64,000 nt of DNA. It comes from an uncultured Gemmatimonadales bacterium. GTDB lineage: Bacteria > Gemmatimonadota > Gemmatimonadetes > Gemmatimonadales > Gemmatimonadaceae. This document shows positions 1-64,000 of this stretch, one piece after another; the first letter of the stretch is position 1; each line of letters opens with the position of its first letter. The DNA lies in contig CAWKMU010000003.1 in assembly GCA_963850905.1 (NCBI GenBank), positions 1,824,001 through 1,888,000 on the forward strand, given 5' to 3'. A program made the translations under genes and the position numbers. A model generated the notes under the pieces. That model was not told where the DNA came from, searched no databases, and worked only from the letters and a program-made list of their open reading frames with translations.

Positions 1-2
1 TG

Positions 3-611
3 ATCGAGCAGTTGAGTGGGGACCCGTGGGAGTCCTATGTGCAGAAGAACATCTTCAACCCACTGGGGCTCACGCGGAGCTACTTCGGCAACACGCCGTA
101 CTATCTCGCCGCCGATCGCTCGCACAACTACACCCGGGTGCGGGATTCCGCGGGGCATGAGGTCGTCAAGGACAACGGCGCGGACTTCGATCCCGGCATC
201 ACGATCCCGAACGGCGGGTGGAATGCGCCGCTGGGCGACCTCGCGACGTACGTGGCGTTCCTCACGAACGCCACCCACGGCGATGCCGCTACCCAGCGAC
301 TCTACGACACGGTGTTGCCGCACGCGACGCTCGCCGAGATGTGGCGGCCGCTGTACCAAACTCAAGAGGATGGCTCCTCCATCGAGTCGGACTCGCTTGG
401 CCTCTCGTTCTTCATCGTGCGTCGCGGCCAGACACGATTTGTCGGCCATACCGGGAGCCAAGCCGGTTTCCTCGCCTTCCTCTATATCAACCCCGCAACG
501 GGCGCCGGCGTCGTCGCCGCTTTCAACACGGCGAGTGACTTCAACCCCGGGCCAGGTCATGTCTCGGCGTTTCAGCGCATCCGGGATGCGGCGCTGGACT
601 TGATTGGGTAA
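3..611 (+). CDS. Serine hydrolase / beta-lactamase-related protein, C-terminal part (truncated by window start)
   Basis: IEQLSG-PWESYVQKNIFNPLGLTRS, P-GGWNAPLGDLATY and VGHTGSQAGF motifs typical of class C-like serine hydrolases. Confidence 0.85.
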   Translation: MEQLSGDPWESYVQKNIFNPLGLTRSYFGNTPYYLAADRSHNYTRVRDSAGHEVVKDNGADFDPGITIPNGGWNAPLGDLATYVAFLTNATHGDAATQRLYDTVLPHATLAEMWRPLYQTQEDGSSIESDSLGLSFFIVRRGQTRFVGHTGSQAGFLAFLYINPATGAGVVAAFNTASDFNPGPGHVSAFQRIRDAALDLIG

Positions 612-613
612 AA

Positions 614-633
614 GGCCGGGCGGAAACCCGGCC
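614..633 (+). terminator. Hairpin GGCCGGG-CGGAAA-CCCGGCC, probable terminator
   Basis: 7-bp perfect stem directly after the TAA stop; weak U-tract. Confidence 0.5.
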
Positions 634-712
634 CCTTCCCCCTATTCGCTAACGGACCCGCCCGGTATCGTTTAGCGGCTCGGGTACACCGGTTCACCGT
701 ATCGCGAGGGCA

Positions 713-3700
713 ATGGCGGACACGTTGCGAGAACAGCTCCAGGCGAGCCTGGGGTCGACCTATACGATCGGCCGGGAGCTTGGAGGCGGAGGGGATGAGC
801 CGCGTATTCGTGGCGGATGACACGACCCTCGGGCGTGCCGTCGTCGTCAAGGTGCTCTCGCCGGAGCTCACCGCGGGTGTCAACGTCGACCGCTTCAAGC
901 GCGAGATCCGGGTCGCGGCCCGATTGCAGCACCCGCACATCGTGCCGGTCCTGCAGTCCGGCGAGACCAACGGGCTGCCGTATTTCACGATGCCCTTCGT
1001 GGAGGGCGAGTCGCTGCGTGCGCACCTCGGACGCACGGGCCCGCTCTCCATTGGCGATGCGGTCTCGATTCTGCGCGACGTGGCGAAGGCCCTGGAGTAC
1101 GCTCATGCGCGCGACGTCGTGCATCGGGACATCAAGCCTGACAACGTGCTGCTGGCGGGGAACGCGGCCGTCGTCACAGACTTCGGCATCGCCAAGGCGC
1201 TCTCGGCGTCCAAGACACAGCCGTCTGGCGCGACGCTGACCCAAGCGGGGACATCGCTCGGGACACCGGCCTACATGGCACCGGAGCAGGCAGCCGCCGA
1301 TCCGGCGACGGACCATCGCGCGGACATCTACGCCTTCGGGATTCTCGCCTACGAGCTACTCGCGGGGCAACCGCCCTTTGCGGGTCGGACGCCGCAGAAG
1401 CTGCTGGCGGCCCAACTTGGCGAGCGACCAACGCCGATCGACAGTGTCCGCGCGGACGTGCCGCTAATGCTCGGCGAGCTGATCATGCGGTGTCTGGAGA
1501 AGAGCGCCGACGACCGGCCACAGAGTGCGGCCGCGCTGGTACGCGCGCTCGGCGCCGTGACCACGAGTGGCAGCGAGCGATCGGCCCCCGCGCTGCTCCT
1601 GGGCGGGCGAGCCGCGCTGCGGAACGCGCTTCTCATCTACGGCGCGGCGTTCCTCATCATCGCGCTTGCTGCCCGCATCGCGACCAACGAGATCGGGCTC
1701 CCTGATTGGGTGTTTCCCGGCGCGATCATCGTCATGCTGCTCGGGCTCCCGGTGATCCTGTTCACCGGGTACGTCCAGCGGACGGTGCAACGGTCGTTGA
1801 CGTCCACGCCGACGTTTACGCCGGGTGGCACCCCGGCGCCCGCCTCGACAATGGCGACGATCGCGCTCAAGGCGAGTCCGCACGTGAGCTGGCGCCGCAC
1901 CACCACCGGCGGAGTGGTTGCGCTTGGCGTGCTCGTGCTGCTCGTCACGGGGTACATGATCCTGCGTGCGCTCGGTATCGGACCCGCAGGGTCGCTGCTC
2001 GGCGCAGGGAAGATCCATGCGCGGGACAGGCTCATCGTGACCGACTTCCATGCGCTGAGCGGCGACACGTCGCTGGCGGGCGCGGCTAGCGAAGCCGTCC
2101 GCACGGATCTCAGTGAATCGGGTGTGATCTCGCTGCTCACGCCAGCTGAAGTTGCGAGCACGCTGCGTCTCATGCAGCGTCCGGCGTCGACACACGTCGA
2201 CGTGTTGGTTGCAGCGGACGTGGCGGCGCGACAGGGCGCGAAGGGCATCGTCAATGGGACTATCACTGGACTGGGTGCCGGCTATCTGCTCACGTTACGG
2301 CTCCTGAGCCCATCGGGCAGTGAGCTCGCATCCTTTCATGAAGAAGCGGACGGGCCGCACGAGCTGTTGCCGACGCTGGACCGTCTTGCGCGGCATCTGC
2401 GCGAGAAGATCGGGGAGTCGCTCAAGAGCGTGCATGCCGATCCGCCGCTCGAGCAGGTAACGACCTCGTCGATCAATGCCTTGCGGAAGTACGACGAAGG
2501 GGCCAGAGCGAACGACATCAATGGTAACTACGAGGTGGCCATCGCGCGCCTCCGGGAGGCTGTGGCGCTGGACACAGGCTTTGCCATGGCCTGGCGCAAG
2601 CTGGGTGTCGCGATGAGCAACTCGTTCATGCCGCGGGCCAGCGTCGACAGCGCCTTGACGCAGGCCTATCGCCATCGGGATCACTTGACGGAGCGAGAGC
2701 GCGACATGGCGGTGGGCTCTTACTTCAACCAAGGCCCGGGGCGCAATCGCGAGGAAGCGGCGACAGCCTTCCGGGCGATGCTCGCGATGGATCCCACTGA
2801 CTATGTGGCACTCAACGATCTGGCCATCACCTACCTAGATCGCCGTCGGTACGCCGCAGCGGACACGCTGTTCCGTCGCTCAGTCGCGACGGGGAAGGGT
2901 GGCGCGATCGACCTGGGCAATCTGGCCTTCGTTGAGCTTAGCGAGGGAGACACCGCGGCCGTTCGACGCGATGCCGCGACCATGCGTGAGCGATACCCCA
3001 ACGCCGCCGGCGCTCCCTTCTTGGGAGTCGGGTTGCTGTACGACTCGAACCAGTTGGACTCGCTTGTTGCCTTGCTTACGCAGATCCGAACGGATCCGCG
3101 ACCCGACCGGCGGAGCCTGGCCACGCATCTGCTCGCGGCCATGGCGTTGGTCCGCGGACGGCCCAACGAGTGGGCCGCCCTCAACGGAGAGTCGCGGCGA
3201 ACGGATGCGGAGCGCGGTGCCGCGCCGCCCCCGTTGGTTGACTCCATGTTGGCGGCCTGGACGGACATCTCTCTCCGTGGTCAGCCCGCTCGCGGTGTCG
3301 CGCGCCTCGATGCCATGCTCGCGCGGACGCCACTCGCCTCGGTGGGAGCGGAGGATCGACCGTATTTCCAGATTGCCGGGGCGTACGCCATCGCCGGTCG
3401 GCCGGACCGGGCGCGGGCGATACTCTCGGAGTACGCCGGAGAGGTCAAGGACACGGTGAAGCTCCGCGACGATGCGCCGGACATGCACGGCGTGCTTGGC
3501 GAGATTGCGCTCGCCGAGCACCGTCCCAAGGACGCGCACCGCGAATTCGCGCGCGCGGACACCGCCTTTGACGGGGAGCCCGTGCCCTGCGAGATCTGCT
3601 TCCCGCTAGCCGCTGGTCGTGCATACGACGCCGCGGGCAATCGTGATTCCGCGATCATGATGTATGAACGCTATCAACACGCCTGGAGACGCGACCTGCG

Positions 3701-3896
3701 CCTCAGCGTCGAACCCTGGTATCGATCGTTGGTTTACAAGCGCTTGGGCGAACTGTACGACGACAGGGGCGACGTCCCGCGGGCCACGGCCAACTACCGA
3801 CAGTTCATCGCGCTGTGGCAGAACGCGGAGCCAGAGCTGCAGCCAGCCGTGAGCGACGCCCGGCGCCGCCTGGCGAAACTGGGGTCGGATCGGTAG
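713..3896 (+). CDS. Membrane Ser/Thr protein kinase with extracytoplasmic TPR-like region; +1 frameshift at G-run 791-794
   Basis: ATG713 reads MADTLREQLQASLGSTYTIGRELGGGG, then one extra G before MSRVF; HRDIKPDN, DFGIAK and YMAPEQ motifs; TM helices; TPR-like helical repeats. Confidence 0.9.
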
Positions 3897-3933
3897 CTCT
3901 CGGGATCAGGCAACTACAACGACGCGTGCTGTC

Positions 3934-4071
3934 CAGCGGGTAGGGGCGACGCAATGCGTCGCCCGCCGTTGGCGGAATCGTGCCCTGCGGGGGGTGTGAC
4001 GTTCGGCGCGCCGGCAAATCGTGGGCATCGCCACATCGCAGGGCGACGCATTGCGTCGCCCCTACCCGCTG
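3934..4071. repeat. REP doublet (REPIN-like): 31-bp perfect inverted repeat CAGCGGGTAGGGGCGACGCAATGCGTCGCCC
   Basis: Arms at 3934-3964 and 4041-4071 are exact reverse complements; each has GTAG followed by an internal palindrome; lies between convergent genes. Confidence 0.85.
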
Positions 4072-4118
4072 TGGTCGAATGTCGTGGCGGCTACGCTGAC
4101 CCCGGCCCGGAGCTCGCC

Positions 4119-4925
4119 TTACCGTCCTATCGCCAACCAGTGCGGACTCGCCCCGAGGAGCGACGGCTCCGCTTCGATGCGCTCGATGAGGGCGAGTGAG
4201 CGCTCGAGCGAGACCGGCTCGCGCCGGCGTGGCCGCGGGGCTGTCGCGTACGCGGCAGGGCCCTCGACCGCGATGAGCGCGTCGAGCCGCCATCCCGCTT
4301 CGATGATCTCTGAGCGGAGTTCGGCCGGCGTGTGGAAGAAGGCCGTCGTGAAGTAGTCAGCCTTGCTGGTCGGATTACGGTGCTGGCCGTCGCGCAGATC
4401 GGCATCGACAATCCGCGCGAATTCCGGATCGGCCAAGAAGCCGCGCATGAGGCCATCGAGCAGCGAGGCGAATCGGGAGATGGCCGCCGCGACGACGACA
4501 CCATCGGGGCCAGTCACGCGCCGCGCCTCTCGGAGCGCTGCCACGCGGTCGGCCCGCTCGGTCAGATGATAGAGGGGGCCGAGGAGGAGCACGGCGTCGG
4601 CACTCCCGTCGGCAAAGTCGAGTTTCTTGGCGTCGCCGACGCCCAAACTCGCCAACGCGGTCGGCCCGCTCCGTCCCGCTGCACGCGCTTGCTCGATGTG
4701 CAACGGGACCGGGTCGACCAGATGGACTCGATAGCCGAGGTCTGCCAACCAGTACGCGTACACGCCCGCGGCGCCACCGACATCGAGAACCGTGGCGGGC
4801 GGCGCTGGCAGCACGCGACGCAGAATGAGCTGCGTGCGAATGCGCTCCAGCGGAAAGTCGGCTCCCTCGAGGCGCTTCTCTTCTTCTCCGCGTGAGTAAT
4901 AGGCCGCGATTGCCTGGTCGAGCAT
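4119..4925 (-). CDS. Class I SAM-dependent methyltransferase
   Basis: VLDVGGAAGVY, VHLVDPV and DAVLLLGPLYHL motifs; start placed at MLDQAIAAYY. Confidence 0.85.
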   Translation of the reverse strand: MLDQAIAAYYSRGEEEKRLEGADFPLERIRTQLILRRVLPAPPATVLDVGGAAGVYAYWLADLGYRVHLVDPVPLHIEQARAAGRSGPTALASLGVGDAKKLDFADGSADAVLLLGPLYHLTERADRVAALREARRVTGPDGVVVAAAISRFASLLDGLMRGFLADPEFARIVDADLRDGQHRNPTSKADYFTTAFFHTPAELRSEIIEAGWRLDALIAVEGPAAYATAPRPRRREPVSLERSLALIERIEAEPSLLGASPHWLAIGR

Positions 4926-5134
4926 CGAGATCCTGGAAGGGGGAGCGTGGCACAGCGCGAAGACGCGTCCGGAATCTGAAGCGACAGCACGAGGAGCGAT
5001 GATTTCGCAAACAGCGAAAACTCGAAACGCAACCTGCTCCGGCCAATCTGTCTCAACGACCAATCGGCGGGAGTGTAAGTTCTCTTGGCTTGGTTCTCAA
5101 CCCATCACCACCGCACAACGCGCGCCGCCCAGTC

Positions 5135-6232
5135 ATGACCCTGCTCACGATACGTCCAAATGACCGAACGATTTGGGACCTCGTCTGCCTCGGCGAGGTG
5201 ATGCTGCGCTTCGATCCCGGCGACGAGCGCATTACGACGACGCGACAGTTCCGCGTATGGGAAGGTGGCGGCGAGTACAACGTGGCGCGCGGACTCGCGC
5301 GCTGCTTCGGGCTACGCACGGCGATCGTCACGGCGTTCGCGGACAACCCCGTCGGCCGCTTGATCGAAGATCTCATCCGCCAGGGCGGGGTTGGGCTCGA
5401 CTATGTGCATTGGGTCCCATACGACGGCGTCGGTCGCGACGTCAGGAATCCGCTCAACTTCGTGGAACGCGGCTTCGGCGTGCGACCCGCGCTGGGATGC
5501 TCGGATCGCGCGCACAGCGCGGCATTGCAGCTCGTGCCGGGCGCGATCGATTGGAATCGGATTTTTGCACGCGACGGCGCGCGGTGGTTCCACACGGGCG
5601 GCGTCTTCTCGGGACTGTCGGAGACGACGCCGGAAGTCGCGCGCGAGGCGATGGAAGCTGCGCGCAAGGCGGGAGTGATCGTCTCCTACGACGCGAACTA
5701 TCGTCCCTCGCTGTGGCAAGCGAGAGGTGGGCAGGCCCGCGCCGGAGCGGTCAATCGGATGCTCGCGCCGCTCGTCGACGTGATGCTGGGCCACGAGGAG
5801 GACTTCGCCGCCGCGCTGGGGCTGCCCGTCGAGGCACGCGCCGACGACGCGAAGGACGGGCCCGCGCGTCTCGAACGCGTGATGGCGGAGTTTCGGCGCG
5901 AGTTCCCGAACGTTGCCGTCGTCGCCACCACCCTTCGGGTCACCAAGTCGACGAGCCGGCATGACTGGGGCGGGGTGGCGTACGGCGGCGGGCGGTTCCA
6001 CGAATCAGCCATGCGGGAAGAGATCGAGATCTATGACCGCGTGGGTGGCGGGGACGCCTTCGCGGCTGGGATCATCTATGGAATGCTCAACGGCCGCGAT
6101 CTCGCCTGGTCGCTCGAGTGCGGCGTCGCCCACGGGGCCCTTGCCATGACGACGCCTGGCGACTCGTCGATGGCAACGTTGGGGGAGGTTTCGCAGGTGA
6201 TGGAGGGGCGGGTCGGCGGCATCGTGAGGTAG
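5135..6232 (+). CDS. kdgK: PfkB-family sugar kinase (2-keto-3-deoxygluconate kinase-like)
   Basis: LGEVMLRFDPG, GGGEYNVARGL, SYDANYRPSLW and DRVGGGDAFAAG motifs. Confidence 0.8.
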   Translation: MTLLTIRPNDRTIWDLVCLGEVMLRFDPGDERITTTRQFRVWEGGGEYNVARGLARCFGLRTAIVTAFADNPVGRLIEDLIRQGGVGLDYVHWVPYDGVGRDVRNPLNFVERGFGVRPALGCSDRAHSAALQLVPGAIDWNRIFARDGARWFHTGGVFSGLSETTPEVAREAMEAARKAGVIVSYDANYRPSLWQARGGQARAGAVNRMLAPLVDVMLGHEEDFAAALGLPVEARADDAKDGPARLERVMAEFRREFPNVAVVATTLRVTKSTSRHDWGGVAYGGGRFHESAMREEIEIYDRVGGGDAFAAGIIYGMLNGRDLAWSLECGVAHGALAMTTPGDSSMATLGEVSQVMEGRVGGIVR

Positions 6233-6317
6233 GCGAGCGGCCAACGCGGGCCTGCCAAATCGGCGTATAAAGCGTCATCATTGATGGCCCCTCCTCACCC
6301 TCTGCCTCCTCGCTCCG

Positions 6318-6890
6318 ATGCGTATCGCTGTGCTGACTATCTCGGACGCCGGGGTTCGAGGGGAACGAGCGGACACATCCGGGGACACGATCGTGGCTTG
6401 GGGGACGGCGCGTGGGGATGTCGTGACACAACGTGCAATCGTGGGGGACGAACCGGCTGAGATCGCCGCGCGGCTAGCGACGTGGTGCGACGCCGATGTG
6501 GCTGACCTCGTGTTGACCACGGGCGGGACGGGGCTGAGTGAGCGGGATGTGACACCCGAAGCCACGCGCGCGGTGATTGAGCGGGAGGCACCAGGGATCG
6601 CGGAGCGGATTCGCGCGCTCTGCCTCACGAGCTTCCCGAGGGCCGCGCTCTCGCGTGGCATGGCTGGGGTCCGTTCGCGGACGCTCATTGTGAATCTGGC
6701 CGGATCGACAAGCGGTGTTCGGGACGCCCTCGTTGCCCTCGACCCGATCATTACCCATGGGATCGACATCCTGCGTGGAGGACCGACGGATCACACGGCG
6801 GGAGGACGGGCGTCCAGCGGCCACACGGCTCGGAGCGGGCCTCCGGTCGGTACGAGCCCGGGCGGGTTGGCCGCGAGGCGCGATCCATGA
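6318..6890 (+). CDS. mog: MogA/MoaB-family molybdenum cofactor biosynthesis protein
   Basis: AVLTISD, DTSG, LTTGGTGLSERDVTPEAT, LSRG-AG and VNLAGS motifs. Confidence 0.88.
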   Translation: MRIAVLTISDAGVRGERADTSGDTIVAWGTARGDVVTQRAIVGDEPAEIAARLATWCDADVADLVLTTGGTGLSERDVTPEATRAVIEREAPGIAERIRALCLTSFPRAALSRGMAGVRSRTLIVNLAGSTSGVRDALVALDPIITHGIDILRGGPTDHTAGGRASSGHTARSGPPVGTSPGGLAARRDP

Positions 6891-8533
6891 ACGTTGCCGT
6901 GATGCTGACGGACGTCGAGCCCGCGGTCCGGCTCAACGCGCTGCTGGAACGGTCGGGTGCCAAGACCGAGGTCATCTCGCCGCTCGACGACGTGCGCGGG
7001 ATCCTCGGTCGCACCCGCGCCGACGTATTGGTCATGACCGGTGCGCTGCTCGATCCCCAGAACGTCGCGCTGGTGCGCGAGCAACTGTGGACCGGGACCG
7101 CGGTCATCGGCCTCTCCGACGTGGGTGAGGAGGGGATGGTCGAGCGACTGCGGGCGCTGGGGTACAGCGAGGTCTATATCAAGCCAGTCGTGCCCGAGGA
7201 GGTTGCGGCAGGTGTGAGACGCCTCGCAGACCGGCAGGTGGTGGCGCGCGAGACGGGGCTGTACGGTGACTCCGAAGGGATCCGCGAGGTGCTGGTCAAG
7301 GTTGAGCAGATGGCGCCAGTATCCAGCACGGTACTGATCGAGGGTGAGAGTGGAACAGGGAAGGAACTGGTGGCGAGGGCGATGCACCGACTGGGGCCCC
7401 GCCGCACGCGCCCGTTCATCGCTGTCAACGTCGGGGCGTTGCCCGAGACTCTGCTCGAGAGCGAGCTCTTCGGTCACGAGAAGGGCGCCTTCACGGGGGC
7501 GGCTGAGCGGCGGATCGGTCGCTTCGAGCTGGCGGATACGGGGCACCCTCTTTCTCGACGAGATCGGCGACATCCCACTCTCGACCCAGGTCAAGCTGCT
7601 GCGCGTGCTCGAGGAGCGGGTCAGTCACACGGGTCGGGGGGACGCGAGCCGATAGCGGTGGACGTACGCGTGATCACGGCGACCAATCGGCCGCTTCGCG
7701 ACCAGGTCGCTGAGGGCACCTTCCGGTCGGACCTCTACTACCGGATCAACGTCCTGAGCGTCTACCTCCCTCCACTCCGGGAGCGGCGGGAGGATATCCC
7801 CATTCTCGTCCGGCGGTTTATCCAGGAGTTCTCGGCGCAGCACGACCGGCCGTTCCACGGCATCTCAGGGGACGCGTTGCAGATGCTGGTGGACTACAGC
7901 TGGCCGGGGAACGTGCGCGAACTGCGCAATCTCGTGGAGAGTATGGTGGTGCTGTCGCCAGGCCATGAGATCCAGTCGGCGGACATTCCGCGCGAGATCC
8001 GGGAGGTTGGGTCGCGCTTTCTGCCGGTCCACGTAGGGCCCTTGGCCCGTGGCAGGGACGGTGCGGGCGGTCGGGAGATGGAGTTCATTGTCCGGAGTTT
8101 GGTGGAGCTCAAGCTGCAGGTCGAGGAGTTGCGACGCCGAACCGAGCAGGTTGCAGTGACGGGGGGCACCGGTCAATTGAGCTTTGGAGCTTCGATCGGC
8201 GCCGGCCAATCCCAGGCCATTGGCCCCGGCACCCCAACGGGTGCGGCTGGCGCCAGTAGTGGCGTGATGGTGCGCGAGGGAATTGCTGCGCCGGGTGCTC
8301 CGCCGCCTCCAAACGTCGTGACGGTTAGCCCGGGGATGACCATGGCGCAGATCGAGCGCGCGGCGATCGAAGCGGCGCTCAGAGAGACCCGGGGCAACCG
8401 CCGCCGTGCGGCGGAGATGTTGGGGATTGGCGAGAGGACGCTTTACAGAAAACTGCGGGAGTACGAAATCCCGGAGGGTGCGGGGGCGGAGGGGCCCGAG
8501 AGGGTTGACCTACTGGGAGTGGAAGGCAGGTAG
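6887..8533 (+). CDS. Sigma-54-dependent transcriptional activator (receiver-like, AAA+, Fis HTH); three apparent +1 insertions between about 7541 and 7640
   Basis: [31 protein letters not shown] and C-terminal [21 protein letters not shown]; the missing [26 protein letters not shown] segment lies in the +1 frame. Confidence 0.92.
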
Positions 8534-8770
8534 GACCCGCGAGGCCTTCTGCGGGGACTCTCTATGTCGCTGCTAGTGAGGGTCTTACCCAGATCGGTCG
8601 AGGCGGCCTAGGGAAGGCCAAGCGTGATCCGAACTCGCCGAGTCGGGCTGGAGGGCCTCAACGGGCGGGGTTGTGTCCCTTAGAGGACTCAAGGGTGACA
8701 TACGATGCCTTGATCGAACTGAACTAATGGCGCATATTCGCGGCGGAACCTTTTCCACGGCGGTATCTGT

Positions 8771-9706
8771 TTGCCCGCTGCAGTTAGCCTTTCCCCTAGT
8801 TCTGGGGGACAGTCGCACACGCCGATCGCCGGGAGCGTGCTCCCGATCCGGCGCGCTGAAGAATTGCTGACGACGCTGCCGGGCATTCTTTCGGCGAAGA
8901 TCGTGGCGTCGGCGAGCGGGGCTGTGGACGAGATCCACGTCCTGACGACAGCCGAATATACACCGAAGCAAACCGTCCGCAACATCGAGAGCGCGCTCAT
9001 CGCGCATCTCGGGATGCGCGTGGACCATCGGAAAATCTCAGTCGCAGCGAGCTCGGAGCGGCCGGTTGCGGCCGTGCCTCCGGTAGCCGTCGAGCCTCCG
9101 GTGACGCCAGCGTCGACCCCAACCCCTCCCAGCGCGGCTGCGCAGAGCTCGGCTCCGTCCGCGGCGCCTCGCCCATCAGGCCCAGTGGCGGTTCCCGAGG
9201 AAGCCCCTCCGCCGGTTGCGCAGGTGCGCGAGCGGGTGGTGGCCCGCGGGGTCGAGTTCGAGGAACTGGTGCGGGAGGTGGACTCGACGCTGGCCGCGGT
9301 AGTACCCGAGGAGGCGGCGCGGCGACGACTGTATTTCGAAGATGTGGAGGTCCGCCGGTCGCGGGCTCGCGGAGTGATGTGTCGGGTGACGCTCAGGAAG
9401 GGCGATCAGTCCTACACGGGAGAAGCGGAAGGTTTGGAGGGGGCTCGCGCGCGGGTGGACCTGGCCGCGCGCGCGGCGCTCAAGGCGATCGGCCAGGCCG
9501 AGCGCGGTGAGCGGACCCTCGCCCTCGACGGGGTAAAGCTGATCCAGGCGTTCGACCGAGAGTTCGTATTCGTCGGAGTGGCAGCGCAAGAGGGGCGGGA
9601 GCGCGCACTCTTGACCGGCAGCTGTGAAGTACGGGAGAGTCCCGAGCAAGCGAGCGTCTTAGCAGCGTTGGACGCGACCAACCGTTGGATCGCGCACGGC
9701 CGCTAG
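8771..9706 (+). CDS. Hypothetical two-domain protein: N-terminal EIHVL/PKQ-RNIES domain, Pro/Ala linker, C-terminal LeuA-allosteric-domain-like region
   Basis: Long ORF with host-like codon use; C-terminal pattern RVTL-KG-YTGEAEG ... TGS ... QASVLAALDATNR; start uncertain. Confidence 0.75.
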   Translation: MPAAVSLSPSSGGQSHTPIAGSVLPIRRAEELLTTLPGILSAKIVASASGAVDEIHVLTTAEYTPKQTVRNIESALIAHLGMRVDHRKISVAASSERPVAAVPPVAVEPPVTPASTPTPPSAAAQSSAPSAAPRPSGPVAVPEEAPPPVAQVRERVVARGVEFEELVREVDSTLAAVVPEEAARRRLYFEDVEVRRSRARGVMCRVTLRKGDQSYTGEAEGLEGARARVDLAARAALKAIGQAERGERTLALDGVKLIQAFDREFVFVGVAAQEGRERALLTGSCEVRESPEQASVLAALDATNRWIAHGR

Positions 9707-9758
9707 CACTCGTTGAGGCAGAGGGTGCGCGCCGGGAGGGGATGACGAGATGGCGATC

Positions 9759-9781
9759 CGGGCGGCTCGGTGGGCCGCCCG
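9759..9781 (+). terminator. GC-rich hairpin CGGGCGGCTC-GGT-GGGCCGCCCG downstream of the hypothetical gene
   Basis: Inverted repeat about 50 nt after the stop; no U-tract. Confidence 0.3.
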
Positions 9782-10059
9782 TCATCGCTACAGGGACAGG
9801 GGACTAGGGGCTGCGGTCAGGGCGCGACGACAACGATTAGCCAGTGTGAACCAAAGCGCACGGTCACGAAGGCAATGTTTGGACGTGAACGGGACAGAGG
9901 AGCAGTGAACCCAACCCACATCGTTTGACAACTGAACCCCCGTCTGGCCCGAGCTGAGCGAAGCGGGCAGGCCACGTAGGTGAGCGGAGCCAACCTTCAA
10001 TTGGCACGACTCAGCGAGCGCTGAGCGTGACTGCACGAGAGAGGGGGTGACGCAATCCG

Positions 10060-10149
10060 ATGTTTCTGGCCAACCCGTCGAAAAGTTTCATGAGCCGCGT
10101 TTTTGGCTTTTTTAGCATGATGCTGGGAGAAGTATTCGACGTATTGTAG
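10060..10149 (+). CDS. Small 29-aa amphipathic peptide MFLANPSKSFMSRVFGFFSMMLGEVFDVL (below the ORF-track cutoff)
   Basis: SD-like GAGGGGGTGA at 10041-10050, ATG10060, TAG10147-10149; ends 39 nt before the HD-GYP start. Confidence 0.6.
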   Translation: MFLANPSKSFMSRVFGFFSMMLGEVFDVL

Positions 10150-10188
10150 GCATCAACGAATTGCCGGGCGGGGGTTCCTTCGGGCTCT

Positions 10189-11512
10189 ATGAGCAACAAG
10201 GTCAGAGCATTCGTCGCGGCGGTAGTCGTAGGAGCTGCTTGCGGACTAGCTGCACTGATTGCCGGCGGAGATCCCATCACAGTCCGCTCGGCGCAGGCCG
10301 CGGCATGTTTTGCATGCCTTGGAATACTTGCACAATTCCTTTCGTATAGCGTGGACGGGAAGCGAGCCTCCACGGTTCTGCTCATACCGTATCTGTCGAC
10401 CATCTGACTTGGCGCCCACTTGGGTCGCGCTCGCGGCCATCGGCGGAGTTGCAACCGTCGGCGCAGTCATCATGAAGAGGTCTGCACTGAAAAGCACCTT
10501 CAATGTCTGCAAGACATTGCTAAGTGGCGCCCTTGCGATCGCGGTATATCGGGCTTTAGGCGGCACGGCGTGGTTAGTGCGATTCGACTTTAACTGGTTC
10601 GCTTACGTCGGGGCATACGCAACGTACCTGCTGGTCAACAACCTCCTTGTTGCGACCTTTCTGCGCCTTCAGGATGACGAGAGCCTGATCGGCGTCTTGC
10701 TGAGGTGGCCGGGAAGCTCGCTCGTTTATGACCTCCTGATGATTCCGATGGCGTATCTGTTTGCCGTCGTGTACCTCAGATTTGGTCCACTCGGAGCAAT
10801 GGCACTGGGGCTTCCCCTGCTGGCGGTTCGACAGCTTTACAAGACGAACTGGCAACTCGTCCGCGTGAACCAAGAGCTGCTTGAACTCATGGTCGCGGCG
10901 ATTGAGGCGCGAGACCCTTATACGTCGGGTCATTCGAGGCGAGTGGCGCGAAACGCCCGCATCATCGGACGCGCGCTGGGCCTTTCATCACGCGATGTGG
11001 ATCGTGTTGCGATCGCAGGTCTTCTTCACGACGTAGGCAAGATTCATGAGGTGTTCGCGCCGCTTCTGAGGAAGCCCGGCAAGCTCTCGCCTGAAGAGCG
11101 CTTGACGATGGAAACGCATCCCATCAAGAGCGCGGAGCTTGTGCAAAACGTATCGCATCTAGGCGATCTGGTTGCGGTGATCCGAAACCATCACGAAAAC
11201 TGGGATGGGACGGGCTATCCTGATGGACTAGGAGGAGAGGAAATTCCCCTTTTGTCTCGAATCATCATGATCGCCGATACGGTCGACGCGATGACAACCG
11301 ACCGACCCTACCGCGCCGCGATGGGAGAAGCGGAGGTTCGCGCAGAGCTACTCAGACTAAGCGGGAAGCAGTTTGATCCCGTGATGTGCGAGAAGCTTTT
11401 GGCGAGCACTCTCTACCCATCTTTGTTTGAGCGCCAATTAGCGAAGACGCCAGGCGAGATCCATTTGCTCCGCCGGCGAAGCCTTGGGGTGCGGGCGGCG
11501 ACGGGTTCGTAA
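10189..11512 (+). CDS. Membrane-bound HD-GYP cyclic-di-GMP phosphodiesterase with multi-TM N-terminal sensor; +1 frameshift near 10400-10410
   Basis: ORF 10189-10407 (TM helices) joins ORF ending at 11512; ARDPYTSGHSRRV, LLHDVGKI, HHENWDGTGYPDGL and DRPYR motifs. Confidence 0.9.
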
Positions 11513-11647
11513 GAGAAACGCCCGATCAGGCTTTGGGCAACGTGGAGGTTGCGTGTTCAAACCCAACGCATCCTCGGACCGTCACACTGCTTTCTCTCGC
11601 TTGGGGCAGCCAACTCGACGCAATACAACCCACCTGTGCCGAGTCAC

Positions 11648-14600
11648 CTACTGAAGAGCCTTGGCTAGAAACTTGGGCAAGGGTGAGCGCTCGCGCCGCT
11701 CGAACTCGACATAGTGCTGCAACAGCTTGATTGCCTTCTCACTTTCGCCTGACCTGTCACGAAGTGCCCACATTGCATACGCGGCAAAGTCCTGTCGGCC
11801 GGTTCTACTAGCGTGCCTGAAGGCGGTCTCAAACTCTTGCCTGTGGTGAAACTCCTCACCCGCGGCGAGTTGTGAAGTTGCCAGGATGGCGTAAGCTGCG
11901 CTCCTGAAGCGGAAGCATGACAGGTCGGCCCATCCGGCATAGTCGCGAAAGTCCTTCAGCGCCTCGTCACTCGGTCGGTCCTCTAGCAAACCAATTTGCG
12001 CCTGTGTGGCGTGGTACCTGCCGATCCTGGTTTCGCCATCCGGTGGGGCTGAGACTTCCTGACAAGCCGCTATCCAATCCTTTGCCGCTTCGAAGTTGCC
12101 CTCCTGAAAATAGCTCTTGAACAGACCTTCGGTGGCGGTGACTGCGGCACCGACGAGACCACACTCAGTGGCTATAGCCCGTTCTTCGGCCTGTAGGAGT
12201 CGAGCGCTCGTCAAGTCACCGAGGTAGACAAGGGGGGCTGACGCGTATTTGAGGGCTCGAATCAACTCGGTGACATTGTTGCTTCGTCTGCCCAGTGTGA
12301 CTAGGGCGCGTCCGGCCGCTACGCCCGCCTCCAAATCTCCGAAGATCGAGTGATAGAGGATTTCCGCCGTCAACTGGTGCTGTAGCAACTCATCTCCCCC
12401 ACCGACCAACTGTTTTACAACCAAGTGAGCCTCGGTTGCAGCTTGGGAGTCAGGGAGATTGAAGGCGAGCGACTGCGCCAACACACCTGCTTGGGCTCGG
12501 TGAAGTGGTGAGGCTTTGACACTCCGCACGCACCGCATCAACTTGCGCAACAATTCGTCGCCTTGACCGGTTGCGTACCATTTGGCTTCGAGAACGGCCA
12601 GTTCGGTGTCGTCATGCTCATGCTCGATTGGGTGACCGTCGGCGTTTTCACTGGCTGTCTCGGAAGCGACGCACAGCATCCTGTGCCACATTTGCGCTTC
12701 ACGAAGGCACACTATTAGTCCGCTGCGGATCTGTCTTTCACGCTCAGGATTCAGCGGCGTCAACTCGCGGGCGCGCTCCCAAATCGCGATCGCCTCGTTC
12801 GCAAAACCAAGCTGTAGGGCGTGGTCCGCGCACTTGGACATCAGCCTTGCCGCCGCCTCGACTTTGCGGGCTGCCCTGAGATGCTCGGCGCTGTCCCAGA
12901 GCAGCGACCCGTAATTCGTCGGCGTCAGATCCGCCTCGAGCACCTGGCCGATTCGCTCGTGCAGGAATTGGCCTGCCGTCGGGGAGAGCGATGCGAGCGC
13001 GGCCTCGGACAGCAGATCGTGCTTCGCATAGACAGCCTCGCCGTCGCACTTGAGGACCGATTGCGCGTCTAGGGCCTCCAATGCGTCGAGGACGTCGAGG
13101 CGGCGAAGATCGAGCACGCGCTCGAGCCGGTCCAGGGTGGAGTTCTTGCCGAGCAACGCACACACCTGCAGCACGCGCAAGGATTTTGGCGAGAGTTGCG
13201 AAAGCCTGCCGTCGATCGCCGCCAAGATCGACTGCGGGGGCGATTTCGTCGCCCCCTTCATGGCCCAGTGCGCCGCGAGCTCGCGCAGGAAATATGGGTT
13301 GCCCTCCGCGAGGCTGGCGTATCGCTCCACGACGTCGCGAGCGGGTGGTGCCGCACTGGAACCGGTCAGGGCGGCGAAGTGCTCGACAGACTCTGCATGC
13401 GACAGCGGGAGCACTTCCTGTAGCTGGAGTCCCGGCACAACGCCGCCAAGCACACCGTCCGGTGCAGGCGGCGTGCGTCCCGCGAGGAGCACCATGAGGC
13501 GGCGGTGAGCCGAGCGCCCGACCAATTCCCGAATCAGCTCCGTCGAATACGTGTCCATCCAATGAGCGTCGTCCACGACGATGAGGAGCGTGGTCTCCTC
13601 ACAGATTGCATCGATCAGCTCGAGCAGCGCCTGCCTGACGGCGGCGCATGCCGCTGGTGCGTCCGCTGCCTCCACCTGTAGTTGCTCGAGAAATCGGTTG
13701 CTGGGCTCGCGGGGGTGGCTCAGGCACAACAGATATTGGCGCGATCGCGGCGCGCATCCCAGCGCGCCCGGCATATCGAGGAGACCGTGTATGAGGTCGC
13801 AGAACACTGACAACGGTCGGCTGGAATCGCTGCGCTGACTCACCGTCCTCTGAATGCGCACGCCATCGAGCGCGGCCACCCGTGCGACCTCCAGCGCCAC
13901 TCTGCTCTTGCCGATGCCAGCGGGCCCCCAGAGGTAACAGATGTTGCCGCGTCCCGATTTGGCCGAGCGCAACTGGGTGGTCAGCCATGTCAGCGTTGAC
14001 TCCCGTCCGACCAGTGGGGACGCGGGCCCGGGTTCGTACGCCTGCGGCAAGCGTTCAGTAATCCGCTTTCGCAGGATCGTCGCTGGCAGGCGAATCTCAT
14101 TGGGGGCCGCACCCAGTTCGGACGTGTAGCGGTCGAGGATGGAGATGGCCTCGAGCTTGTTGCCGACCAGCGCGGTCGATTCCGCCAACGCGAGCGTCGC
14201 TTCTTCGTTGAACGGATCGAGCTCCAGACACCTTCGGGCAGCGTCGGCGGCTTCAGGCCACCGATTCAGTCGTCTGAACGTCGATGCATCTCGCAGCAAC
14301 GAGAGCCGGAGCCGCGAGTGCACGCCGCTCCGGACTCGGTCGAGCCATTCGGCAAACGCGGGGGAGAAATTCGGCGCGTAGCCTGGTAAGAATCCCCGCG
14401 CCGCGCGGGCGGGGGTCGGTGTCGCCGAGAGGTCGCCCTCGTAGTCCAGCCACACCATGCTTGCGGGAAGGCGCAGGTGACTCGGCGCATGTTCGAGCGG
14501 AAAACCCAGAGACCTGAGAACGTAGGCGAGGTGGCGCAGGGAATGTCGCGCTTTGGACTCGGGAAACTGCGGCCAGAACAGCTCCGCAAGATGTTGCCGG

Positions 14601-14740
14601 CCCAAGTCGGCATCGCGCTCGATCGCGAGGTACAACGCGAACGCGAAACGCATCTCCGCCTCCGGGCACACACGCGTTGCTCCGACTTCGACAACGCACC
14701 TGCCCATCGACCACAGACGGACCCGAGGGTGTGATGCCAT
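11648..14740 (-). CDS. Large regulator: winged-helix/BTAD (SARP-like) N-terminus, AAA (STAND-type) ATPase, TPR-like C-terminus
   Basis: ARHSLRHLAYVLR and LELDPFNEEA (BTAD); Walker A GPAGIGKS; Walker B LIVVDDAHW; AEGNPYFLREL. Confidence 0.85.
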   Translation of the reverse strand: MASHPRVRLWSMGRCVVEVGATRVCPEAEMRFAFALYLAIERDADLGRQHLAELFWPQFPESKARHSLRHLAYVLRSLGFPLEHAPSHLRLPASMVWLDYEGDLSATPTPARAARGFLPGYAPNFSPAFAEWLDRVRSGVHSRLRLSLLRDASTFRRLNRWPEAADAARRCLELDPFNEEATLALAESTALVGNKLEAISILDRYTSELGAAPNEIRLPATILRKRITERLPQAYEPGPASPLVGRESTLTWLTTQLRSAKSGRGNICYLWGPAGIGKSRVALEVARVAALDGVRIQRTVSQRSDSSRPLSVFCDLIHGLLDMPGALGCAPRSRQYLLCLSHPREPSNRFLEQLQVEAADAPAACAAVRQALLELIDAICEETTLLIVVDDAHWMDTYSTELIRELVGRSAHRRLMVLLAGRTPPAPDGVLGGVVPGLQLQEVLPLSHAESVEHFAALTGSSAAPPARDVVERYASLAEGNPYFLRELAAHWAMKGATKSPPQSILAAIDGRLSQLSPKSLRVLQVCALLGKNSTLDRLERVLDLRRLDVLDALEALDAQSVLKCDGEAVYAKHDLLSEAALASLSPTAGQFLHERIGQVLEADLTPTNYGSLLWDSAEHLRAARKVEAAARLMSKCADHALQLGFANEAIAIWERARELTPLNPERERQIRSGLIVCLREAQMWHRMLCVASETASENADGHPIEHEHDDTELAVLEAKWYATGQGDELLRKLMRCVRSVKASPLHRAQAGVLAQSLAFNLPDSQAATEAHLVVKQLVGGGDELLQHQLTAEILYHSIFGDLEAGVAAGRALVTLGRRSNNVTELIRALKYASAPLVYLGDLTSARLLQAEERAIATECGLVGAAVTATEGLFKSYFQEGNFEAAKDWIAACQEVSAPPDGETRIGRYHATQAQIGLLEDRPSDEALKDFRDYAGWADLSCFRFRSAAYAILATSQLAAGEEFHHRQEFETAFRHASRTGRQDFAAYAMWALRDRSGESEKAIKLLQHYVEFERRERSPLPKFLAKALQ

Positions 14741-14875
14741 TTGTTTGGACGTGTGAAAACAGGCGGCAATGCGTGCTTAACCTAGGGGCACCGGCGTCAT
14801 CGAAGCGTCATCCAGCGACTCCACTATGGTCGAATCACCTCCCGGCCGAAACGAGCAGGCGCCGCTGCTCGCAGT

Positions 14876-15919
14876 TTAATGTGCCTTCGACACGCTGGCC
14901 GCCGCCATGGCCGGTGACTGCGCGGGCAGTGGACCGTGTCCGGCAACCGGTGTCGTCGCGCCGGAAGCGCCTGTGGTGAGCGTGAACTTCGACGTGTCCG
15001 CACCCTTGGCCACGAGCTGCTGACGCACCATGGCGAGGTAGGCTTGCTGACCAGCGGCACTGGAGCCGTATCCCAGGCCCGCTGGCGGGGCGCCGATGTT
15101 GTACGAGCGGGCGCTGGAGCTCGCGTTGATCATCTTTGCCAACGAGGCGACCTGGCTCTGGGACCCCGGGCTCAGCGCCCCGTTTGCGCCCTTCGCGAGA
15201 CTGAAGTTCTTCACCAACATCGACGCCATCGTCATGCCCGTCGCGATCTCGACGACCTGGAGGCCGTGGTCTTTTACGAGGCCTACGACGAACTTCCCGA
15301 ACCCCTTGTGCTCCTTGACCGCCGTGTCGAGCGTGGCTGGCGAGGTCGTGGTGACGACCGGTCCAGGCCCGCTGGCTACGACGACGGGCGGACGTGCCTC
15401 CAACGCGTCGTACTTGATCGTCATACGCCCTGGCCGACCCGCGGTGTCACCCGCATGGCCCTTGAGGGAGAGGTCCTTGATCGATGCGGCGTGCAGGAAA
15501 TAGGACGCGGCGGGTGAGCCGTCGGGGCGGATGAGCGCGATCGACCCCTCGAGAAGGCAGGCCTCGCCCTTCTTGTCCTTCACGCATTTCTGATTGTCCG
15601 CGAGGCGAGAAGTGACCGAGTCGGGAGTCGCTGGGAGCTCGACGACGAACTCCCCAGGCTTGGGGACTAGCGCAGCTGGCGCGCTCGCCGCCATCCCCGG
15701 CGCCGACGGGGTTGGTGCGACGGCAGGGCCGGGAAGGTCTTTTGGCATCGTGGCGACGCGGACGTTGGCGAGCATCACTGGCTGCCCAGCTATCGTCAGA
15801 CCAATCGTGGCCTGTTCGGGCGACGCTTTCCGGGGGCCGGCCTGTGCTTCAAGGAGGGACACCGGTGCGGTGAGGCACAGCGCGCCGAGTACCAGCGCCA
15901 GGGGCAGGGTGCGGGACAT
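14876..15919 (-). CDS. Secreted hypothetical protein (possible tube/Hcp-like domain plus degenerate OmpA-C-like domain)
   Basis: Signal peptide MSRTLPLALVLGALCLTAPVSLLEAQ with GGAGGG RBS; domain guesses by eye only. Confidence 0.65.
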   Translation of the reverse strand: MSRTLPLALVLGALCLTAPVSLLEAQAGPRKASPEQATIGLTIAGQPVMLANVRVATMPKDLPGPAVAPTPSAPGMAASAPAALVPKPGEFVVELPATPDSVTSRLADNQKCVKDKKGEACLLEGSIALIRPDGSPAASYFLHAASIKDLSLKGHAGDTAGRPGRMTIKYDALEARPPVVVASGPGPVVTTTSPATLDTAVKEHKGFGKFVVGLVKDHGLQVVEIATGMTMASMLVKNFSLAKGANGALSPGSQSQVASLAKMINASSSARSYNIGAPPAGLGYGSSAAGQQAYLAMVRQQLVAKGADTSKFTLTTGASGATTPVAGHGPLPAQSPAMAAASVSKAH

Positions 15920-16062
15920 TGTAGATCCCTCCGAATGTGTGATGGGACACCGGCACGACCGCGCGACGCGAGGCACAGACGCGTCTATCCGGTGAACGTC
16001 GGAGGAGAACCGATCCTCTCAGTCGGACGCTTTCGCGGCCGGGACTGTGATGGCAACAAGCA

Positions 16063-16090
16063 GTAGGGGCGCCGCAGCTGCGGCGCCCCC
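16063..16090. repeat. Single GTAG-type REP-like palindrome GTAGGGGCGCCGCAGCTGCGGCGCCCC
   Basis: Perfect palindrome preceded by GTAG; same architecture as the 3934-4071 arms. Confidence 0.6.
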
Positions 16091-16097
16091 GTCTCGA

Positions 16098-17612
16098 CTA
16101 TCTCGCCTCGAGGACGGCCGGTGGCGTCCAGCTGCCGTCGAGGACCCCCACCTGCGGCCAATACGCCCGGAGGTACAGGGAGAATGCGCGCCCCTCAGGC
16201 GACGGCAACCAGTTGGCGCGACGGTCGTCGCTCGGTGGATCGGGCTGCACGTAAATGGTCAGCGAGCCGTCCGCGCCGAATTTCAGGGGCTTGTTCTTCG
16301 TGCCGACCGAATAGCGTTTGATGGGATTGGGGACGAAGAAGTGCTGCTCGTCGTACAGCGTCAGCGACCAGAACCCGTTGACCGGCGGTGTCTCGCCCCT
16401 CGCAAACGTCACGGTGTACTTCCGCGCCCCATTCAGCCGCTCGCCGCGCTCATCGAGATCCTGATAGTAGTACGTGGTCTCGCTCGGTGAATTCACGAAG
16501 ATGTTCGATCTCGCCACCGCGGTGCGCGTGAAGTAGTCGGTCCCGAACGCCGCTCCGTTGGAGATCGTGCTCCAGTGGTGCGGCAGCTGTTCGCCGAAGT
16601 TGCGGAACTGGAGCAGTGAATCCACGATCGTGGCGTCCGCGTCGACCGCGGCTTTGACCATCGCCGCCTTGAGTTTGGGGTCACCCTTGGCCGCTGTCAG
16701 CACTGCCAACAGCTGCGCGTACTGCGCTTCCTCCCCGCGCATCGGCGACGCATCCGCGAGGACCGCCCCGAGCTCGTCGAAGAATGTCTCTGGCCTCACC
16801 CACCTCACTTCTCCGGGACCGCTCGTCTCGCCGGGCCCAGTGGGGATCGCACTCCAATCCATGCTCTTCATGGTTCCGTCGTACTCGGCCAGCGGATACA
16901 TCATGATCTGGCGCAGCGGTGGCTGAATCGCCTGCTTGTCATCCGCCGTGTCGTCCTGAAACACGCGCGGCGCTACGAAGCCGGTGTTAGTCGGTGAGTG
17001 GAAGGCGCCCGTAATTCCCTTTGGGAGGTCGCCGCCTTGCCAATTGGGGCCGACGAGGAGGTAAAAGCCAGCCCGAGTCCCATACATCTTGCCGAGTTGC
17101 ACGAAGCTGTCCGTGCGCACATCCACGATCTGGTAGACCCAGAAGCGACTGCCGAAGTCCGGTACCTGGATGACTACGGGCGACAGGTCCAGTCCGAGTA
17201 GGCCCGCTCCATACACGACGTCCTGATTCGGGCAGGCGACGATCCGCTCTTCCGGGTCCACATAGTCGGTGAGCATCCCTAGTCGGTTCAGCGGCGCCGA
17301 TGGCACAGGGCCAGCGCGCATGATCTCTGGCACTTTGGCGAGCGCCAGTCGCCGGTTGTAGACGTTCACCATGGGCCACGCCCAGAAATAGGCGTCGCGA
17401 GCCACGAGCGCCGCATAGCCCTCCGTGATCTTGACGCGGAGATCAGGCCCCGGCGGCAGCGCGGTCGTGCTGGGCTTTGCCATGCGGTCGACCGTCTTGT
17501 CGGCGCGAGCGGGCGCTCCAGGAAGCGGCACTTCGCGCTCCAGTGGCGGGCCGCCCACGGGCGGCGTCGCGGGCCGTCTACTCGGCTCGGGTGTTCTCGG
17601 TTCGGTGTCCAT
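16098..17612 (-). CDS. DUF1254/DUF1214 domain protein
   Basis: AYFWAWPMVN, VACPNQDVVYG, PPVNGFWSLTLYD, NWLPSP and LYLRAYWP motifs. Confidence 0.88.
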   Translation of the reverse strand: MDTEPRTPEPSRRPATPPVGGPPLEREVPLPGAPARADKTVDRMAKPSTTALPPGPDLRVKITEGYAALVARDAYFWAWPMVNVYNRRLALAKVPEIMRAGPVPSAPLNRLGMLTDYVDPEERIVACPNQDVVYGAGLLGLDLSPVVIQVPDFGSRFWVYQIVDVRTDSFVQLGKMYGTRAGFYLLVGPNWQGGDLPKGITGAFHSPTNTGFVAPRVFQDDTADDKQAIQPPLRQIMMYPLAEYDGTMKSMDWSAIPTGPGETSGPGEVRWVRPETFFDELGAVLADASPMRGEEAQYAQLLAVLTAAKGDPKLKAAMVKAAVDADATIVDSLLQFRNFGEQLPHHWSTISNGAAFGTDYFTRTAVARSNIFVNSPSETTYYYQDLDERGERLNGARKYTVTFARGETPPVNGFWSLTLYDEQHFFVPNPIKRYSVGTKNKPLKFGADGSLTIYVQPDPPSDDRRANWLPSPEGRAFSLYLRAYWPQVGVLDGSWTPPAVLEAR

Positions 17613-17746
17613 CCGGGGACAATTGGTCCGCCAGTGGGATCGTCGACAGTGGACCTTGGTCCGGCCCCTCGGCGCCGTGTGTTCGATCCTCGACGCGGGT
17701 CCTCGAGCCCTCGAGTAGCAGTAGCTGATTTGCTCGGGCGACTTGC

Positions 17747-18574
17747 CTAGTGCGTGACCGTGAGCCCGATGACCGGTGCGGTCTGATGCACGAATGTGCC
17801 GCGCACGGTGTAGCTCCCCGGTGTGAGGTCGACGAAGTCGGGGATCGCAGGCTGGACATCGAAGACGTAGCGCCTCGTCGAGCCGGCCGAGCCCGCCGGC
17901 GCGAATGCCACGGTCGTATCCGAGTTCGACGTCCCCTCACCGCCACCCGTTCCACTGAACTCGAATCCGACCCATGGCAAATTCGCAGGCACCGCGACCC
18001 GCACCGCGCGGGGTTCCGGATTGGTGACATTCACCGTCACGGTGAACAGGCCGCTGTCGCGGCTCAGCGATATGGTGTTTGGCTCCAGCAGCGTCGTGAT
18101 GGTCATGTCCGTCGGCCGCACGATCGGGGCTGTGGTCGAGGTATCCGGCGGCCCGCCGGCGTCCCGCACGCAGCCTTCGACACACAACACGATGTCGCCG
18201 CAGGATTCGAGGAAGGCACCGCGCGGGTGACCACCGGCTTGCAACAGCGCGTGCAGCATCTCGTGGCGGACCAGGTCTCCATCGTCGACGTAGTCGGCCG
18301 CAATCACGATGCGGTTGCCCGCCGAATACCAGGCCCCTGCGACCGACTGGCCCTCGAGATTGAACGACGCGGCGCCAGGAAGGAGGTACCACCGGACGGC
18401 TGCGAAGTCCCCGACCTGACCGGAGCAGCCCTCCGTGAGTTGCCACCACGAGGCGTAAATGGCTGGCGGTACGTAAGCGACGACCCCCGACGGGGGGCCC
18501 ATGTCCGCGCACCCGGCGGCAAACACGCCGAGGAGGAGTCCGGCCCGAAAGCGGCGCACCGTCGCCTGCACCAC
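17747..18574 (-). CDS. Hypothetical lipoprotein with HEXXH motif
   Basis: Lipobox FAAGC; LVRHEMLHALL; C-terminal Ig-like beta strands. Confidence 0.7.
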   Translation of the reverse strand: MVQATVRRFRAGLLLGVFAAGCADMGPPSGVVAYVPPAIYASWWQLTEGCSGQVGDFAAVRWYLLPGAASFNLEGQSVAGAWYSAGNRIVIAADYVDDGDLVRHEMLHALLQAGGHPRGAFLESCGDIVLCVEGCVRDAGGPPDTSTTAPIVRPTDMTITTLLEPNTISLSRDSGLFTVTVNVTNPEPRAVRVAVPANLPWVGFEFSGTGGGEGTSNSDTTVAFAPAGSAGSTRRYVFDVQPAIPDFVDLTPGSYTVRGTFVHQTAPVIGLTVTH

Positions 18575-18859
18575 GCGGCACCTCGATGGAGAAAATCGAA
18601 CTGGCTGCGCCCTCGCCCGTCTGCGGAGATCGCGCCAGCGCTCGCTCGACTTGGATGCGGGGCGCCGATGTTGTTGATCTGCGTCGAGTTGCGATAGCCG
18701 CTCTACATCAAGGCCGCGCGAATCGACCCCCCGGTGTGATGCAGGCCTGCCACGTTCCGACGCTCAGTCACGCCACACCACCAGGTCCGTGTGGCGAAGC
18801 TGCTCGGGGTCGCTCGTGTCCTCTGGAAGGGTCGCGCTCGAGGGATAAGTTCTATAGGC

Positions 18860-21256
18860 ATGAGCACTGCACTCCGCGAGATTCGGTACGCCCTGCGCCG
18901 GCTGAGTCGCAGCCCGATGTTCACGATCGCGGCGACACTCACGCTGGCGATCGCGATCGGCGCGACGGCATCGGTGTTCGGGCTCGTCAATGGTGTCCTG
19001 CTCAAAGCGTTCCCGTACCGCGAACCCGATCGGGTGTTCGCGATCTGGGAAAGCAGCCCGCAGCGTCAGTTCCCGCAGTTTGCCGTGGCGCCGGCAAACT
19101 ACCTCGATTGGCGTGCGCAGAACCACACCTTCACGACGCTGGCGGCGGTCGCGTACCGAGACTACACGGTGACGGGGGCGCAGGAACCGGAGCGAGTCGT
19201 GGGGATGCAGGTGACCCCGAGCTACTTCCCCGTGCTTGGCGTTACGCTCGCGCGGGGGCGTGGGTTGGCGCCGGACTCCGGAGGCTCGCCAGAGGTCGTC
19301 CTCGGGTACGGCTACTGGCAACGTCGATTCGGCGGCTCGCCAGCGGCGCTCGGCGAACGCCTCACGCTCAATGATACCGTCTACACGATCGTGGGCATCA
19401 TGCCGAGGGGCATACCGGATAAGGCGGATCTGTGGACTCGCCTCAGCTTCACGGGTCGGCAGGCGGCGACGCGCGACAGCCACTATCTCGGTGTGTTTGG
19501 GCGCCTTCTCCCGGGCGTATCGCCAGAGGCGGGAGCGGCGGAGTTGCGGACCATCGCTCAGCGCCTGGCGATGGCCTATCCCGCGGCCGACCAGAACTGG
19601 ACGGTGGTTACGGTCCCGCTCACCGATCAGGTAGTCGGAAAGGTCAGACCAGCGCTGGTGATGTTGTTGTTGGCCGCTGCGTGCGTACTACTCATCGGCG
19701 CCGCCAACCTGGCGAACCTGTTTCTCGTCCGGTCGTTGGCGCGGCAGCGTGAGCTTGCGGTGCGCACGGCGCTTGGGGCGGCGCGCGGCCGGATCGTCCG
19801 CGAGTTGCTCGTTGAAGCCGGTGTGCTGGGGCTGTCCGCGGGCGCGCTCGGTGTCGGCGGAGCCGTGGTTGGTGTCCGCGTGCTGCGGACCCTCGCTCCG
19901 CCTGTGTTGCCACGTGTGAGCGAGATCGGGGTCGACGCTCGAGTCGTCGCGTTCTGTGCACTCACCTCGATCGCGGCAGTGTTGCTGTTCGGTATGCTCC
20001 CGGCGTGGCTGGCAGCGCGCGCGCGTCTCGCCGACGTGTTGAAGGAGGGTGGACGCGGCACCGGATCGGCACAGAGCCGCGTATTCCAGGACGGACTCGT
20101 CGTCCTGCAGGTAGCCGTTGCTCTCGTGCTGCTGACCGGAGCGGGCCTTCTGGTGGAGAGCTTCTCGCGCTTCGCGCACATGGATCCTGGCTTCAGGCCA
20201 GAGGGCGTGCTCACTGCGCAACTCACATTGCCGGCGCAGCGCTATCCAACGCCTGAGCAACAGACAGCGTTTGTGTCGGCCGTTCTGGAGCGGTTGTCGG
20301 CCGAACCCGGCGTCGTCGCGGCCGCTGCGGGGGACGCGCTGCCCAACACGACACTCAATCAAAACGTGTTTGCCATCATTGGCGATCCGGTGCCTGACCC
20401 TACGCACGTCCCGCTCGCCTATGCCATCGGTGCGAGCCCCGAGTACTTCCACACCCTCGGGATGCGTGTGCTTCGCGGCCGCGGGCTGATGCCAAGCGAT
20501 GGGATCCGCGCACCCAAGGTGGCGGTGGTCGATGAGCTGCTGGCGCGGCGGTATTTCGCCGGACGCGATCCAATCGGCCAACGCTTTGTGTTCAGGGACA
20601 CGCCAACAGGGCCCGACACGATCCAGATCGTAGGGGTGATCGCGACGGTCAAGGAGGGGGGACTCGCTTCCGACGACTATCCGGAGATCTACGCACCGCT
20701 CGCGCAGTACAACGAGCCCGTCATAGCGCTGGCCGTGCGCGTCTCGGGCGATCCGGAGGCGCTGACGGCGCCGCTCCGCCGAGTCGTTGCCAGTGTCGAT
20801 CCGACGGTCCCGTTGTCCGAGATCCGAACCATGAGTGCGTGGATGGCGCGGTCGATCGACACGACGCGGTTCTCAACGTTCCTCGCCTCGCTCTTCGCCG
20901 TGGTCGCTCTCATCCTCGGCATGGTCGGCATCTACAGCGTGTTGGCGTACATCGTGAGCCAGCGGCGGCGCGAGATCGCGGTGCGGATCGCGCTTGGTGC
21001 GACGGCGGGGGCGGTCATACGCGACGTGCTGCGTCGCGCGCTGGCGCTCGCCGGGGCTGGCATCGTGGTCGGTTCGCTCGCCGCGTGGATGCTCACGCGC
21101 GGACTCGCCGGCCTGTTCCTGGGCGTGAGTCCGCACGACCCGCTCGTGTTCGTCGGAGCGGCAATGATCTTCGCGCTGGTGGCGCTAGTTGCGGCGAGCA
21201 TTCCCGCGCTTCGCACGACGCGGGTCAATCCGGTGGAGGCGTTGACGTCGAGCTGA
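18860..21256 (+). CDS. Duplicated ABC-transporter permease (MacB/FtsX x2, ADOP type)
   Basis: EIRYALRRL-RSPMFT, LLIGAANLANL, RELAVRTALGA and RRREIAVRIALGA motifs; no adjacent ATPase gene. Confidence 0.9.
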   Translation: MSTALREIRYALRRLSRSPMFTIAATLTLAIAIGATASVFGLVNGVLLKAFPYREPDRVFAIWESSPQRQFPQFAVAPANYLDWRAQNHTFTTLAAVAYRDYTVTGAQEPERVVGMQVTPSYFPVLGVTLARGRGLAPDSGGSPEVVLGYGYWQRRFGGSPAALGERLTLNDTVYTIVGIMPRGIPDKADLWTRLSFTGRQAATRDSHYLGVFGRLLPGVSPEAGAAELRTIAQRLAMAYPAADQNWTVVTVPLTDQVVGKVRPALVMLLLAAACVLLIGAANLANLFLVRSLARQRELAVRTALGAARGRIVRELLVEAGVLGLSAGALGVGGAVVGVRVLRTLAPPVLPRVSEIGVDARVVAFCALTSIAAVLLFGMLPAWLAARARLADVLKEGGRGTGSAQSRVFQDGLVVLQVAVALVLLTGAGLLVESFSRFAHMDPGFRPEGVLTAQLTLPAQRYPTPEQQTAFVSAVLERLSAEPGVVAAAAGDALPNTTLNQNVFAIIGDPVPDPTHVPLAYAIGASPEYFHTLGMRVLRGRGLMPSDGIRAPKVAVVDELLARRYFAGRDPIGQRFVFRDTPTGPDTIQIVGVIATVKEGGLASDDYPEIYAPLAQYNEPVIALAVRVSGDPEALTAPLRRVVASVDPTVPLSEIRTMSAWMARSIDTTRFSTFLASLFAVVALILGMVGIYSVLAYIVSQRRREIAVRIALGATAGAVIRDVLRRALALAGAGIVVGSLAAWMLTRGLAGLFLGVSPHDPLVFVGAAMIFALVALVAASIPALRTTRVNPVEALTSS

Positions 21257-21259
21257 AGG

Positions 21260-23434
21260 TCATGGTGCTCGTGTGGAATCGTCCGCGGCCACGGTGATCG
21301 GCTGAATCACCAATTGTGACACGCGACACGCTCCAATCCTGGCGGGGTCGAAGTGGAGCGCCGTGAGCGACTGCGTCATCCGTGCCCTGCCGCTGTCATC
21401 CTGAGCGGCGGCGGGCTGGTCGCCGGATAGACTCAGCGCTCGAGCGCTCGACATGAGTGGTCGGCCGTCGGGATCGACGACCATCTCCACCGATACCGAA
21501 TCGGTGCGCGATGCCCCGCGCTGGCCCGATGACGTCGCGTCAGACGCGTCGGATGCCAGCGTGGCTTTCTGCGAGAGTGGCCACACGGGGACCTCGAGTC
21601 GGCCCAGAACCACGCTGCGGATATCCTCCGCTGGCTCGGTGAGCGAGACGAGGAGATCGAACTCCACCGACGACAGCCTGTCCGGACCTTGGGGGATGGA
21701 GGGGAAGGCGTGCGCGCTCGCCGCTCGAGCGAGCAGCGCGAGGAGGCTCGTATCGGCCCCGCCCGAGCGTGCAGACGCGGCAACCCGTGCCTGCGCGAGC
21801 GTGCCAGCCGAATCCAGCGTGAACCTGATCACCGTCGACAGCGCCGGGGACACCTCGAGCGGCTCTTGGCCGGACCCGTCAGGGTCTTTCACGAACGGGA
21901 GCCCAAAGGTCGACAAGGCGAGATCAGTCGGCACGACGGACCACCGCTCGATCACTCCGAGCACGCTGTCGGTGTAGCGCGCCCACGTCTTCCGGGACAG
22001 GTGCTGCGGTGCGTCGGTATGCAGCGTCGCGTAGATCGGGAAGTCCATCGTGTCGGACGACGTCGGCAGGGTGCACTGGGCATCGGCCACGATCGCCGGC
22101 GTTCCATGGATCACGGGCCCGCTGCTCCGAGGCGCGTTGTCATCGGCAGTGACCTTCGCGGGCGTGAGCCCCAATCGTGTCCGTGTCCAGATGATGACGA
22201 GGGCGCACCAATCCGAGCCGAATTGTACGGGGCGTTCCGACGCCTGATACACCTCGATCGCCCCAATGTCCGCGACATCGAACAGATGGTCGGGGGATTC
22301 CGGGCCGAGCGGCGTACCTTCGGGGGAATGTTCCAGCAGCATCGGTTGTGGGTTGCCATCGATGACGTACGACACGCAATTGGGGCCGCCGCGCGTTTGT
22401 GTGATCGCTGCCCCGAACTGTCTGCGAGGGCGTGTCACCTTCAGACCCGGCACGTTCTGGAACAGGTCGCTGAATTCTGCGGCCTGTTTCCGGACGATCT
22501 GGTCATAGGTCATGAAGTAGCCGTTGCCGGCTCGCAGGCGTTGCTCGAATCCCACCGTACGGTAGGCTGCTCGCTCCGCAGCCGTTGTTGTCACGGTCGG
22601 CAACAGCGGTACCGTGCGGACGAGTGTGACGCTTACTTCGCGCTCGTCCCGAGATGACAGATTCACCGCGATGCGCGCGGGTTGAAAACCGAGCCGACGG
22701 ACACTGACGAGGTAGGGTCCCGATTGGGCCGAGCGGATCGTGAAGTGGCCGGCGCCGTCGGTCGTGGCTGTGTCGTGCGTACCCACTAACCCGACCGCTG
22801 CTCCGGAGACGGGGGTGCTATCGGGTTGCACGACGCGTCCCGTAAGCCGTGCGGCGTGCGCAGTATCGGCCGCGCGAGCGATTCGCGCGGGCGGCATCCC
22901 GGACGCCACGCCTCGAGCGCCAGCATCGCCACCAACGGCGGGTCTTGTTTGGGCGACGAGGGTGAGATGACCATCAGGACTCACCAGGACGTCCAGGCGC
23001 GCATTCATCAGCACCCGACTCAGTGCCGTCGCGACGGTCACGTCATCGGCCCTCGTTGTAACGCGCGCGTCGGGTGGGATCAGCTCCGTGCTGTAGGTAA
23101 CCTCGAGACCGGCGTGCGCTGCCACAGACTGGACAGCGGCGCCAAGCGCGGCATCGGTGAACGAAACGGAGACTCGCCGGTTGAGCTCGGGCGCCCCGCG
23201 CGCATCGACGCGAGCGCCGTCCTGTGTTCGCAATGTGAAGAACGCCGGCCCCCCGCCTGATCTCATGGCGGACGCACTATCCGCGTGGACCGCGTCGCGC
23301 GTCTCGCTGTGGCCGGGTGTCGCTCGCCCGGTCGTATCCTGAGCGGCGCACACATTCATCGCTTGCACAACGGCCGCAGTGATCACAACAACGGGAACGC
23401 CAATGCGGCGGGGGGTGAGGAAGTGGCACCACAT
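21260..23434 (-). CDS. Secreted STN + carboxypeptidase-regulatory-like + TonB-receptor plug + two TonB-C-like domains; no beta-barrel
   Basis: LNRRVSVSF-D-AL-AAV (STN); TGRVV...TTDGAGHF...VRRLGF; SDLFQNVPGL...DIGAIEVY...CALVIIWTR (plug); IRFTLDSAG and VEMVVDPDGR...FDPARIG-RVSQLVIQP (TonB-C-like). Confidence 0.7.
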   Translation of the reverse strand: MWCHFLTPRRIGVPVVVITAAVVQAMNVCAAQDTTGRATPGHSETRDAVHADSASAMRSGGGPAFFTLRTQDGARVDARGAPELNRRVSVSFTDAALGAAVQSVAAHAGLEVTYSTELIPPDARVTTRADDVTVATALSRVLMNARLDVLVSPDGHLTLVAQTRPAVGGDAGARGVASGMPPARIARAADTAHAARLTGRVVQPDSTPVSGAAVGLVGTHDTATTDGAGHFTIRSAQSGPYLVSVRRLGFQPARIAVNLSSRDEREVSVTLVRTVPLLPTVTTTAAERAAYRTVGFEQRLRAGNGYFMTYDQIVRKQAAEFSDLFQNVPGLKVTRPRRQFGAAITQTRGGPNCVSYVIDGNPQPMLLEHSPEGTPLGPESPDHLFDVADIGAIEVYQASERPVQFGSDWCALVIIWTRTRLGLTPAKVTADDNAPRSSGPVIHGTPAIVADAQCTLPTSSDTMDFPIYATLHTDAPQHLSRKTWARYTDSVLGVIERWSVVPTDLALSTFGLPFVKDPDGSGQEPLEVSPALSTVIRFTLDSAGTLAQARVAASARSGGADTSLLALLARAASAHAFPSIPQGPDRLSSVEFDLLVSLTEPAEDIRSVVLGRLEVPVWPLSQKATLASDASDATSSGQRGASRTDSVSVEMVVDPDGRPLMSSARALSLSGDQPAAAQDDSGRARMTQSLTALHFDPARIGACRVSQLVIQPITVAADDSTRAP

Positions 23435-23442
23435 CGTCAGGC

Positions 23443-24498
23443 CTACGTGCTACCGGGACGCAGCGGAGCCAGCGTGACGACTCGCCCCTGCCGCTGTACG
23501 GTCGCAGAGAGCGTGGCGCCGAGACTCATCAACACGTCGTCAGCCGGCGAGTTGGTGTACGTCGCCGTCACGTGTCGCGCTGCGAGGGCAGGATCCGTGA
23601 CGCGCACGTCCAGGTCGTACCAGCGGCTGATGGTTGCCGCGACCTCCGGTACCGGCGTTGCGTCGAAGACGAGCTGCCCCGTCCGCCATGCCAGAAAGTG
23701 GTCGGCGTGTGCCAGGCGGACGACTTTGGGGGTGCCCCGGCTCTCGACGACGGCGAGCTGACCCGCGACAAGCGACACGCCGCGGACATCGACGCGGCCC
23801 TCAGCCACGACGACGCGTGTCGTGGCCGATCCAGGATAGGCACTCACGTCAAATGTGGTCCCGACGTCGCGCGTGACCACCTGTGCGGTGCGTACCGTGA
23901 AGGGGCGCTTCGCGTCGTGCCGGACGACGAACGCGGCCTCCCCCTCCAGCGCGACCTCTCGCATCTCACCGCCGTAGCCCAAAGGGACGTGCAACCGGCT
24001 GTCCGGCGCCAATGTGATCTGCGAGCCATCGGCGAGCGCCAGCGTCGTGCGTTGCCCCGGGGTTGTGGCGTAGTCGCGTGCCACGCGCGCCCCACGGGTC
24101 GGGTGCATGGTGAATCGCCTCGCGGCGAGCCACGCGGCGGTCGAGCCCACCACGATGAGTGCCGCCGCGGCGAGCCGTCCCCAGACTATGGCTGTCCGCG
24201 TTCGCTGGGCGCGGCGCGGGCGCGGCGGTGGTGGCATTCGTAGGTCGACCGGGTCTTGCGCGAGCGCCGTCTCACGCGCGACTCCGCGCCACACGCGGGC
24301 GAGGTTCCAGTTCGGGGCGCGGTCACTCCCCGCCGCGCGAATGACGCGCGCAGCGTCCAGCGCACGGGCGAACGCCGGGTCGGCCCGATGGCTTTCGACC
24401 GCGTGCGCGTCCGCCTCGTCGCATTCGCCGGCGAGGTAGCGATCGATCAGGGGCCAATCAATCGGGTCCTGGTCGCTCACACGCGCCAGGTCTGGCAT
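23443..24498 (-). CDS. fecR: FecR-family anti-sigma / transmembrane sensor
   Basis: LIDRYLAGE, single TM, T-PGQR-L-LADGS, LEGEAAFVV-HD-RPF, VGTTFDV and AWRTGQLVF motifs. Confidence 0.9.
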   Translation of the reverse strand: MPDLARVSDQDPIDWPLIDRYLAGECDEADAHAVESHRADPAFARALDAARVIRAAGSDRAPNWNLARVWRGVARETALAQDPVDLRMPPPPRPRRAQRTRTAIVWGRLAAAALIVVGSTAAWLAARRFTMHPTRGARVARDYATTPGQRTTLALADGSQITLAPDSRLHVPLGYGGEMREVALEGEAAFVVRHDAKRPFTVRTAQVVTRDVGTTFDVSAYPGSATTRVVVAEGRVDVRGVSLVAGQLAVVESRGTPKVVRLAHADHFLAWRTGQLVFDATPVPEVAATISRWYDLDVRVTDPALAARHVTATYTNSPADDVLMSLGATLSATVQRQGRVVTLAPLRPGST

Positions 24499-24581
24499 GG
24501 GGTCCGTTCCACACCCGACTTACGACGCAGCCCCGCCGATCCCCCAACGTCGACAGATCGCGGGCCAACCACGCGTCCGGC

Positions 24582-25184
24582 TTACCCGAGCGGGGGCAGG
24601 TGGGGAATGCGCTGGCGCAGCTCTTTGTACGCCAACCCGAGATGGCGGGAGACGGTTTTCTGGGCCAGGTTGAGCCTGGTGGCGATCTCCGCGTACGTGA
24701 GTCCGTATCCCCAGCGCAATGTGCAAACGGCCCGCCGCTGCGGTGCAAGCGTTTCGATTGCCTCTCGGATCGCTACGGCCGTCTCCTCGGCATCAAACTC
24801 GTCGTCGGAGCCCACTGCGACCTTCGGGCCGCGGTGCGCAATTTCATGCCGTGCTGCGCCGCGTCGCCGGTCAACAACCCGCTCATGTTTGATCCGGTCG
24901 CGAACCATGTTTCGGGTTGCGAGCATGAGATACGCGGCGAGTGAGCCCCGCAGCTCCCAGTGTTCACGGCCGATCCAGAGACGGGCGAACACCGCCTGGA
25001 CGGCATCCTCCGCGTCGTCCGCCGAGCCGGTGCAGTGATAGGCGAAGTCCAGCAGGCCGCGCGCGTACCGACGGAAAATTGCCTCGAACGCCTCGGTATC
25101 CCCTGCGCGCACTCGATCGACGAGCGCAACATCGCGCGCGAGATCGTCTTGTCGAGAAAATGGATCAGAGACGAGGACAGGCAT
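24582..25184 (-). CDS. ECF RNA polymerase sigma-70 factor (FecI-like)
   Basis: GDTEAFEAIFRRY, AEDAVQAVF-RLW and LTYAEIATRLNLAQKTV; directly upstream of fecR. Confidence 0.9.
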   Translation of the reverse strand: MPVLVSDPFSRQDDLARDVALVDRVRAGDTEAFEAIFRRYARGLLDFAYHCTGSADDAEDAVQAVFARLWIGREHWELRGSLAAYLMLATRNMVRDRIKHERVVDRRRGAARHEIAHRGPKVAVGSDDEFDAEETAVAIREAIETLAPQRRAVCTLRWGYGLTYAEIATRLNLAQKTVSRHLGLAYKELRQRIPHLPPLG

Positions 25185-25301
25185 TGGCTCACCGGCAAAC
25201 CGGAGGGTGAGTCTACGCCATGGGGTTGGTCGAGCGCAATCGGGTCGTCGGCCCACTTGCGTCGAATAGCGGGCGCCCCCAACGCCGCCTCGACATCGAG
25301 C

Positions 25302-26768
25302 CTATCGGATCTTCACCGCCTTGTAGTCTTCGGCGATCGTCATGCTCGCCACGCGCCCGGCGTGAGCACGGTTGAACGCGATCGGGAACTCCCCGGGGCG
25401 TGCGACGAAGGTCGAGTCGGATTCGGGCAACAACTCGGTCTTGCTGAGCATGCCCTCGACTGTGACGAAGAGCTTGCCATTCTCCGCGCTCACGGTAGCG
25501 ACCATCGGGGGTGGGCCCGGTACCCGGTACCGGCCTGCGATTGCGGCGAGCTGCTTCGCGTCCAACGCAACGACAGGGAGCTCCGTTTGCCGGCGGTCGG
25601 GCCACCCATACTCTGCGGCCACGCTGGGGATGATCTCGTTGATCAACGAGCCGCCGTTGTCGCCATTCGTCATGATGGCCACGCCCTGGCCACGCTCCGG
25701 GAACATCACGAAGGCCGAGATGAAGCCCTCGTCGGATCCGTCATGTGAGAACTCCAGATCTCGGCCACTGCCGTGAACCACGTACCCGATGCCGAACGGC
25801 GCCTTCTGCACCGTGAGCATTTGCTGAAGCGTCGCGTGATTCACGATCGTATCCGACTGGCCCGCCAAGGTGCGCTCGAGATCGATGCCCAGCGTCATGA
25901 GGTCGGACGGTGTCGTCCAGAGACCAGCCGCGCTCATCTCGGGGTAGGTGTGATACTTCCCCTTGATCGGATGACCGGCGGTGTCGTGTCCGGTCGCCGC
26001 TTCACTGGCGAGCGAGACAGGCAGCGGCTGGTCGTACGTGCTATGGGTCATCCCCGCGGGGCCAAGCACGGTCTCCTGCATGAAGACCGGGAACGGCTCC
26101 TTCGTGACGTCGGTGACCAGCAGCATGGCGATCGTCGTGCCGCCGCCAGAATACCGCGAGATCGCGCCTGGGAACGTGTCGACGCGAACGGGCGGCGTGT
26201 TGGCGGGCTTCACGCCGTCGAGTATCTGTGGCACGGTCGGAATCGGCGAGCCGGCCTCGTATCCGGGGAAACCGTGAACTGTGAGGCCCGCGTTGTGGCT
26301 GAGGATGCGCCGCAGGGTGACTTTTTGCTGCGCCGTGAACCGGTTCTCGGGTACGTGCCAGGAAACCAGCTTCGCATTGACGTCCTGATCGAGGTCGAGC
26401 TTTCCCTGTTGCACCAATCGCATGACGCCAAGCGCAAATGTTGGCTTACTGATCGATCCTGCTTCAAACCGTGTGGTGGGTGTGACGGGATTCGAGTCGC
26501 CCGCTTGCCTGGCCCCGAAGCCTTCCGCCCACACGATGCGCCCGCTGTCGACGAGGGCGATACTGACACCGGGGACGTGATAGTACTGCATGCGTGTAGG
26601 GAGTCTCCACCGGATGGGGGATTCGCCCTTGACCACCACCGCAGGACGCAATCCTGCGATCACCCGATACATGCGCACGTCCTGCGACTGATCGGGACGT
26701 GCCGCGGACTCAGATCGGGAACACGCTGCCACCAGGCACGCGACAAGTGCAACAGCCCAACGGGTCAC
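25302..26768 (-). CDS. Lipoprotein serine hydrolase (beta-lactamase/penicillin-binding family) with C-terminal accessory domain
   Basis: Lipobox VAAC; GSISK (SxxK); YSGGG; AAGLWTTPSDL; FSHDGS. Confidence 0.88.
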   Translation of the reverse strand: MTRWAVALVACLVAACSRSESAARPDQSQDVRMYRVIAGLRPAVVVKGESPIRWRLPTRMQYYHVPGVSIALVDSGRIVWAEGFGARQAGDSNPVTPTTRFEAGSISKPTFALGVMRLVQQGKLDLDQDVNAKLVSWHVPENRFTAQQKVTLRRILSHNAGLTVHGFPGYEAGSPIPTVPQILDGVKPANTPPVRVDTFPGAISRYSGGGTTIAMLLVTDVTKEPFPVFMQETVLGPAGMTHSTYDQPLPVSLASEAATGHDTAGHPIKGKYHTYPEMSAAGLWTTPSDLMTLGIDLERTLAGQSDTIVNHATLQQMLTVQKAPFGIGYVVHGSGRDLEFSHDGSDEGFISAFVMFPERGQGVAIMTNGDNGGSLINEIIPSVAAEYGWPDRRQTELPVVALDAKQLAAIAGRYRVPGPPPMVATVSAENGKLFVTVEGMLSKTELLPESDSTFVARPGEFPIAFNRAHAGRVASMTIAEDYKAVKIR

Positions 26769-26842
26769 CGGGCCCCCTCGAAGGGATGGAGATTACGTGG
26801 CGAGGTTGCGCGGGCCGATGACACCCTCGCAACCGCTCACAC

Positions 26843-27667
26843 CTAATCTCTCTTCACCACGAGGGGTCCGTTAGTCGTCACGACACGAATCGGCGGACCA
26901 CCACCGCCCAGGTCGATGGCCAGGCGACGCGAATCGATGCGCCCCTGTACGGTGACGGGGAAATCGACCTCCATGGGCCCATTGACCGTGCTCGTCTCGA
27001 GATGCGCGGCGTATTGCGCTGGGATGGTCAGTTCTACAGGTCCGTTCTGTGTTTCAGCGTCCAGCCCGACTCCGTCCCACTTCGTGCCAGCCAGCGTGAC
27101 ATCGAGTGGTCCGTTTTCCGCCCGCGCGTGCACGTCACCGCCCAACCGGTCGAGCGAGATGGGGCCGTTGACTGCGTCGAGTCGGATCCGTCCAGTCACT
27201 CCGTCAACCGTCACTGGGCCGTTGTGTGCCGAGAGCGTCAGGTCATACCGCACGGGCACGACGATCCGGTAGCTCACGCTCCACGACCGGCGATGCGATG
27301 ACGACGGCCCCTCGGCGGTGATCCGGTTGCCGGTCGTCGTGACGCGGACCTGGCTGGCGACCTCACGGGCCTCGTCACTCGATGAGCCCCGTGTCTCGAT
27401 GAGTTCGTGGACGACGATACTGTCGCCCGTCGACCCCATGACCTCGGTGCTCCCATTGTCGTTCTCGACCGAGAGTTGCCCGGCACTCGCGCCCAACCGC
27501 TCGACTCGCACCTCGCAGTAGCGGACGTCGTCCGATCCACGGGACCGCTCACACTGGTCGCGCCAATGCGCGTCATCTCGATCCTGACCCTTGAGAGTGG
27601 CCGTGGCTGTCACTGTCGACAGCAGGACTGCGAGCCACGCAGGGCTCAGCCGCCGGGATGTGGGCAT
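26843..27667 (-). CDS. DUF4097-like beta-strand repeat secreted protein
   Basis: Signal peptide; repeated (H/V/E/Q/T)NGP(V/I/L/M) units. Confidence 0.8.
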   Translation of the reverse strand: MPTSRRLSPAWLAVLLSTVTATATLKGQDRDDAHWRDQCERSRGSDDVRYCEVRVERLGASAGQLSVENDNGSTEVMGSTGDSIVVHELIETRGSSSDEAREVASQVRVTTTGNRITAEGPSSSHRRSWSVSYRIVVPVRYDLTLSAHNGPVTVDGVTGRIRLDAVNGPISLDRLGGDVHARAENGPLDVTLAGTKWDGVGLDAETQNGPVELTIPAQYAAHLETSTVNGPMEVDFPVTVQGRIDSRRLAIDLGGGGPPIRVVTTNGPLVVKRD

Positions 27668-27734
27668 ACGTGTCCCCCGTTGTGTGATCACAGATGAGAT
27701 GGCACGGGGGCGGATTTGGTTTGCAGCGGTCCGT

Positions 27735-28007
27735 TTAGCGCTTCGCCTGCGCCCTGTACCACGCATAGATGAGGGTGGCGACCACGCCGCCGTTGCCGAT
27801 GACCACGCCGGCGCCGAGCGCGATGCGTCCATGTTCCAAGCTCGACGTGTGGGCGCTCCACATCACGAGAAACAGGCCCAGTCCAGCCCAGAGGACACAG
27901 GTCGCGAGGACCAGGAGCACGTCCCGCCGCTCACCCCGGGCCGCTTCTTCCTCGTCGGCCACCCGTCGCAAGCTCCGCGCGATGCGGTCCTGGTCCGTCG
28001 TGGGCAT
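27735..28007 (-). CDS. Small two-TM membrane protein
   Basis: 90-aa ORF with two hydrophobic segments. Confidence 0.6.
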   Translation of the reverse strand: MPTTDQDRIARSLRRVADEEEAARGERRDVLLVLATCVLWAGLGLFLVMWSAHTSSLEHGRIALGAGVVIGNGGVVATLIYAWYRAQAKR

Positions 28008-28109
28008 GGTGCGTGTAATGATAGTGCGTCACCCAGCGGCCGACGATGATGCAGAGCGGCCCGCGGGGTGAAAGAACCGCGGGCCGTACGATCACTGCTG
28101 TCTCCGGCG

Positions 28110-28370
28110 TTAGCGCGAGCTGGCCGCTGCGCGCTTGCGCCTGCGCGGCACCTTTGCACCCTTTGCGCGCGCCTCGGACAAGCCGATCGCGATTGCCTGC
28201 TTTCGGCTCTTTACGCGGCCGCCTTTACCTCCGCGCCCGCTTCGAAGCGTGCCGCGCTTTTCGCGCCGCGTGGCGCTCGCTACGCTCTTGCTCGCGGCTG
28301 GTCCGTAGCGACGAGTTCGTCGAACTGATCTCCGAGCGGTCTTGCGACCGCCCTTGCGTGACGTGGCCAT
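28110..28370 (-). CDS. Small basic protein, DUF6496-like
   Basis: GTLRSG...KSRKQAIAIGLSEAR motif; CAGGAG RBS before MATSRK. Confidence 0.8.
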   Translation of the reverse strand: MATSRKGGRKTARRSVRRTRRYGPAASKSVASATRREKRGTLRSGRGGKGGRVKSRKQAIAIGLSEARAKGAKVPRRRKRAAASSR

Positions 28371-28406
28371 TGGAGCGTCTCCTGAGTGTGCTTTCTGGAC
28401 CCCGAT

Positions 28407-28422
28407 TGCAACTTTGAGCCCA
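28407..28422 (-). promoter_or_regulatory. Possible sigma-54 promoter TGGGCTCAAAGTTGCA
   Basis: GG-N10-GC spacing with TTGCA, 36 nt upstream of the DUF6496-like start. Confidence 0.35.
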
Positions 28423-28617
28423 CTATCGAGTCCAGGGAAGCCGAGTTCGTTTCCCGCGTTATGTGAACCAAAGACACAGCCTTTTGCTCCGCGACATCGA
28501 CGTGGTATCGCACTCATGGGTGCGATGTATGCGGCATCGCGGCGAAGAGGCGGGCAGCACGCGGGTGGTCTGACCCGTTGCGACCGGGCCGACTGACATC
28601 GATCTCGGGGGTGCCAA

Positions 28618-28881
28618 ATGGCGCGGTGCGAAGTGTGCGGCAACGACTACTACCTGTCGTTCGAGGTGATCACGTCTGGTACGCGGCACGTATTCGACAG
28701 CTTCGAGTGTGCCATCCACAAGCTGGCACCGGTTTGCGATCACTGCGGCTGCAAGATCGTGGGTCACGGTATCGAGGCGAACGGGACGTTCTACTGTTGC
28801 GCCCACTGCGCGCGTCATGCTGGCGCCGACGCGGCGGTGGATCACGTCTACGCGACGTCGGGTCCGTGGCCGGCCCGCTGA
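28618..28881 (+). CDS. Cys-rich prokaryotic metallothionein-like protein
   Basis: CEVCGNDY, FDSFECAI, CDHCGC and YCCAHCA motifs. Confidence 0.8.
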   Translation: MARCEVCGNDYYLSFEVITSGTRHVFDSFECAIHKLAPVCDHCGCKIVGHGIEANGTFYCCAHCARHAGADAAVDHVYATSGPWPAR

Positions 28882-28930
28882 CCACGGACGTGGACGTCAG
28901 TCCCGGTCATCACGGGTGCGCGAGCCGCTG

Positions 28931-29143
28931 ATGACAGAGCCGAGGAAACCGCGCGAGGCGTCGCCCCAGGAGGCGACCGAGGCGCGCCGCTCTCATGGCC
29001 GTCCGGTGCGGGACGAGACGACGGTCGACGAGGCGGATGAGGTCGTGGACACGGCGTCGTACGACAGCTTTCCAGCAAGCGATTCACCGGGGTGGGCACC
29101 ACTGCACGTTGGCGCAGCACGCGTGGGTGACGCGAAGGAATAG
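28931..29143 (+). CDS. Small acidic protein with ASxDSFPASDxPxW motif
   Basis: VVDTASYDSFPASDSPGW. Confidence 0.65.
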   Translation: MTEPRKPREASPQEATEARRSHGRPVRDETTVDEADEVVDTASYDSFPASDSPGWAPLHVGAARVGDAKE

Positions 29144-29286
29144 AAGCACGGCCAGGGGAGAGAGCAGGCAACAGCGGGCGGCACGTCGAGATGTCCGCGA
29201 TTCGTTTGGAGGGAGTGGCAATGCTGATCTACCGTGCGCCGCGCGCCGTCCGCGTACATACTGCGCTGGCGCAGTCACGCCGTCGA

Positions 29287-29694
29287 ATGGCCTCGTACCG
29301 AATATCCATTGCGCTGGCATCGGCTGCGATCACGCTCGGAGCGTGTACATACTCGTCGAGTCCGCCCAGTAATCCCATCATCGGGTTCCAGCCCCAAAGC
29401 ATTACGCTCACGACCGTCCCGGGCGGGACCGCCAAGGGCGCTGTCTCCGTGGTCAACGTTGTCGGGACCGAGCTCGCGGGCCTCACCACGTCAGTCGGCC
29501 CCTACACCGGCAACGGAGCAAACTGGCTCACCGTGGACCTGGCTGGGGGTAATGCACCCACACCGCTCAATCTCTCGGCCAACGCGGTCAACCTCACCGC
29601 GGGGAGCTACGCCGCGACGGTAAATGTGACTGCTTTCGACGCGAGGCCGCCGACGTCCACGCTCACGGTTCATTTGAACGTCATTCAGCCCTGA
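29287..29694 (+). CDS. Lipoprotein with BACON/Ig-like domain
   Basis: Lipobox LGAC; NWLTV...LSANAVNLTAGSYAATVNV. Confidence 0.7.
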   Translation: MASYRISIALASAAITLGACTYSSSPPSNPIIGFQPQSITLTTVPGGTAKGAVSVVNVVGTELAGLTTSVGPYTGNGANWLTVDLAGGNAPTPLNLSANAVNLTAGSYAATVNVTAFDARPPTSTLTVHLNVIQP

Positions 29695-29743
29695 GGGGTC
29701 GGAAAGGGCAACGACCGGGGATCAGGATTCGGGAACGAACACC

Positions 29744-29777
29744 AAGGGCCAGTCGCAGCGCATCGCGACTGGCCCTT
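29744..29777 (+). terminator. Hairpin AAGGGCCAGTCGC-8nt-GCGACTGGCCCTT, probable terminator
   Basis: 13-bp perfect stem followed by T-rich bases; related copy at 39105-39136. Confidence 0.65.
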
Positions 29778-29784
29778 TCGATTT

Positions 29785-30696
29785 GTGCTCGAGCCCGATA
29801 GTTGCCTTACCCGCTACTGGCGAGCACAGGGATTCGCCTTAGCCTTCCCTAGTCGTTCGGACTCAACCTTCACCCCGACCCCTTTGTCCCTCTGTCAATC
29901 GCTTGCGGCCATCGGCCTGACGCTGTTTGCTGTGAATGCTCGGTCGTCATCCGCGCAAGCAACCTCAACCGAGCCACTCCCTTCCGGTACAGCTGATCTA
30001 TCGGCGCAGCCTCCTGCGCCCGCGCCACCGAAGCCGGCGCCTCCGCCGTGGGTCCTTTTTCACGCGGACCTGGGCTTCATCAACACGTCTGGCAACACAC
30101 ACGTGAGCACGCTGAACGCGTCCGACGCCCTGGCGGTTTGGACCAGCCACGCCAACAAGATCAGTCAGGACTTCGGCACGACCTACGGCGAAGTCTCCGA
30201 CAAGGTCCAGACGAGTTTGTGGACGGCGAGCCTGCGCGATGACTACACGTTCACGCCGACGGTTGGCCTCTATGCTCGATTCGGGTTCGATCGAAACGTG
30301 TTCGCCGGGATCGAGCAGCGGTTCGAGCAGGGCATCGGCGCCGCATTCGTTCCGGTGAACGCCGGCCGGAACCGGCTCGAGATCGACCTTGGCGCGTCGT
30401 ACGTCGAACAACGGTCCACCGCAGCGGTAGAGCTCAACTACCCCGCAGGCCGTGGCGCGGTCGTCTACCGATACACGTTCGCCAAGGATGCCTACTTCCA
30501 GCAATCGGTGGACGATCTCTCCGACCTGAACCGATTGTCGAACTCGCTCATTAACTCGGAGACGGACCTCGTCGCGCCGCTGTCCCGGCACATCGCGATC
30601 AAGGTCGGTTACCAAATCCGCTACTCAAACGAACCGCCGCCCGGCTTCAAGACGACGGACCGGCTGTTGAGCACGGATCTGCAGGTCAATATTTGA
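29785..30696 (+). CDS. DUF481-family outer-membrane beta-barrel protein (start uncertain)
   Basis: ADLGFINTSGNT, DRNVFAGIEQR and YSNEPPPGFKTTD; alternating beta-strand pattern. Confidence 0.8.
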   Translation: MLEPDSCLTRYWRAQGFALAFPSRSDSTFTPTPLSLCQSLAAIGLTLFAVNARSSSAQATSTEPLPSGTADLSAQPPAPAPPKPAPPPWVLFHADLGFINTSGNTHVSTLNASDALAVWTSHANKISQDFGTTYGEVSDKVQTSLWTASLRDDYTFTPTVGLYARFGFDRNVFAGIEQRFEQGIGAAFVPVNAGRNRLEIDLGASYVEQRSTAAVELNYPAGRGAVVYRYTFAKDAYFQQSVDDLSDLNRLSNSLINSETDLVAPLSRHIAIKVGYQIRYSNEPPPGFKTTDRLLSTDLQVNI

Positions 30697-30703
30697 GAGA
30701 CTG

Positions 30704-30814
30704 GACGTTGGACGTTAGACGTTGGGCGTTAGAGACCAACCCCCAGGCTAGCTGCGGTGCATCCAGCTTGCCTCGAGGTTTCTTTCCAACGTCTAACTTC
30801 CAACGTCTAACGTC
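30704..30814. repeat. Inverted heptamer tandem arrays (GACGTTR)x4 ... (YAACGTC)x4 around an imperfect hairpin
   Basis: Read directly; some units are degenerate. Confidence 0.8.
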
Positions 30815-30823
30815 CACCTTTTC

Positions 30824-31375
30824 ATGAAGCTTCGCGTCAGTCGCACCGAGGATCGCCGGTACACGACGACGGTTCTGCGGTCCGACGGGTTGACGGTGGC
30901 GCTCGGCGGGCAGGGCTTTGCGCATCGCCTGCCGCGGGACCTCGCACACTTCGCCGTCGAGGAGACACTGGAGCTGCGACACGGCCTCTGGGGGAGTGTC
31001 GCGGCCGGCGCGCTTCCGCCGGGAGCTCGATTCGGCGAAGGCCAGCCGCCGCCAGGCGCGATCGAAAAGTCGGCCGCGATCGCGGAGTCGACAGCGCAAC
31101 TCGTGGGTGAGGCGCGCGCGCTGGTCGCCGCCTTTGATGAGATCATCGAGCAGCGTCTCGAGGCGCGGTGGCCGCAGGTCGACCCGTCGCTGCAAAGCTT
31201 GAGCACGCGCCGCGGCGCGCGGCTCGTGCCGCTGACCAAGACCGATGTTGCGCGGGTAGCTGTCGCGTGGCGCGAGCTACAGTCGCGCTGGGATCAGGTG
31301 CCGCTGGGCGGTGCGCTCGACCTCGAGTGGAAAGCCCCACTGATGAGCGGCGGGTGGCCGGCGATCAAGAAATGA
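30824..31375 (+). CDS. Hypothetical protein
   Basis: LPRDLAHFAVEETLELRHGLWGSVAAGA; host-like codon use. Confidence 0.7.
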   Translation: MKLRVSRTEDRRYTTTVLRSDGLTVALGGQGFAHRLPRDLAHFAVEETLELRHGLWGSVAAGALPPGARFGEGQPPPGAIEKSAAIAESTAQLVGEARALVAAFDEIIEQRLEARWPQVDPSLQSLSTRRGARLVPLTKTDVARVAVAWRELQSRWDQVPLGGALDLEWKAPLMSGGWPAIKK

Positions 31376-31405
31376 ACATTCCGTCCGATAGCCACCGGGA
31401 GGATC

Positions 31406-33013
31406 TCACGACGCGAGCGTGGAAGTAGCGGCGTCGGCGACGAGCGTGTCTGGCGGCTGAATGCCGGAGGGGCCGGGCAGCGTGCGGCGGCGAGCATCGC
31501 TGCCGCGCGGGAGGGTCAGGGTAAACACGGACCCTTGGCAGGTTTCGCTTTGCACGGTGAGATCACCATCCATGCTGCGGGCGAGGTCCCGACTGATGGC
31601 GAGACCGAGACCGACGCCCTCACCGCTGAGTTGTCGCTCCACCTGGACGAAGGGCTCGAAGATCCGGGACAGGTGCTCAGGCGCAATGCCGCGACCGGTG
31701 TCGGCCACGATGACGCGCAGGTGACCATCGCCCGTCTCGCAGCGCAACTCGACGCGGCCCCCTGACGCCGTGAACTTGACGGCGTTCGACAAGAGGTTGA
31801 CCACGATCTGCAGGGCCCTGTCATGGTCGGCGAGCGCGCGGATGCTGCTGTCGCAACGGGCGCGGACGAGCGTGAGCCCTTTCGCACGCGCCTGCACTTC
31901 CATCATCGCCACCGCGGCCGCGAGCATTTCGTCGACTGGGACGGGGGTGCGCTCGATGTGGACCTGCCCGGCATCCAGGCGCGCGAAAGTCAGCAGGTCG
32001 TTGATGAGGCCGAGGAGATGGCGGGCGGCGCGCACGATGCGTGCGACATCGGCCTTTTGCTCGTCGGACATCGGACCACGGACCCCGTCCTCGAGCAGCG
32101 ACGCGTACCCCACCACGGCATTGAGGGGTGTGCGGAGCTCGTGGCTCATTGTCGCCAGAAAGTCGCCCTTGGCGCGGTTGGCCATTTCGGCCGCCTGTCG
32201 TGCGCGCTCACCCTCATCGGCCGTCCTGGCCAGCTCCGCCGCGGTCACTTGCAACCGAGCCGTTGCACGTTCGAGGTCGCGGTTGGCTGCAGCCAGCTGC
32301 GCAGCCTGGAGGCGCAGCAGCGCGTTGTGTTGCTCGAGCTCCGCGGTCTGAGTGGTCAGCAGCGCGGCGGATCGATCGCGGTCTCGCAGGTATCCCGTGA
32401 GCAGCGCGTTCACGAAGAGCGCCACGGCCACCGCGAGTGTCGTTCCCGTGACGACCGCGAAGTTGAGGGTCGCTCGGCGTTGTGCGATCGTCCGAGACGT
32501 CAGCGCGATGACCTGGTCCTCGTCGGCACGAACGGCGGCGATGACGTTGCGCACGGAATCCATGGTGGTGCGGCCTCGCTCGAGCGCGGCCACGCGCGCC
32601 AAGGCGTCACGACGAGCCACGCGGCCGTCCGCGACCACCTGCTGCAGGTCGGTGAGGCGCGCGGCAACGAGCGGCGGCAGCTCGCCGATCAATGCACGCT
32701 GCGCATCGGCGGTGCGCGTCAACGTGCGCAATGAGTCCAGGTCGTGTTGGATCGCGGCATCGTCGACACTCGGGGAAGAGCCGCCGGGCTCGCCTGTCAG
32801 GAGATAGACGCGTTGGGCACTCTCCATGTCGGTCAGTCGCTGCAGGATATCGGCAAGCCGACTGTTGACGGCGTTGGCCTTCGCGACGGCGTCGGTGGCT
32901 GACCGAGACGCGACGCGAAGCCATTGCGTCGTTGCGCCGCTCAACGCGACGAGTACGGCGGGGAGGCCGACCGCCGCCACTCGCCGCCACCCACCGATCG
33001 GTCCGTATCGCAA
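31406..33013 (-). CDS. CHASE3-domain sensor histidine kinase
   Basis: DMESAQRVYLLTG (CHASE3); FLATMSHELRTPLN; NLLSNAVKFT; DTGRGI; GVGLGLAISR. Confidence 0.92.
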   Translation of the reverse strand: MRYGPIGGWRRVAAVGLPAVLVALSGATTQWLRVASRSATDAVAKANAVNSRLADILQRLTDMESAQRVYLLTGEPGGSSPSVDDAAIQHDLDSLRTLTRTADAQRALIGELPPLVAARLTDLQQVVADGRVARRDALARVAALERGRTTMDSVRNVIAAVRADEDQVIALTSRTIAQRRATLNFAVVTGTTLAVAVALFVNALLTGYLRDRDRSAALLTTQTAELEQHNALLRLQAAQLAAANRDLERATARLQVTAAELARTADEGERARQAAEMANRAKGDFLATMSHELRTPLNAVVGYASLLEDGVRGPMSDEQKADVARIVRAARHLLGLINDLLTFARLDAGQVHIERTPVPVDEMLAAAVAMMEVQARAKGLTLVRARCDSSIRALADHDRALQIVVNLLSNAVKFTASGGRVELRCETGDGHLRVIVADTGRGIAPEHLSRIFEPFVQVERQLSGEGVGLGLAISRDLARSMDGDLTVQSETCQGSVFTLTLPRGSDARRRTLPGPSGIQPPDTLVADAATSTLAS

Positions 33014-33093
33014 TGCGCGCTCTACTTTGGAGAACCAACGCCGTCGGGCTGGCCCATGGTGTGCGTTGGGAGGTACGAGGAGACAACCCCTCT

Positions 33094-34182
33094 ATGAACG
33101 AAGTACGTGATTTCGGCCTTTCGCGTTGGAAGCGCCGCGCCATTGGCCATCACGCGTCGGTGACGGGGAACGGGCTCGTCGTCCTGCTCGTCCTGGCGGC
33201 GGCGTCGCCGTGGCGTGCGGCAGAGCGGCACGCAGGCCCGGCCTCTTGGGTGACGCGTCACGCTGGACAGCAGCCGGTGCAGCGGCAGTGGATCGAGATG
33301 CGGAACGTCGATCTGGGGGTCAGCGACAGCGTGACCGTGCGAGTGCAGTCGCTTCGGGGCGAGGTGCTCCGAACCGAGGCGATGCGGCCGGCGACGCTCG
33401 ATGATCCACGGTCATTTCGCATCCGAGTCACGGCGGGCCGCGTCGCGATGACGGGCGCCGATCTCGCCGGCGTGCTCAACTCGGTCGTCTTCGCGTACCC
33501 CGGCGCACCGCTGCGGGACCTGCAGGTCAGGACGGACGGTCAGCAGATCATCCAGACTGGCGTCCTCCACAAGGGGGTCGACCTGCGCTTCCGGTTGCGC
33601 GGCGTGCTTTCTCTAATGCCTGACGGGCGTGTGCGCATCCATCCGACGTCCGTTCGCGTGCTCGGCTTCAACGGCGAACGGGTGCTCGCCATGGTCGGCC
33701 TGCACCTCGACAATCTCCTGGATCTCCGGGGCGCTCACGGTGCGTCGGTCAAAGGGGACGATCTCTTCCTCGACCCGCTCGCGATCCTCCCGCCGCCCGC
33801 GATCACCGGGCGCCTGGCGACGATCGGGATCGAGGGCGATCGGGTTGCGGAGACGTTCGTCCAGGAACCCGACGACTCCGCGTTTCCGCGTTCCTCGCGC
33901 GCTGACAGCGCTGGGCCGGGCTTCGTGTACTTCCGCGGTGGCCAGTTGCGGTTCGGCAAGCTGCTCATGAACGACGCCGACCTTCGGATCATGGACGACG
34001 ACCGTGGCGCGTCGTTCGCCCTCAGCCTCCCGCATTACAGCGACCAGCTCGTGGCCGGCACTTCGCGTCTGCTGCGGAATCAGGGGCTCGTCGTCTCGAT
34101 GCCCGACTACGATCGACTCCAGGCGATGAAGAACGGACGATCCGGAGTCTCGGCTCCGACACCCAGCCGGCAAGACAAGTAG
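33094..34182 (+). CDS. Hypothetical exported protein
   Basis: Long ORF, GAGGAG RBS, N-terminal hydrophobic segment; start uncertain. Confidence 0.7.
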   Translation: MNEVRDFGLSRWKRRAIGHHASVTGNGLVVLLVLAAASPWRAAERHAGPASWVTRHAGQQPVQRQWIEMRNVDLGVSDSVTVRVQSLRGEVLRTEAMRPATLDDPRSFRIRVTAGRVAMTGADLAGVLNSVVFAYPGAPLRDLQVRTDGQQIIQTGVLHKGVDLRFRLRGVLSLMPDGRVRIHPTSVRVLGFNGERVLAMVGLHLDNLLDLRGAHGASVKGDDLFLDPLAILPPPAITGRLATIGIEGDRVAETFVQEPDDSAFPRSSRADSAGPGFVYFRGGQLRFGKLLMNDADLRIMDDDRGASFALSLPHYSDQLVAGTSRLLRNQGLVVSMPDYDRLQAMKNGRSGVSAPTPSRQDK

Positions 34183-34333
34183 TCGACCGACCGGGGTGCA
34201 GCGGGAAGTCCTCGTTTCCCGCGACACCCACCCGGGGCCGCGGTTGAGGCTGCTCCCGAAATCCGGGACCCGGGACCAGTGATGCGTCGGCGTGCCGCCG
34301 CGCCAATCCTGTGTTAGGGCCTGGCCACCGCTG

Positions 34334-34410
34334 TTGACATCCCGGCCCGCGGCGGTATGATGGCCGATGTTTGACAGGCCACGACGGGCACGACATTCTA
34401 GTGCCCGTCG
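34334..34410 (+). promoter_or_regulatory. Tandem sigma-70-like promoters upstream of the SusC-like gene, with a 10-bp inverted repeat
   Basis: TTGACA(34334)-16-TATGAT; TTGACA(34371)-17-CATTCT; CGACGGGCAC-9-GTGCCCGTCG at 34382-34410. Confidence 0.55.
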
Positions 34411-34468
34411 GTGCTGGTGTGTTGGTTGAGATCTCCTCCGCAAGCAGGCCCTGACCGGGAGGTGCGTA

Positions 34469-37463
34469 ATGCAGCGTGCTTTGTGGGTCCATTGGACGGC
34501 CACGCGGGTGGCGACGGCGCTATGCGCCGTAGTACTTCTCGGGAGCTGGACGACTCGAGCTCAGTCGCAGACGCGAGTGTCGGGTCACATCGTGGATGCG
34601 GGTGATCACAGTCCCATCCCGACTGCGCAGGTGATCGTCACGGGCACGACGATCGGCGGGGTGACGAACGACAGCGGCAGGTTTACGCTCACCCTGCCAG
34701 CTGACGCCAAGATCGCTGACGGTTCGTCGTATCGGCTTCCTGGGGAGGGTGGTCCCCGTCTCGGCCGGGCAGACGGACTATACGATCCAAATGGATCACG
34801 ACGTGCTTCGCCTCGAGGCGGAGGTGGTGACGGGCGTGGCCACGTCAGTCTCGACGAAGAGCTCTGCCAATGACGTCGCGGTCGTGTACGGCGGCGGCGG
34901 TCAACGAAGTCCCAGCGCCCGACGATCGAGAACGCGATTCAGGGCCAGGTGCCCGGTGCCCTGATCTCGCAGAACAACGGCGGTGCCCCGGGTGGCGGAA
35001 TGCAGGTCCAGATCCGCGGCATCACGTCGATCAACGCCAACGCGTCGCCGCTCTACGTCCTTGATGGCGTGGTCGTCGACAACGACATCCAGCAGCCGGG
35101 CAACAACGCCATCACGTTCGCGACTGCCTCAGGCGTGGCCCAGAGCACCCAGGACCTCGGCATGAACCGAATCGCCGACATCAACCCGGACGACATCGAG
35201 AGCATCGAAGTCTTGAAGGGCGCGTCGGCGTCGGCCATTTACGGGTCCCAGGCATCTGCGGGCGTCGTGATCATCACGACCAAGAAGGGGAAGGCGGGAA
35301 AGCCGCAGTGGGCGCTCTCACAGAAGGTGGGGCACTTCCAAGACTCCCGAACGATGGACGTCGAAGACGTTCCCGACGCTTGGCGAGCGCGGAGGCGTGG
35401 TACAACAGCTACTGGCAATCCAACGACGACCGCCGCCGGTGATTGCGGCCAACAACGCGTTGGTCGCTGGTCAGTATGCGGGACCGCAGGACTATCAGAC
35501 GACGGTCTTCGGCAGCGGGCAGGCATCATACGAGACGGACCTGAGCGTCAGCGGAACCCAGGGTCCGACGCAGTACTTCCTCTCGGGTCTCTCGAAGTAC
35601 GACAACGGCACGCTGCTCAACACCGGATACAACAAGCAAACTGTCCGGAGCAACGTTACGCAAACGTTCTCCAATAACCTGACAGCGAGCGCAAACCTGT
35701 TCTATGCCCACTCGGTGAACCGGCGCGGTATCTCGGGCAACGACAACAACGGCATCAGCCCGTACGACGTGTTCTCGTACACGCCGCAGTTCGTCAATCT
35801 CAACCATCAGAACGCCGATGGCAGCTGGGCGGCGAATCCGTTCGGACCGGCCAATCCGTACGCGGATGCCTGGGACATTGGCACGCCCGAGACGACGCAG
35901 CGGTTCATCGGCGGTGGCAACATCACATGGACGCCGTACAGCACGGAGCACCAGTCCTTCCAGATCAACCTGATCGGCGGGGTCGATGAGGCGCACGTGC
36001 TCGACCAGTTGTATGCGCCCGCGTCCCTGCAAATGGAGGCTAACCAGGCCCTCCCAGGGGTCGCCACGACGCAGACGACGGACAACCAGTACATCACGTA
36101 TTCCATCAACCTCATTCACCACTACACCGGGTTGTCCTGGCTGGACGCGACGACGTCTGCCGGCTACTTCCGCGAGCGGCGCGATCTGGTCAACCCGAAC
36201 ACCGTGGCGCAGAACCTACTGAACGGCATCAACAACCCCTCCTTCGGTACGGTGGTGACGAACTTCTACAACCAGACGGCCGAGCGGGACCAGTCGTTCT
36301 ATGCGCAAGAGCAGGTGCTCACACTCGAATCAGCGGTTGTCATTGACCGCAGGCGTCACGGCCGAGCGCACGACCAACGACGGCGCAATCGACAAACTCT
36401 ACACATACCCCAAGTACTCGGCATCGTACCGCATTCCCCAGTTCGTCGGCTTCATCGACGAGATCAAGGTGCGCGCCGCCCTCGGCGCCTCGGGCACCGA
36501 GCCGCTGTACGGCATCCGATACAGCCCGCTGAACAACACGATCGGCGGCGGCCTGCCGGGCACGACGATCGACACGATCGTGGGCGATCCCAACATCAAG
36601 CCGGAGTCGGAAGTCGAGATGGAGACCGGTGTCGACGCTGACCTTCCTCCGGTCTCGCGCGCAGCTGTCGTTCACGGTCTACCAGAAGCGGGTCTCGAAT
36701 CTGCTGCTCGAGGCTGCGCTCAGCGCCTCGCGCGGCTTCGACACGCAGTGGCTGAATGGCGGCGAGTTCACGAACCAGGGTGCGGAGATCCAGTTGTCGG
36801 CGACGCCAGTCCAGCTCCGGAATGGCTTCACTTGGCTCACGACGACGAGCTTCTACCGCAACTACAGCGTCATGAACAGCCTTCCCTCGACCGTCGCCCC
36901 CTTCAACGGCATCTATCCGGGACGGTCCGTCTCCGAGGACGTGAACGCGAACTTCATCGCGCCGAACGGCTATCCGGTCCAGGATGGCGATCGAGCAGCC
37001 GTCCTTTGTCGTGAGCGGCACCGAAGACCTGACCTTCAAGAACTTTCACTTGTCAGCGACCCTCGACTGGTATCGCGGCGGCAACGTCGGCGACGCTACG
37101 GAGAGCTATTTCGCGTTCGGCCCCAACCTGTGGGGGAACGAGGCTCAAATCACTCAGTACGTCAGCCAGATCATTGCGGGCCTGGACCCGGGTCTTCAGT
37201 CGGCGACGTTCGTCAAGATGCGAGCGGCGTCGGTGAGCTACACCCTGCCTGCGCGATGGGTCAACACGATCGGGTTCGGCCGACTTGCGAGTGCCCGTCT
37301 CAGCCTACTGGGCCGGAATCTGTTCCAGGTGTACGGCAAGGGCTACATGGGTCTCGATCCGGAGGTCAGCTCGTTAGGCAGTCAAAACATCGGGCGCGGA
37401 GTGGAGATCACGCCGTACCCGCCAGCACGCAGTTTTTTCCTGTCCCTCGACCTGGGCCTCTAA
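34469..37463 (+). CDS. SusC/RagA-type TonB-dependent receptor interrupted by many single-base frameshifts
   Basis: Consecutive fragments: signal and CarboxypepD-like region; GGAPGGGMQVQIRG; PLYVLDGV; INPDDIESIEVLKGASASAIYGS; NIKPE; GLDPEVS; YPPARSFFLSLDLGL. Confidence 0.88.
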
Positions 37464-37464
37464 T

Positions 37465-39023
37465 ATGAGCGAGACACTTTTCCGCACGGGTGCCCGTGTG
37501 TTCCGCTCCGGCCGCAGCGGTCGGGCCGCGTTGCTGGGTGCCGCGTGTCTGTTCGCGGCCGCGGCGTGCACGGACACGGCAGTCCCGTATTTCGACTCCC
37601 CGTCGGCGCTTCCGAACACCGCTGGCGGCATCCAGAACGCGGTAACCGGGCTCTTCTCCGGCACGCGCATCGACGTCGAGTGGTATGTCTATTACGCGGG
37701 CTCTTATGCGCGCGACATCTTCTGGTACTTGGGCGCGAGTGGGAACGTGGTGTACGACGTTGCCGGGCTCAAGTCGTTTGCGGACATTGGGAACAGCATC
37801 GCTTCCGCCGAGGCTTGGGACAACGAGTACGCGCAGATCAAGTCCGCCAACCAGATCATCTACCAGCAACTCCCTCAGGTCACGACCTACAGCGCACCGC
37901 AGCGTGAAGCGATCTGGGGCGTCGTCCAAACAGTCAAGGCGATCGACTTTCTCATCGTAGCCGAGACACGCGACTCGCTCGGGATCCCGCTGTACTCAAT
38001 GGACGGGAACCCGACCGATCCGCCATACTGCAACCAGGATGTCTGGAAGTACATCGTGGCGTTGCTCGATTCGGCGAACGACAGTCTCAACGTGGCCGGG
38101 TCGGTCTCGCTTCCCGTGCAGGTCCCGCCGGGGTTTGCATCTGTCGGTGCCACCGCCGGGCCGAGCAACGTGCCAGGGGCTTTCGCGGCATTCAATCGGG
38201 CGTTGGCAGGGAAGGCAAATCTCGAGCTGGCCTACGCCATCGCGCGCAGTACCCCCGGGGGGCATCCCACGCCGACGAGTGCCGGAAGCCCGAACGCGGC
38301 AGCGCTGACCACAGCAGCCGCTGACCTGAACTCGTCCGCGTTGTATGACCCGGCCGCAATCGCGCCGCCGAACGCCGGGCCGTTCAACCTCGATCCCCAC
38401 GGCGTGTACCACACCTTCAGCGGGCAGACGGGCGACCAGGCCAACCCCTTGGTCGGCCCTCTGTATGATGCCCTGTGGGATCTGCAGTACGATGTCGACA
38501 CGCTGCACGACTTACGATGGCTGAACAAGTTCTATCCGGACCCGCAACCCGTCCAGACCTCCTATGCTGGCACGTCGGATGGAATGAATTTCCTGCCGTA
38601 CAGGACCGTTACCGGTCCCATCCCGATCGTGCGCGCCGAGGAGCTCGCGTTGGTGATGGCGCAGGTTCAGCTTGGGTTAGGGAATAATGCGGCAGCAGTC
38701 ACTCTCATCAATCAAGTCCACCAGCAGGCCGGCGGATTCTCGACCCCGCTCACCATCGATGCCTCCTCATACACCGCGGTGCGCGACAGCCTACTCAAGG
38801 AGCAACGCATCTCGACCGTGTACGAGTCGAGCGGCGACCGGATGATCGCGCTTCGGATGTACGGGCTCGAGGCCGTCGCCGACACAACCTGGCAGGCCAA
38901 GTCCGGCCCGGATGCGGGGGAGGCCAAGCGAATGGCGGTGTCGACTATCACCAGACGATCTCGCCCGTCCCCTTCCAGGAAATCACGGCACGCGGTGGAT
39001 CGTGGAACACGACATGTCCGTAA
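37465..39023 (+). CDS. SusD/RagB-type nutrient-binding lipoprotein; frameshift near 38925, probable true stop TAA39021
   Basis: Lipobox AAAC; PIVRAEELAL and LKEQRIS-ESSGDRMIALR; shifted frame ends HQTISPVPFQEITARGGSWNTTCP*. Confidence 0.82.
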
Positions 39024-39029
39024 GGGCAA

Positions 39030-39176
39030 GACGCTGGATGCTAGACGCTGGACGCTAGACGCTGGACGCTAGACGCTGGACGCTGGACGCTGGAGACCTG
39101 AACGAGGGCCTGTCGCAGTGCACCGCGACAGGCCCTTCGTGTTAGTTCTAGCGTCTAACGTCTAGCGTCTAGCATC
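39030..39176. repeat. (GACGCTR)x9, central hairpin, then inverted (TAGCGTC)x4; probable bidirectional terminator
   Basis: Nine units at 39030-39092; hairpin at 39105-39136; four inverted units at 39149-39176; lies between convergent genes. Confidence 0.85.
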
Positions 39177-39183
39177 CCAACAT

Positions 39184-39551
39184 CTACCCCATTACCAGTC
39201 TGTCCAATTTCTCGACCGTCCTTTCGTTCACCACATTGCCCGTGTTCAGTGTCGTGCGCGGCTCGAAGAGCATGACCTGACAGTCGTTCTCGCCGACGGG
39301 TTGGTGCTCGACGCCGCGCGGGACGATCAGGAACTCCCCGGGCGTGACCTGCACTTCGCGATCGCGGAAGCGCATGCGGAGGGTGCCGTTCACCACGAGA
39401 AAGAGCTCGTCCTCGTGGTCATGATGGTGCCAATGAACTCACCCTCGAGCCTGGCAAGCTTGACCTGCATGTCGTTGACTTCGCCGGCTACACGTGGCTG
39501 CCACGGCTCGTGGAAGGTGCTAAAGGCATCCCTGAGATTGACTTTGTCCAT
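39184..39551 (-). CDS. Cupin domain protein; one-base deletion near 39433
   Basis: MDKVNL...WQPRVAGEVNDMQVKLARLEGEF(IW)HHHDHEDELFLV...GEFLIVPRGVEH. Confidence 0.85.
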
Positions 39552-39596
39552 GGTTCCGGGGGTTCGAGGTTCCAGACTACGGCTTCAGGAGGTGAC

Positions 39597-40928
39597 TCAC
39601 TTGGCGCTCGTCAACGCCGACGTTTGTTCGACAGTCGGTTGCTCGAGCGTACCAATAATGGCGCGCCAGACCGCGACGCTGTTCCACGTGCACACCACGA
39701 AGAGCGCTGCGAGCAGCCCGCGCCGAGCCCAATGATAGGGGGCCCGGCCAGCGACGAGCCCGGCAAGCATCACGACGAGGGCAATGCCCCAGTGCTGCGA
39801 GTACAGGAACATCTCGGTTCCGTAGAACGTATGCAGCACCCAGTTGAACGCGACCACGAGCGCCGCCGCAATGACGAGGCTGCGCTGTGCAGGAGCGAGG
39901 AATGCGGAGCTCCAGAGCGCGGCGGCGAGGACCAGCAACACGAGCACGCTGCGCCAGGACTCGCCCGGGGGTGAGTGTCCGCGAGCGTGGTAGGTGAGGG
40001 TGAATCGCATCGGCTGACGCAGCCGTGGGTCCCCGGGCGCCTTGAGCGGCGGCGGCGGCATGAACGTGTTGGCCAGCGCGGTCGGGAACTCCACGAGTGC
40101 GCTGCCGATCGCGAACGGATGCAACTCCTCGATTTGACCGGTGGCTGCCGGCGAGAATGCCGGGGCGGCCGAGGATAGTCGCGCCCCGAGCGCATAGAAC
40201 GCTATCGTGCTGAGCAGCGCCGCCGAGGTCACGCCAACCGTCCAGATGACAGCCCGTCGAAGTCCGACCTGCCGAAGGCGCACCGCACACGCGACCAGCG
40301 CAAAGGACACGAGGTTGCTGATGGTCACGCTGGCCATGAGCGTTCCGACCGCGGTCCAACGACCCGTGGCGACGTCGCCCGGGCCCCCACGGAGCGTTCG
40401 CGCGGCGGTTCGGAAGAGAATCGCAAATGCCATCGCGGTCAGACAATAGGACTCCGGAATCGAGCTGAACACCAGGCCCGAGAAGCTGACGAGATACAGC
40501 AGCACCAAGAGAACGGCCCCTGCGAGATCAAGCCCGAGTTCCACGAATGCGAGCAGCAGGGTCGCGGCTGTGACGGCCGACGCGAGCGGGCAAATGCCGT
40601 ATGCAATGTGGCGCGCGGTCCTTTCCGCCGCGACGGTAGGCCGCACGGCATGCGCGGCCGCCGCGAGGGTGATCACGACCGGATACAGCCCGTTGCTGAT
40701 GTTTGGGTGCACAAAACTGCGGCCGCCCCACCGATACGTGTTCCGACCGGTGGAAAAGGCGGTCACGTAGACCGTGGGATCTGCACTGAAGAGCACATCC
40801 CACTCGTGCAGCACCCCGGTCTGCTCGAGTCCACGACCAACCGCGAGATGCAATGCAAGGGCGCCTGCGCCCAGAAGGGCCGCAGCCCATGACCGCGCCC
40901 GTCGAGAGGCAAGGCCGGTGTCGTCCAT
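39597..40928 (-). CDS. Polytopic membrane protein (GT-C-like pattern possible)
   Basis: About 10 hydrophobic segments; VLFSADP, HP, SIPESY and FLYS motifs. Confidence 0.65.
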   Translation of the reverse strand: MDDTGLASRRARSWAAALLGAGALALHLAVGRGLEQTGVLHEWDVLFSADPTVYVTAFSTGRNTYRWGGRSFVHPNISNGLYPVVITLAAAAHAVRPTVAAERTARHIAYGICPLASAVTAATLLLAFVELGLDLAGAVLLVLLYLVSFSGLVFSSIPESYCLTAMAFAILFRTAARTLRGGPGDVATGRWTAVGTLMASVTISNLVSFALVACAVRLRQVGLRRAVIWTVGVTSAALLSTIAFYALGARLSSAAPAFSPAATGQIEELHPFAIGSALVEFPTALANTFMPPPPLKAPGDPRLRQPMRFTLTYHARGHSPPGESWRSVLVLLVLAAALWSSAFLAPAQRSLVIAAALVVAFNWVLHTFYGTEMFLYSQHWGIALVVMLAGLVAGRAPYHWARRGLLAALFVVCTWNSVAVWRAIIGTLEQPTVEQTSALTSAK

Positions 40929-40999
40929 ACACGCGGTCGGCCGCGGCGAATCGCGCGCCACGAGCGCGTGTGGATCACGGAATAGTGCTGTGGGGGCTA

Positions 41000-41034
41000 G
41001 ACGCTAGTCGCTGGACGCTGGACGAGAACCTCGA
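41000..41034. repeat. Half element: (GACGCTR)x3 plus AACCTCGA
   Basis: Same heptamer and core as 44996-45093. Confidence 0.6.
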
Positions 41035-41061
41035 AGCCAGCTGGCCGCGCTCGAGCTCCCT

Positions 41062-41763
41062 TCAGACGGTCCGCACCATCCCGCCATCAACGAGGACGTT
41101 CTGTCCTGTGATGTACGACGCGTCGTCGGACAGCAGGAACGCCGCGGTCCGGCCGATCTCCTCGGTCTCGCCGTAGCGGCGCAGCGGGATGGCCTCAACC
41201 GACGGTGCGGCCTGCGGGCGAGTGGCGATGAAGCCGGGGAGAATGGAGTTGACCCGGACTCCGAGGGGCGCCGCGTACTCCGCGTAGACCCGGGTCCAGG
41301 CCGACAGGGCTGCCCGAAAAACGGATGACACGGGCCGGCCACTCTCTGGAGAGGCGGCAGCATAGCTCGAGATGTTGACGACGGATCCGCCCCCCTGCTG
41401 GTGCATGATCGGCGTCACCAGTCGCGCCATCCGGATGACGCTGGCCAGGATGAGCTGGTACCCGGCGTCCCAGTCTGCGTCGCTCAGCGCCAGTGGGTCT
41501 CCCTTTGGTGGATGTCCCGTGTTGTTCACGACGCCGTCGATCCGACCGTACTGCTCCATCGTATGCGTGACGAGCCGCTCAATGTCGCGCGCTTCCTGCA
41601 CCGATCCGCGGATGGCCGTACCGCCCAAGTCCGCCGCGAGCGCGAGTACCGTGTCACCGCGCGCCATGAGAGCGACGCGATACCCACGTGCAGCCAGCAC
41701 GCGGGCCACGCCCCCACCGATACCCTGACTCGCCGCCGTCACAATCGCGACCCTGGCAGTCAT
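41062..41763 (-). CDS. SDR family oxidoreductase (atypical, SxxxR instead of YxxxK)
   Basis: VTAASQGIG, VNNTG, NISS, VSSVFRAAL, VNSILPG and SYITGQNVLVDGG motifs. Confidence 0.88.
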   Translation of the reverse strand: MTARVAIVTAASQGIGGGVARVLAARGYRVALMARGDTVLALAADLGGTAIRGSVQEARDIERLVTHTMEQYGRIDGVVNNTGHPPKGDPLALSDADWDAGYQLILASVIRMARLVTPIMHQQGGGSVVNISSYAAASPESGRPVSSVFRAALSAWTRVYAEYAAPLGVRVNSILPGFIATRPQAAPSVEAIPLRRYGETEEIGRTAAFLLSDDASYITGQNVLVDGGMVRTV

Positions 41764-42013
41764 GCGTCAGCCGCCCCGTCGGCGAGGTGAGACACGCGAC
41801 GGATCAGCGCACCGTGTAGCCGTCGGTCGTTCATCGTTGATCACAACCTCCGCCCAGGACTGCGGCGCATCGGGAACACTTCCACGAAACCGACCCCTGC
41901 GGTGCATAATACTGTCCAATGAATCCGAGCGTAGGCGAGCGCCGTGTCGCCACCCCGGCCACCCCCGCCACCCCAACCGCCGCCAGCTCCGTCACCCTTT
42001 ATCCTCGACCCTT

Positions 42014-43237
42014 ATGTCACAGCGTTCTCACGCCGCGTTGGCGCTGGCGGCCGGTGTCTTACTCGGCCCGCTCTCCCTTGGCGGTCAAATGACGCCGCGG
42101 CCGCGTGCACGCGATGTCGGGGTCGTCGTCGGCGTATTCACCCCCGGCCCCCTCAACGCAATCACCGACGTCGCGGGCGTCCGAGTGGGACACACGACGA
42201 TTGACGCGGGGGATACGATCCACACCGGTGTCACCGCCATTCTGCCACACGGCGGCAACGTCTTTCGAGAACGAGTGCCCGCCGCCCTTTTCGTGATGAA
42301 TGGCTTCGGGAAGCTCCTCGGCGTGACGCAGCTCCAGGAAAACGCGGAGCTCGAGACGCCGATTCTGCTCACCTGCACCCTGTGCGTATGGCGAGCTGCC
42401 GACGCGATGGTCGGCTGGCTCCTGGCACAACCCGATATGCAGGAGGTGCGGTCGATCAACCCCGCGGTCGGTGAGACCAACGATGGCGGTCTCAACGACA
42501 TCCGGCTGCGGCCAGTCACCGAGGCGGATGTGCGGTCCGCGCTCGAGCATGCCGCAACAGGCCCGGTTGCCGAAGGATCAGTGGGGGCGGGCCGCGGGAC
42601 CGAGGCCCTCGGCTGGAAAGGCGGGATCGGGACGAGCTCCCGGCGCCTCGCACAGCAGTACGGTTCGTATACCGTGGGCGTGCTCGTTCAGAGCAACTTC
42701 GGCGGAGTCCTCTCGATCAACGGGGCGCCGGTCGGTCGCGAGTTGGGGCGCTATGCGTTCCAAACGGCGCTGGAGGGTCACACGCCGGCACCGCCCCAGA
42801 GTGAAGGACGGGGATCGTGCATGGTGATCGTCGCGACCGATGCGCCGCTCTCTTCGCACGACCTCGAGCGACTGGCCAAGCGCGCCGCGCTCGGCATCGG
42901 GCGAACGGGATCGTTTGCGTCCCCGGGGTCCGGTGAGTACGTCGTCGCATTCTCCACCGCGGAATCGGTTCGCCGACGGTACGTTCCGTACTCCCCGCAG
43001 CGACCCGCCATGCCCGTTTACACCTACGGAGAGCTCGGCCACGACGATCTCGCGCCCCTGTTTGAGGCGACCGTCGAAGCGACCGAGGAAGCCATTCTCA
43101 ACTCGATCTTCAAGGCGACGCCGGTGACGTATCGCGGTCGGACGGTCGATGCCCTCCCCATCGACCGCACGCTGTCGATTCTCGAGAAGTACCACGCATT
43201 GCATTGGGACCAGACACTGAAAAAAGGCGGGGCGTAA
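42014..43237 (+). CDS. dmpA: DmpA / peptidase S58 (P1) aminopeptidase with signal peptide
   Basis: GPLNAITDVAGVRVGH, NGFGK, VGETNDG, EGSVGAG, KGGIGTSSR, QSNFG; autocleavage site GS-CMVIVATDAP. Confidence 0.9.
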   Translation: MSQRSHAALALAAGVLLGPLSLGGQMTPRPRARDVGVVVGVFTPGPLNAITDVAGVRVGHTTIDAGDTIHTGVTAILPHGGNVFRERVPAALFVMNGFGKLLGVTQLQENAELETPILLTCTLCVWRAADAMVGWLLAQPDMQEVRSINPAVGETNDGGLNDIRLRPVTEADVRSALEHAATGPVAEGSVGAGRGTEALGWKGGIGTSSRRLAQQYGSYTVGVLVQSNFGGVLSINGAPVGRELGRYAFQTALEGHTPAPPQSEGRGSCMVIVATDAPLSSHDLERLAKRAALGIGRTGSFASPGSGEYVVAFSTAESVRRRYVPYSPQRPAMPVYTYGELGHDDLAPLFEATVEATEEAILNSIFKATPVTYRGRTVDALPIDRTLSILEKYHALHWDQTLKKGGA

Positions 43238-43271
43238 GCGGTCGAGCTCGTCGCCCGGTAAATTGGCGCCC

Positions 43272-44996
43272 ATGATTGCTCCCTGCCCCCACCGTCGACG
43301 GCACCACCGCTACGCGTGTGTATCACATGCGGCTTTTGTCGCCGTGTGTGTCACCGTGCTGGTCCCCGGCCTGGTCCTCGCCCAGCAAGCCCCCGCGCGC
43401 GCCGATCTCATCGTCACCGGCGCCCGGATCTACACGGTCGACGCGGCGCATCCACGGGCCGACGCGCTGGTGATCCGAGGGGCGCGGCTGATGTTCGTGG
43501 GCTCGACGTCTGAGGCGATGACCCTCGCCGGACCGTCCACACGGGTCGTCGACGTGCACGGAGCCACCGTCATTCCGGGGATGACCGATGCCCATGCCCA
43601 CGTCCTAGAGATGGGGCGAGGATTGCAGCGCGCAGACCTTCGATTCGCGTCGTCCTTCGAGGAGGTAGTGCGTCGCGTTGCGGCCCACGCCCAGACGGCC
43701 GCGCCCGGCAGTTGGGTGTACGGCTGGGGATGGGACCAGAATCTGTGGCCGGGCGGGCACTTCCCCACGCACGAAGCCCTGGATCGTGCGCTCGGCGACC
43801 ATCCCGTCGCACTCGATCGAATCGATGGACACGCGGTGCTCGCCAATACACGCGCGATGCAGGCTGCGCACATTGATCGCAATACACCGGACCCCGCGGG
43901 TGGCAAGATCCTTCATGATGCGTCGGGCAATCCCACGGGCGTCTTCGTGGACAATGCGACGTCATTGATTACGCGGGCCGAGCCGGTGCCGACCCCCGCA
44001 GAGCTGCGGGCCGCGCTCCTCGCCGGCGTTCGGGAGTGTAACCGGTGGGGCATCACCGGCGTCCACGACCCCGGTGAAGGCCAACGAGCGCTCGAACAGT
44101 ACGACTCGCTCGCGCGGAGTGGGGCCCTGACACTCCGGGCCTACGTCATGATCGCGGACGACAGTGCGACCCTCGCGACCTACTTCGCCAAAGGTCCCCA
44201 GAGCGCACTCTACGACGGCCATCTCTGGATTCGGGCGGTCAAGCTGTACGCCGATGGTGCGCTGGGGTCGCGAGGCGCGGCGCTCCTCGCGCCGTACGCG
44301 GATGATCCGGGCAACACCGGCCTCATCGTCTCCACACCCGAGCACCTGCGTGACGTCTCGATCCGGGCGCTCCGCGCAGGATTCCAGGTCGCCACCCACG
44401 CCATTGGGGATCGCGGCAACCGGAATGCACTGGATGCGTACGAGGCGGCGCTCAAGGCCATCCCGACGGCGGACCACCGGTTCCGTATCGAGCATGCGCA
44501 GGTGATCGATCCCGCGGACATCCCGAGATTCGCGCAGCTCGGCGTGATCCCGAGCATGCAGGCGGTACATGCGACGAGTGACATGTACTGGGCCGCGGAT
44601 CGATTGGGCCCCTCGCGCGTGCTCTTTGCGTACGCATGGCGGTCGCTCCTCAATACCGGCGTCATCATCCCGGATGGCAGTGACATGCCAGTCGAACGGG
44701 TCAATCCTCTCTTTTCATTTCATGCGGCCGCGACGCGCCAGGACGATCGGGGCTGGCCGCCCGGCGGGTGGTTGCCGGCGCAGCGAATGACGCGCGAAGA
44801 GGCGCTGGAGGGCATGACCCTGTGGGCCGCATATGCCGGGTTCCAGGAGCACGACCTGGGGTCGCTCACGGCCGGCAAGTATGCGGACTTCGTCGTTCTC
44901 GATCGCGATATCATGACCGTCGGCGACAACGACATCCTCGGCACCAAAGTCCTCGCGACGTACGTCGGAGGACGGGCAGTGTATGAGGGGAACTAG
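43272..44996 (+). CDS. Amidohydrolase 3 family (YtcJ-like)
   Basis: PGMTDAHAH, KLYADGALGSRGA, HAIGDR, RIEHAQ, GSDMPVE and GKYADFVVLD motifs. Confidence 0.92.
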   Translation: MIAPCPHRRRHHRYACVSHAAFVAVCVTVLVPGLVLAQQAPARADLIVTGARIYTVDAAHPRADALVIRGARLMFVGSTSEAMTLAGPSTRVVDVHGATVIPGMTDAHAHVLEMGRGLQRADLRFASSFEEVVRRVAAHAQTAAPGSWVYGWGWDQNLWPGGHFPTHEALDRALGDHPVALDRIDGHAVLANTRAMQAAHIDRNTPDPAGGKILHDASGNPTGVFVDNATSLITRAEPVPTPAELRAALLAGVRECNRWGITGVHDPGEGQRALEQYDSLARSGALTLRAYVMIADDSATLATYFAKGPQSALYDGHLWIRAVKLYADGALGSRGAALLAPYADDPGNTGLIVSTPEHLRDVSIRALRAGFQVATHAIGDRGNRNALDAYEAALKAIPTADHRFRIEHAQVIDPADIPRFAQLGVIPSMQAVHATSDMYWAADRLGPSRVLFAYAWRSLLNTGVIIPDGSDMPVERVNPLFSFHAAATRQDDRGWPPGGWLPAQRMTREEALEGMTLWAAYAGFQEHDLGSLTAGKYADFVVLDRDIMTVGDNDILGTKVLATYVGGRAVYEGN

Positions 44997-45093
44997 ACGC
45001 TAGACGCTGGAAAACAAACCTCGACGGGCGGCCGTTGTGCACAGGGCCGATCTTCGAGGTTGCTCCAGCGTCCAGCGTCTAACGTCCAGCGTT
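44996..45093. repeat. Inverted heptamer arrays around an AACCTCGA...TCGAGGTT stem
   Basis: (GACGCTR)x2, core IR at 45017-45024 and 45054-45061, then (YARCGTC)x4; lies between convergent genes. Confidence 0.8.
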
Positions 45094-45588
45094 TAGCTCC
45101 CCCATATACTGCATTTCGTTCGTGCCAACGAAGCCCAACCGTTCGTACAGCCGCCGACCTTCCGCCAATGCGTGCAGCACCAGACTCGCTAATCCACGCT
45201 CTCGAGCCCACGTGAGCACGTGCTCCATCAATTCTCCCGCAATGCCGTGGCGGCGCCACGCGATCTCCGTGAACACATTGAGCACGAGACCTTGTTCCCC
45301 CGCGAGCAGACGCGTGCCAGTATGGTCTGGTCGTGGCAGGATCGGACGAATTTGCACGCCCGCACCCGCGATCACCGTGTCTCGCTCCCCAACAGGAACC
45401 GCAAACCAGCCTACATACTCGCCGGTCGGGATCGCGTGGGTGAAGTATTGCTGCGCGTGCCGGGCCAGGACCGGATACAGGTCGGCATCCAGCTGACCCA
45501 TCGCGCGGAACATCTCGGCTCGGTGTCGGGCCAAGACCTCGGCGTCCTCCACGGTCACTGGCCGCAACCGAACGTCGGCTGGTGGCAT
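45079..45588 (-). CDS. GNAT family N-acetyltransferase
   Basis: NVFTEIAWRRHGIA and LHA-EGRRLYERLGF motifs. Confidence 0.88.
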   Translation of the reverse strand: MPPADVRLRPVTVEDAEVLARHRAEMFRAMGQLDADLYPVLARHAQQYFTHAIPTGEYVGWFAVPVGERDTVIAGAGVQIRPILPRPDHTGTRLLAGEQGLVLNVFTEIAWRRHGIAGELMEHVLTWARERGLASLVLHALAEGRRLYERLGFVGTNEMQYMGELNAGR

Positions 45589-45654
45589 CGGCGAGAAATT
45601 GGGGTGAAGGGCGAGTAGGCGACGAGCTGAAAGACGCCACACCCGGTGATGCCG

Positions 45655-46584
45655 CTACATCCCTGGGACAACGCAGCGCCCGTCGGGCGTCGTATATCCG
45701 TACGCCATCCGCGTCGTCGTGTGGGCGAAGCCGACGCTGCCTGCGCGGTCCATGAGGATGATGCCCCCGGTGCCGCGGCCGCGGTCCCGCAGGAGCGTCA
45801 GACACACCTCCGCGGCGTCGCGTGGCGACCGGCCCGCGCGCAGGAGGTCGACCGCGGTCTTGGACATGACGACGCGCATGATCGCTTCACCTTCCCCAGT
45901 CGCGGACGCCGCCCCCGCCTCACGGTCGGCGTAGCAGCCCGACCCGATGAGCGGAGAATCGCCCACACGGCCAGGATGCTTGAACAAGGTGCCGCCCGTC
46001 GATGTACCGGCGGCGAGCACACCATTTCCGTCGCAGGCTACCGCGCCGACTGTGCCCGTCGCCGACACCGGCGCGAAGTCCGTTTCGCCACGGCGCGGGT
46101 CTTCCCGGCAGCGCTGCCAGATCGTACGCTCCCGCTCGACGATGAGGTCTTGGGGGTCACACAGGGGCATGCCCTGCTCCCGCGCAAACTGTTCGGCGCC
46201 GCTTCCAACGATCATCATGTGCGGGCTGCGCTCGAGCACGCGACGGGCGAGGCGAATCGGGTTACGTACGCAGCTCACGGCAGCGACTGACCCCGCGTTG
46301 AGGGTGGTGCCATCCATGATGATCGCGTCGAGCTGGACCCCGCCGTCGCGATTCAGATGCGATCCCGTCCCCGCGTCGAAGATGGGGTCGTCCTCGAGCA
46401 CTACAATGGCCGCCTCCACGGCGTCCATCGCGGCGCCGCCCCGAGAGAGGACAGCCCACCCCGCCTGGAGCGCCCGCTCGCAGCCGCGCTGACAGTCGTC
46501 CACGGCGTCATCGGGGATGCGCCACGCGCCGCCATGCACTACGAGGGTAGGGGGCCGCGTGGCGGCGTCGGCGGGCGGTCGCAG
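45655..46584 (-). CDS. Isoaspartyl peptidase / L-asparaginase (Ntn hydrolase); start uncertain (CTG46584?)
   Basis: TLVVHGGAW, LEDDPIFDAG, TGTVGAVA (nucleophile Thr), GTSTGG, GRVGDSP and TGEGE motifs. Confidence 0.88.
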   Translation of the reverse strand: MRPPADAATRPPTLVVHGGAWRIPDDAVDDCQRGCERALQAGWAVLSRGGAAMDAVEAAIVVLEDDPIFDAGTGSHLNRDGGVQLDAIIMDGTTLNAGSVAAVSCVRNPIRLARRVLERSPHMMIVGSGAEQFAREQGMPLCDPQDLIVERERTIWQRCREDPRRGETDFAPVSATGTVGAVACDGNGVLAAGTSTGGTLFKHPGRVGDSPLIGSGCYADREAGAASATGEGEAIMRVVMSKTAVDLLRAGRSPRDAAEVCLTLLRDRGRGTGGIILMDRAGSVGFAHTTTRMAYGYTTPDGRCVVPGM

Positions 46585-46608
46585 GTGAGTGTCTACGGTC
46601 TCGTGGCG

Positions 46609-47472
46609 CTACCGCGCGCGGTCCGCTATCACGAACACGTAGTCGCCGACTGGAATGTCCGCTGCGGCCGGTTCTCGCGTCTCGGGAAACGAGGCGTCAT
46701 GCATGACCGTGCGGACGCGACCGGAGGCAACGTCGCGGCGAAGGGCCGCGCACCCGGAAGCCTCTTCGTCGAGCGACGCCATCGTCGAGAAACTCCACAT
46801 GCCCGCCCGCACAGCGGGATTGAGATACAGCTCGGGCCGGTGCTTCCCGCTGTACAGGAAGAGATCCTCGACGTTGGGCGGCACGACATACGGCTCCGTC
46901 CGCACGTTGATGAACCCGGCGGCTCTCAGCGCATCGATGATCTGCTGCATCGGATGCGCCTGCGCGGCTACGCGAGCGACCATGTCTGGGAAGTACGCGC
47001 GAAGCCAATATCGGCGGATCTGGGCCGGCGTCGCGGTGAAAATGACCAGTGGCCCGCGCGTCAGCACCCGTCCCACCTCGAGAACCGACGCCTCGAGATC
47101 ATCGAAGTAGCGAAGGGCCAGCGTGCAGGTGGCGCCGTGGAACGCCCCGTCTTGAAACGGCAGTCGGCTCACGTCGCCCACGGCCCATTGCGGGCGACGC
47201 AGCCAGCGTGCGGGCGTGTCGCGCCGGGCTACTGCCGGCACCGATTTGCCAGCCGCCGCGGCAATCATCCGGGGTGAAGCATCCACCCCCGTCACCGAGA
47301 CTCCGGCGGTGGCCAACGCCCAGCTGTAGTTCCCCGTCCCGCAGGCCACGTCAATGTATCGCTCGTTCGGCGCTGGATCGAGATGGGCGAGCAGTCGCGC
47401 GACGATATAGGAGTCGGCGCGGCGCGTGGCGTCGTATGCGCTACCGATGCGGTCGTAGAGGGCTGCCGGCAT
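46609..47472 (-). CDS. Class I SAM-dependent methyltransferase
   Basis: YDRIGSAYDATRRAD, IDVACGTGNYS and LPFQDGAF motifs. Confidence 0.88.
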   Translation of the reverse strand: MPAALYDRIGSAYDATRRADSYIVARLLAHLDPAPNERYIDVACGTGNYSWALATAGVSVTGVDASPRMIAAAAGKSVPAVARRDTPARWLRRPQWAVGDVSRLPFQDGAFHGATCTLALRYFDDLEASVLEVGRVLTRGPLVIFTATPAQIRRYWLRAYFPDMVARVAAQAHPMQQIIDALRAAGFINVRTEPYVVPPNVEDLFLYSGKHRPELYLNPAVRAGMWSFSTMASLDEEASGCAALRRDVASGRVRTVMHDASFPETREPAAADIPVGDYVFVIADRAR

Positions 47473-47639
47473 GCTCGAATCGCAGAATTAGTGGCAATGA
47501 TGCATCGCGGGCACCGTCTCGCAATGCACATCGGGTCGCAAAGCGATTTTCTTACCGTCCATTGTCCCACGAGCGGATGCCGTAACGCACGGACGGCGCA
47601 CCCGGGGGTCACGGTGACAAGTCATCGTCCCGAAAGCGA

Positions 47640-47657
47640 ATGTAACGTGATGTAACG
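47640..47657. promoter_or_regulatory. Direct repeat ATGTAACG-N2-ATGTAACG, possible response-regulator box
   Basis: 10-bp periodicity inside a 434-nt divergent intergenic region. Confidence 0.35.
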
Positions 47658-47906
47658 ATCGTGTATCGCGCAGGGCCGCGTATGGGCCCACCACAGGTTC
47701 ACGGTTTGAGACTCCCGCACCGCCCGGGCGCGACGGGTCCGTGGAATGCCTCGCATACACCAAAACGGGCACTTGTCAAGCGGGTACGGCGCCCCGTTAA
47801 GCCCCTGGAAAGCGTCCTTGCGCACCCACCATCGGGAAGGCGTACTTTGCCATGTGAGTGGCCGCCCACGCTGTGGGGCCGGCCGACACCCTTCAGAGGT
47901 CGTTGC

Positions 47907-48233
47907 ATGCTGACGGACGTAGCCCAGCTCCATTCCTCCCCCTCCAACCCGCCTCCAGTGCCTCGGAACACCGTTACAGAGGCGGTCGTCGACTTGGCGC
48001 GCCCACACGCTTCGAAGCTCGATCTCGTGGCTGCGCGAGGGCGCCTTCGGGACGCTCTGACGTCGTACGTGCGATCATTGCGGGCAAGCGGTGCGTCGCC
48101 GAGCAATGTATTTACGCACACAAACGCCCTCCTCCGGCAAGCCCTGTCCGGAATTGCGCCGGCCCGCCTCTCCGGGGAGATCCGTGACGCCGTCCGCCGA
48201 TGGGCGGTCGCGGCCTACGACCGGGCGGACTAG
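47907..48233 (+). CDS. Small hypothetical helical protein
   Basis: GAGGT RBS; LRDALTSYVRSLRASGASP...RRWAVAAY. Confidence 0.6.
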   Translation: MLTDVAQLHSSPSNPPPVPRNTVTEAVVDLARPHASKLDLVAARGRLRDALTSYVRSLRASGASPSNVFTHTNALLRQALSGIAPARLSGEIRDAVRRWAVAAYDRAD

Positions 48234-48371
48234 CGCCCTGCGCGCTAGCCAGTAGACGCACACCAGGTAGAGAGTAGGCCAGAGTCCAAACGCCCCGCTG
48301 GGCATTTAGGGGTCGCCTGGCATCGGGGGAATTGGACCAAGGGCGTACGGTGGCCCCGTGCCGGGGTCGGC

Positions 48372-48400
48372 TTGACGGCGTGTGATGCCGCCCGTACGAT
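48372..48400 (+). promoter_or_regulatory. Sigma-70-like promoter TTGACG-17-TACGAT
   Basis: Near-consensus boxes with a 17-nt spacer, 36 nt before the S9 peptidase ATG. Confidence 0.6.
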
Positions 48401-48436
48401 CTCAGCCCGATCAGAACCCATCGTCCGGAGCACATC

Positions 48437-50596
48437 ATGATTCGCCACTCGATGCCAGGCCGGCGCGCCGTGGTCCGCCTGAGTTGCGTGGTGTGGCTGG
48501 GCATCGCTACGCTCGCAGCCGCTCACAGTTCGCTTGCGCAAGAGACGCCGTCAGACACGTTGCTGACTGTCGGTCACTACTTCGATTTGGAGTCCGTTAG
48601 CGACCCGCAAATCTCGCCGGACGGCTCGCAGATCGTGTACACTCGGCGGTGGGTCAACACCACCGAAGACCGCTACGAGACATCGCTGTGGATCATGCGC
48701 TCGGACGGGACCCATGCCCGGGTCTTCGCCAAGGGCGGATCGCCGCGCTGGTCACCCGATGGCGCGCGCATCGCCTACCTCGCGGAAGGCGAGCCAAAGG
48801 GGTCGCAGATCTTTGTTCGCTGGGTGGAGGGTGACCCTGGTCCGACGCAGCTGACGCGAGCGGCCGCTGGATCCGACATCGCCGACATGAAGTGGGCACC
48901 CAATGGCAAGTCGATCGGGTTTACAATGTTCGTGGCCAAACCGACTTCGTGGGCCATCGACATGCCGAAGGCGCCCGACTCAGCGAAATGGACGAAGGCA
49001 CCCCGCATCGTGGAGACGCTGCACTTCCGCGAGGATCGACGCGGCTTCATCGAGGAGGGTTATCGCCATCTCTACGTCGTCGAGATCGAGGGCGGCCCGC
49101 CTCGTCAGGTGACACATGGAGATTGGAACGTCGGTGCCCGGTTCGATGCGCTGTCCGCGCCGGTGAACTGGGACTGGGCGCCGGACGGACGGACCATGTT
49201 CTTCGACGGGTCCGCGGACGCTGAAGGCGACTACCGGTATCGCGAGTCCAGCGTCTACGCCGTCGACGTCGCGACCGGCACGACGCGCCGCCTGACCAAC
49301 GATCCCGGAGTGTGGACCCATCCCGTGCCTTCGCCTGACGGCCGACGGATCGCCTACACGGGGTACGCGGCGACGAAGAAGACCTATCACGCGAGTGAGC
49401 TGTACGCGATGAACGCCGACGGCAGCGATGCGCACATCGTGACGGCAGCGCTTGACCGCGATGTCGGGGATCTGCACTGGGCGTCGGACAACAGCGGCGT
49501 CTATTTCACGAGTGAGGATCGCGGTACGCGGAACGTGCTGTTTGCGTCGCTGGCCGGCGCCACCGCGGTGCGCCCTGTCACGTCTGGCGAGCACCTGGTT
49601 TCGCTGGGGTCGATCGCCCGCTCCGGCGTGGGTGCCGCCACGGTCTCGACGTGGCGCACGCCCGGCGAGGTGGCGCGTCTCGAGCTCGGGAGTGCTACTG
49701 CAGCCCATGCCCACCCAGCTGGTGGCACTGGTACCCTGACGCAGTTGACGCACGTCAACGACGCCGCACTCTCGCGCATCCACTTGGGCGCGGTCGAGGA
49801 CATGTGGCTGACCTCGAGCGGCGGCGCGCGCGTCCAGGCGTGGGTGGTCAAGCCGCCCGGCTTTGATCCCAAGCTGAAATATCCGCTGATTCTCGAGATC
49901 CACGGCGGGCCGCACGGAGATTACAACATCGGATTCAACTACATGTTCCAGAACTTCGCGGCGAATAATTTCGTCGTGCTGTATGTCAACCCACGTGGCA
50001 GCACCGGGTACGGGTCTGCCTTCGGGGCCGCGATCAGTCAGGACTATCCGGGCGTCGACTACGACGACCTGATGGCGGCGGTCGACACGGTAGTCGGTCG
50101 CGGGTACGTCGACACGCGCAACATGTTCGTTGGCGGCTGCAGTGGTGGCGGTGTCCTGTCCAGCTGGGTCATCGGACATACAACACGGTTCGCGGCGGCT
50201 GCCGTGCGCTGCCCGGTGATCGACTGGATCAGCATGTCGGGTGAGACCGACATTCCGCTCTTCACCTTCGGCTGGTTCGACAAGCCGTATTGGGAAGACC
50301 CGAAGCCGTGGCTCGAACACTCATCGCTGATGTACGTCGGACATGTGACGACGCCCACCCTCATTATGACCGGGGAGCTCGATCGTCGCACCCCAATGCC
50401 CCAGAGTGAGGAGTACTACGTCGCGCTCAAGATGCGCCACGTCCCGACGACACTCCTGCGCTTCGAGGGTGAGTTCCACGGGACCGGTGGCATGAAGCCC
50501 ACGAACTTCCTCCGCACGCAGCTCTACATGATGAGCTGGTACAAGAAGTACATGACGACAACGACAACGGCGGCCGGAAAGGTCGGGGGGCAGTAG
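48437..50596 (+). CDS. S9 family peptidase (acylaminoacyl/dipeptidyl type) with beta-propeller
   Basis: Signal peptide; SPDG repeats; IHGGPH; NPRGSTGYG; GCSGGG; GELDRRTP; EFHG. Confidence 0.92.
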   Translation: MIRHSMPGRRAVVRLSCVVWLGIATLAAAHSSLAQETPSDTLLTVGHYFDLESVSDPQISPDGSQIVYTRRWVNTTEDRYETSLWIMRSDGTHARVFAKGGSPRWSPDGARIAYLAEGEPKGSQIFVRWVEGDPGPTQLTRAAAGSDIADMKWAPNGKSIGFTMFVAKPTSWAIDMPKAPDSAKWTKAPRIVETLHFREDRRGFIEEGYRHLYVVEIEGGPPRQVTHGDWNVGARFDALSAPVNWDWAPDGRTMFFDGSADAEGDYRYRESSVYAVDVATGTTRRLTNDPGVWTHPVPSPDGRRIAYTGYAATKKTYHASELYAMNADGSDAHIVTAALDRDVGDLHWASDNSGVYFTSEDRGTRNVLFASLAGATAVRPVTSGEHLVSLGSIARSGVGAATVSTWRTPGEVARLELGSATAAHAHPAGGTGTLTQLTHVNDAALSRIHLGAVEDMWLTSSGGARVQAWVVKPPGFDPKLKYPLILEIHGGPHGDYNIGFNYMFQNFAANNFVVLYVNPRGSTGYGSAFGAAISQDYPGVDYDDLMAAVDTVVGRGYVDTRNMFVGGCSGGGVLSSWVIGHTTRFAAAAVRCPVIDWISMSGETDIPLFTFGWFDKPYWEDPKPWLEHSSLMYVGHVTTPTLIMTGELDRRTPMPQSEEYYVALKMRHVPTTLLRFEGEFHGTGGMKPTNFLRTQLYMMSWYKKYMTTTTTAAGKVGGQ

Positions 50597-50599
50597 CAC

Positions 50600-50735
50600 G
50601 GGGTCTGGGACGGGCGCTACGCGCCCGAGAAAGGGGAGAGGAGAGAGGAGACGCCAACCACCCGGTCGGCTGTCGTCTCCTTTCTCCTTTCTGGTGTTCT
50701 CCTCTCTCGGGCGCGTGGCGCCCGTCCCAGACCCC
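50600..50735. repeat. 31-bp inverted repeat (one mismatch) enclosing purine/pyrimidine tracts; MITE/REP-like
   Basis: GGGGTCTGGGACGGGCGCTACGCGCCCGAGA at 50600-50630 versus 50705-50735. Confidence 0.8.
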
Positions 50736-50767
50736 AAACCCGAGACCCCGCAGTTTAGTTTCACCAC

Positions 50768-51406
50768 ATGTCCTGGCTGGAACGTCTCGGTCACACGGCG
50801 CGAAACTACCTCGACCGCGCGCGGGAGGTCCCGGGGACCTATCACGTTCGCGGACTGCCGGTGGTTGTCGTCAATCCGCGGCCAGATATCGACACGGAAT
50901 TCGTCCTCGAGCGACTGGATCAGGCGCTTGCCCTGGTCGAGCGGTTTCAGCCCTGGCGGCTCGCCCATATGCGCCGCGATCTCCGCGCGGTATCGGTGGC
51001 GCCGTTCCCGTGTCGGGGGGCGTATTTCCCCACGGAGCGCACGGTCCTCACGGAGCTCAGCTTCCTCGCACGCTCGTCAGAATTCACGCCTGCGCAGGTC
51101 GCATCGTCGGTCGTGCACGAAGGAACGCATGCCAGGGTCCACCGCATGGGCGAGCGCCTCGGCTTCGACTGGGCGGGACGCGACATGGCGCGAGAGGAGC
51201 GACTCTGCCGCCGGTCCGAGCTGGCATTCGGTGAGGCGTTGCCGCCGGAGCTGGCCGGCCCGGTGATCGCGCGCGCCGTCCAATCGCTCGAGCTGACGGA
51301 CGCGGAAGTGGCACCGGTCGTGAATTGGACGGAGGCGCAGGCAGCGAAGGAGCGCTCGGATGCGGCTGCGATCGAGGCGTGGCGACGGCAACGAGGAGAC
51401 GGTTGA
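50768..51406 (+). CDS. Hypothetical protein with HEXXH...E motif (putative zinc metallopeptidase)
   Basis: VVHEGTHARV followed by REERLC. Confidence 0.7.
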   Translation: MSWLERLGHTARNYLDRAREVPGTYHVRGLPVVVVNPRPDIDTEFVLERLDQALALVERFQPWRLAHMRRDLRAVSVAPFPCRGAYFPTERTVLTELSFLARSSEFTPAQVASSVVHEGTHARVHRMGERLGFDWAGRDMAREERLCRRSELAFGEALPPELAGPVIARAVQSLELTDAEVAPVVNWTEAQAAKERSDAAAIEAWRRQRGDG

Positions 51407-51948
51407 CGGCAACGAGCGACGCTGAGCGACGGCGAGTGGAGTTGGTCGAGCATTCGCCCGCCTGGGCCTCTGAAGCCCGCATCGCCGCCGCCCGCCTCGC
51501 CGACGTCCTCGGGTCCACGCTCGTCGAAGTCCACCACGTCGGATCGACGTCGATTGCGGGGATCCGTGCCAAGCCAATCATCGACCTGCTGCCAGTCGTC
51601 ACGGACCTGGACTCCCTCGACGCCGAAGTGGCGCGGCTCGGCGCGCTCGGCTACCAGTGGCGCGGAGAATTTGGTATCGCTGGCCGTCGGTATTGTACGC
51701 TCGACAATGCGGCGACCGGGCGGCGGCTGATGCAGTTGCACGCGTTCGCGGTCGGCCATCCCGAGATCGATCGGATGTTGCTGTTCCGGGACTACCTGCG
51801 GAGCCACCCCACCGAGGCGCGCGCGTATGAGGTGGAGAAGGAGCGCTGCCGCCGGCTGTCCCCGGACAATACCATGGCGTACGCCGCGGCGAAGACCGCC
51901 TGGATCAACTCGTGCGTGACGCGCGCGCGAAGTGCCGCAGCCAGGTAA
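51403..51948 (+). CDS. GrpB family protein
   Basis: HHVGSTSIAGIRAKPIIDL, LLFRDYLRSHP and YAAAKT motifs; TTG start overlaps the upstream stop. Confidence 0.88.
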   Translation: MTATSDAERRRVELVEHSPAWASEARIAAARLADVLGSTLVEVHHVGSTSIAGIRAKPIIDLLPVVTDLDSLDAEVARLGALGYQWRGEFGIAGRRYCTLDNAATGRRLMQLHAFAVGHPEIDRMLLFRDYLRSHPTEARAYEVEKERCRRLSPDNTMAYAAAKTAWINSCVTRARSAAAR

Positions 51949-53260
51949 ACGCGGGATAGCTGAGTGCGAGAATCAGGAGCGCATAGAGGCTGTGTCGTGA
52001 GTCGCTGATTGCCGCCCCGACGAGAAACGCGACCGATCCTACGAGGGCCAGTCCCGTGGTCCACGGATACCCCCTGGTTCGATACGGACGGGGGAGATCA
52101 GGCTCCTTACGCCGCAGCACGAACACGGCCGCGAACGACAGCATGTAGTTGGCGACGAAGAAAAACGTCAGCATCGCGATCACCGCCTCGAACGTCCGCG
52201 TGAGAAGGAATGCCGCGGCGACGAGGGCGCTCACGAACAATGCAGTGATCGGGGTACCACCCTGGTTCAACCGCGTCGCGCGGCCGCTGGCCAAACCATC
52301 GCGGCCAAGGCCGAACACGATGCGCGAAGCCGCCAGCAAGCAGGCAATGATCGTACTCGGCAACGCCAGGACGACAATCCAGCGCACGACCGCGTCGCCG
52401 CGCGCGCCGAAGATCTGGCCCGCGGCAGTCGCCGCCGGGAGCTGCGACTGCGCCATGGCCGGCAGCGATACCACGTGGAGAAAGCCCGCGTTGAGCGCGA
52501 GGTAGATGCATATGATCAGAGCGAGGCCACCGAGGATCGAGCGCGGAAGCTCACGCCCGGGGTCATTGACCTCCTCCGAAAAGTAGAGCGGAGCGGTCCA
52601 CCCATCGTACGTGTAGATGACGCCCTGCATCGCCACCACAAAGCCTGTCATGGTCGGAGCCGCGGCCGGCGCGGCGCTCATCGCGGGAGCCACCACCGAC
52701 CCGTGATACGAAAAACACGCCACGACCAGGGCGGTCAGCGCAACGGCCTTGATCGCGCTCGAGATGCGCTGGGCACGATCACTCGACCTGACGCCGCTCC
52801 ACAGCACGGCCGTGAGCACGGCCGTCACGCCAAGGGCAACGAGTACCGTGTGTCCCCCCAATGCGGGCGCGAGGACTCCTGCCGACTCCGCGAGGACAAT
52901 GGCGATGGCAGCGACGCTGCCACAGGTCGACGCCCAATCACTCCAACCCACGACGAACCCAATGTAGGGTCCGAACGCACGCTCAGCGAAGACGTACTGG
53001 CCGCCGGACTGTGGCAGCATGGCTGCGAGCTCCGACAGTGCATTGGCGCCGAGCATCGCGTAGATGCCCCCAGCAACCCACGCGACAAAGAAGAGGCGCA
53101 GGTCCGGGAGAAGCGCCGCGACGTCGCCAGGCGCGCGCAAAATGCCCGCTCCGATTGTGAGGCCGACGGAGACCGCAATCCCGAATGCCAACCCGAACGC
53201 GCGACGGAGGGCGATTCGCGCGGGGCGTGTCGGCGCGGCTCCGACGGGTATGGCGGTCAC
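51905..53260 (-). CDS. APC family amino acid permease
   Basis: IGAGILRAPG, GGQYVF, YTYDGW, EEVNDPGRELP and PRPYR motifs. Confidence 0.9.
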   Translation of the reverse strand: MTAIPVGAAPTRPARIALRRAFGLAFGIAVSVGLTIGAGILRAPGDVAALLPDLRLFFVAWVAGGIYAMLGANALSELAAMLPQSGGQYVFAERAFGPYIGFVVGWSDWASTCGSVAAIAIVLAESAGVLAPALGGHTVLVALGVTAVLTAVLWSGVRSSDRAQRISSAIKAVALTALVVACFSYHGSVVAPAMSAAPAAAPTMTGFVVAMQGVIYTYDGWTAPLYFSEEVNDPGRELPRSILGGLALIICIYLALNAGFLHVVSLPAMAQSQLPAATAAGQIFGARGDAVVRWIVVLALPSTIIACLLAASRIVFGLGRDGLASGRATRLNQGGTPITALFVSALVAAAFLLTRTFEAVIAMLTFFFVANYMLSFAAVFVLRRKEPDLPRPYRTRGYPWTTGLALVGSVAFLVGAAISDSRHSLYALLILALSYPAFTWLRHFARASRTS

Positions 53261-53414
53261 GAGGTGAGCACGATGTGAGCGGGATGAAGGAATCGGGCTG
53301 CGTACGACGGGCCGAGCGCAAATGCCTATCGACTGGCACGCGCGAAGGCACAAAGGTGCAGCAAGGGGCACTGGCGCGCCACGGAGCAACGCGCCACGTG
53401 GTCCCCATCAACAA

Positions 53415-53906
53415 CTATTCGCGGAACGCGGCCGCTGCGCGGCGGAGGCGCTGGGTCATCGAATCCCAGGGCGGATTCTCATACACGTCGATCGCGCCGG
53501 CGATATGCGTGCCGATCACGCGGATCGCGGGCCACGCCACATCGTGACCACGTGCGCCCGCGATAGTACTCGGCGATCGCGGGTGGTACTCGAAGTTGCC
53601 GCCAAACGTATTGCCGGCGTACTCCACACGGAAACCGTCGGGCAGACCGATCTCCAAATGCCCTGCGAATACCGCGGCTTCGATCGTCGTCGTCTGCGAC
53701 GCGAATCGCGCTCGGCGAAGGTCGAGCCGGACCTTGCCCACCACCGCAACGACGCGGAAATGAGCGGGCACGAGCCAGTCGCCGCCACGCGCCGAGCTGC
53801 CGAGGAAGGCGACGACGCCACCGGGCATCGGCACCGGCTCGTCCGCGGCGATGGCATCAGGGGACTTGCGGGCCACAGGTGGGAGGTTGGACGCGGGCGA
53901 CCTCAT
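53415..53906 (-). CDS. LiaF/DUF1707-C-like protein
   Basis: VAFLGSSARGGDW and GKVRLDLRRARF patterns. Confidence 0.65.
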   Translation of the reverse strand: MRSPASNLPPVARKSPDAIAADEPVPMPGGVVAFLGSSARGGDWLVPAHFRVVAVVGKVRLDLRRARFASQTTTIEAAVFAGHLEIGLPDGFRVEYAGNTFGGNFEYHPRSPSTIAGARGHDVAWPAIRVIGTHIAGAIDVYENPPWDSMTQRLRRAAAAFRE

Positions 53907-53988
53907 ACCTCGGATTACGGCGAAATACCTACCCTGGTTTCAGCCGGACCCGACCCTTATCCGACGCGTCCGATTACCATTGTGTCCG

Positions 53989-54858
53989 GTGTACATCCTC
54001 CTCGCTCTCTTGACGTCGGTCTTGTACGGCGGGGCCGATTTTCTTGGCGCCATCGCGAGCCGTCGGGCGGCCGTCCTGGTCGTGTCGGGTGTCTCGCAGG
54101 CGGCCGGACTCATTGCGATGGCGGTGGCGGTGGCGTTGCTGCCGCGGGCTCACCCAGTGCCGGCCGACTTCTTCTGGGGCGCCGCGACCGGGGTCGCCGG
54201 GGCGTTCTCGCTGGGCTTCTTTTTCTCGGCGTTCGCGATCGGCCGCATCGGTGTCGTGGCGCCCATCGCTGCCGCGGTTGGCGCCGCGATCCCCGTGCTC
54301 GTTGGCGTGACGCTCGGCGAGCGGCTCGGACTGTCGGTCTGGGTCGGCATTGCGCTGGCGGTGGCCGCCATCGTGCTCATCGGATGGGAGCCCAATCCGC
54401 TACGGGTGGCTGGAGATGCGCCGGCAGGCGGCGCGCCGCGCCTGGACCGCTCAGTCGTACTGGCATTGGCAGCGGGACTCGCGATCGGTGCGTTCTACAG
54501 TTGCCTCCAGCGCGCGACGGCTGGCTCCGGGTTGTGGCCCCTCCTCGTCGCCCGCACCGTGTCGTGCCCGGCCCTCTTCCTCGCTGCGCGAGTCAGGCGG
54601 CAGACCTTCGGGAGCTTGCGGGGCGTGGTCCCGATCGTGGTCGGCTCAGGTCTACTCGACATAGTGGCCAACGTCTGCTACTTCGTCGCGGTGCATCACG
54701 GTCCGTTGAGCGTCATCGCGACGCTCGCGTCGCTCTACCCAGCGGCCAGCGTGTTGCTCGCGTACGTCATCTTGCGCGAGCACCTGCACCGGCGCCAACT
54801 CGTCGGGCTCGCCGTGGGCACCGCGGCGATTGCGCTGATCTCGAGCGGCGTCGGATAA
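53989..54858 (+). CDS. DMT/EamA family transporter
   Basis: YGGADFLG, GVVAPI, LGER and SLYPA-VLLA-LRE; about 10 TMs. Confidence 0.88.
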   Translation: MYILLALLTSVLYGGADFLGAIASRRAAVLVVSGVSQAAGLIAMAVAVALLPRAHPVPADFFWGAATGVAGAFSLGFFFSAFAIGRIGVVAPIAAAVGAAIPVLVGVTLGERLGLSVWVGIALAVAAIVLIGWEPNPLRVAGDAPAGGAPRLDRSVVLALAAGLAIGAFYSCLQRATAGSGLWPLLVARTVSCPALFLAARVRRQTFGSLRGVVPIVVGSGLLDIVANVCYFVAVHHGPLSVIATLASLYPAASVLLAYVILREHLHRRQLVGLAVGTAAIALISSGVG

Positions 54859-54917
54859 CGACACCTCGATGCGGACAGTGGATGTCGGTGCCGTTCCCGG
54901 GGTCGCGCGTCCGTGCC

Positions 54918-57038
54918 TTATTGCTGCTCGTACCCGAGCACCTGCCTGTCCTGCAGGTACTTGTCGAACCACGCGAGTATGTGCGCCAGCCGCTCCACAC
55001 GGTGGCGCGGCTTCCCCGACCGCGACAACTCGTGCGTCTCACCGGGGAAGGAAACCATGACGGTGGTTCGGTGCAGCGCCTTCAGCGCACGAAACATCGT
55101 CATGCCGCCGGAGCCGGACGGGGTGCGACTGTCGGCTTCTCCCTCGATCAACATCAGCGGGGTGGTGACCTGCTGGATATAGGTGATCGGTGAGCGTTGC
55201 GCGTAGTCCGCCGGGTCTTGGAACGGTGGCTCACGGAACCAGGAGGGAGTGAAGAGCGTGAAATCGGCGGTGTACCACCACGCCGCCCAGTCGGCGATCG
55301 ATCGCTGGGACACGGCTGCCGCAAACCAATGCGTGTGTCCTACGACCCAGTTGGTGAGCAGGCCACCACCGCTGCCGCCCGTCACGCCTAGCCGCTTGGG
55401 ATCGACGTATCCCCGTGCCAGCAGCGTATCGACGCCGACCATCAAGTCCCGGTAGTCATCGCCCGGATAGTGATACTGAATAACGTTGCCGAACGCCTCA
55501 CCGTACGACGTACTTCCGCGCGGATTTGGCAGCAGCACGACGTATCCACGCGCGGCCATTACCTGGGCTTCGTGGAAGAACGTCTCGCCGTACGCTGCGT
55601 GCGGGCCGCCGTGAATGTTGAGGATCAGCGGGTACTTCGTGCCAAGCGCGAAGTCGGGCGGCTTGTAGATCCACGCCTCGATCATCTTGCCATCGAAGCT
55701 GCGGTAGGAGATGCGCTCGGGCGTGGACAGGCGCAGCCCGGCCATCAACGAATCGTTGATGTGGGTGAGTTGCGTCAACGATCGAGTAGCCGGGTCGAGC
55801 ACGTAGAGATCGCCGATGTGCGTAGCATCGCTCAACGTGACTGCGAAGCGCGCGCCATCGCTCGTCGCGGTGTACGCAACCACATCGTGATCCCCGGTCG
55901 TGATCGGCTCAATATGATGCGACGCCAGATCGATTCGGACGAGGTTCGACCGGCCGTGTTCAGTCACCGCTGTGATGATACTGCGGCCATCCGACGACCA
56001 CACCAGCGGACTCGAGCCGGAGCCTCCGCGCGGGGGGTGCTGATCGCCGGTCAGGCTGCTGCCAACGTCCGCGTCGCCTCCTCGCAGCAGCGGCGTGACG
56101 GCACCGTCGTGCACCACGAACACGCCGGATTGGGTGAATGACTGGCGGTGCGGCGGGTTGAGGTATCCGACAAACGCATAGTCATGACCGTCGGGCGATT
56201 GCTCGACATCATGCACCGGACCGTCGATGTCGACGATCTTGTCCAACGTGCCGCCGTTGGCCGGGATTGCATATTCGTCATCGTCGGGATTTTCGTAGTA
56301 CGGCTCTGCCACCCGGTCCGACAGAAAGCGAATACGTGCGCCGTCGCGCGTCCAGGCGATTGCCTCCTCGTCGTATTGACCGAACGTCAGTTGGCGTGCG
56401 GGGACGGGGCCGTCTCCACCAACCGGGATGTCAACCCGCCAGACGTGCGAGTGACGAGTCGGGTCCAGCCAGCCGCGATCATTGCTCCGATACTCGGCGC
56501 GGGTAATGACGCGGACGTCGCTCAACAGCTTCTTCACGGCCGAGTCCTTGACGGCGGCCTCGGTGTCACGCGGGAGCGCTTGACTCGAGAACGCAAGCGC
56601 GGCGCCGTCGGGCGACCAGACGCCAGGACTGGCGCCTTTGGGGACGTCGGTCAGCTTGCGCGGCTCGCCGCCGGCAAGGGGAAGGAGGAAGAGTTGCGAT
56701 CCGGACGTGTCGTCGCTGGCGCGCAGGAACGCGATCGTGCGGCCGTCGGGCGACCAACGGGGCGCTGCGTCGCGAGGTCCGATCGTCAGACGGCGCGGCG
56801 ACGCGTGGCCGTCCGTGGCCACGATCCAGATGCTCGTCTCGTAGCGGTTCTCCTTTTCGTTGACCGCGACGAGCGTGTACGCGACGTTGGCCCCGTCGGG
56901 TGAGATCCTCGGATCAGCGACCCAGTGGAAGGCCAGCAGGTCGCGATCGGTCATCGCGCGACCTTGTGCCGCCAGCGGTCGCGGTGCGGCTGCCGCGACG
57001 AACGCGACGAGTCCGGCGAAATACGCGTGAGGCCTCAT
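54918..57038 (-). CDS. S9 family peptidase
   Basis: Signal peptide; SPDG repeats; IHGGPH; NPRGSTSYG; GGSGGG; GEADSRTP; ETHELSRSG. Confidence 0.92.
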   Translation of the reverse strand: MRPHAYFAGLVAFVAAAAPRPLAAQGRAMTDRDLLAFHWVADPRISPDGANVAYTLVAVNEKENRYETSIWIVATDGHASPRRLTIGPRDAAPRWSPDGRTIAFLRASDDTSGSQLFLLPLAGGEPRKLTDVPKGASPGVWSPDGAALAFSSQALPRDTEAAVKDSAVKKLLSDVRVITRAEYRSNDRGWLDPTRHSHVWRVDIPVGGDGPVPARQLTFGQYDEEAIAWTRDGARIRFLSDRVAEPYYENPDDDEYAIPANGGTLDKIVDIDGPVHDVEQSPDGHDYAFVGYLNPPHRQSFTQSGVFVVHDGAVTPLLRGGDADVGSSLTGDQHPPRGGSGSSPLVWSSDGRSIITAVTEHGRSNLVRIDLASHHIEPITTGDHDVVAYTATSDGARFAVTLSDATHIGDLYVLDPATRSLTQLTHINDSLMAGLRLSTPERISYRSFDGKMIEAWIYKPPDFALGTKYPLILNIHGGPHAAYGETFFHEAQVMAARGYVVLLPNPRGSTSYGEAFGNVIQYHYPGDDYRDLMVGVDTLLARGYVDPKRLGVTGGSGGGLLTNWVVGHTHWFAAAVSQRSIADWAAWWYTADFTLFTPSWFREPPFQDPADYAQRSPITYIQQVTTPLMLIEGEADSRTPSGSGGMTMFRALKALHRTTVMVSFPGETHELSRSGKPRHRVERLAHILAWFDKYLQDRQVLGYEQQ

Positions 57039-57049
57039 ATGCTCTCCTG

Positions 57050-57149
57050 CGGGCGCTTCGCGCCCGAGAAAGTAGACCCACGGAAAGTAGAAAGTAGACG
57101 TGTGCTTCGCACTGGGCAGTTCTTCGTTGCAGTTCTACCTTCTACTCTC
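57050..57149. repeat. GGGCGC-N4-GCGCCCGAGA hairpin followed by AAAGTAG heptamers and inverted CTAC units
   Basis: Core shared with 50611-50633 and 59392-59441. Confidence 0.55.
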
Positions 57150-57201
57150 AAACCTGCCAATCTCTCCCGTGCCTCCGCGCGAGCGGCCTTCCGTAATCGA
57201 T

Positions 57202-58647
57202 ATGCCTGTCGAGCGATATCGCCTCACCCCCGCCCTCGACATCTCCCGTGTCCTTACCGGTCTGTGGCAGATCGCGGATATGGAGCGCCGTCAACCGGTC
57301 GATGCCGAAGGTGCCACTCGGGCACTTGCCGCATACGTCGATGCCGGGCTGACCACGTTCGACATGGCGGACCACTACGGATCCGCCGAGCAGATCGTCG
57401 GACGGTTCCTCGAGCGCCATGCGAATCGGGACGGAGTCGAGGTCCTGACCAAATGGGTACCGAAGCCGGGTCGGTCGACGCGCGCAGACGTCCGCGCGGC
57501 GGTCGACCGCTCGCTGATGCGTCTCGGCGTCGAGACGATCGACGTCCTCCAGTTTCATGCCTGGAATTATGCCGATCCGAACTGGCTCGATTGTCTGTCC
57601 TGGCTCGAGGAACTGCGCGCGGAAGGCAAGATCCGATCGGTGGGCGTAACGAACGTCGACACGGCACATCTCCGGATCGCCGTGCACAGCGGCATCCGAG
57701 TCGTATCGAACCAGGTCTGCTACTCGCTGCTCGATCAGCGCCCGCGGAATCGCATGGCGGCGTTCTGCCGCGAGCACGGTATTGCCCTTCTGGCGTACGG
57801 GACGCTCGCCGGCGGCCTGCTGACCGAACGATGGCTGAACCGGCCCGAGCCCGATCGCCGAGCGCTCGACACCTGGTCCGAGATGAAGTACGCACGGTTC
57901 ATCGACGCCGCCGGGGGATGGTCGGCCCTCCAACGGTTGCTCCTGGCCGTGCACGGGGTGGCGCTGCGTAATGGCGTTTCGATGGCCAACGTGGCAGGGC
58001 GCTATATCCTCGACCTGCCCGCCGTTGGCGGCGTCATCATCGGCGCGAGGCTCGGACAACGCGAGCATATCTCCGACAACCTGCGGCTCTTCACGACGTC
58101 CCTCGTGGCGGAGGACCGTTTAGAGATCGAGACCGCGCTGGGGGCGCTCGAGGCGATCCCTGGTGATTGCGGCGACGAGTACCGGCGGCCGCCCTTCCTG
58201 ACGGCATTGGGCGATCTGAGTCATCACGTGGAGGAGTTCCCGCCGCCATATCTCGTGGAGTCCCGGCCCCAGGGGCGAGACGTGGTGTTGACGGGCACCG
58301 AGTGGGAGGCGGTAGCGGGCTACTGCCGCGCTCTGCGGCGCGGCAATCGTATCTGGATCTCTGGGACGACCGCGACACATGGTGCTCGTGTCATCGGAGG
58401 GTCCGACGCCGCTGCGCAAATGCACTTCGTCGTCGATAGGATCGAAGGCGCGCTACAGAGCCTCGGTGCACGGCTTGCGGACGTGGTCCGCACTCGGGTC
58501 TACGTGCGTCGCCTATCTGATTGGGAGGCCGTCGCGCGCGCGCACGGCGAGCGGTTCCGCGAGGTCCAACCCGCGAATACGCTCGTGCAGGCCGGGATTG
58601 TGGGCGACGAATATCTCGTCGAAGCGGATGCTGAGGCTGAATTGTGA
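57202..58647 (+). CDS. Aldo/keto reductase fused to a C-terminal RidA (YjgF/YER057c) domain
   Basis: GLWQ, FDMADHYG, TKW, QFHAW and SNQVCYSLLD; then GYCRA, ISGTTA, DVVRTRVYV and PANTLV, with no intervening stop. Confidence 0.88.
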   Translation: MPVERYRLTPALDISRVLTGLWQIADMERRQPVDAEGATRALAAYVDAGLTTFDMADHYGSAEQIVGRFLERHANRDGVEVLTKWVPKPGRSTRADVRAAVDRSLMRLGVETIDVLQFHAWNYADPNWLDCLSWLEELRAEGKIRSVGVTNVDTAHLRIAVHSGIRVVSNQVCYSLLDQRPRNRMAAFCREHGIALLAYGTLAGGLLTERWLNRPEPDRRALDTWSEMKYARFIDAAGGWSALQRLLLAVHGVALRNGVSMANVAGRYILDLPAVGGVIIGARLGQREHISDNLRLFTTSLVAEDRLEIETALGALEAIPGDCGDEYRRPPFLTALGDLSHHVEEFPPPYLVESRPQGRDVVLTGTEWEAVAGYCRALRRGNRIWISGTTATHGARVIGGSDAAAQMHFVVDRIEGALQSLGARLADVVRTRVYVRRLSDWEAVARAHGERFREVQPANTLVQAGIVGDEYLVEADAEAEL

Positions 58648-58655
58648 ACCGGCGA

Positions 58656-59363
58656 TTACGTATCCGGGTTCGTCGCCCAGACCGTCGCGCTGGTGACGAA
58701 GGCCCGGTCGTCGAGCGCCAGCATGTCGGCGATCACATTGGCAATGTCCTCGGCGTGGAGCTTACGCGGGTTGTCCGGGCGCACTCCGCGCCCCGCGGCT
58801 TCATGAAACGGCGTGAGGACCTCGCTCGGATTCACCTGCATGACACGGATGTTGTCTTTGCGGAGCTCGGCTCTCCACACCTCCGTCAGCCCGGTCAGGG
58901 CCCATTTCGTGGATGCGTAGGCGGAGGAGTTCGGCCCGGCACGTTGCCCTGACGTCGACCCGACGTTGACGATTGTCCCGGATTGGCGTGTGATGAAGTG
59001 CCGCGCCGATTCGCGCGCGACCAGCGTGGCGCCCAAGACGTTGGTTTCCCAGACGCGGCGCATGTCGGCAGCGGTGACTGCAACCAACGGCGCGAAGACG
59101 CCCATCCCGGCGTTGTTGATGAGCACGTTGTAGTCACCGAGCTCTCGCACTACCGCGTCGACGAGCCCTATCACGGCGTGTTCGTCAGTGATGTCCGCTC
59201 GGATGGCCAGCGCCCCAGTGTCCTTGGCGGCGCGCTGCAATACGTCTTCCCGCCGGCCCGTGATGACCACCCGGGCACCACGGTCGACAAGGACCTTGGC
59301 GGTTGCACGACCGATTCCGGTGCCACCACCCGTGACGAGGGCTCGTACGTTCTTGAGGAGCAT
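58656..59363 (-). CDS. SDR family oxidoreductase
   Basis: VTGGGTGIG, INNAG, VGS and YASTK motifs. Confidence 0.9.
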   Translation of the reverse strand: MLLKNVRALVTGGGTGIGRATAKVLVDRGARVVITGRREDVLQRAAKDTGALAIRADITDEHAVIGLVDAVVRELGDYNVLINNAGMGVFAPLVAVTAADMRRVWETNVLGATLVARESARHFITRQSGTIVNVGSTSGQRAGPNSSAYASTKWALTGLTEVWRAELRKDNIRVMQVNPSEVLTPFHEAAGRGVRPDNPRKLHAEDIANVIADMLALDDRAFVTSATVWATNPDT

Positions 59364-59391
59364 GGAAGGCAGGGATCTGAGGGCCGGGCGG

Positions 59392-59441
59392 GGGGGCTAA
59401 AGCGCCCGAGAGAGTAGAAGCACAGAAAGTGGAAAGTAGAC
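59392..59441. repeat. Degenerate copy of the GCGCCCGAGA / AAAGTRG element
   Basis: GGGGCTAAAGCGCCCGAGAGAGTAGAAGCACAGAAAGTGGAAAGTAGAC. Confidence 0.5.
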
Positions 59442-59488
59442 AAATCTGGAGCGCATTTGCACTCCATTTGCTTTCGACGTTCGCGGGT

Positions 59489-60664
59489 CTAGGGTCTCGC
59501 CGACGGAGCGGCCGACCCTGCAACCGCCGTTTGGAGTTGCTCCGCAATCCGGGTCAATCCGTGCTCCAGTGTGGCGCTGTCGAGCCCGAGCCCGATCCGT
59601 ACATACTCGGGCGCTCCAAAAAAGTGGCCCGGCACGACGCGCGTGCCGCGCGCACGTGCGAGCGTGTCGGCGAAGCGCCAGACATCGCCCAGACCGAGAT
59701 TGACGAATGCTGTCGCCCCGGCCGCCGGCGGCACCCACGTCACGCCGGGCGCACCTTCGATCCACCGCCGGACGAGGTCCAGGTTGCGGGCAATCAATTT
59801 GATGTGTGGCCCGATGATCGCCGCCGAGCGCTCCAGCGCTCGCACGGCGAGACGTTCACTCGGGTGCGCGATGATGTTGTCGAAGAGTCCCGCCAGACGT
59901 CGCATGCGCTCGGCCAACGCCGGCTCGGCCAGCACCCATCCAACCCGCAGTCCGCCGAGCCCCCACACCTTGGTGAGGCTCGACGTGACGATCACGTGCG
60001 GTGACAGGTGAATCGTTGAGGGCACGCCTGTTTCTCGCAGCCATTCGCCGTATACCTCGTCGACAATGACATAGAAGCCCCGTGTCTCCGCGAGCGTCGT
60101 GAGCGCACGGAACTCTGACGTGTCGAAGCGTGCCCCGGTCGGGTTATGGAGCTCGGACAGCACGACCAAACGCGTCCGTGGGGTGAGATCGGCGCGAATC
60201 GCGTCGACGTCGAATCGGTACCCGCGCTCCGCCGCGCGCAGGACGTGGCCGACGCTCGCGCCCCAGAGCGCGGGGACTCGCTCCAGCGGGTCGTAGCCGG
60301 GTCGCTCGACGAGCACGTGGTCGCCTGCCTCGAGCACGGTTGCCATCGCCAGATGGTTCGCCATCGACGTGCCGGCTGCGACGACGACCGAGGCTTCTGG
60401 GACGCCATAGCGCGCCGCGATCCGAGCCACCAGCGGCGGCCATCCGTAGTCGTTGCGCTCATTCAGCGGAGGGTCAGCCTCGGGGGGGCCGAGTTGCGCG
60501 GCAGAACACGACGGCACGGCGCTTCCGGCCAGATTGATCTCTGCCGCCGGGAGCTGCTTGACCCACGTGAGATAGGGGCTCTCCTTGCGATTCGCCCCAG
60601 ACGGCGTTTCCCCGACTCGCGCGTCGCTCGGTGCCGCACTGGGTGCCTGTCCGGCAAGCATCAT
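59489..60664 (-). CDS. PLP-dependent aminotransferase class I/II
   Basis: LHNPTG, VDEVY, SSLTKVWGLGGLRVGW and VVPG-FF-VRIG motifs. Confidence 0.9.
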   Translation of the reverse strand: MMLAGQAPSAAPSDARVGETPSGANRKESPYLTWVKQLPAAEINLAGSAVPSCSAAQLGPPEADPPLNERNDYGWPPLVARIAARYGVPEASVVVAAGTSMANHLAMATVLEAGDHVLVERPGYDPLERVPALWGASVGHVLRAAERGYRFDVDAIRADLTPRTRLVVLSELHNPTGARFDTSEFRALTTLAETRGFYVIVDEVYGEWLRETGVPSTIHLSPHVIVTSSLTKVWGLGGLRVGWVLAEPALAERMRRLAGLFDNIIAHPSERLAVRALERSAAIIGPHIKLIARNLDLVRRWIEGAPGVTWVPPAAGATAFVNLGLGDVWRFADTLARARGTRVVPGHFFGAPEYVRIGLGLDSATLEHGLTRIAEQLQTAVAGSAAPSARP

Positions 60665-62031
60665 GCGCCTCCTTGGGCCGCGGCGCTCGTCCGGCGGCGA
60701 GATCCTGCTCGCCAGATCGCGTAGATCGGGACCCCAAGAAAGATCAGGCAGAAGCCGAGCAGTGCGTTGTGTGGATTCGAGCGAATGCTGCTGAGGACCA
60801 CATAGCCGGCTGTCACGATGAATGCCGCCGGCACGACGGGGTACCCGGGAGCGCGAAAGTACGGGACACTGCCGGCCGAATCGTGTCGTCGGTAGACGAA
60901 GATCGTGGCAGTGATCAAGGCGAAGAAGATCCAGTCGCCGAACACCGTGTAATCCAACAGTTGGCCATACGTCCCTGACCAGGTGAGCACGACCGCCCAC
61001 GCAGCTTGCGCGAGTAGCGCGACGACCGGTGTGCGGTACCGCGGATGCAGCACGGCCGCCCGGGCGAAGAATAGTCCATCCGCCGCCATTGTCTGAAGGA
61101 TGCGTGGCGCGGACAGAATGGTAAGGTTGACGAAACCGAACGACGACGCTGCGATACCAATTCCGATGAGCGTGCCACCCACAGGACCGACGGCGCGGCG
61201 CATCGTGTCGGATGCCGGCGCCGTGCTGGCGGCGAGGCCGGTGGGCCCGAGCGTCGCGACATACGCGGCGTTGGCGGCGACGTAGACGATCACGACGATC
61301 GCCATGCCGAGTATCATGGCGCGCGGCAGCGTCCGCACCGGATCCTTCATCTCGCCGGCCACGTTGTTCGCGTGCGCCCAACCGCCGTAGGTGAACAGGA
61401 CCGGGATGAGCGCCACTCCGATGACGCGAACGAGATCGTCACCGCTGGTCGGCGCCACTGCCGCCGCTGGTGCGGTGTGGCAGCCCGAACGAAGGCCGAC
61501 CGCGACGCCCGCAACGACGAGCGCTGCGAGCGCAACCAACTTGAGCAGCGTAAAGATGTTCTGCGTAGTCGCGCCCGCCCGGATCCCGAAGCAGTTGACC
61601 GCGGTCAATACCAGAATCGAGGCGACAGCCAAAGGGCGAACCACCGCAGACGAGACACCCGCGAGATCGACAGTATAGCGAGCGAACGTGACGGCAACGG
61701 CGGCCATGCCGCCGGTATTGATCACGACGAGAAACGTCCATCCGTAGAGAAATGCAGGCAGCGGCCCGAAGGCCTCTTTGAGGTACACATACCCGCCACC
61801 CGCCTGAGGCCTACGACCCCCGAGCTCGGCAAACGTGAGGGCGCCAGCGACGGCGATAACGCCACCCAGTACCCAAACGCCGAGGACCGCGGTGCTGGTG
61901 TGAACGCGTTGGGCCACCACCGCGGGGCTGAGGAAGATGCCGGCGCCGATGATGCCGCCGACAGTGACCATCGCGGCATCGAACGTCCCGAGTCGGCGAG
62001 CGTATTGTGTGATGGGAGGCGGATTCGACAT
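60661..62031 (-). CDS. APC family amino acid permease
   Basis: IIGAGIF, GGGYVYL, FTYGGW and GEMKDPVRTLP motifs. Confidence 0.9.
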   Translation of the reverse strand: MSNPPPITQYARRLGTFDAAMVTVGGIIGAGIFLSPAVVAQRVHTSTAVLGVWVLGGVIAVAGALTFAELGGRRPQAGGGYVYLKEAFGPLPAFLYGWTFLVVINTGGMAAVAVTFARYTVDLAGVSSAVVRPLAVASILVLTAVNCFGIRAGATTQNIFTLLKLVALAALVVAGVAVGLRSGCHTAPAAAVAPTSGDDLVRVIGVALIPVLFTYGGWAHANNVAGEMKDPVRTLPRAMILGMAIVVIVYVAANAAYVATLGPTGLAASTAPASDTMRRAVGPVGGTLIGIGIAASSFGFVNLTILSAPRILQTMAADGLFFARAAVLHPRYRTPVVALLAQAAWAVVLTWSGTYGQLLDYTVFGDWIFFALITATIFVYRRHDSAGSVPYFRAPGYPVVPAAFIVTAGYVVLSSIRSNPHNALLGFCLIFLGVPIYAIWRAGSRRRTSAAAQGGA

Positions 62032-62079
62032 CGTCGGGCCGAAGATACCGGGCCCGGCAGCGGCCGGACAGAGCGCGTT

Positions 62080-63090
62080 CTATCGCGTTGACAGCGCGCG
62101 CAGTTCGACCGGTGGGTCGCCTCGAAAGATCGGATGATCGGGTACGTCGAATCCGGAGTTGCGGATCAGATCCAGCCCCGACACCGACAGCACATATTGG
62201 GCGAACGCGATCGCCAGCGCTGGATGGGCCGCCGCGCGGGGCACGGTGAGCCCATACAGGATCGGGGCGCCGAAGATGGTCGCAGTGTCGGCGCTGCTGC
62301 GGCCTCCAGAGACGCGCGTCTTGGCCGCTGCGTATGACGCAGCGAAGGCGGTGTCGCCGAGATTGATGGGTGGGGGCAACTCCAGCCACTCGAGCTCGTG
62401 CTCGGCCGCGAGCGTTCGGTAGGTCGGCATGTAGTCGATCGTGCCGTCGGCGAACTTGGCCTCCAACTCACCGTCACCTGGGCCGAAGTCTGTCACGGGC
62501 ATCGCATGCTCGAGCGTCGCAGAGAGCCGCGGCCGCAGATAGTAGCGCGCGGCCAGCTCGAAGAACATCAATGTGCGGTAGGCGCTGGGGTCGTCGTTTG
62601 GGTCGCTGCGTGCGCCATGTACATCCGGCTTGCTCAGCACGTCCGCCCAGTTCCGCGTGTTGACCTCATCCGCGTACTTCGAGTGAGACGTGTAGGCGAG
62701 CACGATTGAGGATCGCGCAAATCCGGCCGACCAGGCAGCGGCCCGCGGCATCAGCAGCGCGTCGATCAGCGTGTCGTCTCCTGACACGAAGACGTCGGGG
62801 ATTTGCACCGAGTCTACGATGGCGCGGGCGACGGCGATGCTCCCACCCGTGAGAATCTCCGGGGCGACACCCGGGTGTCTCGCCGCGAACTCGGCGGCCA
62901 GCTTGCGGACCGTCGAGGTGAGGCTGCGGGGAGTCGTAATGATGAGTCGTCCGCTCAGTGAGTCGGATCGGGCAAACGGCGCAGCGCCTGCCTGCGCGCG
63001 AGCGTCGGCCGATACGATGAGCAGGAGGGCACAGACCGACGCCCATGCGCCGATCCGGGATCGCCAAGTCTGAGGTCCGCAAGCCATCAT
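62080..63090 (-). CDS. Molybdate/tungstate-type (ModA/WtpA-like) substrate-binding protein
   Basis: GGS, PDVFVSGD, RSDPNDDPSAYR, ELPPPINLGD and GAPILYGLTVP motifs. Confidence 0.8.
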   Translation of the reverse strand: MMACGPQTWRSRIGAWASVCALLLIVSADARAQAGAAPFARSDSLSGRLIITTPRSLTSTVRKLAAEFAARHPGVAPEILTGGSIAVARAIVDSVQIPDVFVSGDDTLIDALLMPRAAAWSAGFARSSIVLAYTSHSKYADEVNTRNWADVLSKPDVHGARSDPNDDPSAYRTLMFFELAARYYLRPRLSATLEHAMPVTDFGPGDGELEAKFADGTIDYMPTYRTLAAEHELEWLELPPPINLGDTAFAASYAAAKTRVSGGRSSADTATIFGAPILYGLTVPRAAAHPALAIAFAQYVLSVSGLDLIRNSGFDVPDHPIFRGDPPVELRALSTR

Positions 63091-63177
63091 TCCATCCCGT
63101 GTCGATCGTGTCGGCGCAACCCGGTGCCGTACGCGACGCGCTTAGTAGACGCGTATGACAATGGTCCGGTGACACTC

Positions 63178-63783
63178 GTGACTCGCGGCATCGCCGTACT
63201 CGTCTTCAATGGGTTCGCGGACTGGGAGCCCGCGTACGCGCTTACCGGGGCGCGGCGTTGGGGTGGCCGCTCCGTCACGGCCGTCGGCTACGACCGGACC
63301 ACCGTCGTGTCCATGGGCGGGCTTCGCGTCGAGCCGGAGGCCGTGCTCGAGAGCGTAACGCCGGCGACCACCGAGTTGTTGCTCCTCCCCGGCGGTGATG
63401 CGTGGCTCGGCTCCTATCCAGCCTCCCGACTGGAGCGGGTATTTGGTGAGCTGACGGCTGGCGGCGTCACTGTCGCCGCGATCTGCGCGGCCACGGTGGC
63501 GGTCGCCCGGGCCGGGCTACTCGGTGGCCGTCGCCACACCAGCAATGGCGCGGCCTACCTGCAGCGCCACGCGCCAGGGTACGAGACCCCGGCGCTCTAC
63601 GTGGAGACGCTCGCCGTGTCGGACAGCGGTGTGATCACGGCGTCAGGCCTGGGCGCGGTCGAATTCGCGCGCGAAATCTTCGCCGCGCTCGGCATTCTCA
63701 AGGAATCGGACCTCGCCTTGTTCATCGATATGTACCGCGGCGGACATATCCCGCGGTCTGACCCGAGCGCACCCACGCGCTGA
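63178..63783 (+). CDS. DJ-1/PfpI family protein
   Basis: FADWEPAY, SMGGL, LLPGG, AAICAA and HTSN motifs. Confidence 0.88.
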   Translation: MTRGIAVLVFNGFADWEPAYALTGARRWGGRSVTAVGYDRTTVVSMGGLRVEPEAVLESVTPATTELLLLPGGDAWLGSYPASRLERVFGELTAGGVTVAAICAATVAVARAGLLGGRRHTSNGAAYLQRHAPGYETPALYVETLAVSDSGVITASGLGAVEFAREIFAALGILKESDLALFIDMYRGGHIPRSDPSAPTR

Positions 63784-63784
63784 C

Positions 63785-64000
63785 TTAGTTGAGTTTGCCG
63801 GACGTCTGCGCGCTGAGCGCCGCAACGGCCGTCTCGTGGACTGGCGCATCGATGCCCATTGTGCGCGCGAGCCGAACGACGGTGCCGCTCAGCGCATCGA
63901 TCTCGGTTGGGCCACCGCGTTCGAGATCCGCGAGGAAGCTTGGACGGGTGCCGTCGGCCAGGCCTTCGAGGGCGCCAAGCGTGCGCCGCACGTCCTCATC
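63785..64000 (-). CDS. panE: Ketopantoate reductase, C-terminal part (truncated by window end)
   Basis: PSFLADLERGGPTEIDALSGTVVRLA-G-APV. Confidence 0.8.
   Translation of the reverse strand, partial: DEDVRRTLGALEGLADGTRPSFLADLERGGPTEIDALSGTVVRLARTMGIDAPVHETAVAALSAQTSGKLN

Follow-up and report, generated by a model that had tools for sequence, protein, structure and literature searches.

A conserved small open reading frame within a structured RNA, tied to a MASE9-HD-GYP gene in Gemmatimonadota: a candidate peptide-sensor module

When a gene of only 29 codons lies directly ahead of the gene for a membrane-bound HD-GYP protein, the question arises whether its product is a signal for that protein. 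Such a pair is present in the 64,000-nucleotide stretch of DNA from an uncultured Gemmatimonadales bacterium analysed here (the window), for which a preliminary description had proposed a circuit leading from a peptide to c-di-GMP turnover. All six ORFs of that description were located where it had placed them, and its gene layout is kept across the order; because of this conservation the arrangement exceeds chance, and the gene run is real. A structured RNA (9934-10177) and a sigma-70-like promoter are additions to its parts (Table 1). The core module consists of four parts: a two-domain protein with a LeuA-type fold, the structured RNA, the 29-codon ORF enclosed in it, and a MASE9-HD-GYP phosphodiesterase.

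Table 1. Positions of the module and its neighbours in the window.
Feature	Position	Strand	Status and evidence
Mog/MoaB-type molybdenum cofactor protein (MoCF_biosynth)	6318..6890	+	upstream neighbour, outside the module; 84/103 loci of the order
Sigma-54 activator, degenerate receiver-like N-terminus	6887..8533	+	upstream neighbour; 97/103 loci of the order
Predicted sigma-70-like promoter, TTGATC-17 nt-CATATT	8710..8738	+	ahead of the hypothetical gene; pattern in 59/106 upstream regions
Two-domain protein, LeuA/citramalate-synthase regulatory fold	8771..9706	+	core; structure model, Foldseek, fold comparison
RNA: 5' arm of long-range helix P1	9934..9948	+	15 contiguous pairs with 10163-10177
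RNA: AG/AGCG(A/G) repeats (5-nt spacing) with the conserved GAGCGGAGCC box	9951..9991	+	invariant alignment columns
RNA: hairpin with invariant bulged A (10030)	10003..10032	+	97% of cells paired
Extended Shine-Dalgarno of the small ORF, AGGGGGTGA	10042..10050	+	direct reading; GGTGA invariant, 45 sequences
29-codon ORF, amphipathic hydrophobic body and short polar tail	10060..10149	+	core; conservation, DNA contig match
RNA: 3' arm of helix P1	10163..10177	+	ends 11 nt ahead of the HD-GYP start codon
MASE9-HD-GYP c-di-GMP phosphodiesterase (predicted activity), about 440 aa	10189..11512	+	core; HD_5, motifs, orthologue MASE9
(wHTH)-BTAD-AAA_16-TPR STAND-type regulator, convergent	11648..14740	-	accessory neighbour; domain matches

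In the ORF reading of the window the HD-GYP gene is split over two frames and the sigma-54 activator gene contains a scrambled stretch. The extra base at 10406 is absent from short-read contigs (runs X1 and X3), as are those at 7624 and 7644 (runs X1 and X5), and the frameshifts at these three positions are therefore assembly errors; for the start of the scrambled stretch, near 7540, the contig comparison offered no comparable short-read row. One contig of run X1, possibly the source sample, covers 10004-10178 and matches the peptide ORF without differences.

The enzyme is predicted to break down c-di-GMP or another cyclic dinucleotide. The HD_5 domain was found in the window protein by profile search with an E-value of 1.6e-34, the motifs EARDPYTSGHS, LHDVGK, HHENWDGTGYP, and DTVDAM are all present, with the metal ligands and the GYP motif intact, and the modelled HD-GYP domain is comparable to 4mcw (Z 25). 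The MASE9 membrane domain (PF20972) scores weakly in the broken frame of the window (17.5 bits, cut-off 24.3) and above the cut-off in intact orthologues (L073, 31.2 bits; L032, 27.3 bits); it was found in 30 of 61 genomes of the phylum. The model of an orthologue's MASE9 has the fold of an ECF S-component (4m5b: Z 14.6, rmsd 3.5, 189 aligned; RibU 5kbw: Z 14.0, rmsd 3.0, 160 aligned), shared with NikM (4m5b/4m58), RibU, and FolT. Unlike these S-components, MASE9 is fused to HD-GYP, has 6-14% identity to them, and lacks transport partners in the locus; the shared fold shows no ligand. The sensor diverges faster than the catalytic domain (mean distance 0.73 versus 0.40). Orthologues of the window enzyme are identical in domain architecture to the known MASE9-HD-GYP phosphodiesterases, such as TM1467 of Thermotoga maritima and HdgA of Streptomyces venezuelae (bioRxiv 10.1101/2021.11.05.467447; PMC6205966), for which, according to Galperin and Chou (bioRxiv 10.1101/2021.11.05.467447), no ligand is known and binding most likely takes place inside the membrane. 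Mutants in hdgA showed no phenotype, which their authors blamed on an absent activating signal (PMC6205966). Neither an upstream peptide or RNA for MASE9-HD-GYP nor the S-component fold, which comes from the present model, is mentioned in the available text of bioRxiv 10.1101/2021.11.05.467447 (where 'peptide' occurs 0 times) or in that of PMC6205966.

As had been supposed, the small ORF is a genuine gene and is conserved; together with its motif it is present in 80 of 82 HD-GYP loci of Gemmatimonadota, tied to the genes for the membrane HD-GYP and LeuA-fold proteins. HD-GYP homologues devoid of an upstream small ORF or of synteny, which the preliminary description had named as its refutation, were looked for, and because of this conserved tie the refutation did not materialize. 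The substitution pattern indicates that the ORF is under purifying selection (34 synonymous versus 11 replacement changes, counted over 10 close pairs that are not independent), and the amino-acid character is kept along the aligned peptides. Their build is a hydrophobic leader followed by a short tail, often with D or E first and an aromatic residue last. Trp lies within the last three residues of 73 of the 82 Gemmatimonadota peptides, 56 of which have a small residue five places ahead of it; the window's own peptide lacks this terminal Trp. A basic N-terminus is mostly absent (10/82). An orphan, intact extra peptide gene with no HD-GYP gene behind it occurs in G009, and in L144 an intact peptide gene precedes a truncated HD-GYP gene. 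No peptide family exceeded the cut-off in NCBIfam or Pfam for the 31 of 51 peptides scanned. The reading favoured here, to which an even chance is given, is that the peptide acts in trans as a candidate ligand or partner of MASE9 and sets the rate of c-di-GMP breakdown.

Several features of the RNA bear on this reading. In helix P1, 8 of 13 pairs change on both sides (45 sequences), as do 4 of 6 pairs in the hairpin. The AG-AG spacing in the leader RNA peaks at 5 nt, and AGCG(A/G) occurs 4.1 times per 170 nt versus 0.3 in controls (29 non-Gemmatimonadota-type loci). An energy comparison of the two strands gave a neutral outcome for the helix (45/85). The excess of G-U over A-C pairs in the helix (78 versus 24) carries a bias, since G-U pairs were rewarded in choosing the register. 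When every arm was paired with every other, the cognate duplex came first in only 12 of 85 cases, owing to the shared C-run/G-run core. Rfam 15, including its c-di-GMP riboswitches, gave no match in the window, and only weak matches, far under the gathering scores, in 16 relatives and 2 Bacillota loci. In RNA contigs from four soil metatranscriptome studies almost only the structured RNA is covered, within 9923-10165; these contigs are unstranded and come from runs picked for holding part of 9700-11600, and the missing cover of the HD-GYP gene is no proof of low expression. With its covarying helices, invariant motifs, and no Rfam family, the RNA appears to be undescribed in the literature and databases searched. 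The module as a whole was not found described in the literature searched, and the supplement of PMC11109978 might list the RNA motif. The uORF motifs of that paper are ORFs that precede a main gene and whose start codon, stop codon, and ribosome site are conserved; in the present loci a conserved ORF with a ribosome site likewise precedes a constant main gene.

The main rival reading is that the ORF is a leader acting in cis: the helix would be opened, for HD-GYP translation or for read-through, by a ribosome that pauses or finishes at the Trp codon, and the peptide itself would do little. This account, possible and rather doubtful, would explain why the 3' arm spans the region 10-18 nt ahead of an ATG in 43 of 64 Gemmatimonadota loci, a layout suited to hiding the downstream site, why its G-run ends mostly 11-15 nt past the peptide stop codon and is followed by a U-rich tract in 21 of the 64, why the RNA contigs end ahead of the HD-GYP gene, and why the common Trp adjoins the stop. 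Outside Gemmatimonadota, however, 17 of 24 callable loci do not fit that layout, the HD-GYP start lying at least 19 nt past the helix; masking of its ribosome site is therefore not the general role. Many peptides from outside the phylum have no Trp or have long polar tails, and the conserved amino-acid character, the persistence of the orphan gene, and a tail that tracks MASE9 and not the leader also argue against it. A cis-leader role and a trans-acting peptide can coexist.

The same set of four parts, with the AGCG(A/G) repeats and the ORF-enclosing helix, is present in two Bacillota records, Subdoligranulum and Natranaerobius, and in a wider set of 82 loci the four-part set was called in all 60 that bear HD-GYP, by a rule that fires on 1.8% of shuffles. 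This association with MASE9-HD-GYP, fixed across phyla, speaks against an independent membrane peptide, similar to a type I toxin, whose mRNA would be locked by 5'-3' pairing and tied to HD-GYP by position only. The mRNAs of hok and aapA encode short amphipathic peptides, with a strong ribosome site and paired mRNA ends, and the present ORF has all three of these traits. Nevertheless, it is single copy and was not found in viral contigs, which were searched by the upstream LeuA-fold protein and yielded no relatives of it; the toxin-like reading is considered most improbable.

The LeuA-regulatory-like label given earlier to the protein encoded ahead of the RNA was borne out by its fold. The model (pLDDT 78.8) consists of an N-terminal alpha-beta-beta-alpha-beta domain, a disordered linker, and a C-terminal LeuA/citramalate-synthase regulatory fold, the last being similar to LeuA 3fig (Foldseek E-value 7e-5) and to 3f6g_B (Z 9.4, rmsd 3.3, 110 aligned). 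At Z 7-8.4 the N-terminal domain resembles CDF C-terminal, EscJ, and BolA-like domains, a similarity of no diagnostic value. In LeuA allosteric domain proteins a branched-chain amino acid is bound at a dimer interface; in the present protein the fold is not joined to a catalytic domain. The protein was matched in 60 of 61 genomes and has 2259 representatives at 50% identity, with no match in Pfam, none to PDB sequences, and no family in the protein atlas; like the RNA, it appears to be undescribed in the literature and databases searched. From its co-occurrence with the RNA and its conserved basic residues we infer that it is a candidate binder of that RNA.

TRAP sites are AG repeats at 5-nt spacing. 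Like the targets of TRAP and CsrA, the module RNA carries repeated short purine motifs near a ribosome site, with AG at this spacing. It differs from leader-ORF, TRAP, and CsrA control in that the helix often does not reach the downstream ribosome site, in having no Rfam family, and in the absence of TRAP and CsrA genes (PF02081, PF02599) from 5 genomes, 4 of them at least 90% complete; any RNA-binding protein must therefore be another one. That absence, the invariant unpaired nucleotides, bulged A, and repeated motifs across phyla, and the coverage of the RNA without its neighbours in the metatranscriptome contigs would be consistent with the RNA being the main actor, either as a riboswitch that senses a small molecule through its AGCG(A/G) motifs or as a protein-binding sponge that uses them to titrate the LeuA-fold protein, with the peptide as a secondary membrane modulator. 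This is improbable, since it leaves the selection on the peptide unexplained, Rfam gave no match, and the genome G000 contains a single copy. SARP-type DNA repeats were also considered for the AGCG motifs. This was rejected as their chief function: the distance to the third box varies (12-35 nt, mode 22), the motifs belong to an RNA fold with covarying pairs, and loci in which no BTAD gene was found still have them. An additional use of the motifs as DNA sites, beside the RNA role, is conceivable.

The flanking genes had also been drawn into the circuit. As to the sigma-54 activator and mog, -24/-12 promoters scored no higher than in shuffles in 106 regions upstream of the hypothetical (LeuA-fold) gene, the strict pattern was absent from 35 regions upstream of the small ORF, and both genes are missing from distant loci; they look like lineage neighbours. 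The sigma-70-like pattern, 0.6 occurrences of which were expected from shuffles, was derived from the same 106 regions in which it was counted. The convergent regulator looks like a steady but dispensable neighbour. Its BTAD-AAA-TPR label held for AAA_16 and TPR, whereas BTAD had no score in the window protein; among seven orthologues AAA_16 was matched in all, TPR in four, and BTAD above the Pfam cut-off in two, with a sub-threshold match to the DNA-binding wHTH in one. The combination of BTAD, P-loop AAA_16, and TPR regions that marks SARP-like STAND proteins is thus found across the orthologues.

It had been suggested as an alternative that the TPR region of this regulator reads the peptide, the sigma-54 activator driving the circuit. 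Of the 56 Gemmatimonadales loci whose sequence extends far enough, 52 do have the regulator next to HD-GYP; it is carried along in four inverted cassettes, and the histories of its AAA domain and of the HD-GYP domain are to some extent shared (partial r 0.295, p 0.007). However, it was not found in six distant-class loci or in G009, all of which retain the peptide and HD-GYP (G039 is not counted as a loss because the regulator there adjoins a second HD-GYP gene), and the peptide tail does not covary with its C-terminal region (r 0.03-0.06, not significant), the regulator tracking the upstream genes instead. With no sigma-54 promoter above shuffled levels either, this alternative is very improbable.

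The distance between peptide tails does track that between MASE9 domains (partial r 0.20-0.25, p 0.001-0.002, 32 loci; 0.134, p 0.004, 56 loci), a weak covariation (plain rho 0.17-0.21) obtained with related taxa. No such relation of the tail was seen with the catalytic domain, the leader RNA, the upstream protein, or the TPR region. In a tree-aware test only 3-4 independent pairs remained (p 1), and label changes numbered 9 each on the MASE9 and catalytic trees and 11 on the upstream-protein tree. A coupling of acidic tails with an aromatic residue at MASE9 position 146 (22/23 versus 11/33) was lost as independent pairs. This weak but specific covariation and the modelled S-component fold suggest that, of the two receptors proposed earlier, MASE9 is a better candidate partner of the peptide than the TPR region.

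If the peptide does act in trans on MASE9, the upstream gene, RNA, and HD-GYP gene would be transcribed together from the promoter at 8710, and the helix 9934-9948/10163-10177 would close a stable small mRNA of about 240 nt, arising via processing or partial termination, from which far more peptide than enzyme would be made. The hydrophobic body would bring the peptide to the membrane, and the short aromatic tail, probably cleaved after a small residue, would enter the MASE9 pocket of S-component type. In the weakest step of the proposal, the AGCG(A/G) motifs next to the ribosome site of the peptide might be bound by the LeuA-fold protein, which probably forms a dimer and senses a ligand resembling an amino acid, and which would in this way tune peptide synthesis. 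The peptide would either leave the cell, in a quorum-like manner, or stay in the membrane of its producer. Only tentatively can the fullest version be put forward: an exported aromatic-tailed peptide read by a transporter-derived S-component pocket wired to a c-di-GMP phosphodiesterase, in strain-specific pairs and across phyla, its synthesis controlled through AGCG(A/G) by an amino-acid-sensing RNA-binding protein, within a new RNA class.

Tiny peptide genes directly ahead of multi-pass membrane sensors are known from Bacillus ComX-ComP and staphylococcal AgrD-AgrC, and ComX has a conserved Trp near its end. The module shares with both systems the tiny gene ahead of a membrane sensor and the fast divergence of sensor and peptide, and with ComX a Trp near the end. 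It differs in that its candidate receptor is a MASE9-HD-GYP phosphodiesterase and not a histidine kinase with a response regulator, and in that the peptide gene lies inside a conserved RNA fold; no AgrB- or ComQ-like maturation gene was present among the window ORFs scanned, and no AgrD or ComX match among the peptides scanned. MgrB and SafA, small membrane proteins tuning membrane sensors, act with PhoQ. The product of the small ORF is likewise a small hydrophobic candidate modulator of a membrane signalling enzyme; unlike MgrB and SafA, it is probably co-transcribed with its target in a structured RNA and has a variable tail resembling a specificity determinant. From the RRNPP systems SHP-Rgg and ComS-ComR (PMC8605241; PMC13361665) the hydrophobic leader with a short tail and the adjoining TPR-bearing regulator are familiar, whereas here the neighbour is no RRNPP protein but one of the STAND type (BTAD-AAA-TPR), for which no covariation with the peptide was seen.

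For most membrane sensors of c-di-GMP enzymes, MASE9 among them, no ligand is known, and the peptide is a named, synthesisable candidate; the MASE9 pocket can be mutated and natural peptide-sensor pairs swapped. MASE9-HD-GYP genes are also present in cultured organisms, which opens the claim to direct testing. Were the peptide exported, cell-to-cell peptide signalling would be linked directly to second-messenger turnover, with neither kinase nor transcription factor in between, in a phylum that is abundant in soil and from which few signalling systems are known. A membrane neighbour, DUF5317, is present in both Bacillota records; it was not found in 81 genomes of Gemmatimonadota, and no processing or export gene is thus identified in this phylum. 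In the wider 82-locus set 46 of 54 peptides begin with K or R, and several resemble a signal peptide followed by a polar tail of about 20 residues, a build seen only outside Gemmatimonadota.

All six genes of the preliminary description are present in the window where they had been placed (see table), and within this run the upstream hypothetical protein, a structured RNA, the small peptide gene enclosed by it and a membrane HD-GYP protein form a real four-part module. As assembled, the HD-GYP gene is split into two frames near 10406 and the sigma-54 activator gene has a scrambled stretch; the extra base at 10406 and those at 7624 and 7644 are assembly errors, since they are missing from short-read contigs (two runs in each case). 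The corrected HD-GYP protein has about 440 residues, and one contig matches the small ORF with zero differences.

Features of the window and of related loci
Feature	Location	Strand	Remark
Ser/Thr kinase with TPRs	window 780-3896		ordinary neighbour
mog-like gene	window 6318-6890
sigma-54 activator	window 6887-8533
activator N-terminal domain	window 6887-7250		receiver-like, without the usual phospho-acceptor; conserved across the order
upstream hypothetical protein	window 8771-9706
structured RNA	window 9934-10177		encloses the small ORF
enclosing helix	window 9934-9948 with 10163-10177		15 contiguous pairs
small ORF	window 10060-10149		29 codons
MASE9-HD-GYP gene	window 10189-11512
low-GC segment	window 10060-11512		GC 44% in small ORF, 58% in HD-GYP; genome about 66%
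BTAD-AAA_16-TPR regulator	window 11648-14740	-	convergent
DUF1254/DUF1214 protein	window 16098-17612		ordinary neighbour
MacB/FtsX-type permease	window 18791-21256		ordinary neighbour
LeuA-like paralogue	G000 (window's own genome):C4:209094-209552		stand-alone, 153 residues; RNA element not nearby
orphan peptide gene	L035:5358-5435		family's Trp tail; degenerate leader before, terminator-like hairpin after
4Fe-4S/Fe-hydrogenase-like/GGDEF gene	L063:2245-3954; L064:2248-3924		sister family; between activator and hypothetical gene
HTH_17 and receiver-domain gene	L063:4808-5407		between hypothetical gene and RNA element
HD-GYP and DUF5317 genes	L162 (Natranaerobius):4938-6736		each annotated as two pieces

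The relatives of the locus belong to Gemmatimonadota, and the upstream protein is matched in 60 of 61 related genomes, a count that takes in the unpublished genome G016. Within a synteny set of 121 loci, the window and five duplicates included, the HD-GYP gene is present in 82. A small ORF defined by a conserved box, a ribosome site and 14-40 codons precedes it in 76 of these (one pick, L115, is doubtful, and in L038 the frame was corrected by one base); looser inspection adds four, so that the small ORF proposed to accompany homologous HD-GYP genes is kept in 80 of the 82. The activator lies upstream in 97/103 loci, mog in 84/103, and the BTAD regulator downstream in 52 of the 56 loci having enough sequence. 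In L033, L037, L038 and L046 the RNA-peptide-HD-GYP cassette, together with the regulator, is flipped with respect to the upstream gene, and in L048 and genome G009 it is flipped without the regulator; L202 also belongs to the inverted-cassette loci, and no promoter of the inverted cassette was found in those genomes. Many short-read contigs among L071-L150 stop within about 2 kb past the hypothetical gene, which suggests strain-level variability at the cassette.

A search of a plasmid collection led to two Bacillota, Subdoligranulum variabile and Natranaerobius thermophilus, both of which carry the upstream protein, AGCG repeats, the enclosing helix, a hydrophobic ORF of 25-28 codons (absent from the annotated gene table, which is known to be incomplete), a membrane HD-GYP protein and DUF5317. 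Together with 80 metagenome loci without an assigned taxon they make up a wider set, in which HD-GYP lies downstream in 60 of 82 loci. All 60 have at least two AGCG(A/G) motifs and a hydrophobic ORF of 14-50 codons, two of the ORF picks being in the wrong overlapping frame; shuffled sequences satisfy the same rule in 1.8% of cases, and upstream controls in 2/45. At least 12 long-range pairs are found in 57/60 of these loci versus 84/180 controls. K or R stands at the peptide start in 46/54, and in many of these peptides the hydrophobic run closes in small residues followed by an aromatic tail, some tails having about 20 polar residues; such a build is that of an exported precursor. The mog, activator or regulator genes are matched in only seven of the 60 HD-GYP loci (8/82 overall), 4-kb flanks limiting detection of the regulator, and all seven carry Gemmatimonadota-type peptides. 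The taxonomic range of the system first outlined is wider than its coordinates implied, and its gene content narrower.

The RNA had been missed in the preliminary description, which correctly recognised the small ORF and its ribosome site. A conserved non-coding stretch lies upstream of the ORF, and its 5' end pairs with the sequence right after the stop codon. A 23-pair structure was scored on 45 aligned sequences, selected from a group of 75 with anchors: its pairing reaches 89.1%, versus 79.7% in shuffled and 39-49% in slid controls, with both-side changes in 116 cells versus 42 in the control; the comparison with slid controls favours the structure because it was derived from those same sequences. 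Four elements do not vary: AG recurring at a spacing of 5 nt, the GAGCGGAGCC box, a bulged-A hairpin and an extended Shine-Dalgarno sequence. The element gives zero matches in Rfam and occurs once in the window's genome. In four of the five RNA runs found, close-matching contigs span 9923-10122, 9942-10165, 9949-10165 and 9954-10105, one more distant contig falls on the element, one has a 67-base partial match in the upstream gene, and none lies on the HD-GYP gene. These contigs, which carry no strand, ends or level, hint that the RNA is discrete and abundant.

In 43/64 Gemmatimonadota loci an ATG follows 10-18 nt after the end of the G-run in the 3' arm, a layout in which a ribosome on the small ORF could uncover the HD-GYP start. 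Outside Gemmatimonadota (29 loci examined) this start lies at least 19 nt past the arm in 17 of the 24 loci that could be called, so that the helix has a wider distribution than start masking. It is read as the end-closing stem of a small mRNA, coupling in Gemmatimonadota being a possible added role.

The 85 untruncated loci encode 82 distinct peptides of 15-35 residues, with a hydrophobic body whose helical moment is maximal at 100 degrees and a six-residue polar tail. Trp stands within the final three residues in 73 of them, preceded five positions earlier by A, S, G or P (56/73) and four positions earlier by D, E or G (53/73); the window's peptide is among the nine without it. Ten close, non-independent pairs show 34 synonymous versus 11 replacement changes. 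Of 51 peptides, 31 had sufficient length for a family scan, and none of these received a Pfam or NCBIfam name. Short peptides of 16-19 residues accompany HD-GYP proteins with an N-terminal extension bearing a conserved RL(Q/K)PRPW motif (L043, L047, L085, L087, L094, L110, L119, L135).

As to the partner of the peptide, earlier proposed to be either the HD-GYP membrane sensor or the TPR region of the regulator, tail distance follows MASE9 distance (partial r 0.20-0.25, p 0.001-0.002, 32 complete loci, controlled for upstream genes; r 0.134, p 0.004 in 56 loci with the leader RNA also controlled for). In the 32 loci it is uncorrelated with the catalytic domain (0.00-0.08), the upstream protein (-0.05) and the regulator C-terminal region (0.03-0.06), which speaks against the TPR region as receptor. 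The MASE9 covariation is a lead only, because kin are treated as independent and a tree-aware test, on 3-4 pairs, gives p 1. MASE9 also diverges far faster than its neighbours, and this together with the low GC may, by analogy, be likened to exchanged specificity cassettes. In G009 (98% complete), where the regulator was not found, the inverted cassette lies 12 kb away and a second intact peptide gene stands behind the upstream gene, followed by a terminator-like hairpin; in L144 an intact peptide gene precedes a truncated HD-GYP. Both cases agree with a trans-acting product, and recent loss could also account for them.

An intact HD-GYP orthologue was modelled at pLDDT 89.6. Its membrane part resembles ECF S-components, which are ligand-binding membrane pockets: NikM-type 4m5b (Z 14.6), RibU (14.0) and FolT (13.1), the same match list holding many other S-components. 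For helical bundles such values come close to the range in which the tool advises caution, but the rows for the membrane part are consistently of one family. The upstream protein (2259 representatives at 50% identity) is modelled as two domains joined by a disordered linker: an N-terminal domain of a widespread alpha-beta-beta-alpha-beta fold, in which K and R residues are invariant, and a C-terminal domain which structure comparison matches to the LeuA/citramalate synthase regulatory domain, as had been guessed. Most relatives have a weaker second match similar to the LeuA-like paralogue. MASE9 was defined by Galperin and Chou, its ligand being left open in the part of the preprint consulted (bioRxiv 10.1101/2021.11.05.467447), and the portion consulted of a Streptomyces study reports low expression of hdgA and a mutant without phenotype (PMC6205966).

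The sigma-54 activator, previously counted as a circuit part, does not appear to be one: the 106 regions examined ahead of the hypothetical gene hold no -24/-12-type sites above shuffled levels, and neither activator, mog nor regulator was found in six loci of distant Gemmatimonadota classes (4 to 16 kb examined). A sigma-70-like site, its pattern picked after viewing the data, occurs in 59 of the 106 regions versus 0.6 expected; in 85 loci, none of this pattern lies in the 420 nt that precede the ribosome site of the peptide.

The preferred reading, at about even odds, is that the module behaves as a peptide-to-membrane-sensor system whose output is c-di-GMP; a quorum character is a hypothesis. 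Membership in Agr, ComQXP or RRNPP was considered and rejected. No published description was found in the literature searched, which took in text passages of PMC11109978, and the module is regarded as undescribed so far.

In the sister family a gap of about 1.9 kb separates the activator from the hypothetical gene in all eight loci (L063-L070), L063 and L064 being those scanned for domains, and L065 has a gap similar to that holding the HTH_17 gene of L063. With the 4Fe-4S/GGDEF insertion, one gene run would combine the phosphodiesterase and a diguanylate cyclase of redox type.
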